From: a virus
Length of the DNA stretch: 64,000 nucleotides
IMG/VR virus record: IMGVR_UViG_3300030105_001626
Coordinates: 1 to 64,000 of that record
Direction: 5' to 3' (one strand)
Shown here: piece by piece, positions 1 to 64,000 of the stretch
Layout: each line of letters opens with the position of its first letter
How positions within the stretch are numbered: the stretch's first letter is position 1
Made by a program: the position numbers and the translations under genes
Notes under the pieces: generated by a model
The model's input: only the letters and a program-made list of their open reading frames with translations
Told to the model about the DNA's origin: nothing
Databases searched by the model: none

Positions 1-102
1 AAAATTGGCACTACAAGAGGCCGATTTAGTGAATGATAGAGGTCAAACTCGCAAACAGATGTCACCTCGTTATGAACAGTTGTGTTATACAGGAGAATAA
101 TT

Positions 103-258
103 ATGGAAAAAATAAGAAATAAAATAACAATGGCCATTGGCGTGATGTGTATCGCCGGTGCCTTTGTAAATGAACCAGTAAATGGTTACTTAATCCTATC
201 TGGTATGATACTCATATTCATGTCACTTATGGATATGTTTAAATGGATGGACGATTGA
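103..258 (+). CDS. small membrane protein (51 aa, two hydrophobic segments)
   Basis: Manual translation MEKIRNKITMAIGVMCIAGAFV...KWMDD*; AGGAGA RBS upstream; not in ORF track. Confidence 0.6.
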   Translation: MEKIRNKITMAIGVMCIAGAFVNEPVNGYLILSGMILIFMSLMDMFKWMDD

Positions 259-365
259 GAAACTTCTACATAGTTAATGTAGTGTTGTTTTTGATATCAC
301 TCTATTATATTGGATATATCGTAACAGATGGATTTACATTTCTGTTACCAAGTGTGATGCAGTAA
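243..365 (+). CDS. small membrane peptide (40 aa)
   Basis: Manual translation MDGRLRNFYIVNVVLFLISLYYIGYIV...; overlaps the previous ORF end and converges on 367..717. Confidence 0.45.
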   Translation: MDGRLRNFYIVNVVLFLISLYYIGYIVTDGFTFLLPSVMQ

Positions 366-366
366 A

Positions 367-717
367 TTACCAGTCTTCGGCTTTAGAATAACCTTCGAAG
401 TCATCCAAATCACGAACATCAGGAACATCTATAGCAAAGTCTTCTGCCTTAACGGCGATGCCTTGTTGTAGGAGTCTAGCGTGGGCCATTCGGTCTGGTT
501 GTTTGTGTTGCTCTCGCATCGATGCTGAGATTTTGTCCTTACCTGCCTGTGGCATTACTTGTACTTTCTTATAAGAACACTCTAGAGAGCAATAAGGACC
601 TTTCTTACGATGTGTCTCTTCACATATAGGACATTCTTTCTCTTTATATCTATCGGTTGGTCTTACCTTAGGCATTATTAAACACAAACGCAAATGTTTT
701 GTATGCGTACATACCAA
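367..717 (-). CDS. hypothetical protein with Cys-rich zinc-binding motif (true start probably MPKVRP)
   Basis: CPIC...YCSLEC motif. Confidence 0.6.
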   Translation of the reverse strand: MVCTHTKHLRLCLIMPKVRPTDRYKEKECPICEETHRKKGPYCSLECSYKKVQVMPQAGKDKISASMREQHKQPDRMAHARLLQQGIAVKAEDFAIDVPDVRDLDDFEGYSKAEDW

Positions 718-788
718 TGACCATAAATGGGAATATAGCTACAATCACTATTAATATTGTACTGTAAGCCACAATATCAACCACGGTT

Positions 789-995
789 TCAAGTGTTTTT
801 CTTAACAGTTTCCGAAACATCATCTATCTCCAATTGATATATTCTAGTTCTATAATCTTGTAATATGAAATTCAACTTCTTTCTTAGTTCAACATCAGTT
901 ATACCATTTAAATGGGTTCTCATGTCAACGACCATACTATCTACTAATCTATGAAATTTCATATATTGTTTATAATCTATTTTTGTTTTTGGCAT
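789..995 (-). CDS. hypothetical protein
   Basis: ORF track; tightly packed with neighbours. Confidence 0.6.
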   Translation of the reverse strand: MPKTKIDYKQYMKFHRLVDSMVVDMRTHLNGITDVELRKKLNFILQDYRTRIYQLEIDDVSETVKKNT

Positions 996-1012
996 TGTAT
1001 TGTCTCATATAA

Positions 1013-1231
1013 TTAATGTAATGTATTCCTATGACCCTGACCACGATTAATCATATCATCTATGACATCGATATATTGTCGGTCTTCAAATTCAAGTTGA
1101 GTGTAGTACTGGTGAATTTCTGTAATAAGGACGGAAACCATAGATGGTGAAGTGATATGTAAATTCTCATCTACATATTGTTCCAATAGGTTCATTTTGC
1201 TGTTGATAATATCTCTAATCTTGGTGTCCAT
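1013..1231 (-). CDS. hypothetical protein
   Basis: ORF track; overlaps upstream gene. Confidence 0.6.
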   Translation of the reverse strand: MDTKIRDIINSKMNLLEQYVDENLHITSPSMVSVLITEIHQYYTQLEFEDRQYIDVIDDMINRGQGHRNTLH

Positions 1232-1646
1232 AGAAGCCCGATTCTTTTAGAAATTGTTCTGTTATCTTCGGGTATAATTTACCCAAATTTTGGTCTTTCA
1301 CTGCTAATAAAACTTTTACTTCATCTACATGTATATCTTTTAGTAAATCAACAAAATGCATCTCACGTCTAAAGGATTCCATATTAGGATTCTCTTTTGT
1401 ATAGACATAGAGTTTCTTTATCTCTGCAGTCAATAGACCATTCAGACCAATATTATCGGGATTTGGTTCAAATGGTGGGTCGCCTTCTGGCAACAAAAAC
1501 TTATATTCTGGGTCAAACGCATACTTAAATAAAAGATTGAGTATTGGTTTCTTCTCTTCGTAATCTTTTATTTTAGATGTATCACTATTTATTTCATTTA
1601 AAATCTCTGGAATATATTTTCTCACGAAAACAACCAGATATAACAT
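1215..1646 (-). CDS. conserved T4-like phage hypothetical protein
   Basis: FDP..KFLLPEGDPPF, RRE.HF..LL..IH.DE...L..VKD pattern recurrent in T4-like phages. Confidence 0.7.
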   Translation of the reverse strand: MLYLVVFVRKYIPEILNEINSDTSKIKDYEEKKPILNLLFKYAFDPEYKFLLPEGDPPFEPNPDNIGLNGLLTAEIKKLYVYTKENPNMESFRREMHFVDLLKDIHVDEVKVLLAVKDQNLGKLYPKITEQFLKESGFYGHQD

Positions 1647-1843
1647 CCGATTGAATTCAGACCAATGAAATATATGTTCTGTAAGAATAGAGGTAAGTTC
1701 TGATACTTTACACTAAATTCATATGCTAATATTACATGAGCAACAACGAATAATGGAAAACAAAACTTATAGTAGGGTAATTGCAAGGCTAATGCCGTTG
1801 CACCTGTTACTAATAAGCCAGTTGAAATCCATTTAATATCCAT
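1622..1843 (-). CDS. small membrane protein
   Basis: Three hydrophobic segments. Confidence 0.6.
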   Translation of the reverse strand: MDIKWISTGLLVTGATALALQLPYYKFCFPLFVVAHVILAYEFSVKYQNLPLFLQNIYFIGLNSIGCYIWLFS

Positions 1844-2082
1844 TACTTGGACTGACGTTTAACTATATCAGCTTCTATTTTTTCTAGACGAGCTTTGACC
1901 CATTCATCTTCGTCTTTAAATTTTGTTAGAGTTTTCATTGAAGTTTGAATATGAAATAGTATCTCATACATTTTCTTCTTAGAACTCCAACCTTCTTCTG
2001 GATGGCCTGCATAAAAATCTAGGTCATCTAGATATTCCCATACTGCACCTTCTTGGTCACCTTTGTCAAATGGATTCATCAT
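1843..2082 (-). CDS. hypothetical protein
   Basis: ORF track; GGAGA RBS. Confidence 0.6.
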   Translation of the reverse strand: MMNPFDKGDQEGAVWEYLDDLDFYAGHPEEGWSSKKKMYEILFHIQTSMKTLTKFKDEDEWVKARLEKIEADIVKRQSK

Positions 2083-2094
2083 AATCTATTTCTC

Positions 2095-2352
2095 CTATCC
2101 TTCGCCTGTTACACGATGATATAATATTACAAACTCATCGTGAGTTGAAACTTCTTCTGCTAAGTTTTGATTGTGATATACTTTCGCCATCTTAGAAATA
2201 ACCTTTTTAGGTATCTCAAATTTTTCATGTAGATTGCTCACAATTTCTTTCATTAAATCTTTCTCAGCACCTGTTCTTAACATACAATTGCTTAACTCTT
2301 GCATTGCACCTGATATTTCTTTCTTATCTGCATCACTAATCGCTGCCATCAT
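2095..2352 (-). CDS. dsbA: T4-type double-stranded DNA-binding protein DsbA
   Basis: ELSNCMLR..AEKDLMKEI......F.IPKKVISKMAKVYH.QN..EE pattern; 85 aa. Confidence 0.75.
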   Translation of the reverse strand: MMAAISDADKKEISGAMQELSNCMLRTGAEKDLMKEIVSNLHEKFEIPKKVISKMAKVYHNQNLAEEVSTHDEFVILYHRVTGEG

Positions 2353-2494
2353 CTAACTCCTTGTTTGATTTCGAATGTTTAATCTTTCTGTTATACTTTG
2401 TCTTGTCTTTCTCAACCTTGTGACCAAATGGCGAATCTATACTAAACAATTCTATTGCTCTTCTAGTCCAAGGTTTAGGTTTCTGAGGTATCAT
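2336..2494 (-). CDS. small basic protein, ArfA-like motif (52 aa)
   Basis: Manual translation MIPQKPKPWTRRAIELFSIDSPFGHKVEKDKTKYNRKIKHSKSNKELDDGSD; ATGA overlap with upstream stop. Confidence 0.6.
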   Translation of the reverse strand: MIPQKPKPWTRRAIELFSIDSPFGHKVEKDKTKYNRKIKHSKSNKELDDGSD

Positions 2495-2769
2495 TGAATG
2501 TCTTCATCATATGGGTCTTCGCCTTCATTATCATCAGACCAACCTCTAGACCAATCAGGAGAGTCATTGAGCCAACCAAATATCTTTTCGTATGCATCGT
2601 GTTCGCTTGATGCTAACACTCTAAACACGGCATCACCATCTACAAATTTAAGTTGAAATGGCATATTCTTTGGTAATTGAAAAGGCTTCTCGATGCTTAC
2701 TTCTATGTCAAAGTATTTCATCGCCTTAATTTTATCAATTGCTTCTGTTACTTGCCAATCGCCTATCAT
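2491..2769 (-). CDS. hypothetical protein
   Basis: ORF track; ATGA coupling. Confidence 0.6.
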   Translation of the reverse strand: MIGDWQVTEAIDKIKAMKYFDIEVSIEKPFQLPKNMPFQLKFVDGDAVFRVLASSEHDAYEKIFGWLNDSPDWSRGWSDDNEGEDPYDEDIQ

Positions 2770-3005
2770 TCTGATTCTGGCTCTATTGGTGTAACTGATG
2801 ATATAAATTCATCAACCTGTTCATCAATCGTTTCAGTTCTATTAAGATTCACTATACCACCTACAACCTTATCTGTAAAACTTGGTTTATCTGCAATGTC
2901 TTTTTCGTCTAATGACCATATTACAGATAGCATTATAACAAAGGCCACTAATAATAGAGGCAATCTTTGTTTCTTGATGTGTTTAATAATCTGGCGCTTA
3001 TTCAT
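2766..3005 (-). CDS. membrane-anchored hypothetical protein
   Basis: Basic N-terminus followed by a TM helix. Confidence 0.6.
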   Translation of the reverse strand: MNKRQIIKHIKKQRLPLLLVAFVIMLSVIWSLDEKDIADKPSFTDKVVGGIVNLNRTETIDEQVDEFISSVTPIEPESE

Positions 3006-3144
3006 TGATAAGAAGTGATACTTGATTAGGTTGGGGTGTGTAGGGTACGACCAGGCTTATTTCTGATGCCTGTGTATCTGCATGATAATGCTCTTCTATT
3101 GTTTCATAGAAAAACATAAATGTGTAAAGTATAACATAGTCCAT
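2998..3144 (-). CDS. hypothetical protein (48 aa)
   Basis: Manual translation MDYVILYTFMFFYETIEEHY...; GGAG RBS. Confidence 0.45.
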   Translation of the reverse strand: MDYVILYTFMFFYETIEEHYHADTQASEISLVVPYTPQPNQVSLLINE

Positions 3145-3173
3145 AATAACTCCATAATATAAATTAAAATTGC

Positions 3174-3323
3174 TTATTCAGATGAAAAAGCTTCAATCAT
3201 TCTTCTGTTTTTTTCTTTAGTTTCTTTTGTTGCTAACATCTCAGCTTCTTGTTGTTGCTGTTCAAGATTTTGTTGTTGGTTTTCAGCCGCAGCACGGTCA
3301 TCTTGTTGTTGTGTATCAGTCAT
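3174..3323 (-). CDS. Gln-rich hypothetical protein (49 aa)
   Basis: Manual translation MTDTQQQDDRAAAENQQQNLEQQQQEAEM...; AAGGA RBS. Confidence 0.5.
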   Translation of the reverse strand: MTDTQQQDDRAAAENQQQNLEQQQQEAEMLATKETKEKNRRMIEAFSSE

Positions 3324-3386
3324 TTTACCATTCCTTTTGGGATTAGATTAGAAATAAATGCCTTTTGAGCAATTCTATTTATGCCT

Positions 3387-3569
3387 TTATTCCGTCCCAG
3401 GTATTCTTTGTTTAGTCTGAGTCAAATGATATCGATATCTTTTCAAATAACTTAACGCTCTTTTTGGTTCGTGTATTGGATTTGGTAAAGGACCAAACAA
3501 TCTGTCCATGTCTTCTACTATCTCTTGAGCTTCTTCATCAGGTATGTGGTCTTCACCTAAAACTATCAA
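3387..3569 (-). CDS. hypothetical protein
   Basis: ORF track; FG.LPNP.HEPK motif seen in T4-like small proteins. Confidence 0.6.
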   Translation of the reverse strand: MIVLGEDHIPDEEAQEIVEDMDRLFGPLPNPIHEPKRALSYLKRYRYHLTQTKQRIPGTE

Positions 3570-3802
3570 ATGAAAGTTCTCACTACTCCATATCCATATA
3601 ATACCGCCATCATTACATTTATTATGATAACACTTGGTTCACGCCAGAGACTTCCGATGTAAATCCAACCGATACCTGCTACAGTACCTAACCAGACATT
3701 TAGTGGGAACATTTCTAATGCAGATGCTAATGCACAACCGCAGGCAGCTATCGTAGATAACCACTTAACCCAAAATGCAAATGTTGATTGATTTGATATC
3801 AT
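3566..3802 (-). CDS. small membrane protein
   Basis: KW.ST...FPLN...G..GW...G..WRE.S...IN pattern; three TM segments. Confidence 0.65.
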   Translation of the reverse strand: MISNQSTFAFWVKWLSTIAACGCALASALEMFPLNVWLGTVAGIGWIYIGSLWREPSVIIINVMMAVLYGYGVVRTFI

Positions 3803-3820
3803 ATTACAAGGAGTATAACA

Positions 3821-4075
3821 CTATTTTGAGTGTTTTTGAGGCGAACTTTGGAGGCCGTAGGTGGATGGGTCTTGATGTAGAACCCAATTGACATAATCAA
3901 CAGCTAAATCTTCATCTTTAAAGTATTTTGTGATTACTTGCCCTGACAATATAGAGCCAACGAAGATAAGTATATTGCCTTTATAGTTAGAAAACTTAAT
4001 CCACCAATAATGTTTTACTATTGGCTTATATGTTCTCAATGAGATTTCAATATCTCTCTTGATATCTTCATTCAT
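3821..4075 (-). CDS. hypothetical protein
   Basis: ORF track. Confidence 0.55.
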   Translation of the reverse strand: MNEDIKRDIEISLRTYKPIVKHYWWIKFSNYKGNILIFVGSILSGQVITKYFKDEDLAVDYVNWVLHQDPSTYGLQSSPQKHSK

Positions 4076-4111
4076 TATAACACTATATCTAGTATGAGTT
4101 GGGCAAACATG

Positions 4112-4582
4112 CTACTTTCTTGGTGAACTTCGGCTATATCCATTGGATTTAGGTGATGAGTTATTATAAGTAATGGTGTCCGGTTTTGATATAAGATTAT
4201 CTTTCCTTATTCGACAAGTGACCCAATCATTATAGTATTCGTGTGTAACTAGAGCATCTCGTGTAAATATCTCGTACGTCTCGAAATAAGATAGTTCTGA
4301 ACGAGTCTTACATAGATGTAGAATTTCTCTCGTAAAATGTTTCTTACCAGCCTTCTGTACATCTTCTTTGATTACTTTGTTTGAACCCCAATATTCTTCC
4401 CAATCAGACTTCACTCTAATTTTTTTCTTCTTACCTTTTACTTGTTTTCTAGAAGCCTTGGTAAAAAACTTCTTACCTACATACTTTCTATTATTCTGTA
4501 AGTTGGTGATTAGGTAAACTATCCCAAAATACTCACCAACATTTTCTTCAGTAAATTCTTTACCTCTAAATGTCCAATTCAA
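4112..4582 (-). CDS. GIY-YIG family endonuclease
   Basis: GIVYLITN...RKYVGKK, YWGS, FTREIL, YYN motifs. Confidence 0.8.
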   Translation of the reverse strand: MNWTFRGKEFTEENVGEYFGIVYLITNLQNNRKYVGKKFFTKASRKQVKGKKKKIRVKSDWEEYWGSNKVIKEDVQKAGKKHFTREILHLCKTRSELSYFETYEIFTRDALVTHEYYNDWVTCRIRKDNLISKPDTITYNNSSPKSNGYSRSSPRK

Positions 4583-4598
4583 TATAGATTCAACCTTT

Positions 4599-4769
4599 CT
4601 AATAAGTTACGTTAGGATTATATGGTGCATCATTTTTATTTATGGGCTTTATAGCTAAGTATTCACCACAGAATGGGCAATAAGTAGGTTCATCGTCAGC
4701 TGTCTCTTCACTGTAACTTACTACAAATTCAGATTGACAACTACTACAAGTGTGGTCTAATGTCTTCAC
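4599..4769 (-). CDS. zinc-ribbon protein (56 aa, GTG start)
   Basis: Manual translation with CSSC...YCPFCG; AAGGA RBS; not in ORF track. Confidence 0.7.
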   Translation of the reverse strand: MKTLDHTCSSCQSEFVVSYSEETADDEPTYCPFCGEYLAIKPINKNDAPYNPNVTY

Positions 4770-4800
4770 TTTTTATTTCCTTTATATTCAACAATTCAAA

Positions 4801-5217
4801 TTATACTGCAACAACTGGAATAGATATTTCCCTTTGTGACTTTTTCTTTTCATAATCAGCCAAGGCACCTTTAATGGCATCTTCAGCTAAAACTGAACAA
4901 TGTATTTTAACTGGCGGCAAAGCTAGTTCTTCTACTATGTCCATATTTTTAATTTCTTGAGCTTGCTCAACAGATTTACCCTTGAGCCAAGTTGTAACAA
5001 GACTACTTGAAGCTATAGCTGAACCACATCCGTATGTTTTGAATTTAGCATCTTCTATAATTCCAGTGTCTTCATTAATTTTTATTTGGAGTTTCATTAC
5101 ATCACCACAAGCAGGAGCGCCAACCATACCAGTTCCTACTGTCGGGTCATTTTTGTCCATTGAGCCCACGTTTCTAGGATTCTCATAATGGTCTAATACA
5201 CCTTTACTATAAGCCAT
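4801..5217 (-). CDS. iscU: Fe-S cluster scaffold IscU
   Basis: DHYENPRNVG, GAPACGDVMKLQI, FKTYGCGSAIASSS, LPPVKIHCS motifs. Confidence 0.97.
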   Translation of the reverse strand: MAYSKGVLDHYENPRNVGSMDKNDPTVGTGMVGAPACGDVMKLQIKINEDTGIIEDAKFKTYGCGSAIASSSLVTTWLKGKSVEQAQEIKNMDIVEELALPPVKIHCSVLAEDAIKGALADYEKKKSQREISIPVVAV

Positions 5218-5218
5218 T

Positions 5219-5278
5219 TTACTTCTCCTTTTTTCTCCGTGTCTTTCTCTTTGTAACTGTTTTTTTTCTTCTAGGCAT
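5219..5278 (-). CDS. putative 19-aa Arg/Lys-rich peptide
   Basis: MPRRKKTVTKRKTRRKKEK*; ATG overlaps the erpA stop (TAATG) and the ORF ends 1 nt before the iscU ATG. Confidence 0.35.
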   Translation of the reverse strand: MPRRKKTVTKRKTRRKKEK

Positions 5279-5610
5279 TATACTGCGAAACTACTTCCGC
5301 ATCCACATGAAGATTTAGCAACTGGATTTGATATCTGAAATTGTTCTGCCATTAGAGTTTTAGTATAAGCAACTGTTGAACCTTCTAGATATTGACTAGA
5401 GTGTGCATCGACAATAACTTTTAGTTCTGTGCCTTCTAAATCTAATACAGTAGCATCTTCTTCAATCTTGGATTCCCATGTAAATCCATATTGAAACCCT
5501 GAGCATCCGCCACCCTGTACATACATTCTGAGACCTTTTATATCGGCATCGGTTTCATCCGTATATAGGTCCATAATCTTGTCAATAGCGGACTGTTCAA
5601 TGGTTATCAT
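5278..5610 (-). CDS. erpA: A-type Fe-S carrier (ErpA/IscA, HesB family)
   Basis: LRMYVQGGGCSGFQYGF and NP.AKSSCGCGSSF motifs. Confidence 0.93.
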   Translation of the reverse strand: MITIEQSAIDKIMDLYTDETDADIKGLRMYVQGGGCSGFQYGFTWESKIEEDATVLDLEGTELKVIVDAHSSQYLEGSTVAYTKTLMAEQFQISNPVAKSSCGCGSSFAV

Positions 5611-5613
5611 TTT

Positions 5614-5814
5614 TTATTTCTTTGATTTCTTTGCTTGTTCTTTTGTATATAATGTCCAAGCACCATAAACGATAGCGCCAACTGCCGCTACTGATACTAA
5701 TGCATGTGACATTAGAGCAAGAGTGCCAAGTACAATCAAAGCAACTCCGTCCCATGAAGTTCTTTCAGCCCAACGTGCAAGAAGCCAAGCTTTTATAACG
5801 TTTAAATCTAACAT
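5614..5814 (-). CDS. small membrane protein (start reassigned from 5994 to MLDLNV)
   Basis: ERTSWDG..LI...YGAWTL motif; AAGGA RBS before 5814; the longer ORF overlaps nrdB. Confidence 0.65.
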   Translation of the reverse strand: MLDLNVIKAWLLARWAERTSWDGVALIVLGTLALMSHALVSVAAVGAIVYGAWTLYTKEQAKKSKK

Positions 5815-5866
5815 AATATTTTCCTTATTTTGATTATAGCGGTAAGCTATTTTATTGTTTTTAACT

Positions 5867-6892
5867 TTAGGTTGCAACTTTCTCATGTTTCTTATCCTCG
5901 GGGTTTCCCCATACATCCTCCCATGAACCTGACAGAGCGCCTTTAGCGTAATCTGTTGCACGATTCTCGAAGAAGTTAGTGTGTGTTGGAGCATTAACCA
6001 TCTCTTCTACCCAAGGCAATGGATTCTTTTTAACTTTATACACGCCTCGAAGTCCTAATGATATCAGCCTTCTATCACAAATATAACGAATATAGTGCTT
6101 AACTTGTGCTGCAGTTAAATCAGGCATATCGCCCATTTCAAATGCTAAATCAATAAATTTATCTTCCAACTCAACCATTTTTTCTGCAATTGAATAAATT
6201 CGAGATTTAAGTGTATCATTCCAAATCTCTTTGTTCTCCTCTATATAGGTTCTGAATAACTTAATCATTGATTCAGTATGCATTGTTTCATCAACAATAG
6301 ACCATGTTATAATCTGTCCCATACCTTTCATCATGCCATGGCGAGGGAAGTTTAGTAACATAATGAATGATGAGAATAATTGCATACCTTCAGTAAATGC
6401 AGAGAAAACTGCAATGTGTGTAGCTGTAGACTGTTTATCGCCGTTACGACTACTAATATCTTTTACATAATCATGTTTATTCTTCATCGACTCATATTCT
6501 AGAAATTCACCATATGTTGAATCAGGCATTCCTAATGTTTCAATTAAATGTGAGTAAGCTGCAATGTGAAGTGCTTCACGAGCGGCAAATCCCATTAACA
6601 TCATTCGAACTTCTGGTTGTGGAAAATATGGTAAATAGTTGTTTACATAACCACCGGCAACATCTACATCACCTTGTGTGAAGAATCTAAAGATGTTTGT
6701 GAGAAAATGTTTTTGTGGTTGAGTCAATACTCGTTGCCAATCTTTTACATCTTCTGCCATAGGAACTTCAGTGTGTAGCCAATGACTTTGCTCATGTTTT
6801 AACCATGCGTTATAGGCCCATGGATAATTAAATGGTTTAAAACTATTTCTGTCTTCCATTAGATTCGAATCTTTTGCCATTATTTTGCCCAT
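5867..6892 (-). CDS. nrdB: class Ia ribonucleotide reductase beta subunit
   Basis: FFTQGD, EALHIAAYS (radical Tyr), EGMQLFSSF, DETMH, NFFE motifs. Confidence 0.97.
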   Translation of the reverse strand: MGKIMAKDSNLMEDRNSFKPFNYPWAYNAWLKHEQSHWLHTEVPMAEDVKDWQRVLTQPQKHFLTNIFRFFTQGDVDVAGGYVNNYLPYFPQPEVRMMLMGFAAREALHIAAYSHLIETLGMPDSTYGEFLEYESMKNKHDYVKDISSRNGDKQSTATHIAVFSAFTEGMQLFSSFIMLLNFPRHGMMKGMGQIITWSIVDETMHTESMIKLFRTYIEENKEIWNDTLKSRIYSIAEKMVELEDKFIDLAFEMGDMPDLTAAQVKHYIRYICDRRLISLGLRGVYKVKKNPLPWVEEMVNAPTHTNFFENRATDYAKGALSGSWEDVWGNPEDKKHEKVAT

Positions 6893-7125
6893 TCCTCTAT
6901 TTGTTTAGTTGATAAAATACCTGTGCTTCTTTTTACTTCTGTTTCACCATCTAACATTAATAGAGTTGGTACAGAACGAACTTTCCATTTCATTGCTAAA
7001 TCATCGTCATCATCATCAATATCAATAACCTGTAAAGGCATATCAAACTTGGCTGAATTTAAATTCATTTCTAATCCCTTACATGGTTGACACCAAGTGG
7101 CTGTAAATCTTAATATCTTTTTCAT
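6880..7125 (-). CDS. thioredoxin
   Basis: WCQPC active site and VPT cis-Pro loop; lies between nrdA and nrdB. Confidence 0.92.
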   Translation of the reverse strand: MKKILRFTATWCQPCKGLEMNLNSAKFDMPLQVIDIDDDDDDLAMKWKVRSVPTLLMLDGETEVKRSTGILSTKQIEEWAK

Positions 7126-7137
7126 TGTTATCCTATT

Positions 7138-8934
7138 CTATTCGCAGGCGATACAAATACCGTCATCTTCTGCCATTTTTGTTAAGTCCAGTTCTTGAAT
7201 TACCTGTCGTTCAATTTTTCTTGCCACTTTATCAGCCTTACCAATTTTCTCTGAACGACAATAGTACATCGTTTTAAGTCCACCTTTCCACGCTAAGTAA
7301 TGTATTGCATGTACATATTTAATATTAGCATCTGGTCTAAAGAATACATTCAATGATTGTGCTTGGTCAATCCAGTCTTGTCTATCAACTGCATGTTGAA
7401 TTAACCATCGTTGGTCAATTTCCATTGATGTTTTAAATATATCTCTTTCCCAATCTGACAACTTATCTAAATGTTGTACACTACCGTCATTAGCAATGAT
7501 TGATGACCAAATCTCATCATAATCCATTTTACTATCTGTTTTACATTTATCTTTTATTATTTTATCTAAAAACTTATTCTTATGTAAATGTGAACCAGAC
7601 AATGTATCTTGTCTATAAGCATTTGCACGATATGGTTCTATACTTGGTGAAGTATTGCCCATGATAATAGATGATGAGGCATTTGGTGCTATTGCCATAA
7701 GATGTGAGAATCTTTGACCTGAACCTTCTGCATCTGGAGCTTCACCTCTTGCTTTACCAAGTTCTTGATTAGCTGTATCTAAAGATGTTCTTATGTGTTT
7801 AAATATTTGTTTGTTTTTACTCACGGCCAATGCCGATTCCCATGGAATATTCTTCTTCTGAAGATGAGCGTGCCAACCTAATGCACCAATACCAATACTT
7901 CTTTCACGAGAGGCTGAGAATGCCGCTCTTGCAACAGCTTCTGGTGCATTTTGAATAAAGTATTGTAATACATTATCTAACATCTCAGCAATATCTTTTA
8001 AGAATGAATCATTCTTTTTCCACGCATCATAGTATTCTAAATTTACAGAAGATAAACAACACACGGCTGTTCTATTTTCATCTGTTGGTAAAATAATCTC
8101 TGAACATAGATTCGATTGTTTAATAGATAAACCTAAATCTTTTTGAAACTGTGGCATCTTATCATTAGATATGTCAATGAAATGTAAATAAGGTTCGCCT
8201 GTTTGCATACGAATTTCTAGAATTCTTTGCCATAAGTCTTTAGCTGAAACAACTTCTTTAATCAAACCACTGTTCGGGTCTTTCAATTGCCATGAATCGT
8301 CAGCATCGCCATCTATCATGCTTCTTTCAATAATCTGCATGAAGTCATTTGTAATATTGATGCCATGATGTAGATTCAGACATCTCATGTTCTGGTCACC
8401 TGTAGGTCTTCTCATTTCTAGAAACATCATGATATCAGGATGAGATATATCTAGATACGCTGCATAGGAACCTCTCCTTGTTCGTCCTTGACGGTATGCC
8501 AATGAGGATGCATCATATGTGCGTAAGTGAGGCATTACACCAACAGATTTATCGTCTGATGAACGAATACCAACACCAATGCCGACACCGCCGCCTAGCA
8601 TAGACAGGGAGTTTACTTCTGAGAGTGTTGAGATTAAACCTTCTGATGAATCATCTAGATAAGGTAGAAAACACGATATCGGTAAGCCACGTTTAGAGCG
8701 ACCATACGATAATATAGGAGTTGAATAAGATAACCAATGTTGACTTGCATAGTCATATAATCTTTGTGCATGTTCTTTATTTGAGCCAAACACACTCGAC
8801 ACATATGCGAATCGTTCTTGAGGACTATCTTCTTCCTCCTTCATATAACTTTCTTTTAATCTCTTGAGACCTAACTGGTCAAATAGGGAATCTTTTGTAA
8901 AATCAACTTTAATACCATGAACTATGTTGTCCAT
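7138..8934 (-). CDS. nrdA: class Ia ribonucleotide reductase alpha subunit, short form without N-terminal ATP-cone
   Basis: PISCF, GEPY, SNLCSE, AIAPNASS, KTMYY and C-terminal CIACE motifs; 598 aa. Confidence 0.97.
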   Translation of the reverse strand: MDNIVHGIKVDFTKDSLFDQLGLKRLKESYMKEEEDSPQERFAYVSSVFGSNKEHAQRLYDYASQHWLSYSTPILSYGRSKRGLPISCFLPYLDDSSEGLISTLSEVNSLSMLGGGVGIGVGIRSSDDKSVGVMPHLRTYDASSLAYRQGRTRRGSYAAYLDISHPDIMMFLEMRRPTGDQNMRCLNLHHGINITNDFMQIIERSMIDGDADDSWQLKDPNSGLIKEVVSAKDLWQRILEIRMQTGEPYLHFIDISNDKMPQFQKDLGLSIKQSNLCSEIILPTDENRTAVCCLSSVNLEYYDAWKKNDSFLKDIAEMLDNVLQYFIQNAPEAVARAAFSASRERSIGIGALGWHAHLQKKNIPWESALAVSKNKQIFKHIRTSLDTANQELGKARGEAPDAEGSGQRFSHLMAIAPNASSSIIMGNTSPSIEPYRANAYRQDTLSGSHLHKNKFLDKIIKDKCKTDSKMDYDEIWSSIIANDGSVQHLDKLSDWERDIFKTSMEIDQRWLIQHAVDRQDWIDQAQSLNVFFRPDANIKYVHAIHYLAWKGGLKTMYYCRSEKIGKADKVARKIERQVIQELDLTKMAEDDGICIACE

Positions 8935-9076
8935 TCATATACTCCAAATAAATTACTTTAAATAAAAAACACTGGGAAATAACTTTACAAACATGAGCCT
9001 TTTTGGTGTTAGCATGAAAATGGCGACTGGCCAATCCGTGTTAGATTACACACTGATTTTTTTTATTAACTTGATA

Positions 9077-10111
9077 CTAGACTTTCTTCCAGTATACTAA
9101 ATTTGTCTCTGCTTCCAAACCTGAAAAGGTATTACTACTTATAATATTTTCTATCTCACTTACACTCATTCCTGAGATAATCATGTCATTAATATCTTTC
9201 TTGCCGTGAAGTGTTGTAGGCCAAATTACGACATTCTGTTGCGAACTTACTGCAACTTGCATCATCTTCACAATCTCTTTGTTTCTTGGTTCATTATCAA
9301 AGATAAGCACTTTACTAGCACATTCAATACTTTTAGATGCTAAGTATAGATTTGCATCGCCAGATGCCAGACAGTTGTCTAAGAATAAACTATCTAGTGG
9401 CCCTTCTACAATCTTTACTGTTTTTGATAAATCAATTCTATCTAAACCAAAAGCTAACTTCTTATCACTTTCAATAACTCTCATTGTGACGTAACGAATG
9501 AGTTTATCATTAGATTCTAATGCACGACCTGACACAGCAATTAAATTATTATACTCATCATAGAAAGGAATTACCAATCTAGCATCATCAACTAATGGTT
9601 TGTCATGATTAGGTATAAGGTCATCAATGAACTGCTTATACTTTGGTGCAAAGAGTAAATGAGACCAGAACTTTTCTGGAATCTTTCTACCTTGTAAATA
9701 CTTAACACACCAATGTTCTACAGATAGTTGATTACACCATTCTGCATTGTCAAATGATTTTTGTTTTTGTATCTTATCAAATCTAGGTGGAGCTATTTCG
9801 AATTCAGGTTTTTTATAATTTGAATTACCAATCTCACCAGCTTTATATCTCTCTAGTATATATTCTTTATGTAGAGTTTCGTCAATAGACTTAATAAGAT
9901 TACCGACAGTAGTGCCTGAGCCACAATTATGACACCTATAAAACAAGTTATTTGCTTTTTGGTATACATAACCTCGAGCTTTAGATTTATTCTTTTGTGA
10001 ATCGCCACAGAAAGGGCAAGAAAAATTAAAGAGATAGTTGTTCTTCTGTTTGAAGTTTCTCAAACGATATGAGACCATCTTGGTATATTTAGAATCTATT
10101 ATTAATGACAT
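9077..10111 (-). CDS. 61: T4-type DNA primase gp61
   Basis: CPFCGDS..NKSKARG...CHNC zinc finger; TOPRIM VEGPLDSLF, DNEPRN, KDINDM. Confidence 0.96.
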   Translation of the reverse strand: MSLIIDSKYTKMVSYRLRNFKQKNNYLFNFSCPFCGDSQKNKSKARGYVYQKANNLFYRCHNCGSGTTVGNLIKSIDETLHKEYILERYKAGEIGNSNYKKPEFEIAPPRFDKIQKQKSFDNAEWCNQLSVEHWCVKYLQGRKIPEKFWSHLLFAPKYKQFIDDLIPNHDKPLVDDARLVIPFYDEYNNLIAVSGRALESNDKLIRYVTMRVIESDKKLAFGLDRIDLSKTVKIVEGPLDSLFLDNCLASGDANLYLASKSIECASKVLIFDNEPRNKEIVKMMQVAVSSQQNVVIWPTTLHGKKDINDMIISGMSVSEIENIISSNTFSGLEAETNLVYWKKV

Positions 10112-10117
10112 TGTGTA

Positions 10118-10146
10118 ATTATAACAGGTAAGGCTACTTATGTCAA
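10118..10146 (-). promoter_or_regulatory. sigma70-type promoter for gp61 (probably leaderless mRNA)
   Basis: TTGACA-N17-TATAAT, with the ATG 6 nt after the -10 box. Confidence 0.8.
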
Positions 10147-10147
10147 G

Positions 10148-10564
10148 TTAAAACAGGTCAAATATCTCAAGTTCGCCTAAAAGAAAACCAAGTGCTAACA
10201 CAAAACCTATAAGAAAGTATTTAGCTTTATCGATATCGGCCCACTTTACAAATGGATTTCTATCATCTTTCTTATGCTTGATTAAATCATTTTTTATTTC
10301 GTCTAACTTATCTGTAATACGGTCTTCTATCTGGTCTATTTTTGTATGAATATCTCTAATATCGTCATGTAATCCGTCTGATAGTTTTTCTTGTTGGTCA
10401 AGTCTCTGCTCATGCAAAGAAATCATTTTAACGATATTCTGGTTAGTCTCTTGTATCTTATCTAGAGTTAGTTGAGTTCTATCAAATAAAGATTCACACT
10501 TTTCTGCATCTTTTTTCAACAGTTCAGTGGCTATCTTTAATTCGATTATGTCTTTATCTGACAT
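10148..10564 (-). CDS. coiled-coil protein with C-terminal TM helix
   Basis: Heptad-rich sequence, LHEQRL motif, C-terminal hydrophobic segment. Confidence 0.7.
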   Translation of the reverse strand: MSDKDIIELKIATELLKKDAEKCESLFDRTQLTLDKIQETNQNIVKMISLHEQRLDQQEKLSDGLHDDIRDIHTKIDQIEDRITDKLDEIKNDLIKHKKDDRNPFVKWADIDKAKYFLIGFVLALGFLLGELEIFDLF

Positions 10565-10905
10565 TACGAATCTACGTTTTTAGTTTTTTTAGAGTACGCC
10601 TGTGTTCCATAAAATGCGGCTACAATAGCTGCGACTGATACAAAGTATGTAGCTGCCATATCACCTAATATTTTAGCTGCACCATCTAGACTGAGTGCTA
10701 CTGCGAGTACGACTGCGAATGGATATAATAACATACCTCCAAGAGCAAACCACGCCATGTTCCTTTGAGCGTCTTCTCTCTTGTCTTCATTCTCTAATCG
10801 TATTTGTCTTTCTTCCAATTTAAATTCCTCATCGCTAACTACGCCATTATTGTCGGCATCAAACTTTGCATACTTAGATGTCGATTCAAGTTTCTTTGCT
10901 ACCAT
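10564..10905 (-). CDS. membrane protein with EF-hand-like loop (holin-like candidate)
   Basis: DADNNGVVSDEE loop followed by two TM helices. Confidence 0.65.
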   Translation of the reverse strand: MVAKKLESTSKYAKFDADNNGVVSDEEFKLEERQIRLENEDKREDAQRNMAWFALGGMLLYPFAVVLAVALSLDGAAKILGDMAATYFVSVAAIVAAFYGTQAYSKKTKNVDS

Positions 10906-10918
10906 GGTTTCTCCTAAA

Positions 10919-11200
10919 TTAAACTACTAGAGACCCAACAGATATTAATGTAGATATTAAACCATTTAATTTAGTTCTTACTTCAAGTTCACCAGCTGCT
11001 GCTTCTACTACTTTTGTGTTTTCTAAATCAACTAGAAATTCTTTATATTCGTCAAAAGATATTTCTTTTGCTTCAAAAAGTTCTTTAAAGTTTTGTGTTT
11101 CTACTACCAAGTCTACAACAGATACATTGTCTGACTTAAGTAATTCTTCTATTTGTTCTTCTAGACTTTGAAGTCCTTCTGTTATTTTATCAAGACTCAT
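10919..11200 (-). CDS. hypothetical protein
   Basis: ORF track; coupled to upstream lipoprotein gene. Confidence 0.65.
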   Translation of the reverse strand: MSLDKITEGLQSLEEQIEELLKSDNVSVVDLVVETQNFKELFEAKEISFDEYKEFLVDLENTKVVEAAAGELEVRTKLNGLISTLISVGSLVV

Positions 11201-11598
11201 CGTGGTTTTCCTCCAACTACATTCTGAATTGTTATTGCATTTTTATTCAGTAAATCAAACTTAATGGTACAATACAATTTACTTACTTTTGGGTCAACGT
11301 CATATTTAACGTGTAGACCTTTTGCAATGCCTTTTAATGCTTCAGACATTTTTATTGTCTGTTCATTGTTTGGAATTGAAGCAGAGTAATTATTAAACTC
11401 ATTCACTTTAATCCAAAGACTATTAACTAATGGTTTCGCATACTTAGTGCCACAATGCTCTTCACCTAAAGATGTCGTTGTTCTAATTTGATTTATGATA
11501 TAATATTCATTATTGTCAAATTTTGCCATATTGTAACTATCTATGATAGCACAACCTTGTAATACGAATAGTGCCAATACTATAATTAATTTTTTCAT
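11197..11598 (-). CDS. lipoprotein
   Basis: Signal peptide with LQGC lipobox. Confidence 0.75.
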   Translation of the reverse strand: MKKLIIVLALFVLQGCAIIDSYNMAKFDNNEYYIINQIRTTTSLGEEHCGTKYAKPLVNSLWIKVNEFNNYSASIPNNEQTIKMSEALKGIAKGLHVKYDVDPKVSKLYCTIKFDLLNKNAITIQNVVGGKPR

Positions 11599-12041
11599 TT
11601 ACACCAACTCTCCTTTTTTTTACCATAATATTCTCTTGCGTAACCTTTTTCAAGTAATTGTTTTGTTAAACTCTTGCCATCTAGTATAACATCACCAATA
11701 ACTCGGCCTCCATACTTATCCCATTTCATTATAACTACTTTAGTAGTCGTTGCGTTCTTAACTAAAGCCTTTGTAAAGGCAGAAGCTTCTTGTCCTTTCT
11801 TAGCCTCTGATGGGCACTCTGCACGATGTCCTTTCTCAGGAGTATCAACACCATAAACACGAATACTTAGTTCTTGTTTTAGTGGAGCAGGTAGAAAGTT
11901 AGCTTGAAATGCAACAGTATCTCCATCAATAACTCTTGTTATTTTATAATCATATTCCATGCCCACCAACTCTTTAGAAAATACTGATATAGAGGTGAGG
12001 CCTAATATTATGATTGTAACTGCAATGAAGATTTTATTCAT
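11595..12041 (-). CDS. thermonuclease (SNase family) with signal peptide
   Basis: RVIDGDT, IRVYGVDTPE, DKYGGRVIG motifs. Confidence 0.92.
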   Translation of the reverse strand: MNKIFIAVTIIILGLTSISVFSKELVGMEYDYKITRVIDGDTVAFQANFLPAPLKQELSIRVYGVDTPEKGHRAECPSEAKKGQEASAFTKALVKNATTTKVVIMKWDKYGGRVIGDVILDGKSLTKQLLEKGYAREYYGKKKESWCK

Positions 12042-12134
12042 TTATTTTTTCTTTTTAGTTGGTACTATTTTTAATTTAGGTGCTTTTTTAACTGGTTGTG
12101 TTTCTACAATTGGTTTAGGTCTTAAAATTCTCAT
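12042..12134 (-). CDS. small basic protein (30 aa)
   Basis: MRILRPKPIVETQPVKKAPKLKIVPTKKKK*; AGGAGA RBS; late-promoter-like GATAAATA at 12157-12164. Confidence 0.55.
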   Translation of the reverse strand: MRILRPKPIVETQPVKKAPKLKIVPTKKKK

Positions 12135-12155
12135 GTGTTTCTCCTTTGTGAATAT

Positions 12156-12554
12156 CTATTTATCTTGCTTTGGTTCGTAATATTCTTTATATTTAATAAT
12201 AATTGTTTTTTGTGATTTCATATAATTTCTTATTTCAGCCATCGTTATAGACAACTCTTCATATCCATTATCAGTCAATGCGAATAAGACTAAATCAATA
12301 TTCTTATTCTTTAGTTTTTCAAACACCTTTTCTGCATTATCAGGAGTAACAACATACCATTTAGGTGCTCTTGGTTCTAATTGCGGAGGGTTAGGTAGAT
12401 TAAGAGGAACTCTATCTACAGCTACAGACTTAATTTCTATTTGTTTGACATCATTATCATCAAATAAACTAAATGATGCACACCCCTGTAAACTAAGGAG
12501 TAGTAGGGATATAATTAGGATTTGCAATCGATGGGCATTCACGGTTAGTCTCAC
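12156..12554 (-). CDS. outer-membrane lipoprotein, o-spanin-like
   Basis: LQGC lipobox and Pro-rich linker; overlaps the upstream TM/coiled-coil gene. Confidence 0.65.
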   Translation of the reverse strand: MRLTVNAHRLQILIISLLLLSLQGCASFSLFDDNDVKQIEIKSVAVDRVPLNLPNPPQLEPRAPKWYVVTPDNAEKVFEKLKNKNIDLVLFALTDNGYEELSITMAEIRNYMKSQKTIIIKYKEYYEPKQDK

Positions 12555-12978
12555 TTGTTAATTTAGCGTTAAGTTCTTTTTCAGTATGTGGAGCACCAGT
12601 TAATAGTTCTAAACATCTAACTGTATTTTTTGTTCCACGGTTAATCAATCTTTCTATTACTTTTGGTTTGACAGCTGCAAGTGTACCAAAATCTCTTTTG
12701 TCTCCATTAGCTTTGACATTAAATTTGTCTGTCAGTTTTTTAATCTCTTTTTGATTCTCTGTATTAAGGTCATTCAATTGTTGATTGATTACTTGAATCG
12801 AAGTAACATCGTCTTGCATTTTATCAACCAAATATTGTTGCTCTTTGATGCCTTCTTCTAACTTGGCACTATTAGCTTCACTGATTGCAAGATTAGCTTT
12901 TAAATTTGAGACGTGCCAAAGGCCGCCTGCAAGTATTAATACAATAATCAATATAGCAATCATCTTCACTGCACCCAT
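12493..12978 (-). CDS. inner-membrane coiled-coil protein, i-spanin-like
   Basis: N-terminal TM helix, long coiled coil, C-terminal Cys pair. Confidence 0.65.
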   Translation of the reverse strand: MGAVKMIAILIIVLILAGGLWHVSNLKANLAISEANSAKLEEGIKEQQYLVDKMQDDVTSIQVINQQLNDLNTENQKEIKKLTDKFNVKANGDKRDFGTLAAVKPKVIERLINRGTKNTVRCLELLTGAPHTEKELNAKLTSETNRECPSIANPNYIPTTP

Positions 12979-14006
12979 TATACAGGAGTTTTCCTATTAA
13001 ATGCGGCAAACCCCATAACGGCATCTTTTTTGTTTTTCTTTCTAGGTAACATTACACCTGGTTCGCCTTCTGCTCCAACACCGACTCCTGCAATGGCGCC
13101 GCCACCTGAGGCATTAGCTGGTGCATCTTCATTCTTAGTTTCAGGTTCATTTTCCATGTAATGACCAACACTATTCATATAATCTGCAGCCTTGGTAATC
13201 TTAGATTGAACCCACGCTTCTATATTATAATCAGGACCTTTTGCTTCTAGAGTTTTAATAAGGTCTGTGCCATATTCACACATTGTTTTTAATTGACTAA
13301 CAGCCATAGAAACTTCTCTATCTTCTTTTACCATTTTCTTTTCTTTATCATTATATTCTTTAACATTAGGGTTCATGCCACATGAAGCTTCTTTATATGT
13401 GCTATAATCCATTTTCTTAGGTTGGTCTTTGTATTTTAATTTTATTGGTTTAGGATTCTGAGCATCTTTTATTTTTTGGTCTGCTCTTCCTTTTTCTAAT
13501 TTTTCTTTAGAACCCCAATAGTTAGGTTTAACTTTAGCGCCACCAACTTCTTCTTTAATTTTATCTTTAATAACTGGTGAAAATGTAACTGCAGGTTTCT
13601 TTTTAGGTAGAGGAACTAATGGTTGTTTTGGTCCACCATATTCATTTAGGCCTTTTTGAAATGTATGCCAACTTGACCTATCTTCAGTCATTTTATAAGC
13701 ACCACCAAATTTATTTAATTTAAGACCATGTTTCTTTTCTAAATCTTTCATGGTTTTCGCATGAGTAGTTTGGTCTTTCATTGCTTCAGTATGATTTGGA
13801 CTTGTAGAGTAAGATTTCATTGCTTTCGTAAAAGCTTTATGATGCAACTTTCTTGCAGTGTTATGTTGTTCTACGCCATCTTCAGAGATATCTTGGCCAA
13901 CTTGACCACCAGCAACATCGACTGAATCATCTTTATATTTCTTAATCATGCCTTGCTGTTTTGTTTTAGAAGGCTCTACGTTTGTTTTATTTTTTGTTTC
14001 CATCAA
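12978..14006 (-). CDS. charged modular protein, putative internal head protein
   Basis: Lys/Glu-rich with many xxE junctions; EAWVQSKITKAADY and EDAPAN..G modules. Confidence 0.65.
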   Translation of the reverse strand: MMETKNKTNVEPSKTKQQGMIKKYKDDSVDVAGGQVGQDISEDGVEQHNTARKLHHKAFTKAMKSYSTSPNHTEAMKDQTTHAKTMKDLEKKHGLKLNKFGGAYKMTEDRSSWHTFQKGLNEYGGPKQPLVPLPKKKPAVTFSPVIKDKIKEEVGGAKVKPNYWGSKEKLEKGRADQKIKDAQNPKPIKLKYKDQPKKMDYSTYKEASCGMNPNVKEYNDKEKKMVKEDREVSMAVSQLKTMCEYGTDLIKTLEAKGPDYNIEAWVQSKITKAADYMNSVGHYMENEPETKNEDAPANASGGGAIAGVGVGAEGEPGVMLPRKKNKKDAVMGFAAFNRKTPV

Positions 14007-14395
14007 ATTGTCTCTCTTAAAATAATTTCTACTCGTGAATCAATAGGTATATCGGCTGATATAAGGTCAACACCTTGAATACCTATTACCGTATTTGGCA
14101 TTAGGTTAAGAAATGTTAAATAAGTCTTAAGTGCTGAGTAATCTTCAGGTACCATTTTATAAAATAACAATCTAGTTGCTACTACTGGACCAAAAACATT
14201 ACAAAGAACTATTAAATGATTTATTATTAATCGTTCTTTTATTTCACCAACTGACCTATATCGTTTAAATAGTCTCTTAAGATAATTGAATCTCTTCATA
14301 TCATCTTTAAATTCACTCATGACACAATTAGGTCTATCATAAGCTTTTACTGCATACATCATTAAACTATCATGGTTTAAATTATCAAATATCAT
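14003..14395 (-). CDS. conserved T4-like hypothetical protein
   Basis: YA.KAYD.P.C...EF..D.KRF.YLKRL...KERLIINH pattern. Confidence 0.8.
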   Translation of the reverse strand: MIFDNLNHDSLMMYAVKAYDRPNCVMSEFKDDMKRFNYLKRLFKRYRSVGEIKERLIINHLIVLCNVFGPVVATRLLFYKMVPEDYSALKTYLTFLNLMPNTVIGIQGVDLISADIPIDSRVEIILRETI

Positions 14396-14406
14396 ATTAC
14401 TCCAGA

Positions 14407-14841
14407 TTATTCTAGTTCTAGTTCTTCCTCATCTTCTTCATCTGCTAGAATTTCATCCAAAGATTCATTATCAATTGCTTCAGCATAAAAATCATATGTG
14501 CCATCGTCTGCTAGATAATATAAAATATACATTGAATATTCTTCAACTGATAATTCATTACCAAATTGATTTAATTCAATTGTTAATTCGTCTTCTTGTG
14601 GATTAAGGTCATAAAGTGTAGGTATATCTAAAGCGTGTCTACTTAATACTTTACGAACCGTCTGTATGCCCGAATATGGAGACTTAACTTCTACTAATTC
14701 TCTAGAGAGGCGGAGGTTTATGTCCGCTCTAACTCTAGGATTAGATATTGAAGTTGCACCAAGTCCATTTGGCGTGAGTGTTTTAATCGCTTGGCCAGAA
14801 TCTGTAGCTACAGTCTGGCTCAAATATTGTTTAAAGTTCAT
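14407..14841 (-). CDS. acidic hypothetical protein
   Basis: ORF track. Confidence 0.65.
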   Translation of the reverse strand: MNFKQYLSQTVATDSGQAIKTLTPNGLGATSISNPRVRADINLRLSRELVEVKSPYSGIQTVRKVLSRHALDIPTLYDLNPQEDELTIELNQFGNELSVEEYSMYILYYLADDGTYDFYAEAIDNESLDEILADEEDEEELELE

Positions 14842-14844
14842 TTG

Positions 14845-16419
14845 TTATAAAGGCGTTGCATCACCAGTAATACTACCCATAGCAACTAATGTTTCATAGT
14901 TGACACGACCAGCACGACCGCCTGTACCAATAGTTTCTCTAACCCAACCAGCGTGAGTGATTTGAGAACCGCCAGGACCTGAACCTCTGATTGCCTCTGC
15001 AGTTGCTTGAACTACTGTAGCAGTTAGTGGTATAACAAAGTGTTGAGCATTATTACCTGTGCCTGTAACTTTTGGAATGTCTTCTATTGCATAAGTTAAT
15101 CCAGTCGGAGTACCAGCTGTTGTAACTATTGCAGCATTATTATTAATTTCAGTTAAAGTGAAACCTGTTCTTGATGAAGCAGCGCCGCCTGTTACAGCAG
15201 AAACTCTATAAGATTTAGGTGAACCAGCATATCCTGTGATACTACCACTTCCGCCGAGAGTACCTGATATTGTAATTACATCGTCAACTGCAAGTGCAGT
15301 TGCACCCATTGAGAATACACCAGCTGTATTAGTAATTGCGACAGTGCCTGCAGGATTTGTTATAGTATTTGTTTCTTTAACTTGGAAAGTTGATGCAGAT
15401 AATCCTGTTCCTGTAGCAATAAAGTAAGTTGTACCAGAAGTTAAACCAGTTGCAGTTGTACCACCGCCATTATTATAAACTAAAGAAAAACCAGCTGTAC
15501 TAGGTCTTGTGCCACCAAATGTAAATACACTTGAGTTTACTGCCAAAGCAGATGTAGCAATTGTCATTCTAGGACTATCAATTGTAACTGCTGGAATAGT
15601 TGCGTAATTTGAACCTAAGTTTGTCATTACTGTACCACCTACTACCATACTTCCGCCTGAGAATTGTGCAACAGCCGTTGCAGTTATTCCTTTTAAAGAT
15701 TGATTATTGTTACCTGTTCCTGTAAGAGCTACTTTAGTTCCAGCACCTGAATTAGCTAATGTTGAAGCTAATGCAACTGTTGTTGCTGTAAGTTTGATAA
15801 TAAAATAAGTTGTACCATCAGCTAAACCACCTAATACTGTACCACTATTAGCTAAATATTTAACTGCGGTGCCAGTTGTTGGAACAGCTGCAGCTGCTAA
15901 TGTAATTGTGTCAGTTGCAATTGTAACAGCTGTTGTAGCAAATACTGATTGTCCTGCTCCAGCTATTGTTACAGCCGGTACTTCAGCTGTAGGATATCCT
16001 AAACCTAAATTTATTTCAGATATACCTACAATATTGTCTTCACTTCTTTCAGTTTCTTCTGTATCTATACCAAATACATCCTTTGGATTATTTTCATTAT
16101 GAACAGATGAAGCTGATATTGAACGAGGTTTCTCATTTAGTGTATATTGAGCACCAGTACTGACTGTTGTCATTGTAGAGCCAGGTATTCCTGCTTTTAC
16201 TTTACAACTTGTATTTGATGCTACTGATGTGATTAAATATGAATCAAGATATCCGGCGCCGCCAGTTGTTACGACTATGTAGCCAAATGTTCCTTTACCA
16301 ACAGCGGGTTTTGCTTGTGTCAAAAATGCAGTGCCGCTCCCTGTTACAACACCAGTGCTACCATTAATTGCTATAGTACCTGATGATGGTTTGTCGTCTC
16401 TGTTTCCCCATAAAGCCAT
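14845..16419 (-). CDS. virion structural/fibre-like protein
   Basis: MALWG N-terminus, HAGWV..GRAGRV..ETLVAM C-terminus, Thr/Gly/Ala-rich beta repeats; late promoter upstream. Confidence 0.8.
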   Translation of the reverse strand: MALWGNRDDKPSSGTIAINGSTGVVTGSGTAFLTQAKPAVGKGTFGYIVVTTGGAGYLDSYLITSVASNTSCKVKAGIPGSTMTTVSTGAQYTLNEKPRSISASSVHNENNPKDVFGIDTEETERSEDNIVGISEINLGLGYPTAEVPAVTIAGAGQSVFATTAVTIATDTITLAAAAVPTTGTAVKYLANSGTVLGGLADGTTYFIIKLTATTVALASTLANSGAGTKVALTGTGNNNQSLKGITATAVAQFSGGSMVVGGTVMTNLGSNYATIPAVTIDSPRMTIATSALAVNSSVFTFGGTRPSTAGFSLVYNNGGGTTATGLTSGTTYFIATGTGLSASTFQVKETNTITNPAGTVAITNTAGVFSMGATALAVDDVITISGTLGGSGSITGYAGSPKSYRVSAVTGGAASSRTGFTLTEINNNAAIVTTAGTPTGLTYAIEDIPKVTGTGNNAQHFVIPLTATVVQATAEAIRGSGPGGSQITHAGWVRETIGTGGRAGRVNYETLVAMGSITGDATPL

Positions 16420-16474
16420 GTGTATCTCCTTATTGTTTCTTTTTTTTGTTTAATTAATATTTTACTTTATAATC

Positions 16475-16482
16475 TATTTATA
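16475..16482 (-). promoter_or_regulatory. T4-type late promoter
   Basis: Exact TATAAATA upstream of 14845..16419. Confidence 0.75.
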
Positions 16483-16494
16483 CCATCAACGTGT

Positions 16495-18564
16495 CTAGTT
16501 ACTGTCATTCTTACTGATGTTGTTATTCAAAGTAGGCTCGTTCTGAAAGGTCTCAGGCTTTACTTTCTTATCTTTTTCTTTCTTAGCTGCTTCTTTTACC
16601 GTTTGTACCTTTTTACTTAAATCATATGGTTTATTTCTAGGTCTTTGCGAATAATCAGGAATTTTAGATTTACCAGTCGCAAAACTCTTTTGTGTTTCCA
16701 TATCATTTAATTTCTTAGCAACACGGTCTGAAGCTGAAGATTCTTTTACCACCATACTCTTTAGTTTGTCTTTTCTTTTTGACATGTATCTTGAAGCTGG
16801 AGTACTATCTTTTGCAATTTTTGCTTTTGATTTTGCTATTTTCTTCGCATATCCAGGATTAGTCTTATCTATCATATTAGCAATATCATTATCTTCTTTT
16901 GCTAATTTTTGAGTTGCAGTATGAATGCCTTTCGTTCTTACTTTCATTCGTTGGCTATACATATCTTTCATTTCATTATCTCTTGGTCGAGTTGCATAAG
17001 CTCTACCTTGAGCATTACGACTTAATGAACCTGCAGCTTGTGGTATATAACTTTTTAATGTATTTTTAGATAACTCATCTAAAGACTCATTCTTTGGTTT
17101 AGTTAAAGCTTGTTCATTAGGACCATAACCTTTTGGTGTTACATCTGTAGTTTTAAAACTATTTGCTGGCATATTTTTCTTAGCAACTCGTTTCATTAGT
17201 TGTTGAATATGTGGAGGTAATTCTTTCTTCTTAGCGGGTTTAGAATTAGCAAGTCTCGCATCTTCTTTTCTATTTGTATCTATATTTTTATAGTAACCTT
17301 CTTTGATATCTCTAACAGTAGGTCTTAAAAGTGCAGCTACTTCTTCATTCTTAAATGAACCAGGTGATGAGACTGAATCAGAACCCATTGTGTCTGCCCA
17401 TTGACTTGTGTTTGGTTTTTTGTGTTTAGATGGTGCATTTTTTAAAGTACTTGCAAGTCTCTGATTATCTGTTTTGCCTTTAGGTTCACCTCCATATTCT
17501 CTTTGAGTCTTTTGTTGTGTTACAATCTTATTAGCTCTTTGGCGATTAGATTCTTTTGTTCTAGCTAACTTCTCTGCAGGTGTCTCTTCAATCATTCTTT
17601 GTGGTTCTTTAGTGTGAAGATGAACATCAATACCTTTAGTGTCTTTTGCACCAAATTGTTTTGCTGCATTTTTAGCTGCATCATATGATGATGTGCCTTT
17701 AACTTTTCTTGTACCATGTTTAACATGAACAGCTGTGTAATCTCTATTTTCTTTAGTTAATTTATCTGTAGCTCTATTAATACCTTTTCTTCGATTGAAA
17801 ATTGTTCTTTGTCTAGCCATACGCTCTGCTCGAGTATCATCAAAAGAAGCTTCTGGTTCATTATCTCTCACATGGTCAGTAGCATCTTTATGTGCTTTCT
17901 TAATATAAGAACCCATTGTTTTTGGTGCTAACTCATTTAATTCTATCTGTTGTAAACGAAAGTCTGTAATTTCTGAATCTGTCATTTCTGATATAGCGAT
18001 AATTAAGTCATTTCTATAGCTTTCTGTAGCTTCTATTCTACTGCCGCCTTTGTAATCACCACTTCTATCTACATTAGTTTCAGTAAAAGAATCTACATAA
18101 GATTTATTAGTGTTTCGTTTGCGGCCTCCAGCAGTACTTTCTCTTTCTTTTGTTTTTTTCATTGGACCAATATATGCTTTTTTGCTTGGGTCTTTTCTCA
18201 TTCCTGCAGTTTTAACTTCTTTAGCACCTGCAAAAGGAAGTGAATCTTCTTTCACACAATTATTTACACGCTTGCCTGTGTTTTTGCCAGTTCCTGGTTT
18301 TGTGCCTTTTTTTCTATAGCCGTCCCAACACTTATCATATCCATCCACAGCATCCGCTTCTTTCATGATATTGTCATGATTAGCAATTGCATATTCATTA
18401 GCATCCTTTTCGTTATCAAATTCTTTAGCAATACTACCACTGTTGTTGTAGACACAATATGTTCCATCTTTATGTCTCGTAACGTGGTCTTTAGGGTCCA
18501 TTTCTTCGTTTTGAGTAAAAGATTCAAGTGCCTTTCGTTTTTGTTCTTTCAGTGTTATTGCCAT
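16495..18564 (-). CDS. large basic modular protein, putative gp21-processed internal head polyprotein
   Basis: Internal repeats LNELAPKTMGSYIKKA / LDELSKNTLKSYIPQA and RRKGINRATDKLTKE / RTKGIHTATQKLAKE. Confidence 0.7.
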   Translation of the reverse strand: MAITLKEQKRKALESFTQNEEMDPKDHVTRHKDGTYCVYNNSGSIAKEFDNEKDANEYAIANHDNIMKEADAVDGYDKCWDGYRKKGTKPGTGKNTGKRVNNCVKEDSLPFAGAKEVKTAGMRKDPSKKAYIGPMKKTKERESTAGGRKRNTNKSYVDSFTETNVDRSGDYKGGSRIEATESYRNDLIIAISEMTDSEITDFRLQQIELNELAPKTMGSYIKKAHKDATDHVRDNEPEASFDDTRAERMARQRTIFNRRKGINRATDKLTKENRDYTAVHVKHGTRKVKGTSSYDAAKNAAKQFGAKDTKGIDVHLHTKEPQRMIEETPAEKLARTKESNRQRANKIVTQQKTQREYGGEPKGKTDNQRLASTLKNAPSKHKKPNTSQWADTMGSDSVSSPGSFKNEEVAALLRPTVRDIKEGYYKNIDTNRKEDARLANSKPAKKKELPPHIQQLMKRVAKKNMPANSFKTTDVTPKGYGPNEQALTKPKNESLDELSKNTLKSYIPQAAGSLSRNAQGRAYATRPRDNEMKDMYSQRMKVRTKGIHTATQKLAKEDNDIANMIDKTNPGYAKKIAKSKAKIAKDSTPASRYMSKRKDKLKSMVVKESSASDRVAKKLNDMETQKSFATGKSKIPDYSQRPRNKPYDLSKKVQTVKEAAKKEKDKKVKPETFQNEPTLNNNISKNDSN

Positions 18565-18584
18565 TTTTACTTCCTTAATTTGAA

Positions 18585-20144
18585 TTATCGTTGGTTGTCA
18601 CTCATGTATTGTGCTTTAGCTCTAGCTCTATTTGCATCTGATGATTTTTTCTGTGCTTTTGATAACTTCGGTTCTTTAGACTTGATTTTTTTAGAAGCAT
18701 TCATCATTCCATAAGAAGCATTTACTTTCCCATAAGACTCATTCTTCTGTCTTGCTAAATCTTTGTCTAATTCTTTCTTATCTTTATAATCATCTTTCTG
18801 AGCAAGTTTAGTAGCAGTAGCATACATTACATTTTTTGCATCTTTACCATATGTGTCTTTAAATGATTTAAGATTCTTTTTCATGCCTTTAACGATATAC
18901 TCTTTATGTTCGTCCTCATCATCGGTCATTTTCTTTTCGTCTAATACCACATTGTCAAAATAAGCATCTTTTTCGGTAACTGGTTCTAAACCACTCATGC
19001 CTTTTTTCTTCATTGCAACGGTGTCTTTCATTACATGATGTTTCATGTTTGCTTTGTAATCATCGTCAGCTGTTTTGTTATTATCATAACCTTGTTCTGC
19101 ATTTTCTTTCTTCATGGCACGAAGTTTTTTAAAGTCTTTACCATCAATTTTATCATCATCATGAACATCAATTGATTGTTGTGCAGGAGTTAATTCTTTT
19201 GCTGATTTTAATACTCTAACGCCGCCATTGAAACTAGATGGATACATTTCATCAAGTTCTTGATGTATATCATCATTAGTAACAGTTGACATTGGTGCAG
19301 ATTCGTTTCTAACTGTAACTCTAATGTTTGAAGGTACTGTACCAGATGCTGCTTCTTCTTCAGAATCTTTTCTTTGTGACATGAATTTTTGATTCTTTTT
19401 CATCTCAGCTTCATATTGGTCTTGATTCTTTTCAGTAGCACTTCTAGTGTTATCTGTTTGATGGTCTACACCTGATGTTTGCTTATCAGCATAGAAAGCT
19501 GGTTTAGCAGATTGACCAGGAGTTACTGATAGATTATTATACATTGCTTGTAGAGCTGGTAGCCCATTTTGTGCATAATCTTCACGCATCTGGCTAAATG
19601 GTTTTTTAGAATCAACCATTACGCCTCTCATTTTGTTTATTTTTGCAACATTTGATTTTGGTTTTGTATCTAGTTTTTTGTTTCTATCTATTTTTGATAG
19701 GTCTTTACTAGAAGGTCCATCGACCTCTGTTTCTTTTTCTTTAGTAGAAGCGCCATATGATTTACCTGTAACACGAGTAACACCGCCTGAACCGGGAGAA
19801 TATTCATTTAGTTTTTCATCTTCATACATCTTCTTAGCTACTTTAGAGCCTTTACCTTTAGGAGCAAGCATCATGTTTTCTTTTTGCATTGCTTTTTTCT
19901 TCCTATCAGCTTCAGCTTTCTTCATGCCCATTTGAGCAAGAGACTTAGCTCTATCTATTCCGCCAGAAGGACCTGGATGATTTTTAGAATCAGCACCAGT
20001 ATATGATACAGTAGTGACGCCGTTTTTAACTGTACGAGTTATTGCTTCGTCTAGTGTATCTTGAGTTTTGTCTTCAGATTTTTTTATAATCTCAAGAACG
20101 GTGTCAGAAACACCTTTTAACTTGTTTATTTCATTATTGAACAA
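18585..20144 (-). CDS. charged modular protein, putative internal head protein
   Basis: Lys/Asp/Glu-rich; DDDKIDGKDFKKLR and VMYATATKLA modules. Confidence 0.7.
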   Translation of the reverse strand: MFNNEINKLKGVSDTVLEIIKKSEDKTQDTLDEAITRTVKNGVTTVSYTGADSKNHPGPSGGIDRAKSLAQMGMKKAEADRKKKAMQKENMMLAPKGKGSKVAKKMYEDEKLNEYSPGSGGVTRVTGKSYGASTKEKETEVDGPSSKDLSKIDRNKKLDTKPKSNVAKINKMRGVMVDSKKPFSQMREDYAQNGLPALQAMYNNLSVTPGQSAKPAFYADKQTSGVDHQTDNTRSATEKNQDQYEAEMKKNQKFMSQRKDSEEEAASGTVPSNIRVTVRNESAPMSTVTNDDIHQELDEMYPSSFNGGVRVLKSAKELTPAQQSIDVHDDDKIDGKDFKKLRAMKKENAEQGYDNNKTADDDYKANMKHHVMKDTVAMKKKGMSGLEPVTEKDAYFDNVVLDEKKMTDDEDEHKEYIVKGMKKNLKSFKDTYGKDAKNVMYATATKLAQKDDYKDKKELDKDLARQKNESYGKVNASYGMMNASKKIKSKEPKLSKAQKKSSDANRARAKAQYMSDNQR

Positions 20145-20177
20145 TTTATTTCTCCTGTTTTAAATCTTTGTAAGTTA

Positions 20178-20468
20178 TTAACAATTCCATCTTCGTAATG
20201 CTTTATTAATTGGTGAGTCCGGATTTCTAGCATTCTTTGGATTCGTCAATTTCTTTTTCATGCCCTTCATTCTTCTACAAAAAGATAATCGTCTTTTAGC
20301 ACGTTTACCTCCTGCTTTAGGTTTCTTCTCTGTCACAGCTGTCTTTAACTTTGAACCTGGGTTCTCACTGCGATATGCTTTAACTGCAGCTCTACTTAGG
20401 CCATCTGTTTTATCAGCTTTATTTATTTTCTGCCAATCTTCTTTAATGAATGTGGTTAGTGATTTCAA
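20178..20468 (-). CDS. conserved basic phage protein
   Basis: YRSENPGSKLKTAV, RRLSFCRRM.GM, ALRRWNC motifs. Confidence 0.75.
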   Translation of the reverse strand: MKSLTTFIKEDWQKINKADKTDGLSRAAVKAYRSENPGSKLKTAVTEKKPKAGGKRAKRRLSFCRRMKGMKKKLTNPKNARNPDSPINKALRRWNC

Positions 20469-22609
20469 CCTATTCCACCTCCACCCATACTTGTAATTCC
20501 TTTAAAGTTACCAAGTGCATTTCTTGCCTTCCATGTTGCTAATCTAATACCTTGATTATGTAATTTTTGGTTATTATTAGCAGATATTGATTCTATTCCA
20601 TCTGCTGTACCTTCTTGAGATACTGGGTCAATCTTATTTCCATCTGCAGAAACTGTAAATGGTTTTTTTGGTTTTGCTATTTTAACATCACCTTGCATTC
20701 CTTGTTTATCTTTTGCAACATCATCTGGAAATGCTTCATCTTTTGTCTTATTTATTTTACCTTGTGGTATTCTCTTTTTAGGTCCAAAGTTAGAATTAAA
20801 AGACATATTAGGGTCTTTACCCCAAGATTCAGGTGCGGCTGTATGACCTAATGACATACCAGCTTCTGGAAATCCAGGTGCAACAGATTCTTTTAATTCA
20901 ACACAATAACCAGGTCCTTTATCATTTAGATGAACCTTGCCTTGTATCTTATGAGCTTCTCGTGCAGCTGCAGCTCTAACTACAAACACCTTGCGTTTGC
21001 CGTTTTGCATAAGGTATTTAGTCATTCTTTTACTCTCAACCTTTTCAGTAAACATATCTTCAAATGATGCATTTAACTCTTCTTGCACTGAAGGTTGTTT
21101 GTTATCTGTAGTAACAGGAACTAGTGTATCATGAACTACACGATGAGATACTTTATTGTCTGTACCATATCTACCAAAGCCATAATAGTCTAATCCTAAT
21201 CTTCCAGCTTCTTCTTTTGCTTTTGAATTTGGATGAGGGTGTTTTCCAGAATCAGGCACTTTTGTTAGTGTATGTGATGTGTCTTTACCTTGTAATTCTC
21301 CAGCAATCCATGATTGTGCCACTTCATTTTCTGGTTTCTGTTCAATGAAATTACTAGCAAATTTAAATATCTCTTGCATTTCATCTTTCTTGCGTTTTAC
21401 GTCATCAGGACTTGATTTTCTTAAGTCTAGTGAATTATCAAATTCAACATAATTTTGACCAAACATTTCAGCTAATTTAGGTCTAGACCTTTGAACATGT
21501 TCCCATTTTGCTTTTCTGACTTCTTCTGGCACTGTACGACCGCCACTTTGGCCTCTTTCAATATTTCTTTCTGCTGATATATTATCTTCAGTATTAACCA
21601 TAACCATTGCAGAAGTATAACCTAACTTTTCAAGAGCATCTTTAATGCGAGATATCTTCTCAACGTCTTCGCCTGTGCCATTAATAATAAGACCATTTCG
21701 TCCCATTAAAGCAAGTTTCTGTTTTAGTTCTGTAATTGATTTGGCTTTGCCTCTCACTGCATCTCTTTTACCTTTTTCAGATATCTTATCTGACATGATT
21801 TTAGACATGTTATTTTTATCTAATAGATATTCAAATGCTTTATCTGAGTTTATTTCTGTTAATCCTAGTCCGTCTAATGTATTTGATAATACATAGTCTT
21901 TACCAGAACCAGGTCCACCTGCAAGAAACATTGCTTTGAATATTGCTTTATCATGTACACCTTCTATTAATATTTGTTCGAACTTGGTATCTATATCTTC
22001 TCTTACTCTCATACCACTCCTTAAATCTTTGTATAGTTCTCTTGCATGTTGGTCTGTTACATGCTTAGGAACGCCTTGTCTAAATTTATTGTAGTTGCCT
22101 GCGGTTGCATGACCTCTAAGTTTACTTGCAGACATTCCTGCAGTACCTTTTGCATCAGGGTCTCTAGCGCCAGCATTGTGTAATTTTATTTGTTTAAAAT
22201 TAAACATAGCACCTTTGTGTGTGCCATTATATTTGTTTAATAATCTTTTGAATTCTGGTATTCTATCGCCACCTGCAATCATATGCAAATGTGTGTTACC
22301 AGCTTTGTGTAATTTTCTCGCTTGGTGCAAAAAAGTAGGATGTTCTCTTGATGATGTTGTTATATTTGTTCTAGGGAAGAATCTCTTAGCGTGTTTTACT
22401 TTTTGTGCAGCTGTCAGAGGATTTGATTTTGCATCATTAGTATGTGATAATACAACATGATGAGTTGCTTTGTATCTTGCGGCTACACTTTTAACTTTAT
22501 CAACTAACTTGGCGTGACCTGTTGTAGGTGGTTGCAGACGACCAAATGCCATAGCGGCATGACGCTCTTGTGCTTCAACTATTACATCTATGAATTCTTT
22601 AAATTTCAT
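20465..22609 (-). CDS. cytidylyltransferase-like (HxGH-type) domain fused to a P-loop kinase domain
   Basis: FGRLQPPTTGH, AGGDR and MSASKLR, followed by FLAGGPGSGKD and RNIERG motifs. Confidence 0.85.
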   Translation of the reverse strand: MKFKEFIDVIVEAQERHAAMAFGRLQPPTTGHAKLVDKVKSVAARYKATHHVVLSHTNDAKSNPLTAAQKVKHAKRFFPRTNITTSSREHPTFLHQARKLHKAGNTHLHMIAGGDRIPEFKRLLNKYNGTHKGAMFNFKQIKLHNAGARDPDAKGTAGMSASKLRGHATAGNYNKFRQGVPKHVTDQHARELYKDLRSGMRVREDIDTKFEQILIEGVHDKAIFKAMFLAGGPGSGKDYVLSNTLDGLGLTEINSDKAFEYLLDKNNMSKIMSDKISEKGKRDAVRGKAKSITELKQKLALMGRNGLIINGTGEDVEKISRIKDALEKLGYTSAMVMVNTEDNISAERNIERGQSGGRTVPEEVRKAKWEHVQRSRPKLAEMFGQNYVEFDNSLDLRKSSPDDVKRKKDEMQEIFKFASNFIEQKPENEVAQSWIAGELQGKDTSHTLTKVPDSGKHPHPNSKAKEEAGRLGLDYYGFGRYGTDNKVSHRVVHDTLVPVTTDNKQPSVQEELNASFEDMFTEKVESKRMTKYLMQNGKRKVFVVRAAAAREAHKIQGKVHLNDKGPGYCVELKESVAPGFPEAGMSLGHTAAPESWGKDPNMSFNSNFGPKKRIPQGKINKTKDEAFPDDVAKDKQGMQGDVKIAKPKKPFTVSADGNKIDPVSQEGTADGIESISANNNQKLHNQGIRLATWKARNALGNFKGITSMGGGGIG

Positions 22610-22646
22610 TCCCGCCTCTGCAGCAGTTAGTTAATGTGGTATTTAG

Positions 22647-22654
22647 TATTTATA
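22647..22654 (-). promoter_or_regulatory. T4-type late promoter
   Basis: TATAAATA with a tandem CTAAATA at 22640-22646. Confidence 0.7.
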
Positions 22655-22670
22655 CCTTTTTGGAGTGAAA

Positions 22671-23309
22671 TTATTCAGCTACAATAAAGGCATTACCAAA
22701 TGGGTGTTCTCCTGTCCAATTTTCTTTTAGATGGCCATATTCATAATCAAAATACTTAATTTTAAACCCAGCTTCTACGATAGTGGTTAACCACCATTCT
22801 TCTGATTCTCTAGTAACATGTGTGATATCCATTTCATACTCACGAATACGATATCTCTCGCCATCACCTAAAGGAACTGCAACAAATATAGATTTGCATC
22901 TAGCTCTTAATGATTTTAATACAGATAGTATTTCATCTTTTGGTATATGTTCTAATACATCTTTAGCAATGATTAAGTCCCAACCACCTTTGATATCTTC
23001 TACTGCTTCAATTTTAGATACATAATCTTTAACTTTTGGGTGGCACTTTTCAACTGCATATTCAGATACATCGACACCAAATGCTTCTTTACCTAATAAT
23101 CTTAAGGCATGAACCATAAATCCTTTAGCACAACCAAAATCTAATACATTTTTAAATTCAATGTTGTTTATAATAGATGAGGCTTCACGAATACTTCTTT
23201 CTGGCATCCAACGATATTGTTCATAAGCACTAACTCTCTTACGGACTCCATCTTCATAGTAATCTTCATTAAAAACTTCATATTTTTGTGTCTTATCAAT
23301 ATAACTCAT
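22671..23309 (-). CDS. class I SAM-dependent methyltransferase
   Basis: VLDFGCAKG, GVDVS, DVLEHI motifs. Confidence 0.9.
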   Translation of the reverse strand: MSYIDKTQKYEVFNEDYYEDGVRKRVSAYEQYRWMPERSIREASSIINNIEFKNVLDFGCAKGFMVHALRLLGKEAFGVDVSEYAVEKCHPKVKDYVSKIEAVEDIKGGWDLIIAKDVLEHIPKDEILSVLKSLRARCKSIFVAVPLGDGERYRIREYEMDITHVTRESEEWWLTTIVEAGFKIKYFDYEYGHLKENWTGEHPFGNAFIVAE

Positions 23310-23317
23310 AATATCCT

Positions 23318-24433
23318 TTAAGCAAATTCATTGTGTCGTGTTGGCATTAAAACATCATCTATTAATTCATTTTGCATTGCATACTTACAGTATGAACAAT
23401 CGTGTTGTCTTGTAAAGTTATCTACACCTTCTTGTGTGTTATAGAACTCTGTAATACCTTCAATATCACATAGTTTAAATTCATCATTCACACGATATAG
23501 ATTTTCTGGTGCTAATTCTGCTGATGGACAAACATAAACATTTCCATCAGTGAATACAAATGGTTTAACACCGTGCATATAACAATTACTATTTCTTCTC
23601 TCGCCTTTGAAGTTGAAATCCGATAAGAAAGCGTATTGCAATTTACCAAATTCTTTTTCGTGGACTTTTATTAGACTTCTTATTTTTTCAATGTCTTGTT
23701 CTACAATCTTTGTTGCTTTGATAGCATTGAAAGCTATTCTAGTCGGTATTTTATTTTCTTCTACCCACATTAACATCTTTAAGAAGTTCTCTTCTTTATA
23801 ATCATTTGATTTTAGTCTTCTTGCTTTATCATCGGACCATTCACCAGTTACATTTGGATTAGTTGATGTCTCCATTGCTCCGTCCCAAACATAGGCAGCT
23901 GAAATCTCGACATCATCAAGACCATCAAAAACTTCAAGATTATATTCATAAGGTTTTTCTTCGTCCCATGCATACATGCCCAATCTTACCCATGAAAACA
24001 TATGCCAAGTCTTTATCTTTTTAAGTAAAGAACCATTTGTGCATATACCAATCTTCATACCTTTGTTGTAAGCGTATTCCACTACTTCATCTAATTTTGG
24101 ATGAAGAGTCGGTTCACCTCCGCCAGTAAATTCTAATCCCTCTGCACCAAGAGCGTGAAATTGGTCAATCGCAGACTTCATCTGGTCAACTGTAAGCATT
24201 TCTTTCATTGCTCTATTGGCAAAACAACAGAATGAACATGTGAGATTACAAGGATTACATGGTGACATGTGAATCATTATTGGTTTAGGTTTCTTACCTT
24301 GTTGTAAGTCGACCAATCTATCCATATGTTTTAGTAATTTGCTTGTATTACTAGAATAGCTTCGCCCTTTAATTTGAGCATCATTATCTGATTTTTTCTT
24401 TACAAATTTTATTGTTTGTGTCAAATCAATCAA
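23318..24433 (-). CDS. radical SAM protein with C-terminal SPASM/twitch-like Cys cluster
   Basis: CNLTCSFC, GGGEPTL, TNG, DGNVYVC, CSYC motifs. Confidence 0.92.
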   Translation of the reverse strand: MIDLTQTIKFVKKKSDNDAQIKGRSYSSNTSKLLKHMDRLVDLQQGKKPKPIMIHMSPCNPCNLTCSFCCFANRAMKEMLTVDQMKSAIDQFHALGAEGLEFTGGGEPTLHPKLDEVVEYAYNKGMKIGICTNGSLLKKIKTWHMFSWVRLGMYAWDEEKPYEYNLEVFDGLDDVEISAAYVWDGAMETSTNPNVTGEWSDDKARRLKSNDYKEENFLKMLMWVEENKIPTRIAFNAIKATKIVEQDIEKIRSLIKVHEKEFGKLQYAFLSDFNFKGERRNSNCYMHGVKPFVFTDGNVYVCPSAELAPENLYRVNDEFKLCDIEGITEFYNTQEGVDNFTRQHDCSYCKYAMQNELIDDVLMPTRHNEFA

Positions 24434-25226
24434 TCCTTAATTCATCAGATTCTCTAAGTGTAACTTCGTGTAATTTATATTCTGGTTCAAAACTCTTAAT
24501 ATCTTCATCATAAACTTCTTTCATGAATTTAGGATAAACATCAGAGAATATATGTGCCATTTCTTTATTTGCATCTGTAACATCATAGGTTGTGTGTCTA
24601 CCTGGATGATACATTGAAGCTGCATGTATTACACCACATTTTTCTTTAGTGATTGAGGATAATATCCAATCAAATCCATATCCACTTTTTACGTCATGAT
24701 ATTCCATAAACTTTAATATTTTAGGTATCAGTGATGAATGAATAAACACTGCCATGCCTTCATTAAAATTAGTTAAACTATATTTCATTGAAGTATCTTG
24801 ATGAAGTATATTGTGACTACACTCTGAACCATGCATTGTAGATAACTGAAATATTTTAATATTTTCTTCTTTAGCAATCTCTAAACCACGATTCACATTT
24901 TTAATGTCAGTAACTAAGTCATCGTCCCAAAAACCAATATATTCATAGTCACGATAATCATAAGTCTCAAGAAAATGTTTTACCATCTCCCACTTAAATC
25001 CTGTGTCTTTTTGGATTATATCATAACTATCATCTTCAACCGGACAATCATTGTAACTATAAGCTACAACTGAATAGTCTCTTTCTTCTCCTTTTGTAGA
25101 ACGCCAATGATTATCTTTATCATAATTCTCATGATAGTTTAGTGGTATTCCTACTGGAACAACTATTACATTCTTAGAATTTATGAATGTTTCTGCACCT
25201 GGTTTAGGCTGTTTCATTTTGTTCAT
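24426..25226 (-). CDS. GT-A fold glycosyltransferase-like protein (DUF707-like)
   Basis: YEYIGFWDDDL DxD motif; TNFNE.M; SGYGFDW. Confidence 0.7.
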   Translation of the reverse strand: MNKMKQPKPGAETFINSKNVIVVPVGIPLNYHENYDKDNHWRSTKGEERDYSVVAYSYNDCPVEDDSYDIIQKDTGFKWEMVKHFLETYDYRDYEYIGFWDDDLVTDIKNVNRGLEIAKEENIKIFQLSTMHGSECSHNILHQDTSMKYSLTNFNEGMAVFIHSSLIPKILKFMEYHDVKSGYGFDWILSSITKEKCGVIHAASMYHPGRHTTYDVTDANKEMAHIFSDVYPKFMKEVYDEDIKSFEPEYKLHEVTLRESDELRID

Positions 25227-25936
25227 TTGTAGCTTCCACCTTTTGCAATAAATAAATTTGTATTAGTTTCAATAAGTTCATCTGTTATTGTGAATGGTGT
25301 CTTATAATCATTACTCTTGAAAAATTCTTTTGCGGCCATGTCATGGTTAATAAAAAACATACTATTCTTAGCAACCAAGTCCGCATCACTAGTTTTAGAT
25401 ATTTCATCTGATATATCTTTTTTATATTCTAGGCCATATTCATTAAATCTATCAATCCAATAATCTTTCGGTTTACAATTTACATGATGATGTCCTGGCT
25501 GACCAGGAACTGCAGCCGTACACCAGATATATTTTGCTTGCTTAAAGGTTGATATAAAGTTTTTGATGTATTTTTCTTCTACATGTTCTAAAAATTCAGT
25601 TGAATATGCCAAATCAAATGATTCAGTAGAGTTATATTCACCTAAAGTATAATCATGTATGTGTATATACTCTTTATTATTTTTGATTGTCTCATCACCA
25701 TCAACACCAATAGAATATATTCCAATATGGTTTGCGTACTCAACCATTCCGCCTGGTCCACATCCAATATCAATCATAGACTTTATATCATATTTTTGTT
25801 TAATTAAATCTAAGGTTGGTTTTAACATCGAGGTGAAATCATAATGTCCACCTAAGTGTGGTGGTAAAATAAATTGTTTATTTGCCATCTTTAAATTTCC
25901 TCTCAATAGATTCTTTCCATTCTGGTACTCTGTCAT
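25223..25936 (-). CDS. class I SAM-dependent methyltransferase (true start probably MANKQF)
   Basis: IDIGCGPG, GVDG, EFLEHV, PGQPGHHHVNC motifs. Confidence 0.88.
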   Translation of the reverse strand: MTEYQNGKNLLRGNLKMANKQFILPPHLGGHYDFTSMLKPTLDLIKQKYDIKSMIDIGCGPGGMVEYANHIGIYSIGVDGDETIKNNKEYIHIHDYTLGEYNSTESFDLAYSTEFLEHVEEKYIKNFISTFKQAKYIWCTAAVPGQPGHHHVNCKPKDYWIDRFNEYGLEYKKDISDEISKTSDADLVAKNSMFFINHDMAAKEFFKSNDYKTPFTITDELIETNTNLFIAKGGSYK

Positions 25937-26744
25937 ATTGATGTACTAATGCAAAAGGTTTTCCCTCTGAGGTACAAACCATTCCATCTTTCATAATAGG
26001 AGATTGTTCAAGAAGTTTATCGCCATATTCTTTTGCTATTTGTGGTCCTGTTGTGCCTAATTGTGCAGCCCAACCATCCTCACTATTTGCAAAATTTGTA
26101 ATATCTTGATATGTCTTCATTTGTAATAATACATTTAGTGCAGCTTGGTCTGGACCACCACCGCCTTCTATATTATGATTAGTACTATTTGATAACATGT
26201 ATATATTCAAAAACAAATCAACCATAGTATCGAATTTGCCAGAGATTGTACCTGCATTGTATATAGGATTATTAACACATTCTTCATGTACTAATGGACC
26301 AAAAGATTTCATTAGATTATTTGTTCCCCACTGCTCATCTTTATATGCAATAGATTCACAAGCAACATTGATTTCTTTATCACCAAGGTTCTCATCTAAC
26401 CAAATTGATGGATTAGTTTGAAAGATAACATCTTTAACATCAGTTGTGATGATTCGATTATATTGACCTTTCATTCGTTTGAGTAAATACCATAGATGCA
26501 AGAATCGTTCTACAACAATCTGAAATTCTTCTTTAGGGTATTTGAATGTTTCTTTTTCTTCGTCTTTGCCAAATGCGAGAATTGAATAATCTCTTTTGAC
26601 TAATTCATCAACTGTTTTATAATCTATGTTGTAGCAAATCATAGCTTTTGTTCCAGTAAAACCAGAACGGTCTAAAGAATTGACCCAAGGTTTGATTTTC
26701 TCAAAATTGTATCCTGTAATACAACCAATCACCATGTCTTTCAT
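25878..26744 (-). CDS. GT-A fold glycosyltransferase-like protein
   Basis: TTDVKDVIFQTNP, YNAGTI.G, DQAALN, VHQYDR motifs. Confidence 0.8.
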   Translation of the reverse strand: MKDMVIGCITGYNFEKIKPWVNSLDRSGFTGTKAMICYNIDYKTVDELVKRDYSILAFGKDEEKETFKYPKEEFQIVVERFLHLWYLLKRMKGQYNRIITTDVKDVIFQTNPSIWLDENLGDKEINVACESIAYKDEQWGTNNLMKSFGPLVHEECVNNPIYNAGTISGKFDTMVDLFLNIYMLSNSTNHNIEGGGGPDQAALNVLLQMKTYQDITNFANSEDGWAAQLGTTGPQIAKEYGDKLLEQSPIMKDGMVCTSEGKPFALVHQYDRVPEWKESIERKFKDGK

Positions 26745-26782
26745 ATAAATTTCCTTATATAATAAATATTAAAACTTCATTT

Positions 26783-27607
26783 TTACAGACTGCCAAACCC
26801 ATTTGGATTATGACCTGAACCAGCATCTTGAACTGTTCGTCCGTCTTTACCTCTGTTTACACCTTTTGCTATCTTCTTCCATGTTTTAAAACTTCCTTTA
26901 GAAGTAGAGTAAGGTGTATCTTTCTTGTATTTATTCACCAACTCCGTAGTACCTATTTCGCCAGCGCCATACTCTTCTTTAATTGTTTTTACTGTACCAT
27001 CTTTATTAGCAAGCCAAGCTTCAAACTTAATCTCTGGAAACATTCTTTGTAATTTTAAGAACTCACTTAGATTAGGTAAACTATCATCAAACAATCTTAC
27101 ACGACTGAACTGACCAGTCTTTAAATAATTATATATGATAATTGCTTTTGCTCTTGTTGTTGCTACGCCTTTTAATTTGCCAGCTCTTTCAACACGAACT
27201 TTATCAATATTAAAACCATGTTTTCTAAAAGTATCTAAGAACACTTTTTTATTATTCATATCTTGTCTAGCAGTTACAATGATAACTTTACTCTTTGGTG
27301 TAGCTAAAGAATTCTTAAGAATAATCTTGGCTTTTGCCATCATTCTTTTAATTGGTCTAGATTCTTTATTAAACTTCTCTGCATCTTTCATTTCAGAGAA
27401 ATCAAATGACTCACCAGCTTTTAATTTATATTTAGAATAGGTGCCAGTCTCTAATCTTTTTACTAATTTCTTACCTTTTCTGACTAAGACATTAGCTGTA
27501 GTTTCAAATAGAGTATCATCTATATCAAATATAGTCAGTCCACCTAAAGCCTCAGTTTTCTCTGCAAGTAAGTTTTCTGTTAAGAAGGCGTCAAATTTTA
27601 GCAACAA
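26783..27607 (-). CDS. HAD-family phosphatase
   Basis: IFDIDDTL (motif I), IVTAR (II), K (III), LFDDS..NL (IV). Confidence 0.85.
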   Translation of the reverse strand: MLLKFDAFLTENLLAEKTEALGGLTIFDIDDTLFETTANVLVRKGKKLVKRLETGTYSKYKLKAGESFDFSEMKDAEKFNKESRPIKRMMAKAKIILKNSLATPKSKVIIVTARQDMNNKKVFLDTFRKHGFNIDKVRVERAGKLKGVATTRAKAIIIYNYLKTGQFSRVRLFDDSLPNLSEFLKLQRMFPEIKFEAWLANKDGTVKTIKEEYGAGEIGTTELVNKYKKDTPYSTSKGSFKTWKKIAKGVNRGKDGRTVQDAGSGHNPNGFGSL

Positions 27608-27608
27608 A

Positions 27609-27917
27609 CTATCCTCGTGTCAATGTAAGTATTTTTTGGATTTGTTGCTCAACTGATTCTTTACGTTTTGGCCAATATATGTATTCTTTATCGGCAGTTT
27701 TAAGTAGTTTGCTAAAGAATGGTAATACTAGTTTCTCTAGGTCTGCTAACTTCTCTTCATATTCCTCGACTGTTGAATTCTTTTCTCTTTGTGATTGTGT
27801 AGCTACATCTTCAATTACTTTTTTGTAATCTTTTTCAGATACAGTATCAAACACTGAACTGAAGCCGAAATCATCGTCTCCATATTCTGCTATAATTGCA
27901 TTAATATCATATGCCAT
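27609..27917 (-). CDS. conserved hypothetical protein
   Basis: DDFGFS and KEYIYWP.R motifs. Confidence 0.7.
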   Translation of the reverse strand: MAYDINAIIAEYGDDDFGFSSVFDTVSEKDYKKVIEDVATQSQREKNSTVEEYEEKLADLEKLVLPFFSKLLKTADKEYIYWPKRKESVEQQIQKILTLTRG

Positions 27918-27919
27918 CT

Positions 27920-29170
27920 TTATTTACTCCAATTTTTGGCAGCATTAAAATTAGATTGACTAAACTCTAATCTATCTACTAATTTAACTGCATTACCTTT
28001 TAAGTGGTCAACTGCAACGAAACCTTCTGGTGCAGTTATTCTATAACCTGAATCTGTTTTAATAAATGTTCTCGCTACTTGGTCTACTGATTGTAGTTTA
28101 TTAATTATCATCAGTTTAGCCTCAGTAACTCCATTTTGTATATCGAATATTCTTTTTAGTTCAACTGCATTATTACGGAAGAATCGCATCACTTCAGATT
28201 TCTTTAACTGGCGATTTCTTTTTGTTTCTGCTCGTTTAGCTTCTAATATCTCAGCATTCATTTGTTTTTCAACATCGAGAATGAGTTGTCTAGTATGTTG
28301 CATTGTATCTCGAATTGTTTGGCCTTCTCTAACTTTTTTATTATTGAATACTTTAATGTATTGTCTTATCACTGAATTGTCTTTAATTCTATTCATTACT
28401 GATGGACTTGCCTGTCTAAACAATTGACCAACATCAGACAATATTCTAGTGATTGCTTTAGTTTCTTGTATTGTAAATGTAGCTGTACCAGATGTATCAG
28501 TAAAGTCTGCATCACGAAACCAAACATCTTTAGTTGTACTTAAATTTTTAATATCTATATTGAAACTTGCTTTCATTTGTTCCATTGTTTGACCTGCATA
28601 TGAGGTATGAAATACAATTCCTACATGAGCAGCTCTCATACTACTGGCTAATTTTGAATCAGCTGGTACTGCATATGTAATAGTATTTGGTGTAAATGTA
28701 ATAAACTTTTCGCCTGAAATTGATTCAGTTCTTATATCACCTTTAGTAAACATCATATCACCTTGTAAGATGCCTTTGATACCAAGTTTTGGTAAATATC
28801 TTAATGATGTTTTTAGTTTCTTATTGAGACCTTCAGCAGGATGATTTTTATCTATATCTGCATTTGTATAATTTAGTTTAGCGTTCTTTGTAAAGACACT
28901 CTTTGTTCCAACAAAAAACTTTTTGTTCTCTGGATTAATACCAACAAATATTGCAGGAGCGCCGTCCCACTTTGTAGTGATATTAACTTTTGACGTAGAG
29001 TTTCCCGCCAACATATCTCTTAATGATTGTAAGAAGTTTATAGCTTCACGAGTACCTGCTACACCATTATCTAACACGATGTCTTCAAGATGTTCAAGAT
29101 GTAAATTCTTACCTGAACTAGCTTCAGTAAGAACTTCTATTTGTTTTATTTTATCATTAAATTTATACAT
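27920..29170 (-). CDS. ligase-fold nucleotidyltransferase-like protein
   Basis: Motif I TKWDGAP, III LQGD, IV PEGFV, V VKLVDR. Confidence 0.7.
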   Translation of the reverse strand: MYKFNDKIKQIEVLTEASSGKNLHLEHLEDIVLDNGVAGTREAINFLQSLRDMLAGNSTSKVNITTKWDGAPAIFVGINPENKKFFVGTKSVFTKNAKLNYTNADIDKNHPAEGLNKKLKTSLRYLPKLGIKGILQGDMMFTKGDIRTESISGEKFITFTPNTITYAVPADSKLASSMRAAHVGIVFHTSYAGQTMEQMKASFNIDIKNLSTTKDVWFRDADFTDTSGTATFTIQETKAITRILSDVGQLFRQASPSVMNRIKDNSVIRQYIKVFNNKKVREGQTIRDTMQHTRQLILDVEKQMNAEILEAKRAETKRNRQLKKSEVMRFFRNNAVELKRIFDIQNGVTEAKLMIINKLQSVDQVARTFIKTDSGYRITAPEGFVAVDHLKGNAVKLVDRLEFSQSNFNAAKNWSK

Positions 29171-29189
29171 TTGTTCTCTTTATGGGTCC

Positions 29190-29218
29190 ATTATAACACA
29201 ATAAGCAAGAAAAGTCAA
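29190..29218 (-). promoter_or_regulatory. sigma70-type promoter, with an additional late-type GATAAATA at 29234-29241
   Basis: TTGACT-N17-TATAAT with extended TG. Confidence 0.75.
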
Positions 29219-29244
29219 GCATTTGTTTGGTTCTATTTATCTCA

Positions 29245-30684
29245 TTAAAATAACTTACCAAAGGGGCCAAATCGAGCGCCTTTTTTCTCTGCAAGATATA
29301 ACATATCAGTTAATAATTCATTTCTTTTAGAATTTGTTAAATTGATAATATAACACACAAAATCTAATTGTTGCAATTTAGATGTAGATACACCATTACT
29401 TTGGTCTGCTGAATTAAATGATTTAGTCATATTATCAATAAACTTATTGTTAGTAATACCTGTATCTATATTATCTTGAAACTTTTGTTTATTAACCATA
29501 ATAAATTTATCTAAATATTTCTTTTCTACATTTTTAAACTCATCAGCTGTTTGTGGGTATAATCGCCAGTTATTTTTAAAATCTTTAATACCATATTCTG
29601 GCAATAATGCTGCTAACATATCTAATGGTACTTTACCTAATCTGGCTGCGCCAGCACCTATCTTTGTTGGTTCAAACTTTAAATTATTAAAACCTTTAGA
29701 GTTTTGTCTTAACTGAAACTTGGCACCTGCTGTGCCTGATTTAATTGTAATTACTGTATCTGTAGTGCTTAATGTACCATCTGGTTTAGAAGTCATTATC
29801 ATTCTAATGCTATCTAATTCAAGTTTATCAGCTTTTGGTATATTAGAAACCATATTTACATCTTCCCACCTAGCAGTTTTACCTGTAACAGCTTTTAATG
29901 ATACACCTACAAGTGTCTTGTTTTTATACATCAACCTCATAGTATCGTTCAATTTACTTATACTAGGATTACTACCTTCAACACTTTCTTCTATTTCATT
30001 TTTAATCATCCAAATATCAGCAGGATTCCATGAATCTTTTTTAGAGATGCCAAATTTTTCTATGATTAGTTTCGTTATGAAGTCCATAAAACCACCATCT
30101 CTATTAATTTCTGTAAAACCAGAACCTGCATATAAAGATTTTATCTTTAAACCTTGTGCATATAAACCTTGTAACCAATTATCATTGATTTGAGGATATA
30201 CTTTTACCAATCTATTAAAGAATGGTTCATCTTTGGCTATTGCTTCAGGTGAGTTGTATGTTTTATTTTCTTGTAAAACTCTTTTCACCATCTCTAGTGA
30301 AGCTCGTTCTTGCATGGCAGTTGTAAATCCGTCTGAGGCATTAACTGAAATTTTACCTGTTTCTAAAAATCTTAATGTACCTACACCAAAGTCAACAACA
30401 GAAGACTTTTTACCACCACTAGTAACGATTTTAGCTTTATCATCGTTTTTTAATAAAGTTCCAATAGCCAAAAAGTTTTTAGTAGATACTTTTACAATAT
30501 GAATTTTTGAAGGTGAAAATTTAGTATCATCAGCAAAAAAAGCACCTTCTTGCATTTTGTCAAAATAAGGTTTACTGCTTTTGAATAAATCAGGGGTGAA
30601 GTGTTTTTTTATTCCAAGTTTTGTGGTTATATTGAAAGCCATACTTCTCCTTTGTATTAGTCTATTTATGCTATAGCATAACAC
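29245..30684 (-). CDS. putative PD-(D/E)xK nuclease-fold protein (start probably MAFNIT)
   Basis: QE...DSWNPADIW...GVSLK pattern; CATAAATA late promoter at 30663-30670. Confidence 0.6.
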   Translation of the reverse strand: MLCYSINRLIQRRSMAFNITTKLGIKKHFTPDLFKSSKPYFDKMQEGAFFADDTKFSPSKIHIVKVSTKNFLAIGTLLKNDDKAKIVTSGGKKSSVVDFGVGTLRFLETGKISVNASDGFTTAMQERASLEMVKRVLQENKTYNSPEAIAKDEPFFNRLVKVYPQINDNWLQGLYAQGLKIKSLYAGSGFTEINRDGGFMDFITKLIIEKFGISKKDSWNPADIWMIKNEIEESVEGSNPSISKLNDTMRLMYKNKTLVGVSLKAVTGKTARWEDVNMVSNIPKADKLELDSIRMIMTSKPDGTLSTTDTVITIKSGTAGAKFQLRQNSKGFNNLKFEPTKIGAGAARLGKVPLDMLAALLPEYGIKDFKNNWRLYPQTADEFKNVEKKYLDKFIMVNKQKFQDNIDTGITNNKFIDNMTKSFNSADQSNGVSTSKLQQLDFVCYIINLTNSKRNELLTDMLYLAEKKGARFGPFGKLF

Positions 30685-30686
30685 AC

Positions 30687-31805
30687 TTATCGGATGATGT
30701 CAATCTCTTTTTCGCCTGTCCACACTTCTATATCATTTCTTAATCTATTATCTTTCTTTAGATTCTCATATCGATTACTAGCTTTCTTCTTCCACCATTC
30801 AATGATATTTTCTAGATTATGTTTTTCATAATTTTCTTTATCTTTGATTATCTTATCAGTTTTGCCTGTAACGATATCTATGAAGTTCTTGATACCATAA
30901 TTTGAGACATAGTATCTTTTCTTTTCAGTTAGATTCAATGCGTTCTTAATAGTATTCTCGAAGCCTTCATATTCTGGTGTGCCTTTAAGTGCAACTTTCG
31001 TTAATGACATTATCTTATTTGATATCTTCAATTTACGAGATGTAGCATCAGCTGGCACCAAAGGTTCGCCAATGGCAGCTTCAACATATTTCTTTAAATC
31101 TTCATATATTGGTCCATGCATCATGGGAAGAAAAGCAGAATCAGTCAAACCTTTGAATCTTATTAATGGTTTCATACCATCATACTGTGAGGACGCCTTG
31201 GAACTGCCATACAAACTTGTTGTTTCAAACATACAGGTGTTCATTTTATATTTGGCGTTAAGCCTTTCACGAACCCAATGCGAACAACATATAGCGGCCA
31301 ATAATTTGCCACCAAGATAATTAAAACCGAATGGTTGCGATGGCACAATCACAAAACCCATCATAGTGGTTTTATTAAATGCTGAAGCTCCTTCTGCAGT
31401 TTGCGAGAAGACCGACTCCAACATCTGGTTTCTTGGTTTCATATTAATTACTGGAGAACCAAGGCGTATAAACCCGACCCATTTCTGAGTATTTTTTTCT
31501 AATACAGCCAACCTTAAACATCTACCAGGAATACTGGTCATATTAGAGTGAGACGAAATCATATTGAGATAGATGTCCCATTTGTCTTGTGGTAATTCCA
31601 CAATTTCTAAATCCATATCTCTTGGATGAATACTAAAATCTGTAAATAAATCTTCTTCTGGTCCCATGCCTGGTAAAACAAAAGGCCTATCAGCCAAAGA
31701 GTTTAGTTTCTGGTCACGAATGTAGTCATCAATTCTTTCAAATCGGTCAAAGTAATCTGAATAAACTTTTGCACAATGAACTGCCTGTTCTTTGGTTAAT
31801 CTCAT
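30687..31805 (-). CDS. DUF4338/DruA-like protein (paralog 1)
   Basis: PGR.LRL.V......WVGFI.LGSP, IVPSQPFGFNYLGGKLLA, ETTSLYG, SQYDG motifs. Confidence 0.75.
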   Translation of the reverse strand: MRLTKEQAVHCAKVYSDYFDRFERIDDYIRDQKLNSLADRPFVLPGMGPEEDLFTDFSIHPRDMDLEIVELPQDKWDIYLNMISSHSNMTSIPGRCLRLAVLEKNTQKWVGFIRLGSPVINMKPRNQMLESVFSQTAEGASAFNKTTMMGFVIVPSQPFGFNYLGGKLLAAICCSHWVRERLNAKYKMNTCMFETTSLYGSSKASSQYDGMKPLIRFKGLTDSAFLPMMHGPIYEDLKKYVEAAIGEPLVPADATSRKLKISNKIMSLTKVALKGTPEYEGFENTIKNALNLTEKKRYYVSNYGIKNFIDIVTGKTDKIIKDKENYEKHNLENIIEWWKKKASNRYENLKKDNRLRNDIEVWTGEKEIDIIR

Positions 31806-33199
31806 ATTTTAAAATCACCATATCCATTTTTACTACTCTCACGACTGCCAAATGTATTTACTGGTTTATCTGCCTGTGTACCAGTATCTAATAGTTCAAG
31901 TTGTGCTGATGGTTCTGCATCATACAATCTCATTTTAGCTCTATCAATACCTACAACGAATCTTTTATAATAAGAAGGGTCATTGTATCTATTCTTTAAT
32001 TGTTTAACCATGATTTGACCAAGGCCTTCAAGTTCTTCATTATTAATTAAAGCAAACATAAAGTCAGCAGTTGCTGGCAAGCCAAATGATTCTGAAGTAT
32101 CTTCTAGACCAGGGTCTGAACTAGTAAAGCCACCTCTTGTGGTTTGTGTAGCAGACATTATTGGAACATTTGCTTCTACAGCCAAACCTCTTAGTTCTTC
32201 TGCAATCGATTTAATATATGAATAACTATTTACATTAGAACCTGGTCTTATACGAGCAGATGTACATATATTTAAATAATCAATAAAGATAATTTCTGGT
32301 TTGAAACTCTTCTTTAAAGCAAGTTCATTGATAAGAGCTCTGAAGTGTAATGCAGAAGCAGCCGCAGTAGGATATTCTTTGATGATTAATTTACCATGAG
32401 TTTTACTTTTTAAGTTCTCAAATTTAACATTAAAATCTTTCTTACTTAATGTATGTAAATCGGTCATTGTAACATCTAATAAGTTAGCATCAATTCTTTC
32501 TGCAATCTTTTCTTCTGACATTTCTAAAGTAATGTATAAAACATTTTGGCCTTGAGATAAACAATTTGCAGCCATGTGACACATGAATAATGATTTACCA
32601 ACACCAGTACCAGCAAGAGCAATGTTTAGAGTCTTGACTGGAAGACCGCCTTTAGTAATCTTATTGAATAGGTCTAAATCAAACTTAACTTTGTTTTCTA
32701 CTTTATGCATCATCTCAAATCTGGCATCTTGGTCTTCAGTGTAATCGTGACCAACATGGCTATCAAAAGATACACCAAGGGCATCTGATAGTAGTTTTGG
32801 TATTTCACCTTTTGGTTTTTTGTGTTCTTTGTCATCAAGTATTTGAACTGAATCCATAATAGCATTATAGATTGCTTTGTCTTGACAGAACTTTTCGGTC
32901 TCATTAATTAACCATGCTGTATCAGTTGGTTCATTCTTAGTGAGATGAATTTGTTTTAGAAGTTCAATAGATTCAGAAACTTGAGTTTCATTCAAGTCCT
33001 TCTTCTCTGTAAAATTAATTACAAGAGCTTCATGTGTTGGTGGGTTTTTGTACTGTTGAATAAAATCAAAGACTTCTTTGAAGACTATCTTTTCAGAATT
33101 GTCAGCAAAGTATTCAGGTCTTATGAATGGTAAAACTTTTCTTGCATATTCATCATTGTATATTAGGTTCTTCAGTATTGTCGATTCTAGTCTGTTCAT
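31802..33199 (-). CDS. 41: replicative DNA helicase gp41 (DnaB-like)
   Basis: LAGTGVGKS, ITLEM, FIDYLN, SIAEELRGLA, KQLKNRY motifs. Confidence 0.97.
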   Translation of the reverse strand: MNRLESTILKNLIYNDEYARKVLPFIRPEYFADNSEKIVFKEVFDFIQQYKNPPTHEALVINFTEKKDLNETQVSESIELLKQIHLTKNEPTDTAWLINETEKFCQDKAIYNAIMDSVQILDDKEHKKPKGEIPKLLSDALGVSFDSHVGHDYTEDQDARFEMMHKVENKVKFDLDLFNKITKGGLPVKTLNIALAGTGVGKSLFMCHMAANCLSQGQNVLYITLEMSEEKIAERIDANLLDVTMTDLHTLSKKDFNVKFENLKSKTHGKLIIKEYPTAAASALHFRALINELALKKSFKPEIIFIDYLNICTSARIRPGSNVNSYSYIKSIAEELRGLAVEANVPIMSATQTTRGGFTSSDPGLEDTSESFGLPATADFMFALINNEELEGLGQIMVKQLKNRYNDPSYYKRFVVGIDRAKMRLYDAEPSAQLELLDTGTQADKPVNTFGSRESSKNGYGDFKI

Positions 33200-33575
33200 G
33201 TTTTTGTTGTGCCATTATAATGTCGGATAGAATTTCACCCATAATTTCTTCAAATTCTCCGTCTTTCTGTAGTTCATCTATATCATGTGTGCCTGGGGAT
33301 AATATAGTGAAACCAAATTGTAGTCGGGCGCCTTCGCCTTCTTCAACTACCCTCGCTTTATGATAATGATATAGAACACCTTCATATTCTGGTATCATTA
33401 AACCAATTGCTGTCACTGGTGCATCTTCAAAAGTTGCACCATCTGGATTGACATATTGCCAATCCAAATCTTTTTTATACTTTGTCTGTTTCTGTTTTTT
33501 TGGATTCATTGTTGTCCAAAACATCTGAAGATAATAAGCTACTCTCTCCCAAAATGTTAGAATAGGCAATTTCAT
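33153..33575 (-). CDS. hypothetical protein (gp40 position; start uncertain)
   Basis: Lies between uvsX and gene 41; YEGVLYHY...FEEIMGEIL pattern. Confidence 0.55.
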   Translation of the reverse strand: MKLPILTFWERVAYYLQMFWTTMNPKKQKQTKYKKDLDWQYVNPDGATFEDAPVTAIGLMIPEYEGVLYHYHKARVVEEGEGARLQFGFTILSPGTHDIDELQKDGEFEEIMGEILSDIIMAQQKHEQTRIDNTEEPNIQ

Positions 33576-34569
33576 ATTTTTTACTCACATAATCAGTGAA
33601 CTCTGGATTACTTAAAATAGATTTCATAAACTCTTCTGTTTGAGTGTCAGCTAATCTTACTTTATCTTCAATTTCACCAGTTGTTCGGTCAATTTTAGCA
33701 TACCATCCTGGACTTGGTTTAGAAACAAACCCACCTTCTATTGCTAGAGGAATTAAACCAGAATATTTCTGTATACCACCTTCCCATGATACTGTTATAG
33801 GAATCTTACTCTTCTCTTTTACATATCTAGATTTTTCTACATTAATAATAAAGTTATATCCTGTAACTTCTTTTCCCTCTTTTTCTTGTTGACGACCAAC
33901 AATGTATATACTATCAGCTGAGTAATAAGAACCTGTACCACCACCAACAATATCTTTAGGGAACATACCAATTTCTTTGTAAGTATGATTAACTACAACC
34001 ATTGGAATATCTTTAAGATTCAAATGCGGAGTAATCATTCTGAATAGAGACTTAACTTGTTTAGCACGAGACATATCTGCCACTGATTTGCCATCCATTG
34101 CATCATCAACTTCTTTCTTCGAAGCAAGATTACCAATAGAATCAATTAGAATAATAATTTTATCACCACGTTCAATAGACTCTAGTTGTTTCATAATATC
34201 AAACTTGAGTTCTTCAATGTTAGTTAGAGGAGTATGTAACACTCTTCCCATATCAATATTAAATGTCTCAAAGTATTTCTTTGGCGTACCAAACTCTGAA
34301 TCATAAAATAATAACACTGCATCAGGATATTTGTCTAGATATGATTTTGCCATCAATAAACTAAATGCAGTTTTAAAATGTTTAGATGGACCGGCCCACA
34401 TCGTAAGACCTGGTGTTAATCCGCCATCTATTCTTCCAGATAATGCCACATTAACCATTGGTATTTCAGTGGATATCATATCTTTTGCATTAAAGAATTT
34501 AGAACTAGAAAGAATTGAACTTTCTTTGATGGTTGAATTGCTTTTTATTCTATCAAGTATACTGCTCAT
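33475..34569 (-). CDS. uvsX: RecA-like recombinase UvsX
   Basis: AGPSKHFKT, YDSEFG, DSIGNLASKKE, VVNHTY motifs. Confidence 0.97.
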   Translation of the reverse strand: MSSILDRIKSNSTIKESSILSSSKFFNAKDMISTEIPMVNVALSGRIDGGLTPGLTMWAGPSKHFKTAFSLLMAKSYLDKYPDAVLLFYDSEFGTPKKYFETFNIDMGRVLHTPLTNIEELKFDIMKQLESIERGDKIIILIDSIGNLASKKEVDDAMDGKSVADMSRAKQVKSLFRMITPHLNLKDIPMVVVNHTYKEIGMFPKDIVGGGTGSYYSADSIYIVGRQQEKEGKEVTGYNFIINVEKSRYVKEKSKIPITVSWEGGIQKYSGLIPLAIEGGFVSKPSPGWYAKIDRTTGEIEDKVRLADTQTEEFMKSILSNPEFTDYVSKKYEIAYSNILGESSLLSSDVLDNNESKKTETDKV

Positions 34570-34583
34570 AATTTGTGCCGTCC

Positions 34584-35519
34584 TTACATTTTCATAATTG
34601 ATGATTTAGGAATAAGTTTATTGTTCTTATCAAGGGTGGATGGTACTACATTTTCATGGTCTTTGTCAAGGTTTAATCGGTTCTTTGCCTGTCTATATGA
34701 CATGTTTGATGCTACCAATAATAATACAGCCAAAGGGTCAAAAACAAAAATAATAATAAGTATAACAAGTCTTACCGCCTTATCGATGATGTCTTTATCG
34801 GAATATCCATAAACCAATTCTGCAACATATTTAATAGGACCAATCTCAGCAGATAGTTTATTTTCTTCAGATAAAAGTGGAAGTCTTTCTGTAATTAGAA
34901 CTTCTAGTTCTTTTTGTGTTGATAGTACAAGTGCATTAGTTTTTCTACTAATTTTCTCAGGGTCATCACCTGCTTTTTTAAGCAAGTATTGAAGTTTATT
35001 GTTTAACAGATATTCTCTCTGGTCAAGCATTTGTATTTTAACTTGATTAGAACCTATCATTATATTAGTATCAATGTGAGCCTTTGATAGAAAACCAAAA
35101 ATGCCCATTGAAGTAATTAACATAAGCAATACAATAGCTAACAAGAAATATGTCTTCATGAGTAATGCAGTTTCTTTCCAGTTATTATATAACCAAGATG
35201 CAGTTACTAATTTAGCAACCTCTAATGCACCACCCATAATAACAATTGGCCAAAAAGCACCAGGAAAGATTTGTGCTAAACCAATAATAGAATAATAAGC
35301 AGCTATCGATGATAGGCCTATTGCTGTAAAAAATGGTATTAAATAATTTGTTTTCATTGGCGATTTCTCTGGCAAGCTTTGAAATTCTTCTGGCACGATT
35401 GCGACCATATCTTTTGATACATCAGGTACTGTATTAATATTGCTTAACAGTTCTGGTTGTTTAGAATGAGGTTCTTGAACCTTATCTTTTTGTGGTAGTA
35501 TGTTTTTAAATATGCCCAT
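34584..35519 (-). CDS. membrane coiled-coil protein
   Basis: Several TM helices; GIFGFLSKAH and FVFDPLAV motifs; TATAAATA at 35523-35530. Confidence 0.75.
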   Translation of the reverse strand: MGIFKNILPQKDKVQEPHSKQPELLSNINTVPDVSKDMVAIVPEEFQSLPEKSPMKTNYLIPFFTAIGLSSIAAYYSIIGLAQIFPGAFWPIVIMGGALEVAKLVTASWLYNNWKETALLMKTYFLLAIVLLMLITSMGIFGFLSKAHIDTNIMIGSNQVKIQMLDQREYLLNNKLQYLLKKAGDDPEKISRKTNALVLSTQKELEVLITERLPLLSEENKLSAEIGPIKYVAELVYGYSDKDIIDKAVRLVILIIIFVFDPLAVLLLVASNMSYRQAKNRLNLDKDHENVVPSTLDKNNKLIPKSSIMKM

Positions 35520-35533
35520 GATTATTTATACAC

Positions 35534-38077
35534 TTAACCAAAGAATGATTCTAATGAGTTTGATTTCTCTACTTCCCAACCAATTGAATCTAGAATAATT
35601 CTGAGTGGGTCGACAAATGATTTCTGAAATTGTAATTCATAATCCACATAATCTTCGATATTAAATTCTTTTGGACAACTATTAGTGAATGATATAACAT
35701 CAGTATGAAAGTTGTTTGGTTGTTTGAGATATATGAATTTAATCTTCTCGCCTTCTTGAATTCTTTGATGTCTTTTCTTGAGACCTAGTTTATCGAGTTG
35801 ATGATTATATACTAATGCACCACGAACATGTATAGGTGTTCCTTTACCCCATATAGATTTATTACAACTATATTGTTTGAGACCATTCATTGACCTTGGA
35901 AATGCAATATCTTCTACTGGTAGTTTTTTGAATTCATCTTTGAACGCAGCTATATATTCTTGGACTTGTTCTTGTTCGCCAAGTACTAGAAGTTTTAATG
36001 CAGACTTAATCTTTTCACGACAAGCGCCAGGCGTAGATGATTTAATCGCCTCTAGACCTTGAATCTTCATTTGAGGTTCAGTGTATTGAACGCCTTCTGA
36101 ATTATATACATTTAGAATATATCTTTTCTTTGCAGTCCATATTGCTTTGTCAGCCAAGACTTCTCTTTTCATTACCATCTTTTGTGAATATGAATTAAGA
36201 TAAGTTGCGAGTTCAGTATAACTTTCATCAATAAAAGGTTGAAGCTTTTCTTCGCAGAATTTATCCATGACTTCTATTGCTTTTTGTTTACTATATTCTT
36301 TTTCGCCAAATACTTTATTGATAAGCAATTCAAGATTAAGATATACTGAATCTGTATCTGATGCTAGAACATAATCAAATGCATTTGTCTGTAATACTTT
36401 ATTTAGATATTGATTTAGTTTCTTTTCAATCCATCGAATAGATAATTGACCTGCCATAGTAATGCCTTCTGCTTGTCTCACATCAAAGAATCTAAAGTAT
36501 TGATTACCTAGAGCACCATAAGCTGAGTTCAGACATTCTTTCTTAGTTAGTTGCAAGTTTGCATATCGAGATACGAGAGCTGCATAATTACTTTTTTCTT
36601 CTGGCGTAGTTGCATCTTCAAACTTTTGTTGAGCAGCAAGCATTTTCTTTTTATATACAGTTCTGTCATTATACATCTTCTCAAGAATCTCTGGTAAGAA
36701 ACCTTGTTTAGTTTTCTTGAAGAATTGTCCGTTTGGAGTAAATGCTACATCTGTTACTTTAGTTAAGTCAACTTCTTTAGCAATTAACTTATCAATGTTT
36801 ACACCATCATTAAGAACTTCTCGCATATCTTTTGTATATTTGTCAGGTTCAACAATCGTGTCTGGTGATATATTATATTGCATCATCAAATGTGGATATA
36901 GTGAGTTTAAATCAAACGATGCTACCCAATTGAACATTCCGATTTGAGGGCTTTTTACATAAGCACCTTCATAAGCTGCATTTTTACTTGAGAAACTTTT
37001 AGGCGGAATTGCAATCTTCTTTTGATATAGATAATTATGTACAATTGTGTCCCACATACGAACTTGTGTAAATATCTCATCATAGTTTACTTTTGAATCA
37101 TAAGCAATTGTAATTGCCATTTCTAACAATCGACCTTTCTCATTCAACTTTTCTACAAGTTCTACATCTCGAATATTATACTCAATGAATAGTTGATGAT
37201 TCTTTTTATACAAATCAAACAGACCATCATATTCAGAATAGGCTATCTTTTTACCAACGCCTTCTGATTGAGCAATTGTATCTAATCGATAATTATCTTG
37301 TGAACGACTTGTAGAGAATCTTCTGAACAATCTCATGTAATCTAAAGTTGCAACACCTGATATATTACCAATTTGTATTGCACGACCATAGAATGTTTCA
37401 TCTCGAATTGAAACATATCCCCAAGGAGATAATTGTTTCATTGTGTCTTCGCCTGCTATTTTAGCAAATCTATTAATGATGTAAGGTATATCAAAACCAT
37501 AAACATTCCAACCAGTGATTGCATCAGGATAATTATTAGTCCAGACTTGCATGAACATTTTAATTAAATGATACTCATCTTCACATTGAAACCATTCAAC
37601 ATCTTCTCTATGCTTTTTGTAATCACCGATACCAAACACATAATACTTATCTTTGTTTGAGAATTTTACAGTGATTGCAGTGATAGGTTCAGCTGCTGCT
37701 CTTGGTTCAGGAAATCCATTCTCAGAACCAACTTCGATATCAATATTAGCAATGCATAGGTCTTTATAGTCCCATGCAATTACTTCTTCTGGATTGTTTT
37801 CTGCGATAAATGGATATTCGAATCTATCATTACCATAGACTTTGAAGTTACTGACATCTTTATATTTCTTAAGAAAGTCTTTAGCTTCTCGAATTGAATT
37901 GAACTTCATAGGGTCGAGTGACTCACCATGAAATGTTTTCCATTCAGTTTGTTTATTTGAAGGAACAAATAATGTTGGAGAGTATGTTATTTTTTCACGA
38001 TGTCTTACACCGTTTTTAACACCTCGATAATATATATTGTTTCCTACGACTCTTACATCAGTATAATATTTTGACAT
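35534..38077 (-). CDS. 43: family B DNA polymerase gp43
   Basis: DIEV exonuclease motif, FDLNSLYP, LNSAYGALGN, SDTDS; uninterrupted. Confidence 0.98.
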   Translation of the reverse strand: MSKYYTDVRVVGNNIYYRGVKNGVRHREKITYSPTLFVPSNKQTEWKTFHGESLDPMKFNSIREAKDFLKKYKDVSNFKVYGNDRFEYPFIAENNPEEVIAWDYKDLCIANIDIEVGSENGFPEPRAAAEPITAITVKFSNKDKYYVFGIGDYKKHREDVEWFQCEDEYHLIKMFMQVWTNNYPDAITGWNVYGFDIPYIINRFAKIAGEDTMKQLSPWGYVSIRDETFYGRAIQIGNISGVATLDYMRLFRRFSTSRSQDNYRLDTIAQSEGVGKKIAYSEYDGLFDLYKKNHQLFIEYNIRDVELVEKLNEKGRLLEMAITIAYDSKVNYDEIFTQVRMWDTIVHNYLYQKKIAIPPKSFSSKNAAYEGAYVKSPQIGMFNWVASFDLNSLYPHLMMQYNISPDTIVEPDKYTKDMREVLNDGVNIDKLIAKEVDLTKVTDVAFTPNGQFFKKTKQGFLPEILEKMYNDRTVYKKKMLAAQQKFEDATTPEEKSNYAALVSRYANLQLTKKECLNSAYGALGNQYFRFFDVRQAEGITMAGQLSIRWIEKKLNQYLNKVLQTNAFDYVLASDTDSVYLNLELLINKVFGEKEYSKQKAIEVMDKFCEEKLQPFIDESYTELATYLNSYSQKMVMKREVLADKAIWTAKKRYILNVYNSEGVQYTEPQMKIQGLEAIKSSTPGACREKIKSALKLLVLGEQEQVQEYIAAFKDEFKKLPVEDIAFPRSMNGLKQYSCNKSIWGKGTPIHVRGALVYNHQLDKLGLKKRHQRIQEGEKIKFIYLKQPNNFHTDVISFTNSCPKEFNIEDYVDYELQFQKSFVDPLRIILDSIGWEVEKSNSLESFFG

Positions 38078-38083
38078 GTACCT

Positions 38084-38115
38084 ATTATACTACTTTTTAT
38101 CACGAATAGAGGCAA
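38084..38115 (-). promoter_or_regulatory. putative activator-dependent (middle-type) promoter of gp43
   Basis: TTGCCT-N20-TATAAT; ATG 6 nt after the -10 box. Confidence 0.55.
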
Positions 38116-38410
38116 GGTCCGTAACTGATGCTTGTTGTATGCCTGAACCAAATACAGTGTTGTATTGATTTAGAACTTCTTTAACAGGCGATGTTAAACA
38201 TAGAACTGACTCTACAGGAATATCTATTCCGGTTGCAAATTCAGCTGAGAACTCCAAGAATGGAGCAAATCCCACACTAGAAGAACCGTCTTTTTGCATT
38301 TCTGAGTACAGTTGTACTGGTTTTTTGATTTGATATTTATCACCTTTCTCTTCAATCTGAGCTATGATTGTTTGATTCGTTTTAAATGTCAATATTTTTA
38401 TATCTGCCAT
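38090..38410 (-). CDS. conserved T4-like protein, Sm-like fold candidate
   Basis: IK.L.FK...IIA, GFAPF, YN..FGSGI pattern; sits upstream of gp43. Confidence 0.7.
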   Translation of the reverse strand: MADIKILTFKTNQTIIAQIEEKGDKYQIKKPVQLYSEMQKDGSSSVGFAPFLEFSAEFATGIDIPVESVLCLTSPVKEVLNQYNTVFGSGIQQASVTDLASIRDKK

Positions 38411-38438
38411 GATGTATTTCTCCGCTAATTAAGTGTCT

Positions 38439-38471
38439 ATTATACTATAAATGATGTGTAAATTGAGGCAA
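38439..38471 (-). promoter_or_regulatory. putative activator-dependent (middle-type) promoter
   Basis: TTGCCT-N21-TATAAT. Confidence 0.5.
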
Positions 38472-38474
38472 TTA

Positions 38475-39005
38475 TTAAAAGTAATCGCCAATTCCACCAC
38501 TTAAAGAACCAGTTTGAACTGGCTTTTCTGCAGGAGTTTCTACCGGTGCTTTTGGTCCACTTCCCATAGAATATCCACTTTCATCTTCTACTGGATATGA
38601 TGATTGTTTTGTTTCAAATTCCCAACCTTCTTTTACAAATTGTTGAAAGTTTGGTGGTGTCCATGTTGTAGGTTTTAGAATCTTACCATCTTCTCTCTTT
38701 GTTACCAATCCAGTTTCTTTATTAATCTTAATTAAATTATTTGCAGCACCTTCTTTCCAGATACCATCAACATTTAATCCTAATGAATTCATGTAGCCAA
38801 GAATAACCCATATTGAATCAAAACAAGCATCAATGATTTCTGGTTTATCGCCAATAGCCATGCTTGTGTGTAATTCTGCAATCTCTTCTTTTATAAGATT
38901 ATAATATAGGTCAGATTGTGGTTGATTAACCGTTGTTGTGGTTTGTCCTGCAGCTTTCATAAAGGTCTTTACATCTTTATTAAAATTTGTGATTGCTTTA
39001 GTCAT
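38475..39005 (-). CDS. MazG-like nucleotide pyrophosphohydrolase
   Basis: LIKEEIAEL, DACFDSIWV, NNL.K, REDGKILKP..W..P motifs. Confidence 0.85.
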   Translation of the reverse strand: MTKAITNFNKDVKTFMKAAGQTTTTVNQPQSDLYYNLIKEEIAELHTSMAIGDKPEIIDACFDSIWVILGYMNSLGLNVDGIWKEGAANNLIKINKETGLVTKREDGKILKPTTWTPPNFQQFVKEGWEFETKQSSYPVEDESGYSMGSGPKAPVETPAEKPVQTGSLSGGIGDYF

Positions 39006-39472
39006 AATATTTTCCTTGATTTATAATATTTTTTCATTCCTTCTGATATCTTAGTCTTTGTTTCGTCACTATGCCATTCTAGTTCTTTTGCCTTTTGATT
39101 AGCAACACGAGAGGCACGATTGTTTCTAGCGTGTTCGGCAGTTCTTACTTTACCACTTGCAGACTTAGACATTTTTCTTTTGGTCTCTTCAGAATGTTTT
39201 TTGCCAATCTTACTTGCAATCATTCTAGCTTTGCCTTCTGGTGACATTCTATTTTTCATACTCCCACCAATTGAGCGTGCCATGAAAAGCGCCTCGTCCT
39301 TATTCATTTGACCTTTTAGCATATGCCAGGCCATAAAATCTTCTTGTTTTCCATGTTGTTCGTATAATTTCTTATGAGCGAGACTATGGTCTTCAACTGA
39401 AAGTTCTATAAGATTGGATGGTTCGTCTGTTCCACCCATGTGCTTAGGTATTATGTGATGTTTATGTTTCAT
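39002..39472 (-). CDS. free-standing HNH homing endonuclease with NUMOD3 DNA-binding repeats
   Basis: HHIIPKHMGGTD..SNL..L...DH...H HNH core; GKKHSEETKRKMS and HSDETKTKISE NUMOD3 repeats; start reassigned to MKHK, downstream of the CTAAATA promoter. Confidence 0.88.
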   Translation of the reverse strand: MKHKHHIIPKHMGGTDEPSNLIELSVEDHSLAHKKLYEQHGKQEDFMAWHMLKGQMNKDEALFMARSIGGSMKNRMSPEGKARMIASKIGKKHSEETKRKMSKSASGKVRTAEHARNNRASRVANQKAKELEWHSDETKTKISEGMKKYYKSRKIL

Positions 39473-39477
39473 ACATC

Positions 39478-39504
39478 TATTTAGTAGCATCGTGAGTTCA
39501 AACC
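39478..39504 (-). promoter_or_regulatory. late-type promoter (CTAAATA) with adjacent putative endonuclease operator
   Basis: GGTTTGAACTCACGATG (39504-39488) matches the spliced pqqA junction GGTTTGAAGTGACTATG at 14/17 nt. Confidence 0.65.
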
Positions 39505-39520
39505 TAACTCTTTGCCCAAC

Positions 39521-39543
39521 AAAAAACCCTCTTGCGAGGGTTT
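39521..39543 (-). terminator. intrinsic terminator after pqqA
   Basis: AAACCCTC-GCAA-GAGGGTTT followed by TTTG; GNRA loop. Confidence 0.85.
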
Positions 39544-39605
39544 AATGATTTTACTATTCTGATAAAGCGTTTGTAATTTGTAACAACTTTATATATTGTG
39601 AATAA

Positions 39606-39955
39606 TTATCTATTCATAACATACATAGTCACTTCAACGTAGTGGTGGCAGGCGTTCCAGAGTATTCGTCTTTTTGCCTGTTGCCTTGTTATCGATGTGG
39701 CTCTTTATCCTCACCTTCAATATATCACTATATTGTCCAGACTATATCATCAAGACTTGTTGTCTTGCCGGGCACTCGTGTCATCTTCATCACTGTTCTA
39801 GTGGTATGATGTTAGTCGTTGAACCTTCTCATAATCCCTTATGAGCTTGGATGCTGATTGTCTCGAAAGATGTCCCAGCAGTTCACCCGGTTTTAATTGG
39901 GCCTAAATCAAATTAACCCAAAACGCATTTCAGTTGCTGATGGAGTTGTCCACAT
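39606..39955 (-). CDS. pqqA: pyrroloquinoline quinone precursor peptide PqqA, split gene: exon 1 39955-39916, exon 2 39637-39606
   Basis: Spliced product MWTTPSATEMRFGFEVTMYVMNR (23 aa) with E-x-x-x-Y core; AAGGA RBS; the unspliced frame stops at ...RFGLI*. Confidence 0.95.
39638..39915 (-). mobile_element. group I self-splicing intron without ORF (278 nt, IA-like)
   Basis: 5' exon ends in U; P1 UUGGGU/GCCCAA with U.G at the splice site; P GAACUGCUGGG; Q CAAUCAGCAUCC; R GGUUCAACGACUA; S GAUAUAGUC; P3 CCGGG/CCCGG; P8 CAAGAC/GUCUUG; P9 CAAUAUA-GUGA-UAUAUUG; terminal omega-G. Confidence 0.95.
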
Positions 39956-40062
39956 AGTATTGATTCCTTTTTAAAAAGTTATATTAAAGAACCAGGTCAA
40001 CAGAGAGTATTTCTACAAAGTCTGCCTTGAGATTTAACAAACAATTTCTATTTGTTAAAGGT

Positions 40063-40091
40063 ATTTTATACTACTTGACAGCTAAAAGCAA
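40063..40091 (-). promoter_or_regulatory. sigma70-type promoter of pqqA
   Basis: TTGCTT-N17-TAAAAT, about 100 nt upstream of the pqqA ATG. Confidence 0.55.
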
Positions 40092-40118
40092 TAGAGAAAA
40101 TCATTAAATTGTTCTAGA

Positions 40119-40583
40119 CTATTTTATTAGTCCTACCTTGTATACAGTTTTGCCATTTTCTTTCATAGCAGTTAAAGCTCTTTTACGGTTGCTACCATCT
40201 GTTTTGTGACTTACATGAACCCAACCAGAGTCATCAATACCTGGAGTATAAAACTCCAATATTACTTGGTCGAAGTCGAGGTTGTCTACAATATACTGAG
40301 CCAGGTCTGCATTGGCGACACCAGGACACTCTATGTCGGCAGCTTCACCGTGACAGTGTTGTGATTTAGATGAACCGCCTACTGCTTTGTTAAGTTCTGG
40401 ACCACGATATCCTGAATTGATTGTTGTTACGCCAAAATGGTCTCTGACCTTTTGCACAACATTATCGAATAAGGCTTTTGCATTTTCTAGATGACCATCA
40501 TCTGGAGTATTATCAATGTCCATTCGAATTGCTGTTTGGCTTTTAGTAAATTCTTGTAGTGTAAAGTTTTCAGATAGTTTCAA
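40119..40583 (-). CDS. peptidase M15 family (endolysin candidate)
   Basis: SGYR..LN.AVGG...SQH..GEAAD and WVHVS motifs. Confidence 0.9.
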   Translation of the reverse strand: MKLSENFTLQEFTKSQTAIRMDIDNTPDDGHLENAKALFDNVVQKVRDHFGVTTINSGYRGPELNKAVGGSSKSQHCHGEAADIECPGVANADLAQYIVDNLDFDQVILEFYTPGIDDSGWVHVSHKTDGSNRKRALTAMKENGKTVYKVGLIK

Positions 40584-40585
40584 TT

Positions 40586-40780
40586 TTATTCTCCCATTGC
40601 TTTAACCTTGCGGTTGCTTGTTCGAACGCCAGTAGCAAGTGCATCAACGATTGCGTTTTTAAAGACGTAATCTTTTGTGCCAGTCATACCACTTGACATT
40701 GTTTTAAATTGTTTGTGTAACTTGAAACTTGGACCAGTTTTTTTATGAGCCTTTTTTCTATAATCTATATCTGCCATCAT
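40586..40780 (-). CDS. small basic hypothetical protein
   Basis: ORF track; GGAGA RBS. Confidence 0.6.
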   Translation of the reverse strand: MMADIDYRKKAHKKTGPSFKLHKQFKTMSSGMTGTKDYVFKNAIVDALATGVRTSNRKVKAMGE

Positions 40781-40794
40781 ATATCTCCAATGTT

Positions 40795-40822
40795 AAAAAA
40801 GTGGGAGTTTAGGAACTCCCAC
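40795..40822 (-). terminator. intrinsic terminator after hsp20
   Basis: GTGGGAGTT-CCTA-AACTCCCAC followed by T6. Confidence 0.88.
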
Positions 40823-40825
40823 CAT

Positions 40826-41341
40826 TCATTTACGTTTACCTGTTTTACTTTCATTTAATAGTTCTGGCTTAAATAAATTAAGCGATTCGTCACTAATTTC
40901 AATATTGCGAGGTTTCTTATGTTCAGGAATTACATTCTCTAAACCTATTCGTAAGATGCCATCTGTATATTCGGCACCACGAACTTCCACCGTATCAGCA
41001 ATTTTGACTGTTTTGGTAAAAGAACGAAGACCAATACCTCGATGTAAATATTCAATATCTGATAAATCTACATTTTTGGATTGTTCGTCTTTATTGCCCT
41101 TAATTATCAAATGGCCATCATCAACCGTAATATCAATCTCAGACTTATTATATCCAGCCACAGCGAGTTCTACCACATAATGGTATTCATCGACTTTAAC
41201 GATGTTGTGAGGTGGAAATGAGGTTTGAGTATTGTTGTTAGGTGTTGATGCTAGCATCTGTTCAACTTCACCGAATAGTTGTTCGAATCCAAGTGTAGAG
41301 TTATATAGAGGGCTAAATGAAAAGCGTTGACTTAATGTCAT
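40826..41341 (-). CDS. small heat-shock protein Hsp20 (IbpA-like)
   Basis: FPPHNI, ELAVAG, YLHRGIG.RSF, GILRI.L...IPE.KKPR.I motifs. Confidence 0.95.
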   Translation of the reverse strand: MTLSQRFSFSPLYNSTLGFEQLFGEVEQMLASTPNNNTQTSFPPHNIVKVDEYHYVVELAVAGYNKSEIDITVDDGHLIIKGNKDEQSKNVDLSDIEYLHRGIGLRSFTKTVKIADTVEVRGAEYTDGILRIGLENVIPEHKKPRNIEISDESLNLFKPELLNESKTGKRK

Positions 41342-41373
41342 GTTGTTTCTCCTTGTTAAGCGAGTTTCAAAAA

Positions 41374-41440
41374 GATGACCCCGAAGGCATCATCAAAGTG
41401 ACAGTTTTAAACTGGTCTGCCAACCAGATTCTTATTTATA
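41374..41440 (-). promoter_or_regulatory. late promoter and structured hsp20 leader
   Basis: TATAAATA at 41433-41440; hairpins CTGGT/ACCAG and GATGATGCC-TTCG-GGGTCATC. Confidence 0.6.
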
Positions 41441-41454
41441 ACCTTTTGGTTATA

Positions 41455-41862
41455 TTATTCATGCTCCATAGGTTTTTTGCCTATATTATATTTTGCAATT
41501 AATTCCCAATCATCTTTTTCTTTATATGAGATAATCTTTATTTGATGTAGAGGTGCCACATTATCTTCTAATGGTTTTGGATTTAGAATTTTAACTAAAG
41601 CCCATTCCTCTAATAATTTTGCTATTGCATTTCTTCTTTGTATATCATTCTCAGATATATTGGATGGTTTTCCATCCAGTCCAAACAATTCCTTGAAATG
41701 TACAATATAATATCTACCTTGCTTGTGTAATATATGACAAGATTGATATAGAATCTTTTCTTTACGAGAAGATACACCTATTCGTGTGAGTGTCTCACGA
41801 ACTTTTAAAAAGTCATCTTGATGATTAAGAGTGACCTCAATGAAATCGTTTAAATCTACCAT
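41455..41862 (-). CDS. regA: translational repressor RegA
   Basis: DDFLKVRETLTRIG, LYQSCHILHKQGRYYIVHFKELF motifs. Confidence 0.97.
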   Translation of the reverse strand: MVDLNDFIEVTLNHQDDFLKVRETLTRIGVSSRKEKILYQSCHILHKQGRYYIVHFKELFGLDGKPSNISENDIQRRNAIAKLLEEWALVKILNPKPLEDNVAPLHQIKIISYKEKDDWELIAKYNIGKKPMEHE

Positions 41863-41866
41863 ACAT

Positions 41867-42259
41867 TTATCCCTTCTTACCTAAACCGCCAGTGTTGGCT
41901 GAATTGGCTAATTCTTCTAGTTGCGTTTTCGTGAGGGTTGAGAGGACTTCTCTCGCTTTGGAATTTGAGATATTATAGACCTGTTTGATACATTCTATAT
42001 TTGCAATCTTCTCAGTTTTCACCCACTTAGCAAACGGCCTTTTGCTCTTTCTAACTATATTTAGTAAAAAGTCATTCTGCAACCTAGATTCTAGGTGATG
42101 ATGTTGATTCATCTCGTTGGCATAAAATATACAGTCTTTATGGTAGGATAAAGTCCGATTAATTAAGAATGGTTTATAACCAAGTTCAGTTATATCATCA
42201 ACAATTAATTGTTTGCCGCCGTATAATATTTGGTTTGAGTAATCGAATGGGCTACTCAT
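41867..42259 (-). CDS. 62: clamp loader small subunit gp62
   Basis: Y.PFLINR.LS...D....ANEMN pattern; synteny 45-44-62-regA. Confidence 0.92.
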   Translation of the reverse strand: MSSPFDYSNQILYGGKQLIVDDITELGYKPFLINRTLSYHKDCIFYANEMNQHHHLESRLQNDFLLNIVRKSKRPFAKWVKTEKIANIECIKQVYNISNSKAREVLSTLTKTQLEELANSANTGGLGKKG

Positions 42260-43191
42260 TATTTAAATTCGCAGTTAGCCATCAATTCAGTTAAACATGC
42301 AACTAAATTAATTTCTGAATCAGCTACAAAAGCATTCTTGTATTGATAGTCTGCAATAATTAATACTGCTTGAGGTATCGATTCTTTCTTCATCATATCA
42401 TAAAGAGCTTCATAAACTTGTCTGAACACCGTATTAGAATCTATGTCAGTAGTTGCAACCCATTTACGAATTGAATTAAAGTTCTTCTCTTTTAGATATT
42501 GTGTAATCTGGTCAATTTGAACATTACCAATATGAGCCAAAATGCCAGTATCAATCTTACCAAATTGTGAGTATCTTTGTAACTCATTAATTACTCTTCT
42601 GAAATCAGGGAAATGTTTCTTAATCAATTCAGCAATCACAGCTTTCTCAAATTCAACTTTTTCTGTTACCAGAACTGATTCGATTCTCTGCATAAACTGA
42701 GTTGCCATTTGAGACTTCTCATTTCCTTTAAGAGAGAATTCAACACCAGCACATCTAGAATGTAATGGTTCAATAATACGATTCTTATAATTACAAGTAA
42801 ATATGAATGAACAGTTTCCTGCAAATTCTTCTATTGCATTACGAAGAGCGGGTTGAGTTGAGTTTGGATTTAGATAGTCTGCTTCATCCATGATAATAAC
42901 TTTTCTGCCACCAACAAGTGACATCGAAGAAGCATAGTTCTTGATTTTAGTTCTGAATGTATCAATACCACTTTCATCAGAACCATTAATGACTAGATAG
43001 TCACAACCAATTTCTTCACACATAGCTTTTGCAACAGTTGTTTTACCAACACCTGCACCACCAGATAAAAGAAGATTGGGAATACTTTTCTGATTGACAT
43101 ACTCTTGAAAAGGTTTCTTTAACCTTTCAGGTAATATACAATCTGCAATTGTTACTGGCCTATACTTTTCCGTCCATAATAAATGTTCCAT
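42259..43191 (-). CDS. 44: clamp loader large subunit gp44
   Basis: WTEKYRP, GGAGVGKTT, DEAD, LHSRC motifs. Confidence 0.97.
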   Translation of the reverse strand: MEHLLWTEKYRPVTIADCILPERLKKPFQEYVNQKSIPNLLLSGGAGVGKTTVAKAMCEEIGCDYLVINGSDESGIDTFRTKIKNYASSMSLVGGRKVIIMDEADYLNPNSTQPALRNAIEEFAGNCSFIFTCNYKNRIIEPLHSRCAGVEFSLKGNEKSQMATQFMQRIESVLVTEKVEFEKAVIAELIKKHFPDFRRVINELQRYSQFGKIDTGILAHIGNVQIDQITQYLKEKNFNSIRKWVATTDIDSNTVFRQVYEALYDMMKKESIPQAVLIIADYQYKNAFVADSEINLVACLTELMANCEFK

Positions 43192-43223
43192 TTTTCACAT
43201 ACCTCATAATATAATATAATAAA

Positions 43224-43901
43224 TTAAGATTCAAACTTAGAACCTTGTTCAGTTGTCACCCAATATTGTAAATCAATATCTTTGTTTTTGAAATGCGAAA
43301 TACCTTTTGATGAAATATTTACATCATAGCTACCTGGTAATAGTTTAGATAAGTTTTCTGTTTTGAAAATCATTTTATAAACTTTAGTATCGCCGTCAGC
43401 AATTTCAAGAGTGTTTGTATGTGAAGAATCGTTAGAAGTATCTAGAGTAGCAAGACTAATTTTCGTGCCATTAGATTCAACTGCGATTTGTGGAGAAGAT
43501 AGAACTGCAGCTGTTCTCATGATATCACTAAAATCATCGGCTGATAAAGATATTGATATTTCTGGTTCAGGCATTACAAGTTCTTTTTCTGGAGGAGTAA
43601 CAATCATTGTTGGTTCACAAAAACGATATTTTGTTTTTGAACGACCTTTGTTACTAACAATAATTACATTTTTATCTTCAAATTCAAATGTCGGGTCAGT
43701 GCCTAACGAGATGACGGATAAAAAGTTGTTGAGGTCATAAACGCCAAATTCTGCAGGAACTTCTTCAGCAATATTCACTTGTGCTAGAATATTCTTATGA
43801 GAAGATACAGTCTTTAATGTCTTACCTGCTTTAAATAAAATACCTTGGTTGATTGCACCAAAGTTTTTCAATATCGATAATGTTTCATTCGAAAGTTTCA
43901 T
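43224..43901 (-). CDS. 45: sliding clamp gp45
   Basis: MKLSNETL.ILKNF..IN, FGVYDLN.FL motifs. Confidence 0.95.
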   Translation of the reverse strand: MKLSNETLSILKNFGAINQGILFKAGKTLKTVSSHKNILAQVNIAEEVPAEFGVYDLNNFLSVISLGTDPTFEFEDKNVIIVSNKGRSKTKYRFCEPTMIVTPPEKELVMPEPEISISLSADDFSDIMRTAAVLSSPQIAVESNGTKISLATLDTSNDSSHTNTLEIADGDTKVYKMIFKTENLSKLLPGSYDVNISSKGISHFKNKDIDLQYWVTTEQGSKFES

Positions 43902-43954
43902 AATATAGTTTCACCTTATAATAATAAATTTTGTTTCTTTTCACTTACTTTAAC

Positions 43955-43987
43955 ATCCTACTACAAATATTCATAGAAAAGAGGTAA
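43955..43987 (-). promoter_or_regulatory. putative middle-type promoter of gp45 (variant)
   Basis: TTACCT-N21-TAGGAT. Confidence 0.35.
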
Positions 43988-44003
43988 ACTTTATTTGTTT
44001 TCC

Positions 44004-44228
44004 TCATTTTAATGAATTCATCTGTTCAATTCTTTCTAGTCTAATTTTCTCGAAGGCTATCTTTTTTTCTTCTGGAGTTAAGCTGTCATAGTCTACTTCT
44101 GTAGTATATTCAGATTTTGGTTTTTCACATAAGAAGTTACAACTTATCTTATATATTATTTGATACCATATTGTAAAAAAGAGTATGATACAGAACCAAA
44201 GTATTATCTTATTGAAATAATATCTCAC
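44004..44228 (-). CDS. small membrane-anchored protein
   Basis: N-terminal TM helix. Confidence 0.55.
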   Translation of the reverse strand: MRYYFNKIILWFCIILFFTIWYQIIYKISCNFLCEKPKSEYTTEVDYDSLTPEEKKIAFEKIRLERIEQMNSLK

Positions 44229-44869
44229 TATCTTGCCATGAAAATATCATTATCCAACATTCTAAGAACTTCAGTTTCTAGTTCAGCAATAGTGCCATTG
44301 TTTTCAATTGTATAATCAATATGACATCCAACCCAATCAAATTCAGAGGAATGAATTTTAAGTTCTTGCATCCTCATGCAGGCCATTGACCAACGATAGT
44401 TTTTCTTAGGACCTTTATTCACATTTACAGCATCTTCAAACCATTTTACTTCAGGTCCTCTGATTATTCTTACAATTTTACCACCTTGTTTATGAATCAT
44501 TTCAATTTCATTGCGAAATCTTACATCAGTAACAACAGTGTTGGTATCTTGAGCTCTTTTCATAAGAGAATGAACCCATATATCTTTGTGAAAGACATTG
44601 CGACCACCTTCTGTACCTAATAATTGTAAGGCTTCTCTTGGTGTAAATTGGCGACCAAAGGCTTTTGACCAATACTCATCGGGAAGTTCTCGCCAGTTTC
44701 TGGACTCTTCTGAATCCCCCTCAAGTAATCTTCTATCCCATGCAAATATTTCAGCACAAGCATCTTTTAATGGCTTAGCAAAACTGTCTTTGTTATATCC
44801 TTGTTTTTGGATAATATCACCAACTGTTCCTTTGCCAGACCCCATGAATCCGACAACGCCAATTAACAT
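44228..44869 (-). CDS. deoxynucleoside monophosphate kinase (gp1-like)
   Basis: GFMGSGKGT, SFAKPLK, TPREALQLLGTE, DVRF.NE, HSSE motifs. Confidence 0.92.
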   Translation of the reverse strand: MLIGVVGFMGSGKGTVGDIIQKQGYNKDSFAKPLKDACAEIFAWDRRLLEGDSEESRNWRELPDEYWSKAFGRQFTPREALQLLGTEGGRNVFHKDIWVHSLMKRAQDTNTVVTDVRFRNEIEMIHKQGGKIVRIIRGPEVKWFEDAVNVNKGPKKNYRWSMACMRMQELKIHSSEFDWVGCHIDYTIENNGTIAELETEVLRMLDNDIFMAR

Positions 44870-45684
44870 TATAATTTACCTGTGTATTTTGCGACTGCAC
44901 CCATATCGCCGGTAAAGGCATAAGTTCCAATATGGTGAGTTTTCATCCAAGGACATAACCAAATTTTACCACCAGTCTTTCGCCACATTTGGCAGAACAT
45001 ATAATCTTCTGATAGATATCGGTCAGTACCACCGCCAGTATAACTATCTTTTGTATCAATGATTGTATCAAAGAAAGCATGAATATAATTCTTTCCATCA
45101 AAATGTTTTTGACCAACATGGTCTGGTTTATATCTAATTAAAGGAAATTCTTCTTGCATCTTCTCGAACACTCGGCGTTTAATCATCATGTGTCCTGTGC
45201 CAATTTCCATTACTTCAATCGGGTCTGTTACTGTAAATTGTTTTGTGCCTTTAACGACATTAAATACATATTCGCCAACCACTTTATTCAATTCATTAAC
45301 ATCCATATCAGGATGTTTTCTTGCTGTTTCAGCAATATTTTTCCAATTCATTGACTTTTTAGGATAAGGTCCGCCAACAATATCTTTATCTAGTGCCAAT
45401 AAAGCAACGATATCTTGTGGGTTGAATTGAACATCTGCATCAATAAACATCAAGTGAGTATATCCTGACCTTAAGAATTCATCTGCAAGGTAGTTTCTAG
45501 CACGAGTGATTAAAGATTCGTTGAATAGAAAAGAAAACTTAGTTTCGATTCCGTATTTCATCATTTGGGTTTGTAGGTCTAATGCGGCTTTGGCATAAAG
45601 ACCAAAACATTGACCACCATACATTGGTGTTGCTATAAAAAGTTTACACTTTTTCAGTTCATCTACATTAATTTTGAGTTCCAT
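44869..45684 (-). CDS. GT-A fold glycosyltransferase-like protein
   Basis: IATPMYGG, ESLITRARN, LMFIDADV, LSEDY.FC motifs. Confidence 0.75.
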   Translation of the reverse strand: MELKINVDELKKCKLFIATPMYGGQCFGLYAKAALDLQTQMMKYGIETKFSFLFNESLITRARNYLADEFLRSGYTHLMFIDADVQFNPQDIVALLALDKDIVGGPYPKKSMNWKNIAETARKHPDMDVNELNKVVGEYVFNVVKGTKQFTVTDPIEVMEIGTGHMMIKRRVFEKMQEEFPLIRYKPDHVGQKHFDGKNYIHAFFDTIIDTKDSYTGGGTDRYLSEDYMFCQMWRKTGGKIWLCPWMKTHHIGTYAFTGDMGAVAKYTGKL

Positions 45685-45706
45685 AATATATCCATTAGAG
45701 TTAAAT

Positions 45707-45739
45707 AAAAAAAAGGAGCAATATTATTTATATCGCTCC
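45707..45739 (-). terminator. intrinsic terminator with embedded late promoter
   Basis: GGAGCGATAT-AAATA-ATATTGCTCC followed by T8; TATAAATA at 45725-45732. Confidence 0.8.
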
Positions 45740-45761
45740 AATTTTAAGTCAAAGCTATACT

Positions 45762-46046
45762 CTAAGCAAAAGCTTTTTCGCCACGAAGGCGTAAATACTC
45801 AACACCGGCAGCAACAACTTTTCTAGTTGGTGTACCCATGCGATAGAATGTAACTTTCTTTCCATTTACCGTTTTGGCATTCGTGTAAATTGCATGACCT
45901 TCTTTGCGAAGTTCATCTACTCTGGCAGCAACATTTTTAATACCAAATGTTGATTGAGCCTTAGCTACGGTTAACGTATTGTAACCTGTTGGTTTTGAAA
46001 GGTAACCTAAGATTTTAGCTTTACCTGATTTTGATACTCTAGTCAT
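45762..46046 (-). CDS. winged helix-turn-helix DNA-binding protein (start reassigned to MTRVSK)
   Basis: LTVAKAQSTFGIKNVAARVDELRKEGHAIYT...YRMGTP; GGAG RBS. Confidence 0.75.
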   Translation of the reverse strand: MTRVSKSGKAKILGYLSKPTGYNTLTVAKAQSTFGIKNVAARVDELRKEGHAIYTNAKTVNGKKVTFYRMGTPTRKVVAAGVEYLRLRGEKAFA

Positions 46047-46118
46047 AAAAAACTCCATGATGTATTTGATTGCATTACAAAAAACAATCAAGCGTGCAAT
46101 CTTTCACTTGATTGTATA

Positions 46119-46150
46119 ATTATATCAGAAAACTAGACTGAATGAGGCAA
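46119..46150 (-). promoter_or_regulatory. putative activator-dependent (middle-type) promoter
   Basis: TTGCCT-N20-TATAAT. Confidence 0.55.
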
Positions 46151-46178
46151 ACTTAACCTCTATTGCCTAGTATTCTAT

Positions 46179-47420
46179 TTAAGTAAGTTGTGATGGATGT
46201 AATTCATTATCACTTTTAAGCTCTTCTAATATCTCTTCATCTGTTTTTTCTTCTTCTGTATTTTCAACAGTGAAAGCATCATCGCCAGCATCGACCTTTG
46301 TGTAAAGGTCAAGGAACGAAATCTTGGTTTCATCATCGAATCTATTTAAACATAGTTCTAATGATTTGGTTTTATCACCAAAGATACTTAAAGTCTCAAC
46401 GACTTGAACCAATCTTCTAGTTGAAACAACTTCGTCACAACCACCCTCAGCGAAAGTTTTTCTAATCGCATCAGCCCATGTAACAAGTTTAGTGGCAAAA
46501 TCATCATCTTTTAAACCGCTCTTAGCAAGTTCTCCGATAATAATTTTTTTCTCAACAGAAGCAGGTGGCCATTCTTGTTCGTAAGTATTTCTAAATCTTT
46601 CTAAGAACGCTTCGTTAAGAATGTTTGTAAACATATAACGGCCGTCATCAGAACCTTTACCTTTTGTATTCGCAGTGGCGAAGACCGTGAACCCAGGAGA
46701 GGGAGCAACCAATTCGCCTTTTTTCTTAAGCAAAAATGGTTTACCTTCTAGCACACGTTGAAGACATGAAAGATTCTGAGCGCCGTAATCAATTTCATCA
46801 ATACATAATACTGCACCTTGTCTAGCAGCAGTAGTAACAGGACCATCTCTCCATTCCATCTGACCATTGATTAACACATAGTTACCAAGTAAGTCTGATT
46901 CATCAGTTTCAGGTGTCATTGAAACAATTACACACTTACGCTTTAGTTTAGCACAAGCTTGCTCAATAGACATTGTTTTACCATTACCAGAATGGCCTGA
47001 AACGAACACAGGAAAGAATTTGCCTGATTTAACAATTGAAAGAATATCTGCAAAGTTGCCGAAAGGCACATAGTTGTCATAGACATCTGGAACTAAATTT
47101 GTAATAGCAAGTTCAGTCGTAACATTTGCAATACGACTTCCTGAATCTTCTATCTCAATTTTAGTAGGCACAAAAGGAATAACTTTTGCAGAGGAAACTT
47201 TTAATCTAGCTCCGCCTGGTTGTAATGCAATTGAAATATCTTCTGGCACTTTATACTGGCCTCTAGATAATTTATTTACATCTTTTTTTGTAAACCAACC
47301 GAAACTTTTTAGACCAACTTCTTGGCCTAGTTTGTTTAGTTCTGTTCTTGACACCGAATCTTTCCCGGTATCTTTGAGCTTCTGAAGAAACTCTTTTCGT
47401 ATCACATTTAAATCACTCAT
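46179..47420 (-). CDS. CobS/MoxR-like AAA+ ATPase
   Basis: GHSGNGKT, CIDEID, ATANTKG, NEAFLERF, STRRL motifs. Confidence 0.9.
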   Translation of the reverse strand: MSDLNVIRKEFLQKLKDTGKDSVSRTELNKLGQEVGLKSFGWFTKKDVNKLSRGQYKVPEDISIALQPGGARLKVSSAKVIPFVPTKIEIEDSGSRIANVTTELAITNLVPDVYDNYVPFGNFADILSIVKSGKFFPVFVSGHSGNGKTMSIEQACAKLKRKCVIVSMTPETDESDLLGNYVLINGQMEWRDGPVTTAARQGAVLCIDEIDYGAQNLSCLQRVLEGKPFLLKKKGELVAPSPGFTVFATANTKGKGSDDGRYMFTNILNEAFLERFRNTYEQEWPPASVEKKIIIGELAKSGLKDDDFATKLVTWADAIRKTFAEGGCDEVVSTRRLVQVVETLSIFGDKTKSLELCLNRFDDETKISFLDLYTKVDAGDDAFTVENTEEEKTDEEILEELKSDNELHPSQLT

Positions 47421-47482
47421 AATATACTTTCTCCTAATTTCACTCAGTGGTTTTTCACTGTTATTACTTAATTTCTACAACC

Positions 47483-47522
47483 ATTATAACACAACCGGAC
47501 CAAAAGTCAAGCACTTTCGAGC
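47483..47522 (-). promoter_or_regulatory. sigma70-type early promoter
   Basis: TTGACT-N16-TATAAT; 22-nt block identical to 49971-49992. Confidence 0.75.
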
Positions 47523-47524
47523 AT

Positions 47525-49945
47525 TTAAGCAGCAATTTTATCAATAAATTTACTCACCAGAACTCTGTTAATAACCTTTGATTTATTCACTTTCATAAAT
47601 GCATTTTTTAATTTGTTAGCAGTTACTTTTCCTGATACTTCAACTTCTTTGTCAGCAGCATTTAAGTCTTTGCCTCCAAGAATCATGTAGAAATCATCAT
47701 AGTTTGGTTTTTGAGAAACCAATAATTTTTCTTTTCTAAATATTTTAACAATATTCTTTTGATATTCCCACTTCTCGTATCCTTTATCACTAACAGTTTG
47801 ACCATCTTCATTTACATATTGTCTGTAAATAGCATCTTTAACTTCTCTTGAATTTGGAGCAACAATATAGAAACCAATAATTTTAGAACCGGTTAACTTT
47901 TTAAACCAATCCATAGTATTAAGAAATACTTGATTTGTATTATAATGTCCTTGTTTAATTCTAGATGTAAATCTTATTGAATCATCTTTAATCACTATGT
48001 TAGTTTCTTGAGTGTCCATTCTTTTAGTATGTTCATGTGGAAAATGTTCTTCTTTAGGCATATATTTATTTTTTAAGTTATGGTCATTTGGATATTTTTG
48101 ATATTCATTCAGTCCAAAAGCAGTGTAGTCATGACAATAGTCAGCATCGCCATCATGTATAATAATTAAATTAACAATGTCAAGACCTCTAGAAGCTTTG
48201 AACTCGTTAGTATATTTACCAAGAGCAACTAATGCTTGAAGCAGTGGAGTATTTGTTAATCTTTCACTCTTTGGAGTATAAGGTCTATTCACTGAATCAT
48301 ATCTAAGATTGTGGTCATATGATTTTGCTAACAGTAACATGTTTTGAACTGCTTTAGTATACTCAGCTTTATTCATATTTGAATTAAGATATTCTCTTAA
48401 GACAACATTTTCTAATTTTAATGTACCAACTTTAGTTTCAAAAGATGAAACATCTTCAAGTCCATCTTTATAAGTTTTACTGTCAAATTCTATATCTCTA
48501 TCCATATACCAAGTTGTACTTGTATCTGAAAATGTTTGAACTGTAAATGGAATATTTACTTTTCTACAAAAACTAGAAAGTATTAATACTTGCTCAATAG
48601 CACCTTGAATATTATCCCACATTGAACCAGAATAATCTAATAACAGAATCAGTCCGTGAGATTTACCTTTAGGTATAATCATCATCTTTTTGAAAATGTC
48701 ATCATTGAATTTATAAGAAGCAAGTTTGTTAATATCTAAATCACCAGTACTTGCAGTTCTTCTCTTGCCATAAACTTTGGCAGCTTTTTTCATTTCGAAT
48801 TCTTTAGCAAGTAAAGCTACAAACTTATCATTTTTCTTTTTAAAGTCATTATAGATTTCATCTTTGTAACCTTTCTTAAAATATCCTGCAACTTCTTGGT
48901 TTTGAAAATCGTTAGATAATAATTCTTGAACTTTTTTAGCAGGAGTGATAATATTTTTCATGATAGGTTTAGGAAAGTCAAGGTAAATAAACTCTTTACT
49001 TTCTTCGTCAACTAATGAGTTCTCATTATTTCTATAATTTTCATCAGTTTCACATCTTGGTCCATCATCAACTTCTGATTCTTCGTAACCTGAATCTTTA
49101 AATCTATTTAATCCTGTAATTTCGCCATTTTCATCTGATTCTTCTGAATCATCATCATCATCGCAATTTGTTTTATTTTCATTTTCGTCTTCACCTTCTT
49201 CTGAATCATCATCTGAATTATTTTCAGAATTATTGCCGTCTTTACCGTCATCATCTTGAGAATCATCATTTTCATATTCATCATAACCTGAATCTTCATC
49301 ATCAGGGTCTTCAGAAAAGTATTGCTCTTCTTGTGACATCATCTCGTCCTGATAATCTAATTGCTCTTCAGTTGAATATGCATATATATCATTCGTAACA
49401 TTAACAACATCTGACCATGATTCTGTAGTCTTAACTCTTTCTAATAATTTAGTTTCTTCTTCATTAAAATCAAGAGCCATAGTATATTGTGATTTAGTAT
49501 AAAGATTTAGTCTATCGATAAAAGCTAATTTGTTAGCGTCTCTACCTTGAAGACCAAAGAAATCTTTTTCTCTTAAATCAGCATATGCTGTTTTGAATGA
49601 TTTTTTTAGACCTGGATATTTTCTTTGTACACGCTTCTCGATTCTAGCATCTTCAATTACATTTAAAAAGTTTTTATAATTCTTACCTTTATTATTAATT
49701 GTAACTGCATCATGCCATCCTTCAGCAGGTGTATACAGAGCATGGCCAACTTCATGTCCACAAAGTAAATCATAAGTTGTACCTATCATATCAGTCCAGA
49801 TTGGAAGATATAATATTCTGTTTTTAGGGTCGAACTTTGCAGTAGAAATCTTCTGATGTTCGATTGTTAGATTTTCATTAGCCATCAGTTTTGCTAACTG
49901 AGACTTCTGTTCTTGTAATAAATTGTCTTCTTTTTTCACTATCAT
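47525..49945 (-). CDS. HExxH metallopeptidase-like domain, acidic linker and vWA domain (CobT-like partner of the AAA ATPase)
   Basis: GHEVGHAL, NVIEDARIE, MIDAS LLDYSGSM, TPL, HDGD; start moved downstream of the promoter. Confidence 0.85.
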   Translation of the reverse strand: MIVKKEDNLLQEQKSQLAKLMANENLTIEHQKISTAKFDPKNRILYLPIWTDMIGTTYDLLCGHEVGHALYTPAEGWHDAVTINNKGKNYKNFLNVIEDARIEKRVQRKYPGLKKSFKTAYADLREKDFFGLQGRDANKLAFIDRLNLYTKSQYTMALDFNEEETKLLERVKTTESWSDVVNVTNDIYAYSTEEQLDYQDEMMSQEEQYFSEDPDDEDSGYDEYENDDSQDDDGKDGNNSENNSDDDSEEGEDENENKTNCDDDDDSEESDENGEITGLNRFKDSGYEESEVDDGPRCETDENYRNNENSLVDEESKEFIYLDFPKPIMKNIITPAKKVQELLSNDFQNQEVAGYFKKGYKDEIYNDFKKKNDKFVALLAKEFEMKKAAKVYGKRRTASTGDLDINKLASYKFNDDIFKKMMIIPKGKSHGLILLLDYSGSMWDNIQGAIEQVLILSSFCRKVNIPFTVQTFSDTSTTWYMDRDIEFDSKTYKDGLEDVSSFETKVGTLKLENVVLREYLNSNMNKAEYTKAVQNMLLLAKSYDHNLRYDSVNRPYTPKSERLTNTPLLQALVALGKYTNEFKASRGLDIVNLIIIHDGDADYCHDYTAFGLNEYQKYPNDHNLKNKYMPKEEHFPHEHTKRMDTQETNIVIKDDSIRFTSRIKQGHYNTNQVFLNTMDWFKKLTGSKIIGFYIVAPNSREVKDAIYRQYVNEDGQTVSDKGYEKWEYQKNIVKIFRKEKLLVSQKPNYDDFYMILGGKDLNAADKEVEVSGKVTANKLKNAFMKVNKSKVINRVLVSKFIDKIAA

Positions 49946-49952
49946 GTAATCC

Positions 49953-49992
49953 ATTATACAGATTTCCATGCAAAAGTCAAGCACTTTCGAGC
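49953..49992 (-). promoter_or_regulatory. sigma70-type early promoter
   Basis: TTGACT-N16-TATAAT; ATG 7 nt after the -10 box. Confidence 0.75.
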
Positions 49993-50043
49993 TTTATTTT
50001 AGCAATTTAATGATAAGTTTTACTTATTAAAGAACTCAATAAG

Positions 50044-50112
50044 TGGAGCGGAGATTAGGATTCGCACCTAAAGAATTGACTGGAAGCCATTTCTGTTCTA
50101 CTACTTCTCCGC
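50044..50112 (-). tRNA. atypical D-armless tRNA-Gly(TCC)-like RNA (downstream copy)
   Basis: Acceptor GCGGAGA/TCTCCGC followed by TCCA; T-arm TTAGG-TGCGAAT-CCTAA; loop CTTCCAG on an extended stem; 69 nt. Confidence 0.75.
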
Positions 50113-50118
50113 AAAAAG

Positions 50119-50187
50119 TGGAGCGGTGTGTCAGATTCGCACTGACTGATTAAACGGGAAGAATAATCTGTTCTACTAACCCACCGC
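50119..50187 (-). tRNA. atypical D-armless tRNA-Gly(TCC)-like RNA (upstream copy)
   Basis: Acceptor GCGGTG/CACCGC followed by TCCA; T-arm GTCAG-TGCGAAT-CTGAC; CTTCCCG loop within a GATTA/TAATC stem; 69 nt. Confidence 0.72.
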
Positions 50188-50199
50188 AATTAAGTAACC

Positions 50200-50227
50200 A
50201 TTATACATGATTGACATCACAAGTCAA
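50200..50227 (-). promoter_or_regulatory. sigma70-type promoter for the tRNA-like pair
   Basis: TTGACT-N16-TATAAT, ending 12 nt before the first RNA. Confidence 0.75.
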
Positions 50228-50242
50228 GCATTATATCCATTA

Positions 50243-51523
50243 TTACCGACCAACTTGGTCTAGATAATAATCTTTAGTTTCTTCCCACGATAACACCGTT
50301 AAGTTATCATAGAATAATGTTTCTGTAGAAACTCGGTCTGATTCTTTTAAATTTCTAATTCTCTTTGTTGCATATCTTTCTTTCCATAAAGTTACCAGAG
50401 CTTCAGTCGAAGTATCAAATGATTTTACTAATTTGTCTTCAGTAATATCACCTCTTAAGAACTCGGCTGAATTATTGTATAAAGGAGAAAAGTATATACC
50501 TCTGGCATGAGCTGATTGTGTTAATGCTTTATCCATTTTCATTTGTGAATATGCAAATGATAGTGACCTATTCTTATGGTCTCTTTTGTGTGGTTGCCCA
50601 CTTGGTTTCTTTGCAACATACCATTCAAAGTATTTTCTGGTATGATTTTTCTTTATCCAATCATTAATTTTATTTCTAGTCACTCTTCTTGGTTCAAACT
50701 TAACTGAACCTGCAGTGAATCCCATTTTCTTCCAGTGTTTAAGTCTATCGTATTGTGATAGTCCATGAAGTTTCGCTTTACCATATAAGGATGTAGTTGT
50801 AACGCCTATTAGCGTGTCACCATACAATTCTTTCCATAGTTTCTGTATCTTATCATCTAAACATAATAATGCTAATAACTTACCACCTGTGTAGTTGTAA
50901 CCTAAAGGTTGTAAAGGAACAATCGTAGAACCAATCGCTGTATGATTAATCATTGAACCTTGTGTTTTAAGTTCTCTACTCCATCCAATAAAATTATCTC
51001 TAGGCGTTAAGTCTAGAAAGTCTGAAGAAATACAAATAACACCAAGATATTTTTTAGTTGGTTTATCTCTGACAATGAAGTTAAGATTACGACCAATATT
51101 AGAATTGTTTTTCATTGTAGATGAGAATGTTCTAATTACATTCCATAGTTCTGGCAAGTCTTCTTGTTTGTTTGCATATATGAGTTCAGGTTCTATATTC
51201 ATAAACTCATCTAAGTCTTGTGGATTCCAAACATTATTTTTAACTTCTTCAATAGCTATTCTTTGTTTATCGTTGGCTAGAACTTTCTTCTCGCCTTCCC
51301 ATAAATCATTAACCATAGTGAATGGATATTTTTCTTGTACTTCACACCACTTTTGATACAATGTATATTCTTTTACGTCCATCTTTGAAACAAATTCAAG
51401 GTCTGTAATCGTCTCTTGTTTAATTTGTTCAAAGTCAGGGTCATCCATATCTTCTACAGGATTAGCCTCTGACCATTTTTCCCACTGAACTTCTACATCA
51501 TCTTTTGTATAATCAATTGCCAT
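50243..51523 (-). CDS. DUF4338/DruA-like protein (paralog 2)
   Basis: GRNLNFIVRD...YLGVICISS, PRD.FIGW, IVPLQPLGYNYTGGKLLA, TTTSLYG, SQYDRL motifs. Confidence 0.8.
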   Translation of the reverse strand: MAIDYTKDDVEVQWEKWSEANPVEDMDDPDFEQIKQETITDLEFVSKMDVKEYTLYQKWCEVQEKYPFTMVNDLWEGEKKVLANDKQRIAIEEVKNNVWNPQDLDEFMNIEPELIYANKQEDLPELWNVIRTFSSTMKNNSNIGRNLNFIVRDKPTKKYLGVICISSDFLDLTPRDNFIGWSRELKTQGSMINHTAIGSTIVPLQPLGYNYTGGKLLALLCLDDKIQKLWKELYGDTLIGVTTTSLYGKAKLHGLSQYDRLKHWKKMGFTAGSVKFEPRRVTRNKINDWIKKNHTRKYFEWYVAKKPSGQPHKRDHKNRSLSFAYSQMKMDKALTQSAHARGIYFSPLYNNSAEFLRGDITEDKLVKSFDTSTEALVTLWKERYATKRIRNLKESDRVSTETLFYDNLTVLSWEETKDYYLDQVGR

Positions 51524-52195
51524 TTACATTTCGTTCCATTTAAATTTGTTTTTCTGTTTTCTTGTTTCAGTCTTCATTAGTTTATTCTGCTTCTTCTTTG
51601 CTAAGGATAACACAAGATTGGACACCTGTGAGGTAAACTTTATTCCGTTCATATGGTCTAATTCGTGTTGAAAACATCGTGCTAACATTCCATCTAAATG
51701 TTTATTTACAGTCTCGCCATTTTCATCTTGATATTCAACGTCAATCTCTTCGTATCTCTTTATAGAAAGAATTAAACCAGGATAAGATAAACAACCTTCA
51801 TCTAGCTTAATATCATTTTGGCCAAATGCAATCAATTTAGGATTAACACAAACCATCTCTTCACCTAGATGTGTCATTATAAACATTCTTGTTGACACAT
51901 TACATTGATTAGCTGATAATCCAATACCACCAAACTTTCTCATGGTCATTTTCATTCTCGCTATGAGTGTTCTCATGTTAGCATTAGGTAAAGCTTCATC
52001 ATAAACAGGCATTGTTTCACTTAACAATGGAAGTTGGTCGTCATATAAATCTAATGGTTCTTCTCTGAGTTTTTTTATCTCTTCAGTTGGGTTTTCTTTT
52101 GTTTCTGGTCCAAGGCCTTCTGCTGTGCTATAGTTAAATGTCATGCCTGGTTCAGTAACTACTGTTGTATCATCAAATTGTTTAATATCACTCAT
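51524..52195 (-). CDS. def: peptide deformylase
   Basis: GIGLSANQ, EGCLS, QHELDH motifs. Confidence 0.95.
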   Translation of the reverse strand: MSDIKQFDDTTVVTEPGMTFNYSTAEGLGPETKENPTEEIKKLREEPLDLYDDQLPLLSETMPVYDEALPNANMRTLIARMKMTMRKFGGIGLSANQCNVSTRMFIMTHLGEEMVCVNPKLIAFGQNDIKLDEGCLSYPGLILSIKRYEEIDVEYQDENGETVNKHLDGMLARCFQHELDHMNGIKFTSQVSNLVLSLAKKKQNKLMKTETRKQKNKFKWNEM

Positions 52196-53906
52196 GTTTT
52201 TCTATCCTTGAAAAGTTCTTAACTTTACTAAATTTAATTATATTTTGAAATTTATCTTGTAGTATATCGCCTTTATGTGATATCACAAAAATATTCACAT
52301 CATCTAGTTCATGTAGAATCTTAAGTAACTCATCAACGCCTGTAGCGTCTAGTGATGAATCGAATGTTTCATCTAGTATGAGTAGATTGGTGTTAGTAGA
52401 ATTCTTTAGTCTAGCAACGGCACGCCAAGTTAGCATAAGTGCCATGTCAATTCTTTGTTTTTCGCCTTGTGAGAAGTTATTATATGTAAAGTCATCTCTG
52501 AATCTAGATTTAATTGATTCTTTAAATGATTCGTCAAGGGTAAAGTTTACAAAGAAATCTAATTTAGCCAAATAACTATTTACTAATTTGTTTATTACAG
52601 GTAAGTATTGTTTTATAATCTTTGTTTTAATACCAGTGTCTTTAAGTAAAGCACTAGCTACTTCAAAGTATTCTTTATCATCAAGTAATTTTTTAAACTC
52701 AGTTTCTTTGTCTTCAATCTCTTTTTTGAGTTCACTTAACTTCAACTCTTCTATGTCTGAAACTGTTTTTGTGTTTTGTAATTCTTCAATACTTGTTTTG
52801 ATTCGAGTGATGTATCTATTAATTTCAGTTATTGATGTTGTATTTGTTGCCGTCTTAATCTGTAATGCTTGTATCTCTAATTGTTTTACTGAGATAGTAT
52901 TAAGCTTAGTCTGTTCTTCGGTTACTTTAGTATCAAGTTCAACTAGACCTGTGTCACAACCAGTAATCTTATCGGTAAGTGTTACAATTTGTTCTGACTT
53001 AAAATCAGATTCAATTCCTTGCCTACATGTTGGACAGTCATCATTGTGTTCAAAGAAATTAACATCTTTTTTATATTTCGATAGATTAGTTTCTATTTGA
53101 GATTCTAGATGATGGTACTGTTTTACTCGTTGTTCGATTTCGAGTTTGTTTGTAACAACCTTTTGAATTTCAGCGACTTGTAATCCAATGCTCTCAATTT
53201 CTTCAGTGAGATTGTTAATATTAGTTTCGTTGGTAGAAATATCTGTTTCGTATTCATCTATTTTGTCTTCATTGTTTTGTTTTAAATCGCCTATTCGTTT
53301 TTCTTCAAATTCATATTTCTGTTGTGTCAATTGAATCGTGTGTCTTTTGTCGTTGAGTAAATCTTTGTTATTACCCAATCGTTCTCTTGTAAGTTTATTC
53401 ATTACCGAGAATATTTGTATATCTAATAAGTCTTCAATTATAGCACGTCTATCATTATTTGATAGTTGCATAAACGGAGTAAATGCGGCTGAACCTAGTA
53501 CCACTATTTGTGTGAAAGATTTATAGTTCATTTTTAATATGAACTTCTCAAGTTGTTCTTGATAATCTCTTATAGCTGCATCTTGGTTTAATAACTCACC
53601 ATCGATATATATTTCAAATTTATTAGGTTTGATAGTACGAACAACTCTATATGATTTATTGTTTGTATCAAACTCTACTTCTACTTCACAGTTTTTACCA
53701 TTAATCGAGTTAGTTAGATTGCCTTTTGGAATACTACGAAATGGTTTACCAAATAATCCAAAACACAAAGCATCAAGCAACGTAGACTTGCCTGAACCAT
53801 TGACACCAACAATTAATGTATTGATGTTCTTATCTAAATTAATTTCTGAAAAATGATTACCTGTACTTAATAGGTTTTTCCATTTTACTTTTCTAAATAT
53901 AATCAA
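52188..53906 (-). CDS. 46: recombination endonuclease subunit gp46 (SbcC/Rad50-like)
   Basis: GVNGSGKST, CPTC zinc hook, FSQGEK, LILDE motifs. Confidence 0.97.
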   Translation of the reverse strand: MIIFRKVKWKNLLSTGNHFSEINLDKNINTLIVGVNGSGKSTLLDALCFGLFGKPFRSIPKGNLTNSINGKNCEVEVEFDTNNKSYRVVRTIKPNKFEIYIDGELLNQDAAIRDYQEQLEKFILKMNYKSFTQIVVLGSAAFTPFMQLSNNDRRAIIEDLLDIQIFSVMNKLTRERLGNNKDLLNDKRHTIQLTQQKYEFEEKRIGDLKQNNEDKIDEYETDISTNETNINNLTEEIESIGLQVAEIQKVVTNKLEIEQRVKQYHHLESQIETNLSKYKKDVNFFEHNDDCPTCRQGIESDFKSEQIVTLTDKITGCDTGLVELDTKVTEEQTKLNTISVKQLEIQALQIKTATNTTSITEINRYITRIKTSIEELQNTKTVSDIEELKLSELKKEIEDKETEFKKLLDDKEYFEVASALLKDTGIKTKIIKQYLPVINKLVNSYLAKLDFFVNFTLDESFKESIKSRFRDDFTYNNFSQGEKQRIDMALMLTWRAVARLKNSTNTNLLILDETFDSSLDATGVDELLKILHELDDVNIFVISHKGDILQDKFQNIIKFSKVKNFSRIEKHE

Positions 53907-54973
53907 TCAGTTTCTTCCGTATGTAATGCTTCAACATATAATTCTCTCATTAGTGTTTTGAGTTTTTCATTCTCAACATTGAGAGATAGTCCATCAATAT
54001 ACTTGGACAATATGGTCATTGTATCTTCAGCTTGATTAATTATATCATCGTCATTTAATATAAGGTCATCATTGAAGTCCTCAACAATTGCTATGTCAGC
54101 TGCACCAGCTTTATATAAGTTATCGGTTAAATAATCAAACAAAAATGGATTCTGTTTGTGTAGTACAACTACTTTTACATAACTATCTTGGTATTGTTTA
54201 AAATCAAAACTTTTAAAGTCTTCAATACTTTTGTCTCTATCATCATAACTTATCTTATGAAATATTTCAAATGGGTTCTGTATGAACTCTAATTCTCTTG
54301 TGTTCGTATCAAAGATATGAAAACCTCTTGGGTCTTTATAATCTGCCCATGTCATTTGACCTGGAGTTCCAACGTAAAATATTTGGCCATCATCTGACTT
54401 GTGATGGAAGTGTCCAGATAAAACCATATCATACTTGGATAAAAGTGATTTATCAATACCTGTTTGTGAAACTGTGCCTTTGTCCATCTCAAACCCTCGT
54501 ATCTCAAAATGTCCAATACAAAGTTGTGACCGACTATTCTTTATTGATTCTTTTATACCTTCTTCGTTGTCATCACATAACCAAGGAACAATGTCTATTG
54601 GAATGCCATCAAATTCTTTTGTGACAAACTCATCAAAGATTGTAATGTTGTCATATTCGTTTAGTAGTAATTGTGATGAATTAATTTCTAATGTATTACG
54701 ATAGGTAATGTCATGATTACCTAGAATAGAATAGAACGTAATGTTATTTTCTTTTAGTTTATTAAAGAAGTATCTACGACATAGATACAGGGAGTTGTAA
54801 TTGATAAACTTGCGGCGGTCAAATAAGTCGCCCATTTGGAATACCGTATCGATGTTATTTTCTTTCAGATACGGAAAGAATACTGTTTCATAAAACTTCT
54901 CATAGTGTTTATGGAAGATAACAGAATCGCCACGCATACCGAAGTGGGTATCGCCTAATATACACATTCTCAT
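53903..54973 (-). CDS. 47: recombination endonuclease subunit gp47 (SbcD/Mre11-like)
   Basis: GDTHFG, GDLFD, GNHD, SGHFH motifs. Confidence 0.97.
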   Translation of the reverse strand: MRMCILGDTHFGMRGDSVIFHKHYEKFYETVFFPYLKENNIDTVFQMGDLFDRRKFINYNSLYLCRRYFFNKLKENNITFYSILGNHDITYRNTLEINSSQLLLNEYDNITIFDEFVTKEFDGIPIDIVPWLCDDNEEGIKESIKNSRSQLCIGHFEIRGFEMDKGTVSQTGIDKSLLSKYDMVLSGHFHHKSDDGQIFYVGTPGQMTWADYKDPRGFHIFDTNTRELEFIQNPFEIFHKISYDDRDKSIEDFKSFDFKQYQDSYVKVVVLHKQNPFLFDYLTDNLYKAGAADIAIVEDFNDDLILNDDDIINQAEDTMTILSKYIDGLSLNVENEKLKTLMRELYVEALHTEETD

Positions 54974-54976
54974 AAT

Positions 54977-55144
54977 CTAGTCTTCTTTTAGTTTTACTAT
55001 TTCATCTTTCATTTGTAATTTTTCTTGTTTCATTTTTACCATAAGTTCATCAGAAAGATATCTTGAATGTGCTTCTTTTATTTTAGAATCAAGGTCTCTA
55101 TGTTTGGCTTCGAGATGTTTAATTTTATCTTCTATCAATTCCAT
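54977..55144 (-). CDS. DUF465/YdcH-like small coiled-coil protein (55 aa)
   Basis: Manual translation MELIEDKIKHLEAKHRDLDSKI...KQEKLQMKDEI; not in ORF track. Confidence 0.7.
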   Translation of the reverse strand: MELIEDKIKHLEAKHRDLDSKIKEAHSRYLSDELMVKMKQEKLQMKDEIVKLKED

Positions 55145-55231
55145 TCTCCATAAACAAGTTTAATACTGTCACAATTTTCTTTCATGTCATAGTTGCACTC
55201 TTTCAAGAAACCTCCATAACCACATGATGAT

Positions 55232-55263
55232 ATTATACAAGAAACTAGTATCAATAGAGGCAA
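55232..55263 (-). promoter_or_regulatory. putative activator-dependent (middle-type) promoter upstream of gp47/46
   Basis: TTGCCT-N20-TATAAT. Confidence 0.55.
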
Positions 55264-55267
55264 TTGT

Positions 55268-55885
55268 TTAAGCATCTTTTGTGGCTGCGGCATCTGGTTC
55301 AACAAACTTTTCTAAGCCTTTTATCTTCTCCTCTTTCTTCTTTCTTTTTGCTTCTTCGAAGTTAAATATAAACTCAGATATGTTTTCATAAAGTTCAAAT
55401 TGTCTTGTATTCCCTTCGCTGTCTTCTAACATCTCAAACTCATCTAAAATACCTATTTGCTCAGTAGCTTTATATTTTACATATAGTTGTTTTTTCTCTC
55501 TAGTAATTCTTCTGAGAAAAGCATAATAGATAATTTGGGTAAAGTAAGCGAATGGATTCTTTGACTTTTCGGGGTTAAAGTTTCTAAAATACATCATACA
55601 ATTCTCAATTCCATCGGCAATCATCTCATCTCTAAATGAGTACGATGCGAAGTTAGGTTTGTGTGATAAATGTTCTGCAATCTTAAGAAAACATTCACCA
55701 ATATAATTAGGAACTTGTGGTTGAATCTCTTTAGCTTTATCTGCAACGTCACATAACCGTTTGTATTCAACAAGTCCTGCTAAAAAGTCAGCATTGTTTA
55801 CATAGTGTTTTTGACGTTTCTTTGCTGGCGCTTTAGCAACAACTTTCTTTTCTTTTGGGACTTTTGCTTCTGTTTTTTTAGTCAT
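55268..55885 (-). CDS. 55: late-transcription sigma factor gp55
   Basis: HYVNNADF, DGIENC, NPFAYFTQIIYYAFLRRI..EKKQ motifs. Confidence 0.97.
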   Translation of the reverse strand: MTKKTEAKVPKEKKVVAKAPAKKRQKHYVNNADFLAGLVEYKRLCDVADKAKEIQPQVPNYIGECFLKIAEHLSHKPNFASYSFRDEMIADGIENCMMYFRNFNPEKSKNPFAYFTQIIYYAFLRRITREKKQLYVKYKATEQIGILDEFEMLEDSEGNTRQFELYENISEFIFNFEEAKRKKKEEKIKGLEKFVEPDAAATKDA

Positions 55886-55989
55886 AATATACCTTTCGTT
55901 CCAAGTTTGCCTTCATTTCGCTTGACAAAGTGCTTGACAAGAGTTATGGTAGCGGTGTTCCGTTTGATTAATGAATGAATAGCTACTCC

Positions 55990-56391
55990 TTACCATCCTT
56001 TCTGAAACCCTAAATCGTATGTTACTTTATCTAAAAGTGATAACACTCTTTTTCGATAATCAAATCCTAACATACCCGATTTTGTTCCGTTTTCATAAGG
56101 AGGAGTTCTATTGAATTTCGTATATTGTTGTGAAGTTAAATCAATTATCTTTCCATCAGTGTCGACACACCACCAATGATAGATGTTTTCATCATCTAAA
56201 GCTCGATTCAATTTTAATGTTTTTGTTCCAAATATTTTCTGTAAACAACCAGAGGCTGTGTGACAATGCCCAAACATTGGATTAGATTTATTTCTTTCGA
56301 CCCACTTCTTAGGTAACATGTCTTCCGATAAATTATTATATATCGCTTTAGATACCATCTTCAAATTCTTTTCATTATATTCTATTGTCAT
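55990..56391 (-). CDS. hypothetical protein with Cys-His-Asp pattern (transglutaminase/YunG-like)
   Basis: GHCHTAS...HWW...IIDLT..Q. Confidence 0.6.
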   Translation of the reverse strand: MTIEYNEKNLKMVSKAIYNNLSEDMLPKKWVERNKSNPMFGHCHTASGCLQKIFGTKTLKLNRALDDENIYHWWCVDTDGKIIDLTSQQYTKFNRTPPYENGTKSGMLGFDYRKRVLSLLDKVTYDLGFQKGW

Positions 56392-56392
56392 A

Positions 56393-56824
56393 TTAATGTA
56401 GTTTACTTTTATCCGGTTTATTTACAGTATTTAAATAATCATCCATCACTGATGCATCATCATCATAGTATTCTTCAATCTCAGATTCTGTTTGTGTTCT
56501 CAAATTAAAGTCTTCGAGAACTCCGTTTGAGTTATTAGCTTCACGAGTTACAGTTTCAATTGCATTTAAATAATACTCGACTAGACTATTTTTAGGATTA
56601 GTAAAGGTAACAATCTCCCTGTTATTTAATGTGGCCATATTATCAGATATTATCTCAATTGGCAACCATGGGACCATCATCATTACCGAGCCTTTAGCTG
56701 AGCGTCTCACCATAAGGACCATAGGTCTGTTTAGTATTGTTGATTCAGAATCAGAAGTGATATCGGCGATAACATCTTCGCCAGATTGAAGTCTCACTAA
56801 TTTAATGTTTAATTGATTATCCAT
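56393..56824 (-). CDS. conserved T4-like protein, Sm-like fold candidate
   Basis: IKLVRLQSGEDVIA, PW.P pattern; lies downstream of uvsW. Confidence 0.7.
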   Translation of the reverse strand: MDNQLNIKLVRLQSGEDVIADITSDSESTILNRPMVLMVRRSAKGSVMMMVPWLPIEIISDNMATLNNREIVTFTNPKNSLVEYYLNAIETVTREANNSNGVLEDFNLRTQTESEIEEYYDDDASVMDDYLNTVNKPDKSKLH

Positions 56825-58286
56825 TTTTTAGCTCGATGTTGTAAAATTTATATTTGAACTTCTCGTCATCATATATTTTCATTCTTTCAATAAAATGTTT
56901 TAATGTATAATTGGTAAATTTACCAACTCTAAAATCATCCGCAATATCAAATAATGTTGCTGCTCTTTTGTCATCACCTACTCTAAGGCCTCGACCAATT
57001 GATTGTAAATTACGAATACGAGATTTACTTGGTGATGCAAAGATAATGTTGTGTAAGTTCCTTATATTTATGCCTGTCGAAAAAGTACCATATGATGCAA
57101 CAATAATAGCATCCTTTTCTTTCTCTGTAATTCCTCGAATAGCTTCTCTTGTTTCCGTATCAGTTCCTCCAAATACAAAAAAAACCTTTCTTTTTTTCGC
57201 ATGGTCTTTTATGTTAGCATATAAAGCTTTACCATGTTTCTCAACAAATTGGAATAGTATAAGTGAATTGCCGTTAAGTGATAACGCTAAGTTTCGTATA
57301 AAATCATTTCGGGCATTGTTCTTAACAATAAAATCAATTTCTTGTTGATAGTCCCACGTTTTGCATTGTTTACAAAGTGGCTCAGGATACTTTAACACTA
57401 AACACTTTATATTAAAATCAGATAAATGTTTCTTTGCAATTAAATCTGCAGTTGTTGTTGCACGATAAACAGGACCAAAAAGTCCTTCTAACACCAAACG
57501 ATGTGTTTGTGTGCCGTCTAATGTGCCTGTTGTTCCTATTCTATATCTAGCATTTGTACAAGCAGACATAATTGTTGCCAGTGACTTGGCTTTAAATTGA
57601 TGTGCTTCATCGCCGAGTACAAAATCAAATTGTTCAAAGTAATCGGGTGGGTTTTTATAAACAGATTGCCATGTGGTAATCGTTAAGAAATTATTTGTAT
57701 GTTTGTCTTTACCAGAGTATTGTCTATGGCAATATTTTTCAGAATCAAATCCATAAGACTTAAAATCTGTATACATTTGTTCAACAAGAGATGTTGTTGG
57801 AACGATTAGAAGACCTTTCTGCAGCTCATTTGTTAAGAGATGTCTGACTATCAAGTATAATATCAAAGACTTACCAGACGCTGTTGGAGACAACAGGAGA
57901 AGCCTTTTATTGCGTATAGCAGTGATGAATGATTTTAGTTGGTAGTCTCTAACTACATGAGGGAGATTCAATGTATCTACGAAAGCTTTAGCCTCGACCA
58001 CTGAAAATACATCAGTTGAATTGACATCATCATCTATCAAACATTCATAGTTACGTTCAACACAAAACTCTTTAATGTATGGAGTAAGACCGTGATAAAT
58101 TTGAAAGTTTCTTAAGTCGAGCAACCTTATTTTTCCATCCCAAATTCTTGACTTATATGCAGGAGTATATTGATAACCTGGAACATGAAAGGTAAAATGG
58201 TCAGATAGCTCTTGAGCAAGGCCTCTTTCACATTCAACTTTAATGAACGACTCGTTTAATTTATGAAGTTGTATTGTATCAGTCAT
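56817..58286 (-). CDS. uvsW: DNA helicase UvsW
   Basis: WDGKIRL, SPTASGKS, GDEAH, TGTL, QSIGRGLR motifs. Confidence 0.97.
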   Translation of the reverse strand: MTDTIQLHKLNESFIKVECERGLAQELSDHFTFHVPGYQYTPAYKSRIWDGKIRLLDLRNFQIYHGLTPYIKEFCVERNYECLIDDDVNSTDVFSVVEAKAFVDTLNLPHVVRDYQLKSFITAIRNKRLLLLSPTASGKSLILYLIVRHLLTNELQKGLLIVPTTSLVEQMYTDFKSYGFDSEKYCHRQYSGKDKHTNNFLTITTWQSVYKNPPDYFEQFDFVLGDEAHQFKAKSLATIMSACTNARYRIGTTGTLDGTQTHRLVLEGLFGPVYRATTTADLIAKKHLSDFNIKCLVLKYPEPLCKQCKTWDYQQEIDFIVKNNARNDFIRNLALSLNGNSLILFQFVEKHGKALYANIKDHAKKRKVFFVFGGTDTETREAIRGITEKEKDAIIVASYGTFSTGINIRNLHNIIFASPSKSRIRNLQSIGRGLRVGDDKRAATLFDIADDFRVGKFTNYTLKHFIERMKIYDDEKFKYKFYNIELKNG

Positions 58287-58721
58287 TTATACGCCTTGAA
58301 TGAATTTTTCCCAATCAATAAACGATTTCAACTGAAACGTTCTACTATGAAGTTCTTTCATAATAGTTTCACATACAGTGACTATCTCTTCGTGAAGAGC
58401 TTTAGATGCTTTATACTTGTTGATGTCTTCATCACTATCAAGATATGTAGTTATCTCAGATTTAAGAACATATGGAAATGGTTCCCATCCATGCTTACTT
58501 AAATCTTCATCATCTAATTTACCTGTATAATATTCCCACTTCAATCGTTTCATGCGATTTAATTTAAAATCAACATCTTTAACGAGCAATCTATGGTGAG
58601 AAAGTATGTTTAAATATTTACTATGATGTAGTGGAATCTTTGTGAGTTCTTTACCTGGCTCTGTTCGGTCAAGGTCAGAATCTTTTCTCCACATCTCAAG
58701 TAACTCTTCTAGTTGTTTCAT
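58287..58721 (-). CDS. uvsY: recombination mediator UvsY
   Basis: W.KDS..D, IPLHHSKYL, EYYTGK, I.W.KF..G pattern; GGAG RBS before MKQLEE. Confidence 0.92.
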   Translation of the reverse strand: MKQLEELLEMWRKDSDLDRTEPGKELTKIPLHHSKYLNILSHHRLLVKDVDFKLNRMKRLKWEYYTGKLDDEDLSKHGWEPFPYVLKSEITTYLDSDEDINKYKASKALHEEIVTVCETIMKELHSRTFQLKSFIDWEKFIQGV

Positions 58722-58745
58722 AATATAATTCTCCAATTAATTTGG

Positions 58746-58774
58746 ATTATAACAGGTTGGCATTCTGTTGTCAA
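58746..58774 (-). promoter_or_regulatory. sigma70-type promoter of uvsY
   Basis: TTGACA-N17-TATAAT. Confidence 0.8.
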
Positions 58775-58779
58775 GCGTT

Positions 58780-59319
58780 TTAGTAAAGTTTTTCTATATC
58801 GAAGTATGTGTACCGAAAAGTAGCATCTGCAGTCAACAGTTCATCTGGACCAGAAGACGATGACATAATAAATGTGGAAAGAGTGGTTGGGAAAGCATCT
58901 TTAAAATGAATTTTAACATAAGGAATATTAGACGATGATAAAAGAGTTAGTGTTGCATCAGAATATTGAGGAGTTTTAGTCTGAGTTAATGTAGCGGCTT
59001 TGTTAAGTCTACTGAGACCTTTATAATCTTCAAAATCTTCTGGAAATGTCATAGCACGAATCCAATCATGAACTTCAATCCATGAACCCATTCTCTCATC
59101 AATCAAAAATGTTACATTGAATATATCGTAAATTGCTTTATCACCAGGTGCAAAGATGTCTACGAAGGGAGTAGATTGAGGAGTTTCAGACATTGAGATG
59201 CCTGGAACTGAAACAGATTGACAGAAATATGACATATTTGGTAGTCTATCAAAATTCAAAACATACTTGTTTGGTTGAAGAAAATTAGGATTAACTGGAT
59301 TTCTATCTGTAGCTGCCAT
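58780..59319 (-). CDS. 3: tail completion and sheath stabilizer gp3
   Basis: NFLQP..Y, YFCQSV.VPG, PGDK, F.DAFPT.LS pattern; synteny after gp23. Confidence 0.85.
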   Translation of the reverse strand: MAATDRNPVNPNFLQPNKYVLNFDRLPNMSYFCQSVSVPGISMSETPQSTPFVDIFAPGDKAIYDIFNVTFLIDERMGSWIEVHDWIRAMTFPEDFEDYKGLSRLNKAATLTQTKTPQYSDATLTLLSSSNIPYVKIHFKDAFPTTLSTFIMSSSSGPDELLTADATFRYTYFDIEKLY

Positions 59320-59369
59320 TTAATTTGTCCATACTATTATTATTATATTATCTATTTATGCTAGTTATT

Positions 59370-59444
59370 TTGTTGTTATTTTTGCAGTCATTATTAACAA
59401 CAAACTGAATTGTTGTTATTTTAGCAGTCATTATTAACAACAAA
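59370..59444. repeat. two tandem 35-nt repeats with palindromic ends (40-nt period)
   Basis: TTGTTGTTATTTT(T/A)GCAGTCATTATTAACAACAAA at 59370-59404 and 59410-59444, one mismatch. Confidence 0.9.
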
Positions 59445-59452
59445 TAGCAGAC

Positions 59453-59481
59453 AAAAAAATACCCACTATTTCTAGTGGGTA
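59453..59481 (-). terminator. intrinsic terminator after gp23
   Basis: TACCCACTA-GAAA-TAGTGGGTA followed by T7. Confidence 0.9.
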
Positions 59482-59532
59482 CCTTTTCGTGAATCTTCAT
59501 TACTACTCACAAATAAATGTGAGTCAAAGTGA

Positions 59533-60873
59533 CTACATTAAGTTAGAAACTTTGAATGAACGGTAATAAACATTTGCTACAGCAGCTCCGACACCAGAAC
59601 CAGCAGCAGCAGTGCCAGCTGAGAATGGATTTCTTTGCATACCATATCGTGTTTTGAAACCGATTTTAGGTTGGAATGTACCAGTATCAACTGCACGAAC
59701 CATTTGTAATGGAACATACGGACAATAGAACAGACCAGCATCATAAGCGTTTGAGCCTTTATAACCAACAACTGCAAACTCTTTAGATGTAGTACTTGTG
59801 ATAGCATATGGGTCTATATAGACTTTAATTCTACCGAATAACATGCCTGCATATGTATTACCTGAATCATCTACAGTTAAGTTAGTTTGTGCTTGTAAAG
59901 CAGGATTGTAGTCTAAAAGACCAGACATTGCAAGAGCAGAAGCTACGTCAGAAGTAACAAGGATGAAATTACCTTTTCCTCTACGAGTTTCTTTAGCAAT
60001 CTGATTAGCTTCTCTTTCTAATTGAAAAGCAAGTCCTTTAATTTTCTCTACCATCCAACGACCGTTTGAATCAGTATCTAAATCAAAATTACCAGCAGAT
60101 GTTGTTCCTACTTGACAACCAATTTTAGCAGTCTTGTAGATAGTTCTAACAACTTCTCTGTTAATTTCTGCAAGAATTTCAGCAGAAAGGATATTAGCTA
60201 ATTCTGTTTCAGCGTCAAGACCGTGAACTGCTTTTAAGTCTTGTGCTAATTCGATAGAGTATTCTGCTTTAAGTGCTCTTGATACAGCAGTAACAGTTAC
60301 TTTTTCGATTTTAAATGCCATTTCAGCAAATGTGTTTGCAGCGATACCAGCTTCTGCCTGAGCAGTAGTCATACCAGTTGGTGCCATACCTGCAGCAGCA
60401 TTATTTGTGAATGTTCTAGCATCGTTACCACCAGCAGCTGCAGTAGCATCTACTTGTAGAGGAGAATTAACAACAGCATTACCAGAGAAACCAGATTGAA
60501 CTTCGTTGTAGAAGTTTTCATTGCCGCCTTGTGTAGTATATGTAGAACGCATTGCAAAGATAAGACCAGTAGGTCCTGTCATTGGCTGAACGCCACATAT
60601 ATCATATGCGATTAAGTTAGGTAAAGAACGTCTAACTAGTGAGATTAAGATTGGGTCAAAGTTACCGATGTTAGCGCCGGTTGAATTAGCTGGTGCAACT
60701 TCGTCAAGTTGTTGCATGCTAGTAGAACCAGTTTGGTCTTTTGACATTTCGTTATACTGATTTTCAAGAATAACAGCAGTAACTGCTTTCTTGTATGGGT
60801 CAGCAATAGGTGCTAAATCTGGATGATTTAGTACGCCTTCCCATTTTGTTTGTAGTGATTCGGACAAATACAT
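59533..60873 (-). CDS. 23: major capsid protein gp23
   Basis: DPILISLVRR, GVQPMTGPTGLIFAMR, ELAQDLKAVHGLDAE, YCPYVPLQM, GFKTRYG motifs. Confidence 0.99.
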   Translation of the reverse strand: MYLSESLQTKWEGVLNHPDLAPIADPYKKAVTAVILENQYNEMSKDQTGSTSMQQLDEVAPANSTGANIGNFDPILISLVRRSLPNLIAYDICGVQPMTGPTGLIFAMRSTYTTQGGNENFYNEVQSGFSGNAVVNSPLQVDATAAAGGNDARTFTNNAAAGMAPTGMTTAQAEAGIAANTFAEMAFKIEKVTVTAVSRALKAEYSIELAQDLKAVHGLDAETELANILSAEILAEINREVVRTIYKTAKIGCQVGTTSAGNFDLDTDSNGRWMVEKIKGLAFQLEREANQIAKETRRGKGNFILVTSDVASALAMSGLLDYNPALQAQTNLTVDDSGNTYAGMLFGRIKVYIDPYAITSTTSKEFAVVGYKGSNAYDAGLFYCPYVPLQMVRAVDTGTFQPKIGFKTRYGMQRNPFSAGTAAAGSGVGAAVANVYYRSFKVSNLM

Positions 60874-60898
60874 TGTGTACTCCTAATTGTTTATATTA

Positions 60899-62068
60899 TT
60901 ATTTCTTTGTATTACTAATTGCAGAAGTTACAGCATTAACAAATGGGTCAAATGACTTTTGTTTTGCTGTTGAAGCCGCAGCTTCTTCCGCAGATTCTAT
61001 TTCTTCATGTAACATTTCTTCACCTGGTTTCTTAATTCCTGTAGGGAAGTAGTTCTCACGGATTGATTCAAGTTTATCTTTGTATTCATCCTCTGTGGAG
61101 AATTCAACGCTCTCTGCGAGTGTTTTAATTTTTGCAACTTGAGTATCAATAAGACCTTCTGTCACTTGATGAGCAATTTCGTTTTTACGAGATTCAGTTA
61201 GTTCTTTTTTATATTCAATACCTCTTTCGATTTCTTCGTCAAGTTTGCTTTCAAGTTCTTCAACTTTAGTAGCTAACTCGTCAACTAAATCAACTTTTTC
61301 TGCAGGAACATCAATATAATGTTCAGCAAATAAATTTCTCATTCCTGAGATAAATTCTTCAGTTAGTTCTGAGCGTAAACCAGATTCAATAGCAATTTCG
61401 TTATCGCCCATCCACTGTTCTACAACATACGAAAGATAGCCGTCAACTTTTTCTGTTAAGTCTACTTTAATAGCATCAACAGTTTCTTCTAATTGACCAG
61501 CATACTTAGCTTCAATTTCTTCTTCAATCTGAACAACACGGTCAAGAACACGAGCTTCAAAGATTGTAGATGCCTTAGCACGGAAATCTTCTGAAATTGT
61601 CTTATCATCAGCAAATAGTGCATCGATATCTTCTTTCATTTTTTCTTTCCTTTTTTCATCTTCCTCTTCGTCATCATCATCGTCATCGTCATCATCGTCT
61701 GAATCATCTTTAGAGTGTTTTTTATCTTTTTTATCTTCGTCATCATGCTCTTCAGCTTCAATAACTACTGTTTCATCTTCAACAGGTTCTAAAACCTCTT
61801 CGTCTTCTACAGTATCTTCATTTTTCTGACTAGCAGATGCAGCTGATGGATGCATTTTGTAGTCTGCAACATTTTTGGCGTGATTGCCCTTTTCGTCTGT
61901 AGCTTTAACTTTGATAGAATCTCCAGGATTAGTGGCTGTTTTATTATCCATTCCTCCTAAATCTTCGACCTCTGAGCCAGCCATTTTTTGCATTGGCATA
62001 GAGCCTGCGTTACGCTTGCTTTGAGCAAGAATATCTGCAGCCGCTTCCATTAATTTGTTTATTGCCAT
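60899..62068 (-). CDS. 22: prohead core scaffold gp22
   Basis: FRAKASTIFEA, VDGYLSYVVEQW, LFAEHYIDVP motifs; synteny. Confidence 0.95.
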   Translation of the reverse strand: MAINKLMEAAADILAQSKRNAGSMPMQKMAGSEVEDLGGMDNKTATNPGDSIKVKATDEKGNHAKNVADYKMHPSAASASQKNEDTVEDEEVLEPVEDETVVIEAEEHDDEDKKDKKHSKDDSDDDDDDDDDDEEEDEKRKEKMKEDIDALFADDKTISEDFRAKASTIFEARVLDRVVQIEEEIEAKYAGQLEETVDAIKVDLTEKVDGYLSYVVEQWMGDNEIAIESGLRSELTEEFISGMRNLFAEHYIDVPAEKVDLVDELATKVEELESKLDEEIERGIEYKKELTESRKNEIAHQVTEGLIDTQVAKIKTLAESVEFSTEDEYKDKLESIRENYFPTGIKKPGEEMLHEEIESAEEAAASTAKQKSFDPFVNAVTSAISNTKK

Positions 62069-62093
62069 TAGAATTTCTCCTTGTGTATTTTTC

Positions 62094-62101
62094 TATTTAT
62101 A
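62094..62101 (-). promoter_or_regulatory. T4-type late promoter of gp22/gp23
   Basis: Exact TATAAATA. Confidence 0.8.
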
Positions 62102-62104
62102 ATT

Positions 62105-62755
62105 TTAAAGTTTTCGTAAATATGATTCGAATAAATTTAAAGCAACCGCTTCGATTTCTCTAGCAGAAGCTCTCTTTATTGTTCGTTTAGCATGGTCAAA
62201 ATCTGATTCAACAAATCGTCCTTCAACAAACATCCATTCTTTATTTTCCATTATGCCATTAACAAAAGCACCTGGAGCTGAGGGGTCAGCAACAATATCA
62301 GCTGCGGTTGCAAGTTTTAAATCATCTTGCACTAAATTATATCCTTCTTTAGATTGTACCACAGAGCCTAAAGCTCTCGATGATACTCCGACACTAACGT
62401 CATTATCTATAAAGTTTTTAACAATCTCTCCATAGGGTGTTTCTAAAATTTGTGCTTTGCCGTAGAATGTATTACCATCTTCTTCTAATTTTACAATTTT
62501 ATGTGATACTCTTTCAAGATTAATTGTTGGTGTGTCAGGATGTCCTAGTTCACCTAATGCACGATTAGTTTTAATGTAATCTTCATTATAACGTTTAACT
62601 TCGTTTCGAAGTGTGTCCATTTTATACATTCGATTATTACGATTTACTGTGTCGCCAACCAAAAAGGTGCCTTCAATAAATAACTGTTTTTTGCCTTCTT
62701 TTGTTTCTTCAGTTAGATATTTAACATCCTCTACGGTTTCTCTTATTAGTTTCAT
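62105..62755 (-). CDS. 21: prohead protease gp21
   Basis: NRN.R.Y, ALGELGHP, GVSSRALGS, DIVADPSAP.A motifs. Confidence 0.97.
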   Translation of the reverse strand: MKLIRETVEDVKYLTEETKEGKKQLFIEGTFLVGDTVNRNNRMYKMDTLRNEVKRYNEDYIKTNRALGELGHPDTPTINLERVSHKIVKLEEDGNTFYGKAQILETPYGEIVKNFIDNDVSVGVSSRALGSVVQSKEGYNLVQDDLKLATAADIVADPSAPGAFVNGIMENKEWMFVEGRFVESDFDHAKRTIKRASAREIEAVALNLFESYLRKL

Positions 62756-62759
62756 TCTA

Positions 62760-63353
62760 TTATTCTCCGAGAGCTATTTTTGTACCAAGACAAGGACTGG
62801 CCGCATAAATTTTATCATCATATTCTTTAACTACATACATTATCGGTTCAGCAAAATTATTGGGATTCATTGTAAACGAACCTTTAATAGCACCAGTAGC
62901 TGTCGTTACTGTAATTTTATTTGTCGCATCATGAGTATTAATAAGTCTTACTCGTCTCGCATAATTAATATTTTGAGGACTACCATTAACTTTAAATGTT
63001 AAACCTGTTGTAGTACCAGCAACTGTAACAACTGGTGTGCCATCTGTATTTTCAAGTTGAGCTGTTAATGAAAGTGGCCATGCCTGTACATCTGTCTCAT
63101 TTCCACTAACGAGTTGACCAGTAACCTGTTTAACTCTATAGAAATTATTTGCACCATTATTATATCCTACGATACGACCAGCTGGTTGTGTACCAGTTAC
63201 TACTATTGTATCGCCAACATTAACTGGAGCACCAGTTGATATTGTTATCTCAAAAGCTGTATCTGCTACAGCAACTGTACCGATTGTTGGACTGGCTGCA
63301 CCAAGAACTGTTAAAGTCACTTCGGCCGATTGTACTTGTATATTCTGTGTCAT
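62760..63353 (-). CDS. putative virion structural protein
   Basis: Thr/Val/Gly-rich beta composition; lies inside the head operon. Confidence 0.65.
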   Translation of the reverse strand: MTQNIQVQSAEVTLTVLGAASPTIGTVAVADTAFEITISTGAPVNVGDTIVVTGTQPAGRIVGYNNGANNFYRVKQVTGQLVSGNETDVQAWPLSLTAQLENTDGTPVVTVAGTTTGLTFKVNGSPQNINYARRVRLINTHDATNKITVTTATGAIKGSFTMNPNNFAEPIMYVVKEYDDKIYAASPCLGTKIALGE

Positions 63354-63354
63354 T

Positions 63355-63816
63355 TTATTTTAATCCCATTGCACTTCTTCTACGCAAAGACATCCTTCTT
63401 TTAATGAGAGAGCGGCGCAGTTTCGCTCTTCTTGTCGTTTTCCATGCTCTTCTTAATAGTCTAGCTTTCTTCAATCTTGTTGTGGCAGGTATTCTTCTTA
63501 CCGTATTTCCAGAAATCTTATAGCCTTTAAGTCTAGACCGCCTTCTATTCTTCTGAACTGTAATTCTACCTTTTTTATTACGTCTTATTCTTTTACGAAT
63601 TCTTCTGACACGACCCATATTAATTATGTTTGGGTTTCTTTTAGCAACTTCATCTAACTCTTCAATTGAAGGTTCTTCAATAAGGTCAAATCTATCAGCT
63701 GCAGCATACTTTTTTGCTTCTTCTAGATACTTAGATGATATCTCATTCAGTCTAGCAACAATTAAATCTTTTGCTTCGTCTAATTTATTAGATATAAGTA
63801 AGTCTAAAAAACTCAT
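63355..63816 (-). CDS. prohead core protein (gp68-like)
   Basis: Acidic N-terminus ending LDE, then a very Arg/Lys-rich C-terminus ending RRSAMGLK; lies upstream of gp21. Confidence 0.7.
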   Translation of the reverse strand: MSFLDLLISNKLDEAKDLIVARLNEISSKYLEEAKKYAAADRFDLIEEPSIEELDEVAKRNPNIINMGRVRRIRKRIRRNKKGRITVQKNRRRSRLKGYKISGNTVRRIPATTRLKKARLLRRAWKTTRRAKLRRSLIKRRMSLRRRSAMGLK

Positions 63817-64000
63817 TTTGCATCTTTAGCTTTATTACCACCAGCAGAGCTGTGGGCTTTAAATGCGAAGTCAGAACCTTTTCTAAAGTGTTCAGGACTT
63901 TTATGTACCATGTCTGCATATTTCTTTTTATTAACATCATTTAAAGACTTATGTACATTTGTCATAGCACTTGCTGTATAGTGGTCAACCTTTTGTGATT
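63813..64000 (-). CDS. partial (3' end) conserved head-region protein
   Basis: KVDHYTASAM..VH..LN..NK.K...M pattern; truncated by the window edge. Confidence 0.6.
   Translation of the reverse strand, partial: SQKVDHYTASAMTNVHKSLNDVNKKKYADMVHKSPEHFRKGSDFAFKAHSSAGGNKAKDAK

Follow-up and report, generated by a model that had tools for sequence, protein, structure and literature searches.

Comparative evidence for probable collaborative homing of a group I intron and an adjoining HNH endonuclease gene at the pqqA gene of a marine methylotroph phage

Precedents for collaborative homing are described in PMC6083498 and PMC2988022. The closest of them pairs the psbA intron of phage S-PM2 with the endonuclease F-CphI (Zeng, Bonocora and Shub 2009, as summarised in PMC6083498); according to that summary, F-CphI carries an Endo VII motif and does not belong to the HNH/NUMOD3 enzymes, and both cleavage and protection were demonstrated in vitro. 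In a related T4 case, a free-standing HNH-family endonuclease encoded beside an intron-containing gene mobilises an intron that lacks a working endonuclease. A further precedent concerns autoregulation: I-TevI, and putatively I-TevII and I-TevIII, repress their own expression through a homing-site-like operator that overlaps a late promoter (PMC2988022). Finally, pqqA is already known from Lake Baikal viromes, where phages of methylotrophs carry it as an auxiliary metabolic gene (PMC7678222).

Here we describe a pqqA locus from a marine phage of methanol-using bacteria, contained in a window of 64,000 nucleotides, which is the whole stretch of DNA analysed. The pqqA gene encodes the precursor peptide of PQQ, the cofactor of methanol dehydrogenase. 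The locus shares with the S-PM2 system a T4-like marine myophage as carrier, a group I intron without an ORF that interrupts an auxiliary metabolic gene of host origin, and a free-standing endonuclease gene that directly adjoins the intron-bearing gene. The logic proposed here is also the same, in that the enzyme would cut the intron-less allele and the intron would shield its carrier. It differs in that the enzyme combines HNH and NUMOD3 elements where F-CphI has an Endo VII motif, the target is a 23-codon peptide gene instead of psbA, and cleavage and protection are predicted from sequence comparison, whereas those of F-CphI were proven in vitro. Unlike the T4 intron, which retains a decayed endonuclease ORF, the pqqA intron has none, and its host gene is an auxiliary metabolic gene, whereas the T4 targets are genes of nucleotide metabolism or replication. 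As in the Baikal phages and in phage P19250A, the pqqA gene is of the Methylophilaceae type, but it is split by the intron, whereas their copies are uninterrupted. The comparison of relatives presented below supports the original prediction of collaborative homing on pqqA, with agreement on each point open to a computational check, and we consider it likely that the locus is a two-part mobile element, made up of intron and endonuclease, on a phage auxiliary gene. The endonuclease probably recognises intron-less pqqA, with intron and enzyme spreading together.

All genes at the locus lie on the minus strand. Exon 1 of pqqA (39955..39916) begins with the ATG at 39955 and encodes MWTTPSATEMRFG plus one T, which amounts to 13 codons and the first base of codon 14. 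Exon 2 (39636..39605) supplies TT followed by GAA GTG ACT ATG TAT GTT ATG AAT AGA TAA, and thereby encodes FEVTMYVMNR and the stop. The gene has 23 codons, ends at 39605 and is interrupted after Gly13, between Gly13 and Phe14, by 279 nt of intron; left unspliced, its frame reaches a stop after 15 codons. The exact junction, GGG T/TT GAA (the slash marks the insertion point), is given by intron-less relatives. Exon 1 is identical in three of them (L004, L005 and L006), and the spliced PqqA of the window is identical to the 23-residue peptide of intron-less relatives such as L004. This peptide matches both models of the PqqA precursor family (PF08042, 41.3 bits, cut-off 21.1; TIGR02107, 38.5 bits, cut-off 20) and shows the family's length of about 23 residues and its Glu-X3-Tyr motif, which is held in exon 2, where codon 18 is ATG. 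The gene is followed by an intrinsic terminator, identified in a terminator scan, with an 8-bp stem and a 4-nt loop (39543..39524) and a T tract that extends to 39516. The position of this terminator is kept in relatives, while the stem sequences differ.

The intron (39915..39637) contains P1, P3 to P9, P7.1/P7.2, P9.1 and P10, and ends with the G at 39637. Its internal guide GCCCAA (39902..39897) pairs with UUGGGU, the last six bases of exon 1, to form P1. This pairing holds in all seven homologous introns; each of them also has the U-G pair that marks the 5' splice site, and the alignment shows the same G at the end of every intron. The pair next to the U-G changes together with the synonymous third base of Gly13, being GC in three introns, AU in two and UA in two. 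Over the seven introns, the 67 hand-drawn pairs are 97.6% paired and 19 of them show compensatory changes, a level of covariation reached by none of 500 shuffles. Taken singly, P3, P4, P5, P6, P7, P8 and P9 reach 94-100% pairing, and P3, P6, P8 and P9 include compensatory changes. A local search with cmscan matched the intron to Rfam RF00028 (Intron_gpI) at 65.3 bits (E 2.8e-16, gathering score 50), and the match appeared only with a query of about 700 nt; scans of the whole window against Rfam, whether with the gathering threshold or with an E cut-off of 0.001, found nothing, which reflects a filter effect and does not speak against the intron. With its conserved catalytic core, a P1 that includes the U-G pair, and a terminal G, the element is a structurally intact group I intron, for which splicing is predicted. 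That it is free of an ORF, as first proposed, was borne out, since no ORF inside it exceeds 28 codons. An intron-encoded origin of the neighbouring HNH gene was also considered and rejected, because no intron variant holds an ORF remnant.

Near its 3' end, the intron carries an optional peripheral hairpin of 46 nt (39685..39640), defined by alignments of relatives, whose introns of 231-246 nt lack it. One DNA run holds the intron both with and without this hairpin, the shorter form being joined from 39639 to 39686 and so skipping the 46 nt. Metatranscriptome contigs cover exon 1 and the intron, representing either precursor RNA or DNA; exon 2, the spacer and the HNH gene have no RNA cover. One RNA-library contig is joined exactly at the predicted splice junction, but it continues into exon 2 of another allele and may therefore come from an intron-less relative. 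Because spliced RNA is indistinguishable from that of an intron-less relative, these RNA-library contigs do not prove splicing of the window allele.

The endonuclease gene (39472..39002, 156 aa) starts 132 nt after the pqqA stop, beyond the terminator, in agreement with the roughly 130 nt given in the original prediction. A longer ORF starting at 39490 was rejected, as this start is not conserved and all homologs begin with MKHKHH, which corresponds to 39472, the start given in the original prediction. The assignment as a free-standing HNH/NUMOD3 homing endonuclease is based on Pfam, on PHROG 655, on alignments of its clade and on a phylogenetic tree. The protein matches HNH (PF01844, 22.1 bits, cut-off 21.4), NUMOD3 (PF07460, 30.7 bits, cut-off 20.4) and PHROG 655, 'homing endonuclease' (E 1.1e-20), and combines a His/Asn/His motif with NUMOD3 DNA-binding repeats. 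Nineteen clade members share H5, H6, N20, H29 and H33 without exception, and all five residues are intact in the window. The window protein lacks the C-terminal CPHC..H..H zinc-finger tail found in L024 and L008, its nearest relatives, so this copy could be weakened. In an AF2 model of the protein (mean pLDDT 78.7), a Foldseek search against the PDB found no match at E 0.001 or better and only local matches of the HNH core (35-39 aligned columns, rmsd 0.6-1.8), a wide VIA search gave Z values of at most 4.5, none significant, and a PDB sequence search yielded weak HNH-domain matches only. In line with these results, we claim no likeness to any solved homing endonuclease, I-HmuI included. Next downstream is a MazG-like (PRA-PH) gene (39005..38475; PF01503, E 2.3e-8), whose first codon shares the ATGA at 39005..39002 with the HNH stop, so that the two genes overlap. 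This gene forms the conserved right-hand flank of the endonuclease slot and is 95-96% identical in relatives both with and without the HNH gene.

The survey of related contigs revealed that intron-less pqqA is highly conserved and present on at least 120 viral contigs, as had been anticipated for a collaborative homing target. These include four near-identical relatives of the window phage. In three of them (L004, L006 and L007) the intron is absent and the slot is free of endonuclease genes, so that they represent targets lacking both parts; the fourth, L005, is also intron-less, but its slot is occupied by an endonuclease gene of another kind, the Endo VII type. A mosaic boundary coincides with the insertion site: starting at 40100 and up to this site, the window matches intron-less L004 and L005 at 100% identity, and downstream of it at about 80%. 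Intron and HNH gene occur together in the window, L008 and L024. Their co-occurrence across relatives, proposed as a check on the original prediction, was confirmed: in samples collected blind to HNH, the gene lies beside five of six intron alleles versus one of 111 intron-less alleles (Fisher p 2e-7; because the contigs are related and hence not independent of each other, the Fisher and Mann-Whitney p-values exaggerate the strength of the evidence). A metagenome scan recovered six intron-bearing loci, all with an HNH gene, of which three are new alleles and three repeat contigs or alleles already counted. In the final tally, an HNH gene lies just downstream in nine of ten evaluable intron alleles versus one of 111 intron-less alleles; the tallies leave out L229, which breaks off inside the intron at the contig end, and L150, which starts 5 nt before the HNH gene. 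A syntenic relative, L335, has the intron without the HNH gene, which shows that intron and endonuclease are separable. Among cultured phages, a megablast search with the locus found no match, and a distant-mode search returned generic intron-core matches and the intron-less pqqA of Methylophilaceae phage P19250A (KX815270), which is intact, unannotated and uninterrupted, and nothing else. The same junction is found in the pqqA of the host family itself. In the literature searched, we found no report of an intron in pqqA, and none that combines pqqA, phage and intron.

In the phylogenetic tree, the pqqA-adjacent HNH genes, including that of the window, form a single clade (support 99/99). All 27 evaluable clade members lie beside pqqA, on the same strand or convergent and in varied genome contexts, as opposed to none of 54 HNH genes outside the clade. 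The neighbour on the other side varies, being the MazG-like gene in the window and other genes in L072 and L152. Most clade members adjoin an intron-less pqqA. A second HNH/NUMOD family of 224-229 aa (L533, L534) is also encoded just downstream of pqqA.

The region upstream of the endonuclease gene contains a mimic of the intron-less pqqA junction (39505..39492; AGGTTTGAACTCAC compared with GGNTTYGARGTNAC, two mismatches), located 33 nt upstream of the ATG, and a late-promoter-like box, ACTAAATAG (39485..39477), 5-13 nt upstream of this ATG. The mimicked sequence is the junction pattern GGN-TT/T-GAA-GTN-AC, which the intron splits at the slash. The 14-mer mimic, with at most two mismatches, is present in all 20 distinct upstream regions of the clade, 24-48 nt before the ATG and 30-33 nt before it in 18 of them, versus none of 38 non-clade HNH genes, all of which show three or more mismatches (p 8e-11). 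It stands beside boxes of the (T/C)ATAAATA type, which nearly all clade members have 12-13 nt before the ATG and which resemble the established consensus of T4-type late promoters. The window mimic is among the most degenerate in the clade, with two mismatches or a 1-nt deletion, and within the window alone it is not significant (seven matches with at most two mismatches, 10.8 expected), so that it carries weight solely through its conserved position in the clade. No mimic accompanies the Endo VII gene of L005, and that of the second HNH family is borderline, with three or more mismatches; neither is counted as support.

We regard the mimic as a candidate operator or self-site of the endonuclease. 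Its layout, with a homing-site-like sequence at the endonuclease gene's own late-type promoter, is of the I-TevI type, and as in I-TevI the sequence lies at or next to the late promoter and is without the part presumed to be needed for cutting. Unlike the I-TevI group, whose members are intron-encoded (I-TevI itself being a GIY-YIG enzyme), the pqqA-side gene is free-standing, and an operator function is suggested by conservation across the clade.

A further pattern concerns codon 18 of pqqA. It is not ATG in eight of 14 HNH-adjacent intron-less alleles versus two of 100 background alleles (p 2e-7). The replacements in these HNH-linked alleles are CTT, CTA or GCT, and C as the first base of codon 18 occurs in none of 110 background genes. 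The six HNH-adjacent intron-less alleles that keep ATG mostly have other rare bases or a variant Glu-Ile-Ser motif. By comparison, codon 18 is ATG in all six intron-bearing HNH-adjacent alleles of this analysis, and their exons resemble the susceptible background, so that the intron alone visibly sets them apart. The codon-18 pattern may partly reflect linkage, because exon 2 travels with the endonuclease gene.

These observations suggest a mechanism in which the enzyme would bind GGN-TTT-GAA-GTN-AC in the intron-less pqqA of co-infecting relatives and cut nearby, probably around codons 17-19, a place that we infer from the codon-18 pattern alone. Repair from the endonuclease-bearing genome would then copy the endonuclease gene, the spacer and exon 2, and the intron, which lies 12 nt upstream of codon 18, would be copied in the same repair. 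Carriers would escape self-cutting by either of two routes: in the window the intron would split the binding site, and in intron-less carriers CTT, CTA or GCT would stand in place of ATG at codon 18. Through the junction copy near its promoter, which would itself escape cutting, the enzyme may act as its own transcriptional repressor in the manner of I-TevI. To our knowledge, neither a second immunity route by codon-18 recoding nor a promoter-proximal site mimic is known for F-CphI.

Parts of this reading can be explained in other ways. The upstream 14-mer could be a fossil, left by a second pqqA copy that has decayed or by the ancestral insertion, instead of a working operator, which we think unlikely. 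In favour of a fossil, tandem pqqA copies are known in L208 and in host genomes, and in the window the similarity to pqqA runs beyond the 14-mer to a pqqA-like ...AATAGAT, in frame with the HNH ORF, so that the upstream HNH frame reads FELTM-LLNR where pqqA has FEVTMYVMNR. Against it, the 14-mer and the late-type box are conserved at near-fixed offsets in all 20 regions amid unconserved bases, the terminators and remaining spacer sequences can no longer be aligned, and in L515 the mimic is inverted. Even a fossil would still indicate pqqA as the ancestral target.

The role of the intron can be questioned in the same way, since the HNH protein could be a pqqA-directed free-standing homing endonuclease and the intron a hitchhiking passenger in its co-conversion tract that protects nothing. 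The prevalence of intron-less pqqA beside clade members points to an enzyme lineage independent of the intron; being only about 12 nt away from codon 18, the putatively critical position, and about 410 nt away from the start of the HNH gene, the intron would be co-converted in any case, and L335 keeps it without the endonuclease gene. What makes a passenger improbable in our view is that the intron-bearing carriers show no codon-18 recoding and have exons like those of the susceptible background, and that the insertion site falls midway in the very 14-nt sequence conserved at the clade's own promoter. Least probable is a coincidental pairing, in which the space between pqqA and the MazG-like gene is a permissive slot for selfish endonuclease genes and the enzyme targets another sequence, such as the MazG-like gene or the spacer, or is inactive in this copy. 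The Endo VII-type genes that occupy this slot in L005 and L003 beside intron-less pqqA of standard sequence, the missing zinc-finger tail and the location of the closest HNH genes of cultured phages between structural genes fit such a scenario. Against it, the clade keeps pqqA as its neighbour while the other flank and the orientation vary, the mimic travels with the endonuclease gene even where the 5' end of this gene points away from pqqA, and the clade-invariant HNH residues are all intact in the window. Collaborative homing by intron and endonuclease remains our preferred reading.

Collaborative homing is a proposed route to the origin of mobile introns that is known from very few natural cases, and the pqqA locus would add one, together with a comparative series in uncultured marine and freshwater methylotroph phages that carry neither part, the endonuclease only, the intron only, or both. 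The conserved promoter-proximal junction copy predicts the recognition sequence of the enzyme from sequence data alone, and the codon-18 pattern predicts the place of cutting or of a critical contact. A split peptide gene of 23 codons will escape automatic annotation, and its intron was missed by the whole-window Rfam scan. More speculatively, and with somewhat less than even confidence, we propose that the pqqA of methylotroph phages is a contested target of homing endonucleases (the pqqA-specific HNH/NUMOD3 clade, the L533/L534 family and the Endo VII type of L005), that the clade enzyme represses itself through a homing-site copy embedded in its promoter, that codon recoding and ribozyme insertion are two interchangeable immunity devices, and that the host's chromosomal pqqA, which shares the junction, may also be cut. 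If true, the alleles would form a natural series, the first of its kind, for weighing the protection given by an intron directly against that given by mutation of the target site, and the operator-type self-regulation would be the first reported for a free-standing HNH endonuclease. The case bears on how selfish elements shape exchange among co-infecting phages of abundant methylotrophs.

The source of the window is a 77.6-kb IMG/VR viral contig (estimated completeness 44%) of a T4-like myophage, whose gp43 DNA polymerase gene (35534..38077, minus strand) shares about 49% identity with cyanomyophage polymerases. The minus strand carries every gene close to the split pqqA. Exon 1 starts with the ATG at 39955 and encodes MWTTPSATEMRFG, and the unspliced frame stops after 15 codons; exon 2 (39636..39605), 279 nt beyond exon 1, reads TT GAA GTG ACT ATG TAT GTT ATG AAT AGA TAA and contributes FEVTMYVMNR. 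The spliced product is the same 23-residue peptide that near-identical intron-less relatives encode, and it matches the PqqA families PF08042 (41.3 bits) and TIGR02107 (38.5 bits). A terminator (39543..39524 plus a T tract, minus strand) separates pqqA from the gene of a free-standing HNH endonuclease (39472..39002, minus strand), which begins MKHKHHIIPKH and shares a stop-start overlap (ATGA) with a MazG-like gene on its far side. These data bear out the original prediction of an ORF-less intron followed, past the terminator, by an HNH/NUMOD3 gene about 130 nt after the pqqA stop: the longest reading frame in the intron has at most 28 codons, and the endonuclease ATG, at 39472 as predicted, lies 132 nt past the stop. 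A longer frame starting at 39490 was rejected, as its extension is not conserved.

In a local Rfam scan, the insert matched Intron_gpI (65.3 bits, E 2.8e-16, gathering score 50). Whole-window Rfam scans at the gathering threshold and at E 0.001 or better returned nothing, the pqqA intron included, and further introns of this phage could escape such scans likewise. Insert-free near-identical relatives read ...CGT TTT GGG TTT GAA GT..., which places the junction between the first and second bases of codon 14. Seven homologous introns at this site (window, L024, L008, L152, L335, L218, and L224, the L-numbers denoting related loci) were aligned, and P1, P3-P9, P7.1/7.2, P9.1, and P10 were drawn by hand on the alignment. 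The resulting structure is paired in 97.6% of 467 cells, falling to 33-42% when partner columns are slid by 1-3, and 19 of its 67 pairs show compensatory changes, a count matched by none of 500 shuffles. The most telling pair lies in P1, where the synonymous third base of the Gly13 codon covaries with the internal guide (G-C in three introns, A-U in two, U-A in two). Neither the splice-site U-G pair nor the terminal G varies. The window intron carries an extra 46-nt peripheral hairpin (39685..39640, minus strand) that is missing from L008, L024, and the other variants; forms with and without it occur in one marine DNA run. Judged from these alignments, the pqqA intron is structurally intact.

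Metatranscriptome contigs that join exon 1 to the intron could represent precursor RNA or DNA. One contig from run X16 (window 39915-40136, depth 19.4) matches the window exactly throughout exon 1 and switches at the exact predicted splice position to the exon 2 of another allele, encoding ...EVTMYVC...; it represents spliced RNA from a different intron-bearing allele or the transcript of an intron-less relative.

Intron-less pqqA, expected by the original prediction to be common in related phages, is indeed widespread, with the junction found at at least 120 loci on viral contigs. Near relatives gathered via the MazG-like neighbor, with flanking proteins 84-97% identical, fall into three types. 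L004, L006, and L007 have an intron-less pqqA and nothing between it and the MazG-like gene; L005 (together with L003, which is cut at its 5' end) has an intron-less pqqA and, in the same slot, an endonuclease gene of another kind, Endo VII (PF02945, E 4e-24); L008, L024, and the window have the intron and the HNH gene. Between 40100 and the insertion site, the window shares 100% identity with L004 and L005; across exon 2 and the spacer, identity drops to about 80%. The Endo VII-type gene of L005 (L005:1743-2240; 165 aa, PHROG 2914) is free-standing; the intron-less pqqA next to it has a standard sequence, and no junction-like sequence lies upstream of the endonuclease gene.

Searches for the intron that were blind to the HNH gene recovered the contigs of L008, L024, L152, and L224, plus the new L335, which is syntenic with L152 and has the intron while the whole endonuclease cassette (terminator, junction mimic, promoter, and ORF) is missing. 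Searching metagenomes for the exon 1-intron boundary yielded six loci with the intron, each followed by an HNH gene no more than about 600 nt downstream; three of them (L515, L533, and L534) are new alleles. The HNH gene of L515 is convergent and belongs to the same clade as that of the window. L533 (pqqA-oriented 4311-5000) and L534 (1619-2293) carry convergent HNH/NUMOD genes of another, unrelated-looking family of 224-229 aa (ELHHIIPRSLGGSDD...), with only borderline inverted junction-like sequences upstream. Overall, an HNH gene accompanies 9 of 10 evaluable intron-bearing alleles vs 1 of 111 intron-less alleles whose downstream sequence spans 800 nt or more. Intron and endonuclease, whose co-occurrence had been proposed for survey, are clearly associated (Fisher p 2e-7 in the HNH-blind viral samples, p 6e-5 with lineages collapsed, both inflated by relatedness); they can also exist apart.

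The endonuclease itself matches Pfam HNH (22.1 bits) and NUMOD3 (30.7 bits), each above cut-off, and PHROG 655 "homing endonuclease" (E 1.1e-20). Its predicted structure has a mean pLDDT of 78.7; fold searches with this model gave local HNH-core and generic helical matches only, and a PDB sequence search gave weak HNH-domain matches only. The window protein retains all clade-invariant residues and is presumably active. Unlike its closest relatives, L008 and L024, it lacks a C-terminal CPHC..H..H zinc-finger-like tail of about 30 aa, which is missing also from many clade members of 154-165 aa. The tail-less end of the gene (39002-39100, minus strand) runs straight into the ribosome-binding region native to the MazG-like gene, the form seen in endonuclease-free relatives. 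The gene is mosaic, with some segments L024-like and others L008-like; its 5' half is 81-89% identical to L024 and its 3' half 55-63%.

A profile built from the HNH alignment retrieved 338 relatives from viral contigs, and the best 80 were kept. In the maximum-likelihood tree (82 rows), all HNH genes adjoining pqqA fall in one 28-row clade (ultrafast bootstrap 99, SH-aLRT 99), and 0 of 54 HNH genes outside it adjoin pqqA. Counting L161, added after a looser search, and with L150 cut at its 5' end, pqqA adjoins 27 of 27 evaluable members: 11 lie downstream of an intron-less pqqA on the same strand, 7 downstream of an intron-bearing one, and 9 are convergent with it, 3' ends facing. The gene on the far side varies. 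Because pqqA is the sole constant neighbor and free-standing homing endonuclease genes are located near their own cut site (PMC6083498, PMC2988022), pqqA is the likely target of this clade.

The upstream regions of the clade point to the same sequence. The pattern GGNTTYGARGTNAC, which corresponds to pqqA codons 13-17 across the insertion site, is matched with at most two mismatches in 20 of 20 distinct clade upstream regions (window 39505..39492), vs three or more mismatches in 38 of 38 distinct non-clade regions (Mann-Whitney U = 0, p 8e-11). This mimic lies 24-48 nt before the HNH ATG (30-33 nt in 18 of 20) and is followed by 3-8 variable bases and a (T/C)ATAAATA-type box, in most cases 12-13 nt before the ATG. 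Spacers and terminators around it have diverged past alignment, and it is likewise present in convergent members, whose 5' ends face away from pqqA; L515 has it in inverted orientation, with one mismatch. In I-TevI, a late-promoter look-alike of the homing site allows the enzyme to repress its own transcription and is poorly cut because the cleavage motif is absent (PMC2988022). Whether operator or conserved fossil, the mimic appears to indicate what the clade enzyme binds, and the sequence presumably bound is the one split by the intron (GGNT|TTGAAGTNAC). It could have originated as a decayed second pqqA copy. Tandem pqqA genes (3510-3581 and 3644-3715, minus strand) occur on the large viral contig L208, next to a convergent HNH gene of the clade, and several Methylophilaceae genomes (host loci L361, L385, and L393) have at least two junction-pattern matches per contig, some near each other.

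Codon 18 suggests a second determinant. The background comprises 110 intron-less pqqA genes with downstream sequence of 800 nt or more and no HNH gene close by; codon 18 is ATG in 108 of them and TTA in 2, and its first base is C in none. The 14 distinct HNH-adjacent, intron-less alleles have CTT/CTA (7), GCT (1), or ATG (6), and all 6 distinct intron-bearing alleles adjacent to an HNH gene keep ATG. Non-ATG codons are enriched in the former (8 of 14) vs 100 distinct background alleles (2 of 100, p 2e-7) and vs intron-bearing alleles (0 of 6, p 0.04). The eight recoded alleles are mostly linked with a rare CGT codon 23; the six that retain ATG mostly carry other rare bases (GTC ACG) or the Glu-Ile-Ser variant of the motif, and intron-bearing alleles resemble the background except at Gly13, where they use rare codons matching the guide by base pairing. 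Since exon 2 moves together with the cassette, linkage could account for some of this signal. Bipartite sites are seen with other modular phage endonucleases, and the simplest reading of the pattern is a bipartite target, bound over the junction and with a critical contact or cut near codons 17-19, so that a carrier would have to disable either part.

A 35-nt degenerate pattern (junction plus codons 17-20) matched at least 120 bacterial contigs, nearly all Methylophilaceae, and at least 14 DNA runs of marine or seawater origin, drawn from many studies, contain the locus nearly complete. The cultured Methylophilaceae phage P19250A (KX815270; L001:3015-3086) has an intact, uninterrupted 23-codon pqqA (MWTTPAATEMRFGFEVTMYVMNK), at which its GenBank record annotates no feature. 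An earlier paper noticed pqqA as a phage auxiliary gene (PMC7678222); our literature search found none combining pqqA, phage, and intron.

Taken together, collaborative homing at pqqA is the probable mechanism. When donor and relative infect the same cell, the HNH enzyme, expressed late, would bind and break the intron-less pqqA of the relative. Recombinational repair would transfer the HNH gene, spacer, and exon 2 of the donor and, with high probability, the intron, which lies 12 nt upstream of codon 18. The donor would be shielded by its intron or by recoding of codon 18, and the promoter mimic would hold HNH expression low. F-CphI, which acts in collaborative homing at psbA of phage S-PM2, shares its catalytic family with the Endo VII-type enzyme of L005 and L003. 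The window locus is a new, well-documented natural case of the collaborative-homing arrangement. It is unusual in four respects: the target is an auxiliary metabolic gene of 23 codons, the enzyme is HNH/NUMOD3 and not Endo VII, the endonuclease gene is free-standing and yet has an I-TevI-like site mimic at its promoter, and intron and codon recoding would serve as alternative immunity devices within one endonuclease clade.

Follow-up and report, generated by a model that had tools for sequence, protein, structure and literature searches.

One intron-encoded homing endonuclease, I-TevI of phage T4, has been shown to repress itself through a look-alike of its homing site. Its operator, which overlaps the gene's late promoter, is identical to the homing site at 15 of 20 positions; the enzyme binds the two equally well and cuts the operator about 100-fold less (PMC2988022). 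An earlier reading of the DNA considered here, made from its letters alone, invoked this precedent of an operator that resembles the homing site and overlaps a late promoter, and described it correctly (PMC2988022). Collaborative homing joins the psbA intron of cyanophage S-PM2 to the free-standing endonuclease F-CphI (PMC6083498; for the concept, PMC2988022), and trans homing involving mobE and I-TevIII is described in T4 nrdB (PMC2790892).

The stretch of DNA analysed here (the window, 64,000 nt; WIN in comparisons with other loci, which are denoted L001 and so on) is part of a 77.6-kb contig (34% G+C) that belongs to a T4-like marine phage, and DNA near-identical to it is present in seawater metagenomes from many studies. 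The minus strand carries all the relevant genes of the locus, in the order M15 peptidase gene, pqqA exon 1, intron, pqqA exon 2, terminator, the 17-mer with which this study is concerned, CTAAATA, HNH-NUMOD3 gene and MazG-like gene, and the coordinates are collected in Table 1. Spliced PqqA would read MWTTPSATEMRFGFEVTMYVMNR. Examined by eye, exon UUGGGU pairs with intron GCCCAA at the splice site, with U.G at the 5' splice site and with G as the last base of the intron.

Table 1. Features of the pqqA-HNH locus, in window positions.
Feature	Position	Strand	Remarks
pqqA exon 1 (MWTTPSATEMRFG + first base of Phe codon)	39955..39916	-	ends ...TTTGGGT; identical in L205 and L003
Group I intron, ORF-less, splitting GGGT/TTGAAG	39915..39638	-	Rfam RF00028, 65.3 bits, E 1.6e-15; 278 nt
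pqqA exon 2 (TT GAA GTG ACT ATG TAT GTT ATG AAT AGA TAA)	39637..39606	-	reads (F)EVTMYVMNR*
Intrinsic terminator after pqqA	39543..39524	-	terminator at the same position in L001, L026, L201, L003, L205
Target-site mimic AGGTTTGAACTCACGATG, candidate operator	39505..39488	-	17-mer of the earlier reading = 39504..39488
Late-promoter-like 8-mer box ACTAAATA	39485..39478	-	5 nt before ATG; 7-mer CTAAATA = 39484..39478
Free-standing HNH-NUMOD3 homing endonuclease gene	39472..39002	-	156 aa, N-terminus MKHKHH; stop overlaps start of MazG-like gene

The locus resembles that of I-TevI in having a sequence like the homing site at the late promoter of the endonuclease gene (15/20 in T4 and 14/17 here, against a homing site that is in this case presumed), and in that the mimic, like the T4 operator, lacks a part of the site thought to be necessary for cutting. 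The differences are considerable. I-TevI is a GIY-YIG enzyme encoded inside its own intron, whereas the enzyme here is of the HNH-NUMOD3 type and is encoded outside an intron that has no ORF; the T4 operator overlaps the promoter, whereas the mimic lies just upstream of the box; the mimic derives visibly from a fragment of pqqA and travels with a free-standing cassette; and binding and repression, shown for I-TevI, are putative here. F-CphI and psbA provide a parallel in layout: a group I intron without an ORF interrupts a small auxiliary gene that is conserved, the gene for a free-standing endonuclease follows immediately downstream (the adjacency by which collaborative homing is recognized), and the presumed target extends across the point of intron insertion. 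F-CphI, however, belongs to a different nuclease family (Endo VII-like), and its cleavage at the insertion site has been shown, whereas here such cleavage is presumed. I know of no target mimic at the F-CphI promoter. The likeness to mobE is that of a free-standing HNH endonuclease mobilizing (here presumably) a neighbouring intron that is unable to move alone, although mobE sits between nrd genes, and I know of no description of a homing-site mimic before mobE. Finally, the mORFs of fungal mitochondria are mobile endonuclease ORFs with duplicated gene ends. They share with the present locus a fragment of the end of the target gene beside the endonuclease ORF, in frame in most copies, but there the displaced gene end is formed at the insertion site and decays, while in the present case the fragment is conserved and borne by the cassette, beside a local pqqA and terminator that are both intact. 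What is new, then, is the enzyme family, the free-standing state of the gene, and a cassette-borne mimic with codon-periodic conservation.

The sequence-only reading had proposed that GGTTTGAACTCACGATG (39504..39488, minus strand) imitates the spliced pqqA junction, and its description stands: the two are identical at 14 of 17 bases (two of the three mismatches between the mimic and the window's own junction fall at wobble positions), the 17-mer precedes the CTAAATA box by 3 nt and the HNH-NUMOD3 start (39472) by 16 nt, and its in-frame reading is FELTMLLNR, as compared to FEVTMYVMNR in PqqA. A 17-mer with three or fewer mismatches is expected by chance 0.25 times per window. Scored against a position matrix built from 79 pqqA alleles, the mimic is equalled at only about 6 of 155,248 contig positions, so that the chance of such a score within the 60 nt before the HNH start is about 0.002. 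The window copy scores low against the target matrix (3.6, while most other copies lie between 7 and 16), and it retains all of the positions that are invariant in the family (T4, T6, A8, T11, A13 and C14). The boundary of intron and exon 2 (39640..39624) likewise agrees with the junction at 14 of 17 bases, only the three bases left of the insertion site being different. Another matrix match, at 63257, sits within a structural gene, where it reads AFEIT, and was set aside as chance.

HNH homologues adjoining pqqA occur in L001, L003, L011, L026, L201 and L204-L206 (the metagenome scan for relatives yielded 6 loci) and in 12 loci retrieved by a pattern containing the mimic, which show linkage to pqqA and not mimic frequency. 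The conservation upstream of orthologous HNH genes that the earlier reading had proposed as a check was found: a block of the form GG.T.TGA.GT.AC occurs at the same offset in all HNH cassettes readable at the DNA level (about 21 loci in about 14 lineages), and in every one of them there is a pqqA gene within about 600 nt, in tandem or convergent orientation alike. With this recurrence, the resemblance of the 17-mer to the junction is not a matter of chance. The block lies 30-34 nt before the ATG in WIN, L205, L003, L001, L026, L011, L201, L204 and L206, and it is present also in the 12 further pqqA-linked loci. It is separated by 1-5 nt (2 nt in the window) from the 8-mer box, which itself stops exactly 5 nt short of the ATG, and the DNA upstream of it cannot be aligned between loci. 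The block is absent from all 58 distinct upstream regions of HNH paralogs that do not adjoin pqqA, and the case that the earlier reading named as contrary to its proposal, the motif before NUMOD3 genes unlinked to pqqA, was not found in this set. A weak matrix match before the HNH genes of L035 and L036 proved to be the C-terminus of a dCMP deaminase gene and was discarded as chance. In the nine loci whose retrieval did not depend on the mimic, there is no variation at T4, T6, A8, T11, A13 and C14; position 10 is other than G in WIN, L205 and L003, which represent one lineage. No copy of the mimic retains the Tyr codon that follows in pqqA.

The pattern of conservation within the block follows the codons of pqqA. 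Among the nine loci, the first two codon positions of the mimic have a pairwise identity of 0.78 and the third one of 0.51, as compared to 0.37 in the 18 nt upstream of the mimic and 0.44 at four-fold degenerate sites of the HNH gene. Mismatches to the pqqA target consensus number 13 of 108 at positions 1 and 2 and 29 of 54 at position 3 (Fisher 3e-8, on cells that lack phylogenetic independence). Taken together with these identities, the block is maintained by selection, and yet it is untranslated, to judge from a shift of frame between it and the HNH gene in L201 and the L208 group and from L001 and L026, where stops precede the mimic and the upstream start codon is absent. Codon-periodic conservation at a non-coding site would be expected of a site read by a protein that has evolved to tolerate wobble variation in its target. 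It is an unusual signature, one that could be used to locate endonuclease targets in metagenomes.

An ordinary expression signal might also be conserved before a gene, with the likeness to pqqA incidental: an upstream promoter element, an N-terminal extension beginning at the ATG at 39490, or one arm of a hairpin that masks the start. That ATG is indeed in frame with the HNH gene, gene callers extend several of the homologues through the block, and other HNH subfamilies use hairpins around the promoter. But the block is out of frame or behind stops in L201, L208, L001 and L026, the other late promoters of the contig have no such upstream sequence, and those of its bases that are conserved coincide exactly with the non-wobble positions of pqqA codons. 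The hairpin idea was dropped when RNAalifold, applied to the nine loci, predicted zero conserved pairs over the block. I therefore regard an expression signal of this kind as very improbable.

The origin of the block is visible in those homologues whose reading frames extend upstream of MKH. These frames read MFGFEVTTINKC, MFGYEVTMINKC and MGFEVTIILNRC, some homologues still have MFGFEVT.INKC ahead of MKH, and the promoter box aligns with the last pqqA codons, Met-Asn-Lys. The extended frames indicate that block and box together descend from pqqA codons, (M)(R)FGFEVT..MNK. The sequence-only reading had offered, as an alternative to an operator, a decayed duplicate of the 3' end of pqqA. As to origin, the alternative is borne out by the homologue frames; as to decay, it fails, since conservation of the block far exceeds what neutral change would leave.

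It may still be asked whether the block is a neutral relic, a remnant left as a second pqqA copy or a duplicated 3' end decays, without function at least in the window's lineage. Besides the clear descent from pqqA (MFGFEVTTINKC and MGFEVTIILNRC before MKH, and a box that aligns with Met-Asn-Lys codons), there is the fact that the block has diverged among WIN, L205 and L003 (84-87% identity across the locus) at about the pace of the remaining intergenic DNA, and the window copy is among the weakest matches to the target. Against this, four-fold sites in the HNH gene are near saturation while positions 1 and 2 of the block are not (0.44 and 0.78, with the flank at 0.37), the boundaries of the block are constant, the block moves with the cassette in both orientations, and the window copy keeps every base that is invariant in the family. 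A comparison of L001 with the endonuclease-free L121, L104 and L196, which are otherwise collinear with it and lack the HNH-NUMOD3 gene, places the insertion after the pqqA terminator and ahead of the next gene, beginning about 14 nt before the mimic, and in L011, L204, L210, L212, L214 and L216-L219 the whole unit of mimic, promoter and HNH gene is inverted, converging on pqqA. It follows from the insertion boundary and the inverted units that the block is part of the cassette, as opposed to a gene end displaced anew at each site. The locus thus departs from the neutral gene end of the mORF type, the fragment being cassette-borne in both orientations and its identity being 0.78 as compared to 0.37-0.44 for neutral sequence. 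A neutral relic seems to me unlikely. Local gene conversion from the phage's own pqqA was also considered and rejected: agreement at wobble positions, judged by eye in WIN, L003, L205, L026 and L201, is no better than random, and 15 nt is too short.

Phage pqqA homologues (PqqA has 23 amino acids) were sought by means of a DNA pattern in the upstream codons of the gene, giving 120 matches, of which 111 are pqqA, all of them intron-less; just one of the roughly 110 pqqA loci reached through this neutral pattern has a neighbouring HNH gene. Common in viral contigs, the gene occurs as well in cultured phages of Methylophilales, and viral pqqA has been reported from Lake Baikal (PMC7678222). The literature searched makes no mention of an intron in phage pqqA. 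Endonuclease-free alleles are canonical in 75 of 79 cases (GG. TTY GAR GT. AC. ATG TAY, encoding FEVTMY) and altered in 4, whereas 11 of the 12 endonuclease-bearing, intron-less lineages have a non-canonical pqqA (TLY, EIS, EIT or EITAY). For the first five lineages the association of altered pqqA with presence of the endonuclease gives a Fisher value of 4e-6. The altered genomes are L001, L026, L011, L201, L204, L208, L210, L212, L214, L217 and L218, with alleles FEVTLY, FEISMY, FEITMY and FEITAY, and the one exception, L216, contains the cassette and two tandem copies of pqqA, both canonical. At least three different kinds of alteration occur, the commonest of which change the Met codon beside the Tyr codon that is absent from the mimic. 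Part of the association may come from shared descent via co-conversion.

The three genomes with an intron (WIN, L205 and L003) have exons that are canonical or of the EIT type, and in them the intron splits the site between bases 1 and 2 of the Phe codon, within the conserved block. This pattern of alleles and introns is what would be expected if the canonical pqqA site is the target of the enzyme. The HNH enzyme presumably cuts intron-less pqqA at or near the insertion site, as suggested by a conserved mimic that spans the site and by the altered sites of endonuclease-bearing genomes that lack the intron.

The intron itself is nearly 100% identical in the three genomes, amid flanks of 84-87% identity and neighbouring genes that have diverged by 13-16%, and this contrast points to a recent spread. 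An insertion of 45 nt near the intron's 3' end (about 39640-39685) is peculiar to the window. Contigs from RNA libraries cover the locus outside 39426..39687, the interval that includes the mimic, exon 2 and the promoter region. One such contig is identical to the window over 222 nt (40136..39915) and then passes, precisely at the predicted junction, into sequence like exon 2, though differing from the window's exon 2 and reading FEVTMYVC. It could represent either spliced RNA or an intron-less allele, and the different exon 2 points to the presence in wild phages, exactly where the intron inserts, of either a recombination boundary or an allele without the intron.

These observations can be put together in the following way. 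The 18 bases of the mimic are a non-coding piece derived from uninterrupted pqqA (codons Gly-Phe-Glu-Val-Thr-Met) and form the first element of a mobile cassette, followed by the putative late promoter and the HNH-NUMOD3 gene, that inserts just downstream of pqqA. The enzyme most likely recognizes canonical pqqA, GG.TTTGAAGT.AC.ATG, across the intron insertion site, and its hosts would escape self-cutting either because the ORF-less intron splits the site, as in WIN, L205 and L003, or because the pqqA codons have been altered. The mimic appears to retain the bases read by the enzyme without the Tyr-codon region that follows them, and such a site might be bound without being cut. Made late, the enzyme would bind directly upstream of its own promoter and so reduce further transcription, with no cutting, after the manner of I-TevI. 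That the conserved, pqqA-derived block is a binding site for the endonuclease and acts as an autorepression operator of the I-TevI type is the reading to which, on balance, I incline, though not strongly. What speaks against an operator is that the mimic lies upstream of the box and not over it. T4-type late promoters require no upstream element, and occlusion of the promoter from this position is for both reasons plausible and not evident.

Binding might serve a different purpose, the enzyme nicking or weakly cutting the block so as to promote recombination and the spread of the cassette, or the block acting as a homology anchor at a broken pqqA. The evidence of conservation holds equally for this possibility, and the cassette has been captured beside pqqA in both orientations, from which it follows that at least one insertion did not arise by ordinary homology-driven homing. 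There is also the precedent of I-HmuI, an HNH intron endonuclease that nicks intron-bearing and intron-less DNA alike. On the other hand, a fixed site directly upstream of the box (1-5 nt) suits a regulatory site, while a recombination site needs no such placement; 15 nt is short for homology-driven repair; and no arrangement in which pqqA is fused to HNH was seen. I consider such a role quite unlikely.

An operator of the I-TevI type presupposes a working promoter, and the box has features of one. Of 69 distinct upstream regions of the HNH family, 26 place TAAATA exactly 5 nt ahead of the ATG, while distances of 1-4 or 6-14 nt do not occur at all, a strictness of spacing that argues for the box being functional. 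None of these 26 regions has a Shine-Dalgarno sequence. ATAAATA or CTAAATA boxes also precede other genes of the contig, and the upstream sequence of those late promoters does not resemble the mimic. The T4-type late promoter box lies at -13..-6. With such a box 5 nt before the ATG, the transcript would begin at the A of the ATG, and CTAAATA, the putative promoter, is thus predicted to give a leaderless mRNA.

The protein encoded downstream matches the Pfam families HNH (22.1 bits, cut-off 21.4) and NUMOD3 (30.7 bits, cut-off 20.4), and all of its homologues begin with MKH.HH; the closest of these, P0002-P0005, are 59-77% identical to it and were compared as to their called N-termini. An AlphaFold model (pLDDT 83) gave in a Foldseek search weak matches to the HNH motif, none with E <= 0.001, and a search of PDB sequences likewise gave weak HNH-motif matches at most. 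The C-terminal DNA-binding modules of the pqqA-linked HNH enzymes have been shuffled between lineages, and this shuffling might accompany changes in the mimic, a co-variation for which the position-10 variant of the single lineage of WIN, L205 and L003 is the one instance, or might signal relaxed constraint. The endonucleases are mosaic, that of the window resembling L001 in its N-terminal half and L003 in its C-terminal half. A tail of the form CPHC...H...H, like a zinc finger, ends the enzymes of L205, L003 and P0003-P0005 and is absent from the window's.

Should the operator be real, the logic of I-TevI would hold as well for an HNH-NUMOD3 enzyme whose gene stands free and which works together with an intron lacking an ORF. 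The locus also yields predictions without prior biochemistry: a recognition sequence (GG.T.TGA.GT.AC), resistant alleles of pqqA (TLY, EIS and EIT) and an operator. It is possible, though I would stop short of calling it probable, that the free-standing homing-endonuclease cassettes of phages generally begin with an untranslated copy of their own target serving as operator and conserved only at the non-wobble bases that the enzyme reads. Were this so, the recognition code, target gene and host escape alleles of uncharacterised endonucleases could be read from sequence.

Certain observations concern other HNH genes and other pqqA loci. L043, L049, L062 and L065, of another HNH subfamily, have a conserved motif like AACTACATAGAGTT between terminator and late box, which could be the mimic of a different target, and in further subfamilies inverted repeats surround or precede the box (e.g., L030, L039, L066 and L075). 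Widespread as an auxiliary gene among the phages of methylotrophs, pqqA is an arena for competing selfish elements, and it may be a hot spot for several of them. Downstream of the FEVTLY pqqA in L120 lies a different, endonuclease-like ORF with a DGNLYWK motif (recognized by eye), typical of homing endonucleases of the HNH/AP2 type. The cultured methylophage Melnitz (L207, MZ577097.1, 76140-76205) encodes an unannotated PqqA-like peptide, opposite to a strand annotated as a hypothetical CDS, in a genomic context unlike that of the window.

Follow-up and report, generated by a model that had tools for sequence, protein, structure and literature searches.

The glutamate and tyrosine of the peptide PqqA are cross-linked to make the cofactor PQQ, and the splicing chemistry of group I introns is established for this intron class. 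The question addressed here is whether the two meet in an apparently ORF-free gap in the DNA of a phage. The initial annotation, which was made from the sequence alone, had proposed that this gap hides a pqqA gene split by a group I intron. We confirmed the presence of a pqqA gene divided by a complete group I intron, and the interpretation of the locus is supported by its sequence; its splicing and its function are predicted from comparison with related genes and introns.

The pqqA locus of an uncultured marine T4-like phage

The stretch of DNA that was analyzed (64,000 nucleotides, hereafter the window) covers the first 64 kb of a linear 77.6-kb IMG/VR virus record, which is estimated to be approximately 44% complete. 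It has a G+C content of 33.7% and carries nearly all of its genes on the minus strand. Its source is an uncultured marine T4-like phage, whose gp43 has at most 49% identity to that of any cultured phage. Around the pqqA gap, the genes are arranged in the order gp44 clamp loader, RegA, Hsp20, a 64-aa ORF, M15 endolysin, the gap itself, an HNH-NUMOD3 endonuclease, a MazG-like pyrophosphohydrolase, DUF6561 and gp43 DNA polymerase. The position of pqqA between the M15 endolysin and gp43 is the same as in the intron-less relatives L047, L044 and L027. The coordinates of the features at this locus are given in Table 1.

When the locus (39300-40700, including the intron) was sampled as words, 94-100% of them were present in each of 14 DNA runs from seawater, marine and sponge metagenomes. 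Because these words recur in so many runs, the intron-bearing locus is not an assembly artefact. Counting DNA and RNA together, 20 runs from 16 studies of marine samples, dated 2014-2025, hold the locus.

Elsewhere in the window, positions 20465-25936 of the minus strand encode a protein of 714 aa that has a kinase domain of the Zeta-toxin type, together with two SAM methyltransferases, a generic radical SAM enzyme and a DUF707 protein. This cluster may be a glycan or nucleotide-modification module, and it has no relation to PQQ synthesis. The radical SAM gene at 23318-24433 was considered as a candidate for PqqE and was rejected, as it scored 27 bits against a cut-off of 381.

Table 1. Features of the split pqqA gene, its intron and the flanking genes, in window positions.
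Feature	Position	Strand	Remarks
M15 endolysin	40583-40119	-	Gene before the pqqA gap
Promoter-like block TTGCTT-N15-TATAAA upstream of pqqA	40091-40065	-	Conserved in syntenic intron-less relatives
Conserved 5'-UTR hairpin	40034-39993	-	GGCAGA ... UCUCUG stem; RNAalifold, 6 T4-like phage loci
Ribosome-binding site AAGGA	39969-39965	-	9 nt before ATG; read from sequence; AAGGAG at the same place in relatives
pqqA exon 1	39955-39916	-	ATG, 13 codons and first base (T) of a Phe codon; last six bases UUGGGU are the P1 5' strand
Group I intron	39915-39638	-	278 nt, without ORF; terminal G at 39638
Intron P10 guide	39907-39903	-	
Intron P1 3' strand	39902-39897	-	GCCCAA, pairs with UUGGGU 39921-39916
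Intron P3	39890-39884/39774-39768	-	
Intron P4	39880-39875/39857-39852	-	
Intron P5	39870-39861	-	UUCG loop
Intron P6/P6a	39851-39824	-	GGGA loop
Intron P7	39817-39813/39744-39740	-	
Intron P7.1/7.2 region	39812-39777	-	36-nt block between P7 and P3'
Intron P8	39766-39752	-	
Intron P9	39735-39718	-	GUGA loop
Intron P9 extension	39717-39644	-	
pqqA exon 2	39637-39606	-	TT (last two Phe bases), 9 codons E-V-T-M-Y-V-M-N-R, TAA; no other segment of the window matches the junction query as well
Predicted ligated exon junction	...UUUUGGGU joined to UUGAAGUGAC...	-	Expected from the exon borders
Intrinsic terminator after pqqA	39543-39518	-	8-bp G+C-rich stem, 4-nt loop, T-run
pqqA-junction-like 20-mer	39504-39485	-	Between terminator and HNH start; 16/20 identical to the joined exon junction
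Free-standing HNH-NUMOD3 homing endonuclease gene	39490-39002	-	Likely true start 39469; Pfam HNH, NUMOD3; PHROG 655, 76 bits

Two exons join into a complete pqqA reading frame

When the two exons are joined, they form a 72-nt frame of 23 codons, with the intron placed after the first base of codon 14 and with Glu15 and Tyr19 in the E-x-x-x-Y arrangement. This is the 23-aa PqqA that the initial annotation had expected of the spliced message. Its expectation for the unspliced RNA was also borne out: the frame starting at ATG 39955 encodes 13 PqqA-like residues and reaches a stop two codons past Gly13, before the E-x-x-x-Y core. The joined frame aligned without a gap to a contiguous ORF of the Methylophilaceae phage P19250A, with 65 of 72 nt and 21 of 23 aa identical; five of the codon differences were synonymous and two were conservative. 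This alignment, together with the end of similarity at 39915 described below, upheld the exon and intron borders that had been drawn for the locus.

The assignment to the PqqA family was examined with profile scores for exon 1 alone and for contiguous ORFs that are identical to the joined product at 21-22 of 23 residues. In a search of the genome to which the window belongs, exon 1 alone scored 19.4 bits with Pfam PqqA over model positions 1-13 of 19. The P19250A ORF scored 40.3 bits with PF08042 (cut-off, 21.1) and 38.8 bits with TIGR02107. An ORF of contig L010, which equals the joined product over residues 1-22, scored 41.3 bits with PF08042 over all 19 model positions, in agreement with the claimed family membership.

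A degenerate exon 1 pattern matched more than 120 viral and more than 120 bacterial contigs. All 119 complete viral copies that were retrieved contained an uninterrupted 23-codon pqqA, and pqqA was likewise uninterrupted in all 123 complete bacterial copies. Nearly all of the bacterial matches were from Methylophilaceae (Methylotenera, Methylophilus, Methylobacillus and Ca. Methylopumilus). In nucleotide alignments of the intron-less loci to the window, every one ended at 39915. The closest syntenic relatives (L047, L053, L044 and L027) carry pqqA between endolysin and gp43, and have neither the intron nor the HNH gene. As 240 uninterrupted pqqA genes can be aligned with the joined frame over its entire length and the similarity breaks at 39915, sequence comparison confirms the split-gene assignment far beyond chance.

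In P19250A, the pqqA gene (KX815270.1, complement of 28082-28153; L001, 2515-2586) is intact, has 23 codons and carries no GenBank annotation. In most of the 119 IMG/VR pqqA loci, the gene is likewise unannotated and lies in 'intergenic' DNA.

Signals flanking the split gene

The split gene had been described as having its own promoter, ribosome-binding site and terminator. The ribosome-binding site and the terminator were found (Table 1), whereas the promoter was recovered only in part: a scan for the sigma-70 consensus detected no promoter between 39956 and 40118, and a conserved promoter-like block lies at 40091-40065. The -10 element of this block reads TGnTATAAT in the intron-less relatives L047, L053 and L044. 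A 160-nt region upstream of pqqA is 74-85% conserved in T4-like relatives, and the hairpin that RNAalifold predicted within the leaders of six T4-like phage loci has 13 pairs, 5 of which show compensatory changes. Its motif, CTCAAG[GT]NAGAC, precedes pqqA in 6 of 115 viral loci and in none of 118 bacterial ones. The upstream block and the hairpin (39993-40091) may represent a phage-specific leader or regulatory RNA.

The intervening sequence has a complete group I core

The claim of a complete group I core was examined with a covariance model and was sustained. Rfam model RF00028 matched positions 39718-39985(-) with 65.3 bits, the gathering score being 50 (E values of 2e-16 to 7e-18 in a focused scan and a whole-genome search), and P1 with its U.G pair, P3 to P9 and the terminal G were all present. 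The helices, derived partly from the model alignment and partly by hand, contain only standard or G-U pairs (P1, 6 bp; P3, 7; P4, 6; P5, 3; P6/P6a, 9; P7, 5; P8, 5; P9, 7). In P1, UUGGGU/GCCCAA forms six of six pairs, with the U.G pair at the 5' cut. The P10 helix that had been suggested between the guide and the first bases of exon 2 (UUGAA/UUUAG) has five pairs, two of which are wobble pairs, and it is kept in a second intron-bearing allele, L253 (see below). The minimum-free-energy fold of the intron was no better than those of shuffled sequences (z = -1.48). The intron is approximately four times longer than the coding sequence that it interrupts, because the latter is only 72 nt long.

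The nearest ribozyme relatives are introns in the DNA polymerase genes of Bacillus phages of the Bastillevirinae (the I-BasI intron), with 81-82% identity over 88-89 nt from P4' to P3'. Relative to a Bacillus phage DNA polymerase intron, there are eight compensatory pairs: three in P3, two in P5 and three in P6a. Like the Bastillevirinae introns, the pqqA intron has no P2 between P1 and P3 and has a block between P7 and P3'. This 36-nt block (39812-39777) occupies the P7.1/P7.2 position of IA introns and is conserved with the Bastillevirinae IA-type introns, its helices being ambiguous. In a survey, most Bastillevirinae DNA polymerase introns fell into IA subgroups (PMC11878797). The pqqA intron is probably of the IA type. 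The Bastillevirinae introns differ in lying in a large replication gene and in having an HNH gene inside the intron, whereas the intron described here interrupts pqqA, has no ORF and comes from a phage that differs in family and habitat.

A scan of the whole window (1-64000) with Rfam gathering filters returned no matches, and the same model gave 65 bits when the region was scanned alone or by genome search. Since both of these searches recovered the intron, the empty result of the whole-window scan was a filter miss. A tRNA gene split by the intron was ruled out, as ARAGORN found none.

Comparison of intron-bearing alleles

A search of IMG/VR with the HNH protein found a second intron-bearing pqqA allele, L253, which scored 65.5 bits with RF00028. 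Its intron is 231 nt long, compared to 278 nt in the window; exon 1 is identical and exon 2 is 32 nt long. The intron cores (intron positions ~14-180) are identical, while in L253 the P1 loop is 2 nt shorter and the 3' extension is 47 nt shorter. P9 of L253 contains five pair changes relative to the window, all of them compensated, and has the same GUGA loop. Both introns terminate in G directly before TTGAAGTGAC, and the first ten bases of exon 2 are shared. Exon 2 differs at 4 of 32 nt, in three codons, and all of the differences are synonymous, so that the product is identical, whereas the spacer after exon 2 is 69% identical and the HNH genes are 65% identical. In both intron-bearing alleles, the Gly codon that precedes the splice site is GGG, the last G of which pairs with the guide sequence; none of the 240 uninterrupted alleles has GGG there.

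That all four exon 2 differences are synonymous speaks for a split gene that is both spliced and translated. Taken together with the shared exon 1, the terminal G of both introns, the compensated helices and the GGG codon, these differences fix both splice sites and show selection on the helices and on the split reading frame. Short of experiment, this comparison of alleles is the best evidence at hand, and it argues that the intron splices and that the peptide is made.

A third intron haplotype, represented by L124 and by contigs from RNA libraries, has P8 replaced by a different 7-bp hairpin. L124 is 100% identical to the window up to P8 and then differs, and this fragment ends in the variant P8. 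The window and L253 share 92-100% identity on the left of P9, and this falls to 65-69% on the right of exon 2. The divergence of L124 at P8 and the drop in identity to L253 therefore point to recombination breakpoints inside the intron, with at least three intron haplotypes co-circulating. When IMG/VR was scanned with the exon 1/intron junction pattern, L124 alone matched; patterns for the R/P7.1 core, for the 3' splice site plus exon 2 and for the variant P8 gave no matches there. Scans of metagenomes for locus patterns yielded no matches and then two chance matches (L125 and L126).

RNA data

Transcripts were sought in the Logan contigs of four metatranscriptome runs, which cover the locus in part, several bins being without cover. 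No ligated exons of the window allele were seen within this partial cover. Two contigs (X18 record 10 and X16 record 5) cross the 5' splice site unspliced, and could be derived from precursor RNA or from carried-over DNA. A third (X17 record 8) is 100% identical to the window over 39915-40136 and continues into a 24-nt tail that resembles exon 2. The tail shows five differences from exon 2 of the window and exactly matches the allele carried by L249, an unrelated phage contig. This contig may be chimeric, or may represent an intron-less relative or a spliced variant. Because its exon 2 belongs to another allele, it does not count as evidence of splicing.

An HNH endonuclease gene is linked to pqqA

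The HNH gene starts 116-137 nt after exon 2, past the pqqA terminator. L253 has the same arrangement, and its HNH protein is 55% identical to that of the window. HNH genes adjoin pqqA at six loci. Among the IMG/VR relatives of the HNH protein that have visible flanks, the closest ones all adjoin pqqA (L251, L253, L261, L266 and L051; identities, in descending order, of 56%, 55%, 40%, 40% and 37%). Of these, L253 is intron-bearing, and L051, L251, L266 and L261 are intron-less.

The four intron-less alleles next to an HNH gene all have Leu in place of Met (E-V-T-L-Y), whereas Met is present in 237 of 240 other copies. Relative to the other viral copies, of which 2 of 116 have Leu, the association has a Fisher probability of 1.7e-6, a value that ignores relatedness and is inflated by shared descent. 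None of approximately 120 complete bacterial pqqA copies has Leu. Where the HNH-adjacent Leu codons could be read (L051, L251 and L261), they were CTT or CTA. Two Leu alleles without an HNH neighbor (L007 and L043) have TTA, making three Leu codons in all. The Met codon lies 12-14 nt from the intron insertion site, and Met is kept in both intron-bearing alleles. This linkage of Leu to the HNH gene, together with the Met of the intron-bearing alleles, is the pattern expected if the HNH endonuclease recognizes the intron-less, Met-type junction and its carriers escape by a change of target or by the intron.

The junction-like 20-mer upstream of the HNH gene is weak evidence when taken alone, since 1.7% of window segments score as high. 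A similar motif is found at the same place in L051 (1673-1700, with an 11-nt exact match to its own pqqA) and in L253 (1436-1460, with an 11-nt exact match to the joined junction). The motif is thus common to three divergent HNH-bearing loci, and could serve the endonuclease as an operator or be what remains of its target site. The L051 contig also contains a permuted tmRNA (3656-4072; RF04321, 81 bits), approximately 2 kb downstream of its pqqA.

From these associations, the intron is probably maintained, and probably spreads, together with the downstream HNH gene by collaborative homing. A fuller account would make pqqA, a very small and nearly invariant gene that many phages have in common with their Methylophilaceae hosts, the target of a homing system, in which the HNH endonuclease cuts the intron-less, Met-type junction, its carriers are protected either by the ribozyme that splits the gene or by the Met-to-Leu change, and the junction-like motif is an operator or target relic. 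We put this account forward tentatively, at somewhat less than even likelihood.

Host and cofactor synthesis

The type of pqqA sequence found in the window occurs almost only in Methylophilaceae genomes. Because of this and of the marine source, the host is most likely a marine member of the Methylophilaceae, of the OM43 type. In the 77.6-kb record (approximately 44% complete), no pqqB, pqqC, pqqD or pqqE was found, although the negative result for pqqC carries little weight because its control had no match anywhere either, and no PQQ-dependent dehydrogenase (PQQ_2 repeat) was found. The peptide would therefore need the enzymes of the host, as would other phage copies.

The initial annotation had called pqqA an auxiliary metabolic gene in this phage. 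Such a role is the likely one here and agrees with other phages; phage pqqA itself is already published (PMC7678222) and is common in IMG/VR.

Discussion

As a whole, the locus is best explained as a pqqA gene of a marine T4-like phage that is interrupted by an ORF-less intron, probably of the IA type, whose spliced product would feed PQQ synthesis in the host and whose intron would spread in linkage with the HNH gene; we hold this explanation to be highly probable. The primary transcript would fold into the ribozyme, and in the P1 helix (UUGGGU/GCCCAA) guanosine would attack after the U. Exon 1, once released, would in turn attack after the terminal G of the intron to give a ligated message, encoding a 23-residue PqqA with a Glu and a Tyr that could be cross-linked. 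The phage peptide would feed PqqB-E of the host and so lead to more PQQ for PQQ-dependent methanol dehydrogenase. The cut made by the HNH endonuclease most likely lies in intron-less pqqA, close to the site of insertion, with collaborative homing as the consequence.

It might be argued that the intron is a dead insertion that does not splice, and that pqqA is a pseudogene which looks intact as the insertion is recent. The lack of spliced RNA of the window allele in the contigs of the four RNA runs would fit such a history, and a very recent spread could account for a core that is 100% identical in the window and in L253. Yet the haplotypes differ by the fully compensated P9, the swapped P8 hairpin and the 47-nt indel near the 3' end, and the intron has therefore diverged while its helices were kept. 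Moreover, exon 2 has accumulated only synonymous changes beside a spacer that is 69% identical, and the allele has persisted in runs that span 2014-2025 and several studies. We thus regard a dead intron as very improbable. Nearly as improbable is the suggestion that the PqqA-like peptide is not a cofactor precursor at all, and serves as a decoy or inhibitor of PqqD/PqqE of the host or has no metabolic role. The 77.6-kb record, in which neither pqqB-E nor a PQQ-dependent dehydrogenase was found, is compatible with this suggestion. However, the peptide is identical to bacterial Methylophilaceae PqqA at 21-22 of 23 residues, including Glu15 and Tyr19, intact pqqA copies are present in more than 119 viral contigs, and published phages from Lake Baikal carry pqqA together with methanol dehydrogenase (PMC7678222).

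An alternative with more weight, which we nevertheless consider unlikely, concerns the HNH gene: the intron would splice but would be a selfish passenger unrelated to the endonuclease, which would target another site and adjoin pqqA through the mosaicism of phage genomes. Among 80 HNH relatives that were retrieved, 76 have no pqqA in the retrieved flanks (a few of these, e.g., L252, are cut at a contig end), and the junction-like motif of the window has only weak significance by itself. Against an unrelated endonuclease stand the best HNH relatives with visible flanks, all of which are next to pqqA, and the closest syntenic relatives, which lack the intron and the HNH gene together. The rare Met-to-Leu change, so close to the insertion site and found in the HNH-adjacent intron-less alleles, also speaks for a connection between the endonuclease and pqqA.

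A phage group I intron with a neighboring homing endonuclease is a well-known kind of arrangement; as far as we have searched, its presence in so small a host gene is unprecedented. The psbA gene of cyanophage S-PM2 has a group I intron and an adjacent free-standing endonuclease gene, F-CphI (Zeng, Bonocora and Shub 2009, as summarized in PMC3984707), and the same summary describes collaborative homing for cyanophage psbA and phage PhiI. The pqqA locus resembles S-PM2 psbA in that a free-standing homing endonuclease gene adjoins the intron-bearing gene and in that presence of the intron varies among relatives. Unlike S-PM2 psbA, the interrupted gene here is a 72-nt gene for a peptide precursor, the endonuclease is of the HNH-NUMOD3 type, and homing is suggested by linkage. 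A further difference is that the HNH-linked intron-less alleles carry the Met-to-Leu change as an apparent alternative protection.

T4-like Methylophilaceae phages from Lake Baikal (VP_266; Coutinho et al. 2020) were reported to carry pqqA, which was proposed to be a helper gene that assists PQQ-dependent oxidation of methanol (PMC7678222). Like the window phage, VP_266 is a T4-like phage with a stand-alone pqqA and a G+C content of approximately 34-35%. In contrast, the VP_266 pqqA is uninterrupted, PMC7678222 mentions no intron or endonuclease, and the window phage is marine. P19250A, whose pqqA is so similar to the joined frame of the window (21/23 aa, 65/72 nt), differs from the window phage in having a contiguous gene with no HNH neighbor, and in being a small 38.7-kb phage of another type. 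In the literature found for pqqA, and in the titles and abstracts of work on RiPP-type precursor genes, we found no account of a group I intron in either, which agrees with the statement in the initial annotation that no intron in a RiPP-type precursor gene was known.

The present locus adds a gene for a cofactor-precursor peptide to the short list of phage genes that host group I introns and, as far as we have searched, its intron is the first one reported in a RiPP-type precursor gene. The split pqqA is a concrete case of an auxiliary metabolic gene that is invisible to gene callers, and the failure of the whole-contig Rfam scan is a practical warning for surveys of introns in phage contigs. 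Because the coding sequence is 72 nt long and split, and because the intron is missed by a standard whole-contig Rfam scan, surveys of viral PQQ and methanol metabolism in the ocean will undercount pqqA. The set of alleles that was found (split by the intron, Leu variant with an HNH neighbor, and plain Met type) provides a compact and testable system of an endonuclease and an ORF-less intron that share a target. If the homing account is true, the intron/HNH pair could serve as a weapon in competition with co-infecting phages, and it might even reach the pqqA copies of the host.

Follow-up and report, generated by a model that had tools for sequence, protein, structure and literature searches.

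Conserved miniature tRNA-Gly-like RNAs beside a DruA-family GNAT-fold gene in T4-like pelagimyophages, candidate non-decoding glycyl donors

Results

Layout of the locus

The window analyzed here is the whole 64,000-nt stretch presented above, positions 1 to 64,000 of IMG/VR record IMGVR_UViG_3300030105_001626, and it belongs to a contig of 77.6 kb with 34% G+C that is ~44% complete (CheckV). The gene content is that of a T4-like pelagimyophage, with SbcCD-like gp46/47, UvsW, a gp41-like helicase and UvsX, and further genes of the contig encode a dNMP kinase, a peptide deformylase, a CobS-like AAA protein and a phrog_459 'peptidase'. The closest cultured relatives are the Pelagibacter phages HTVC008M and Mosig. 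The sequence is present in marine metatranscriptome and metagenome runs, and the locus had no blastn match among 50,697 phage records. The features that bear on the analysis are as follows.

50243..51523, minus strand: DruA-family (DUF4338, PF14236) gene, 426 aa, the proposed partner enzyme; Pfam 80.3 bits
50200..50227, minus strand: sigma70-like promoter of the RNA pair, TTGACT-16 nt-TATAAT; 11/12 consensus matches, with the promoter-then-RNA layout also found in relatives
50119..50187, minus strand: unit 1, 69-nt mini tRNA-Gly-like RNA; covariance model 69.2 bits
50113..50118, minus strand: spacer CTTTTT, 6 nt, between the units; no promoter between units
50044..50112, minus strand: unit 2, 69-nt mini tRNA-Gly-like RNA; covariance model 62.4 bits
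49953..49980, minus strand: next sigma70-like promoter, for the phrog_459 'peptidase' gene; conserved in relatives and the 3' limit of the RNA cassette
30687..31805, minus strand: second, shorter DruA-family paralog, 372 aa; PF14236 40.3 bits

The first-pass annotation had proposed two 69-nt units 6 nt apart with a promoter of their own, and both the arrangement (50187-50119 and 50112-50044, minus strand) and the promoter (at 50227..50200) are borne out. The -10 hexamer ends 12 nt 5' of G1 of unit 1, so the transcript should have a short 5' leader, and the lack of a promoter between the units implies a dimeric precursor. No intrinsic terminator was found at the RNA cassette.

Several observations concern the neighboring genes. 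The 819-aa 'peptidase' open reading frame has a listed GTG start (49984) that overlaps a sigma70-like promoter (window 49943-49984, minus strand), and an in-frame ATG lies at 49945, only 7 nt past the -10 hexamer, so the message may be leaderless or nearly so. The peptide deformylase gene (51524-52195, minus strand) lies directly 5' of the DruA gene within the DNA-metabolism block, an arrangement already reported for pelagimyophages. In Mosig, the corresponding DNA-metabolism block holds two 2OG-Fe(II) oxygenase-type genes.

The two units have a reduced tRNA-like fold

Both units start with GCGG and end with CCGC-T-CCA. In unit 1, the acceptor stem GCGGTGG/ACACCGC contains a G7.A66 mismatch and is followed by a mini D stem of 3 bp (GTT/AAC), a central hairpin of 7 positions with the loop CTTCCCG, and the T arm GTCAG-TGCGAAT-CTGAC, before U73 and CCA; position 37 is a C, and two U.U pairs adjoin the central loop. 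Unit 2 has a 7-bp acceptor stem (GCGGAGA/TCTCCGC), a D stem of only 2 bp, a central hairpin with the loop CTTCCAG, and the T arm TTAGG-TGCGAAT-CCTAA, again with U73 and CCA. The T loop TGCGAAT, shared by both, has G where tRNAs have U55, and neither unit has G18G19; the central stem counts 7 positions, not 5. In the window, both units carry a 7-nt central loop with U33 and UCC.

Most of the fold that had been drawn at first reading stands. The acceptor pairs, U73, the encoded CCA, the centered UCC and the 5-bp T stem hold in both units, the elongated anticodon arm corresponds to the long central hairpin with its 7 positions, and the variable loop is indeed almost absent, with 1-3 nt between the central hairpin and the T stem. 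The claim that there is no D stem has to be revised, because relatives show a covarying 3-bp mini D stem, of which unit 1 forms 3 bp and unit 2 forms 2 bp. The units fold with minimum free energies of -19.2 kcal/mol (z about -2.4) and -20.3 kcal/mol (z about -2.5), and a covariance model built from the relatives finds just two matches in the whole 77.6-kb contig, with E values of ~1e-13 and 5e-12.

Standard tRNA detection gives little signal here. ARAGORN in standard mode calls no tRNA in the contig, in line with the low or absent score anticipated for it; in mitochondrial mode it reports unit 2 as a D-loop tRNA-Gly(tcc), and with lowered thresholds it makes 33 calls that are mostly spurious and uninformative. 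RF00005, whose gathering threshold is 29 bits, has no match at E<=10 within 49800-50400 and none at E<=1 over the whole contig, with control genomes all matching. At gathering and relaxed thresholds, Rfam returned insignificant matches alone (RAGATH-17, E 4; wcaG, 0.95; SAM-II, 3.3).

Covariation defines an RNA family

An exact-pattern scan of IMG/VR yielded 13 syntenic loci, and a search with the upstream protein yielded 138 loci, of which 80 were kept (63-100% identity). Nearly all of these protein-first loci have one or two units just 3' of the protein gene, each behind its own promoter. The covariance model that had been suggested as a check was built and searched (model R1) and found 75 units, 32 of them distinct, in 81 sources; an RNA-first pattern scan raises the total to 51 distinct sequences on more than 140 related phage contigs. 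Two chance pattern matches inside coding sequence (L010 and L108) were rejected.

On the model-fitted alignment, 86.4% of cells are paired, versus 71.3% in shuffles and 38-49% when the structure is slid by 1-3 columns; the alignment was fitted to the structure and is hence biased in its favor, although the margin over the slid controls is large. Changes on both sides occur in 12 of 20 pairs, and the covariation score was reached by none of 500 shuffles. In the 7-position acceptor stem, pairs 1-4 are invariant and pairs 5-7 covary, with 6:67 often G.A. The 3-bp mini D stem covaries among GUC/GAC, GUU/AAC and GUA/UAC around a loop of 3-5 nt; the central hairpin of 5-8 bp is followed by 1-3 linker nucleotides; and in the T arm (5 bp and a 7-nt loop) four stem pairs covary. 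Members are 63-69 nt long, the common type being 63 nt.

A further pair links the two loops. The last D-loop nucleotide covaries with the third T-loop nucleotide, as G-C in 10 sequences, A-U in 37, U-A in 1 and G.U in 1. In the predicted fold this pair matches the 19:56 elbow pair of tRNA, so the L-shape is probably kept. Compensatory changes had been taken at the outset as a sign of selected structure, and covariation over 32 to 51 distinct sequences shows that the structure is under selection. By this comparative evidence, the RNA family is predicted to form a conserved miniature cloverleaf.

The RNA is linked to the upstream DruA-like gene

Starting from the RNA, a DruA-like gene lies upstream on the same strand in 72 of the 72 true loci that have at least 1 kb of upstream flank. 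The gap between the two is usually 24-69 nt, and in seven loci it is 0.5-1.4 kb through an inserted gene. The downstream 'peptidase' gene is equally constant (61 of 61 loci), so much of this pattern can be put down to a gene order inherited from a common ancestor, and the adjacency may be plain synteny. Starting from the protein, the RNA is found in 66 of 79 usable loci, and the 13 loci that have none are the most divergent. A search of the DruA-downstream regions of HTVC008M, Mosig and the 13 divergent contigs with R1, filters off, found no unit; Mosig has one DruA gene and no tRNA-Gly at all. The link between RNA and DruA gene is strong, not absolute, which is expected if host Gly-tRNA can substitute.

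In assembled contigs of four marine metatranscriptomes, the units are covered at a depth similar to that of the flanking genes, although such contigs cannot prove transcripts or their ends. One contig spans 49927-50181 and then runs into adapter sequence, and so extends from the units into the peptidase gene. Two other contigs stop at 50184. These ends, which come from different runs, lie 3-6 nt from the 5' end of unit 1.

The upstream gene encodes a predicted GNAT-fold protein

The 426-aa protein scores 80.3 bits against PF14236, for which the cut-off is 27, and has 944 relatives in a representative library. Its AlphaFold2 model (69 sequences) has a pLDDT of 95.5 and shows a GNAT fold at residues ~105-370. 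When 48,161 PDB representatives were scanned with this model, the top match was Mom of phage Mu (8bv8; Z 9.5, rmsd 3.8, 168 residues aligned), followed by many acetyl-CoA GNATs at Z 8-9 and by FemA and TacT3 at 7.7. The value for Mom is barely above those of the acetyl-CoA GNATs, which counts against the glycyl-donor reading discussed below. In the viral structure library BFVD, family members come first, giant-virus proteins included, and Mom is the first named protein from outside the family.

Sequence and profile comparisons show no similarity to Mom. There is no PF25680 match at E<=10, and hhalign gives probabilities of 1.3% versus Mu Mom and 0.3% versus a 32-member Mom alignment. Foldseek against PDB returned only weak GNAT matches (E>=0.01), a search of PDB chains with the DruA alignment returned nothing meaningful, and NCBIfam returned nothing. 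One GenBank cyanophage record annotates a DruA-like homologue as 'methylcarbamoylase mom', and DruA-like folds in cyanophages have been noted by one preprint. As far as the models go, DruA and Mom resemble each other in fold and context, not as members of one family. Foldseek against BFVD also revealed clear DruA-like domains in Faunusvirus, Yasminevirus and Dasosvirus (E 9e-20 to 5e-10), and some of the giant-virus domains lie in proteins of more than 1100 aa.

Directly after strand 4, where GNATs bind the pyrophosphate of CoA, the DruA family has a glycine-rich loop, Q205-P206-x-G208...G213-G214-K215, which makes an acyl-CoA donor possible. Should the DruA-like enzyme use acyl-CoA, it might act on the RNA in the manner of TacT-type enzymes, or the two might have nothing to do with each other. 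Folded by themselves, the N-terminal 110 residues reach a pLDDT of 55, too poor for a fold search; we suspect a winged-helix domain in this part of the protein.

The 372-aa paralog belongs to PHROG 19197, which is common to the cyanophage homologues, and its gene adjoins those for a DnaB-like helicase and UvsX. The neighbors of the 426-aa gene encode peptide deformylase, SbcCD-like proteins, the 'peptidase' and the CobS-like AAA protein. Both paralogs are found in blocks of DNA replication and repair genes, and related genomes, including HTVC008M, have one long and one short DruA paralog. RNA units and DruA paralogs do not go together in number: genomes with two paralogs have one unit.

A graded series leads from tRNA-Gly to the mini forms

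Among the ordinary tRNAs of related phages, R1 cross-matches tRNA-Gly genes only (UCC and GCC in a 214-kb genome, and ACC in HTVC008M). The forms can be arranged in a graded series. At one end, the tRNA-Gly(ACC) of HTVC008M scores 49.5 bits on RF00005; next come a 76-nt form with a normal CUUCCAA loop and an odd D arm and T loop, and a 71-nt form with a UCCC tetraloop that scores 31.9 bits; at the other end stand the 63-69-nt mini forms, which have no RF00005 match. We hypothesize, at about even odds and jointly with the glycyl-donor reading discussed below, that the units are non-decoding descendants of phage tRNA-Gly.

The two units of the window are 68% identical to each other. The nearest relative of unit 2 (74%) is the second unit of a clade whose DruA protein is ~71% identical to that of the window, and the nearest relatives of unit 1 (78-81%) are units of another clade. 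Since each unit is nearest to units of other clades, the duplication is old, with both copies kept. A single unit is common among the relatives, which shows that a tandem pair is not required.

Some further RNAs and spacers were observed in the relatives. HTVC008M has just one tRNA, a non-canonical tRNA-Gly (91140-91213; L097:1501-1574) whose anticodon is ACC, whose T loop reads AGCGUUA and whose CCA is encoded; it lies directly after cobS, 4 kb downstream of the DruA gene; HTVC008M has been listed with 0 tRNAs on the basis of tRNAscan-SE (PMC7029224). One contig with no unit adjoining DruA has two tRNA-Gly-like RNAs elsewhere (L101:1501-1571 and L103:1501-1576, both minus strand). One of these belongs to a tRNA cluster and carries a UCCC tetraloop, the other combines a normal CUUCCAA loop with an AGCGUUA T loop, and ARAGORN called neither. 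The spacer 5' of the peptidase gene in HTVC008M and Mosig (L095:4125-4160 and L096:4664-4710), which follows the DruA gene or a MazG gene that comes after DruA, is without a unit. These two spacers share a (TA)GTAGAACA motif, then a GCTGTGCGA...CGCA hairpin reminiscent of the window units in their D region and T loop, which may be either a remnant or another kind of small RNA.

Glycine-loading marks are invariant and the decoding loop is not

Across the 32 distinct sequences, the invariant elements are G1-C72, C2-G71, G3-C70, G4-C69, U73, CCA, G53-C61 and two cytosines of the central loop. Glycine identity in bacteria, as established for E. coli and T. thermophilus, consists of U73, G1-C72, C2-G71, C35 and C36 (PMC9976931). 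The assignment of the acceptor pairs, U73 and C35/C36 to bacterial glycine identity, made from the window alone, agrees with that work, and these positions prove invariant in the family.

The two loop cytosines are invariant, yet the geometry of the loop around them varies. The central loop ranges from 4 to 7 nt, and most family members have 4 nt; the common 63-nt type has the tetraloops CCCC, CCCA or UCCC, and longer loops read CUCCCCG, CUUCCCG, CUUCCAG, CGUCCAG or UGUCCAA. Strains with a DruA protein 98% identical to that of the window have G in place of U33 in unit 2. This variation in loop size makes decoding unlikely. The pattern of conservation suggests that selection preserves the marks for glycine loading, not decoding, although a tetraloop may present the two cytosines poorly to GlyRS.

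Two roles had been offered in the first-pass annotation, a non-ribosomal purpose and a decoy for anticodon nucleases. The first gains from the finding that the central loop of most relatives has shrunk to a tetraloop. The decoy is not supported, because it needs a faithful anticodon stem-loop, and here the anticodon loop is not kept: neither its size nor its sequence is conserved apart from CC.

Discussion

A glycyl donor model

We propose that the units are a non-decoding glycyl donor pair for the upstream DruA-family GNAT enzyme, and to this reading, taken together with descent from phage tRNA-Gly, we assign a probability of about 0.5. In this model, a dimer would be transcribed from the strong early-type promoter, trimmed at the 5' end by RNase P and at the 3' end back to the encoded CCA, and would keep a tRNA-like elbow. 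Host GlyRS would glycylate the units via the conserved acceptor end and the two loop cytosines. The charged units would then be poorly used by EF-Tu and the ribosome because they have no decodable loop, no G18G19 or U55, and an altered arm geometry. As private carriers, they would supply activated glycine to a transfer reaction outside the ribosome, and would deliver the glycine to the DruA-family GNAT. We infer the processing, the glycylation and the use by the GNAT enzyme, and by analogy with known systems the DruA-family GNAT-fold protein is the most probable catalyst. The location of the paralogs in DNA replication and repair blocks, together with the precedent of Mom, would make DNA a reasonable acceptor of the glycine, but this choice is only a guess.

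Known systems provide partial parallels. As reported in 2026, Mom of phage Mu takes glycine from Gly-tRNAGly and attaches it to N6 of adenine in dsDNA, yielding N6-carbamoylmethyl-dA; it is selective for tRNA-Gly and probably reads its acceptor end (PMC13219725). Mom is thus a phage GNAT fold that works with glycyl-tRNA-Gly, and it is the top solved neighbor of the DruA-like protein. However, Mom (PF25680) has 241 aa with an HTH-like insertion, whereas the DruA-like protein, a PF14236 member of 426 aa, has additional portions at both its N and C termini. Mom also uses the host tRNA, whereas the phage here brings its own mimic. Type I Druantia DruA is related in that the protein adjoining the RNA pair passes the PF14236 threshold, but the gene here lies in a phage DNA-metabolism block, and that of Druantia in a bacterial druA-E defence operon.

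The non-proteogenic tRNA-Gly species of S. aureus (NP1-NP3) feed FmhB, FemA and FemB, are dedicated to cell-wall synthesis and escape EF-Tu, and FmhB prefers the dedicated species via their D and T regions (PMC7826273). They share with our proposal the use of dedicated glycine carriers with normal GlyRS charging, altered D and T regions and a partner of GNAT-type fold. In the phage family, D and T loops are conserved within each subtype, like the D and T regions of the staphylococcal species. However, the latter are full-size and cellular, have a normal anticodon loop and are restricted to staphylococci, whereas the RNAs here measure 63-69 nt, have a D stem of 2-3 bp and a long central hairpin that often ends in a tetraloop, and are phage-encoded and, in the window, tandem. 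By this comparison, the staphylococcal RNAs appear to be the closest functional analogy, an analogue and not a fellow member.

Other explanations

The invariant acceptor end could also be read as bait. The units would then be a sponge or decoy that occupies factors targeting the acceptor end of (Gly-)tRNA-Gly, such as a TacT-type GNAT toxin, and would spare host tRNA-Gly. TacT acetylates Gly-tRNAGly and recognizes it by U73 and G71, a combination unique to tRNA-Gly (PMC9976931), and both are invariant in the family. A strong early-type promoter with high-copy expression would suit such a role, and TacT3 is among the structural neighbors of the DruA-like protein (Z 7.7), which shows merely that GNATs can bind this end. 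We consider a sponge unlikely because it leaves the strict linkage to a phage GNAT gene unexplained, as well as the two loop cytosines and the elbow pair, and we know of no TacT-type toxin in the presumed SAR11-type hosts. Still more doubtful is a processing or regulatory element, either punctuation for RNase P and RNase Z or a titrator of GlyRS or another tRNA-binding protein. The cassette always lies between two genes, just 5' of the next promoter, and the metatranscriptome contig ends near the 5' end of unit 1 are a weak hint of a cut. Punctuation, however, needs only a tRNA shape, which leaves the invariant GCGG/CCGC-U-CCA and the loop cytosines unexplained while the other stems have turned over, and the cassette's own promoter also counts against it.

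That the units are a genuine but odd decoding tRNA-Gly(UCC), supplementing the host tRNA pool, is suggested by the 7-nt loops with U33 and UCC in the window and by the mitochondrial-mode ARAGORN call on unit 2. Mitochondrial tRNA-Ser and tRNA-Pyl likewise have a short D loop, a lengthened anticodon stem and a very short variable region, have lost G18G19 and T54-Psi55, and still decode with 7-nt anticodon loops. The RNA family resembles them in being compact with a reduced D arm, but the 7-nt loop is not kept here, most members having 4 nt. In unit 1, position 37 is C and the loop is bordered by two U.U pairs, near-identical strains have G33 in unit 2, neither RF00005 nor standard ARAGORN matches, and the lack of G18G19 and U55 and the 7-position central stem add to this, so that we regard decoding as very improbable. 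Standard tRNA finders miss the units, as they might miss decaying tRNA pseudogenes or a chance repeat, but we give almost no credence to decay: it is refuted by the covariation, with compensatory changes in every helix and in a tertiary pair, and both units have been kept since before the clades, with DruA ~71% identical, diverged.

Implications

A full-text search of the literature found neither such RNAs nor a function for DruA described. If the glycyl donor reading is true, the absence of tRNA calls by tRNA finders in these genomes would be explained, and the units would illustrate to what extent a tRNA can be reduced and yet, presumably, be charged. The principle of dedicated glycine carriers would be extended to abundant marine and freshwater T4-like phages, and there would be a first functional lead for DruA/DUF4338, the Druantia defence protein included. 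More tentatively, and at well below even odds, the RNA and the gene may form a self-contained module, in which DruA-family GNATs would be aminoacyl-tRNA-dependent transferases that move glycine from a phage mini tRNA-Gly to DNA or to some other macromolecule. Type I Druantia DruA would in that case likewise be a modifier that depends on tRNA, and the homologues in giant viruses might work alike.
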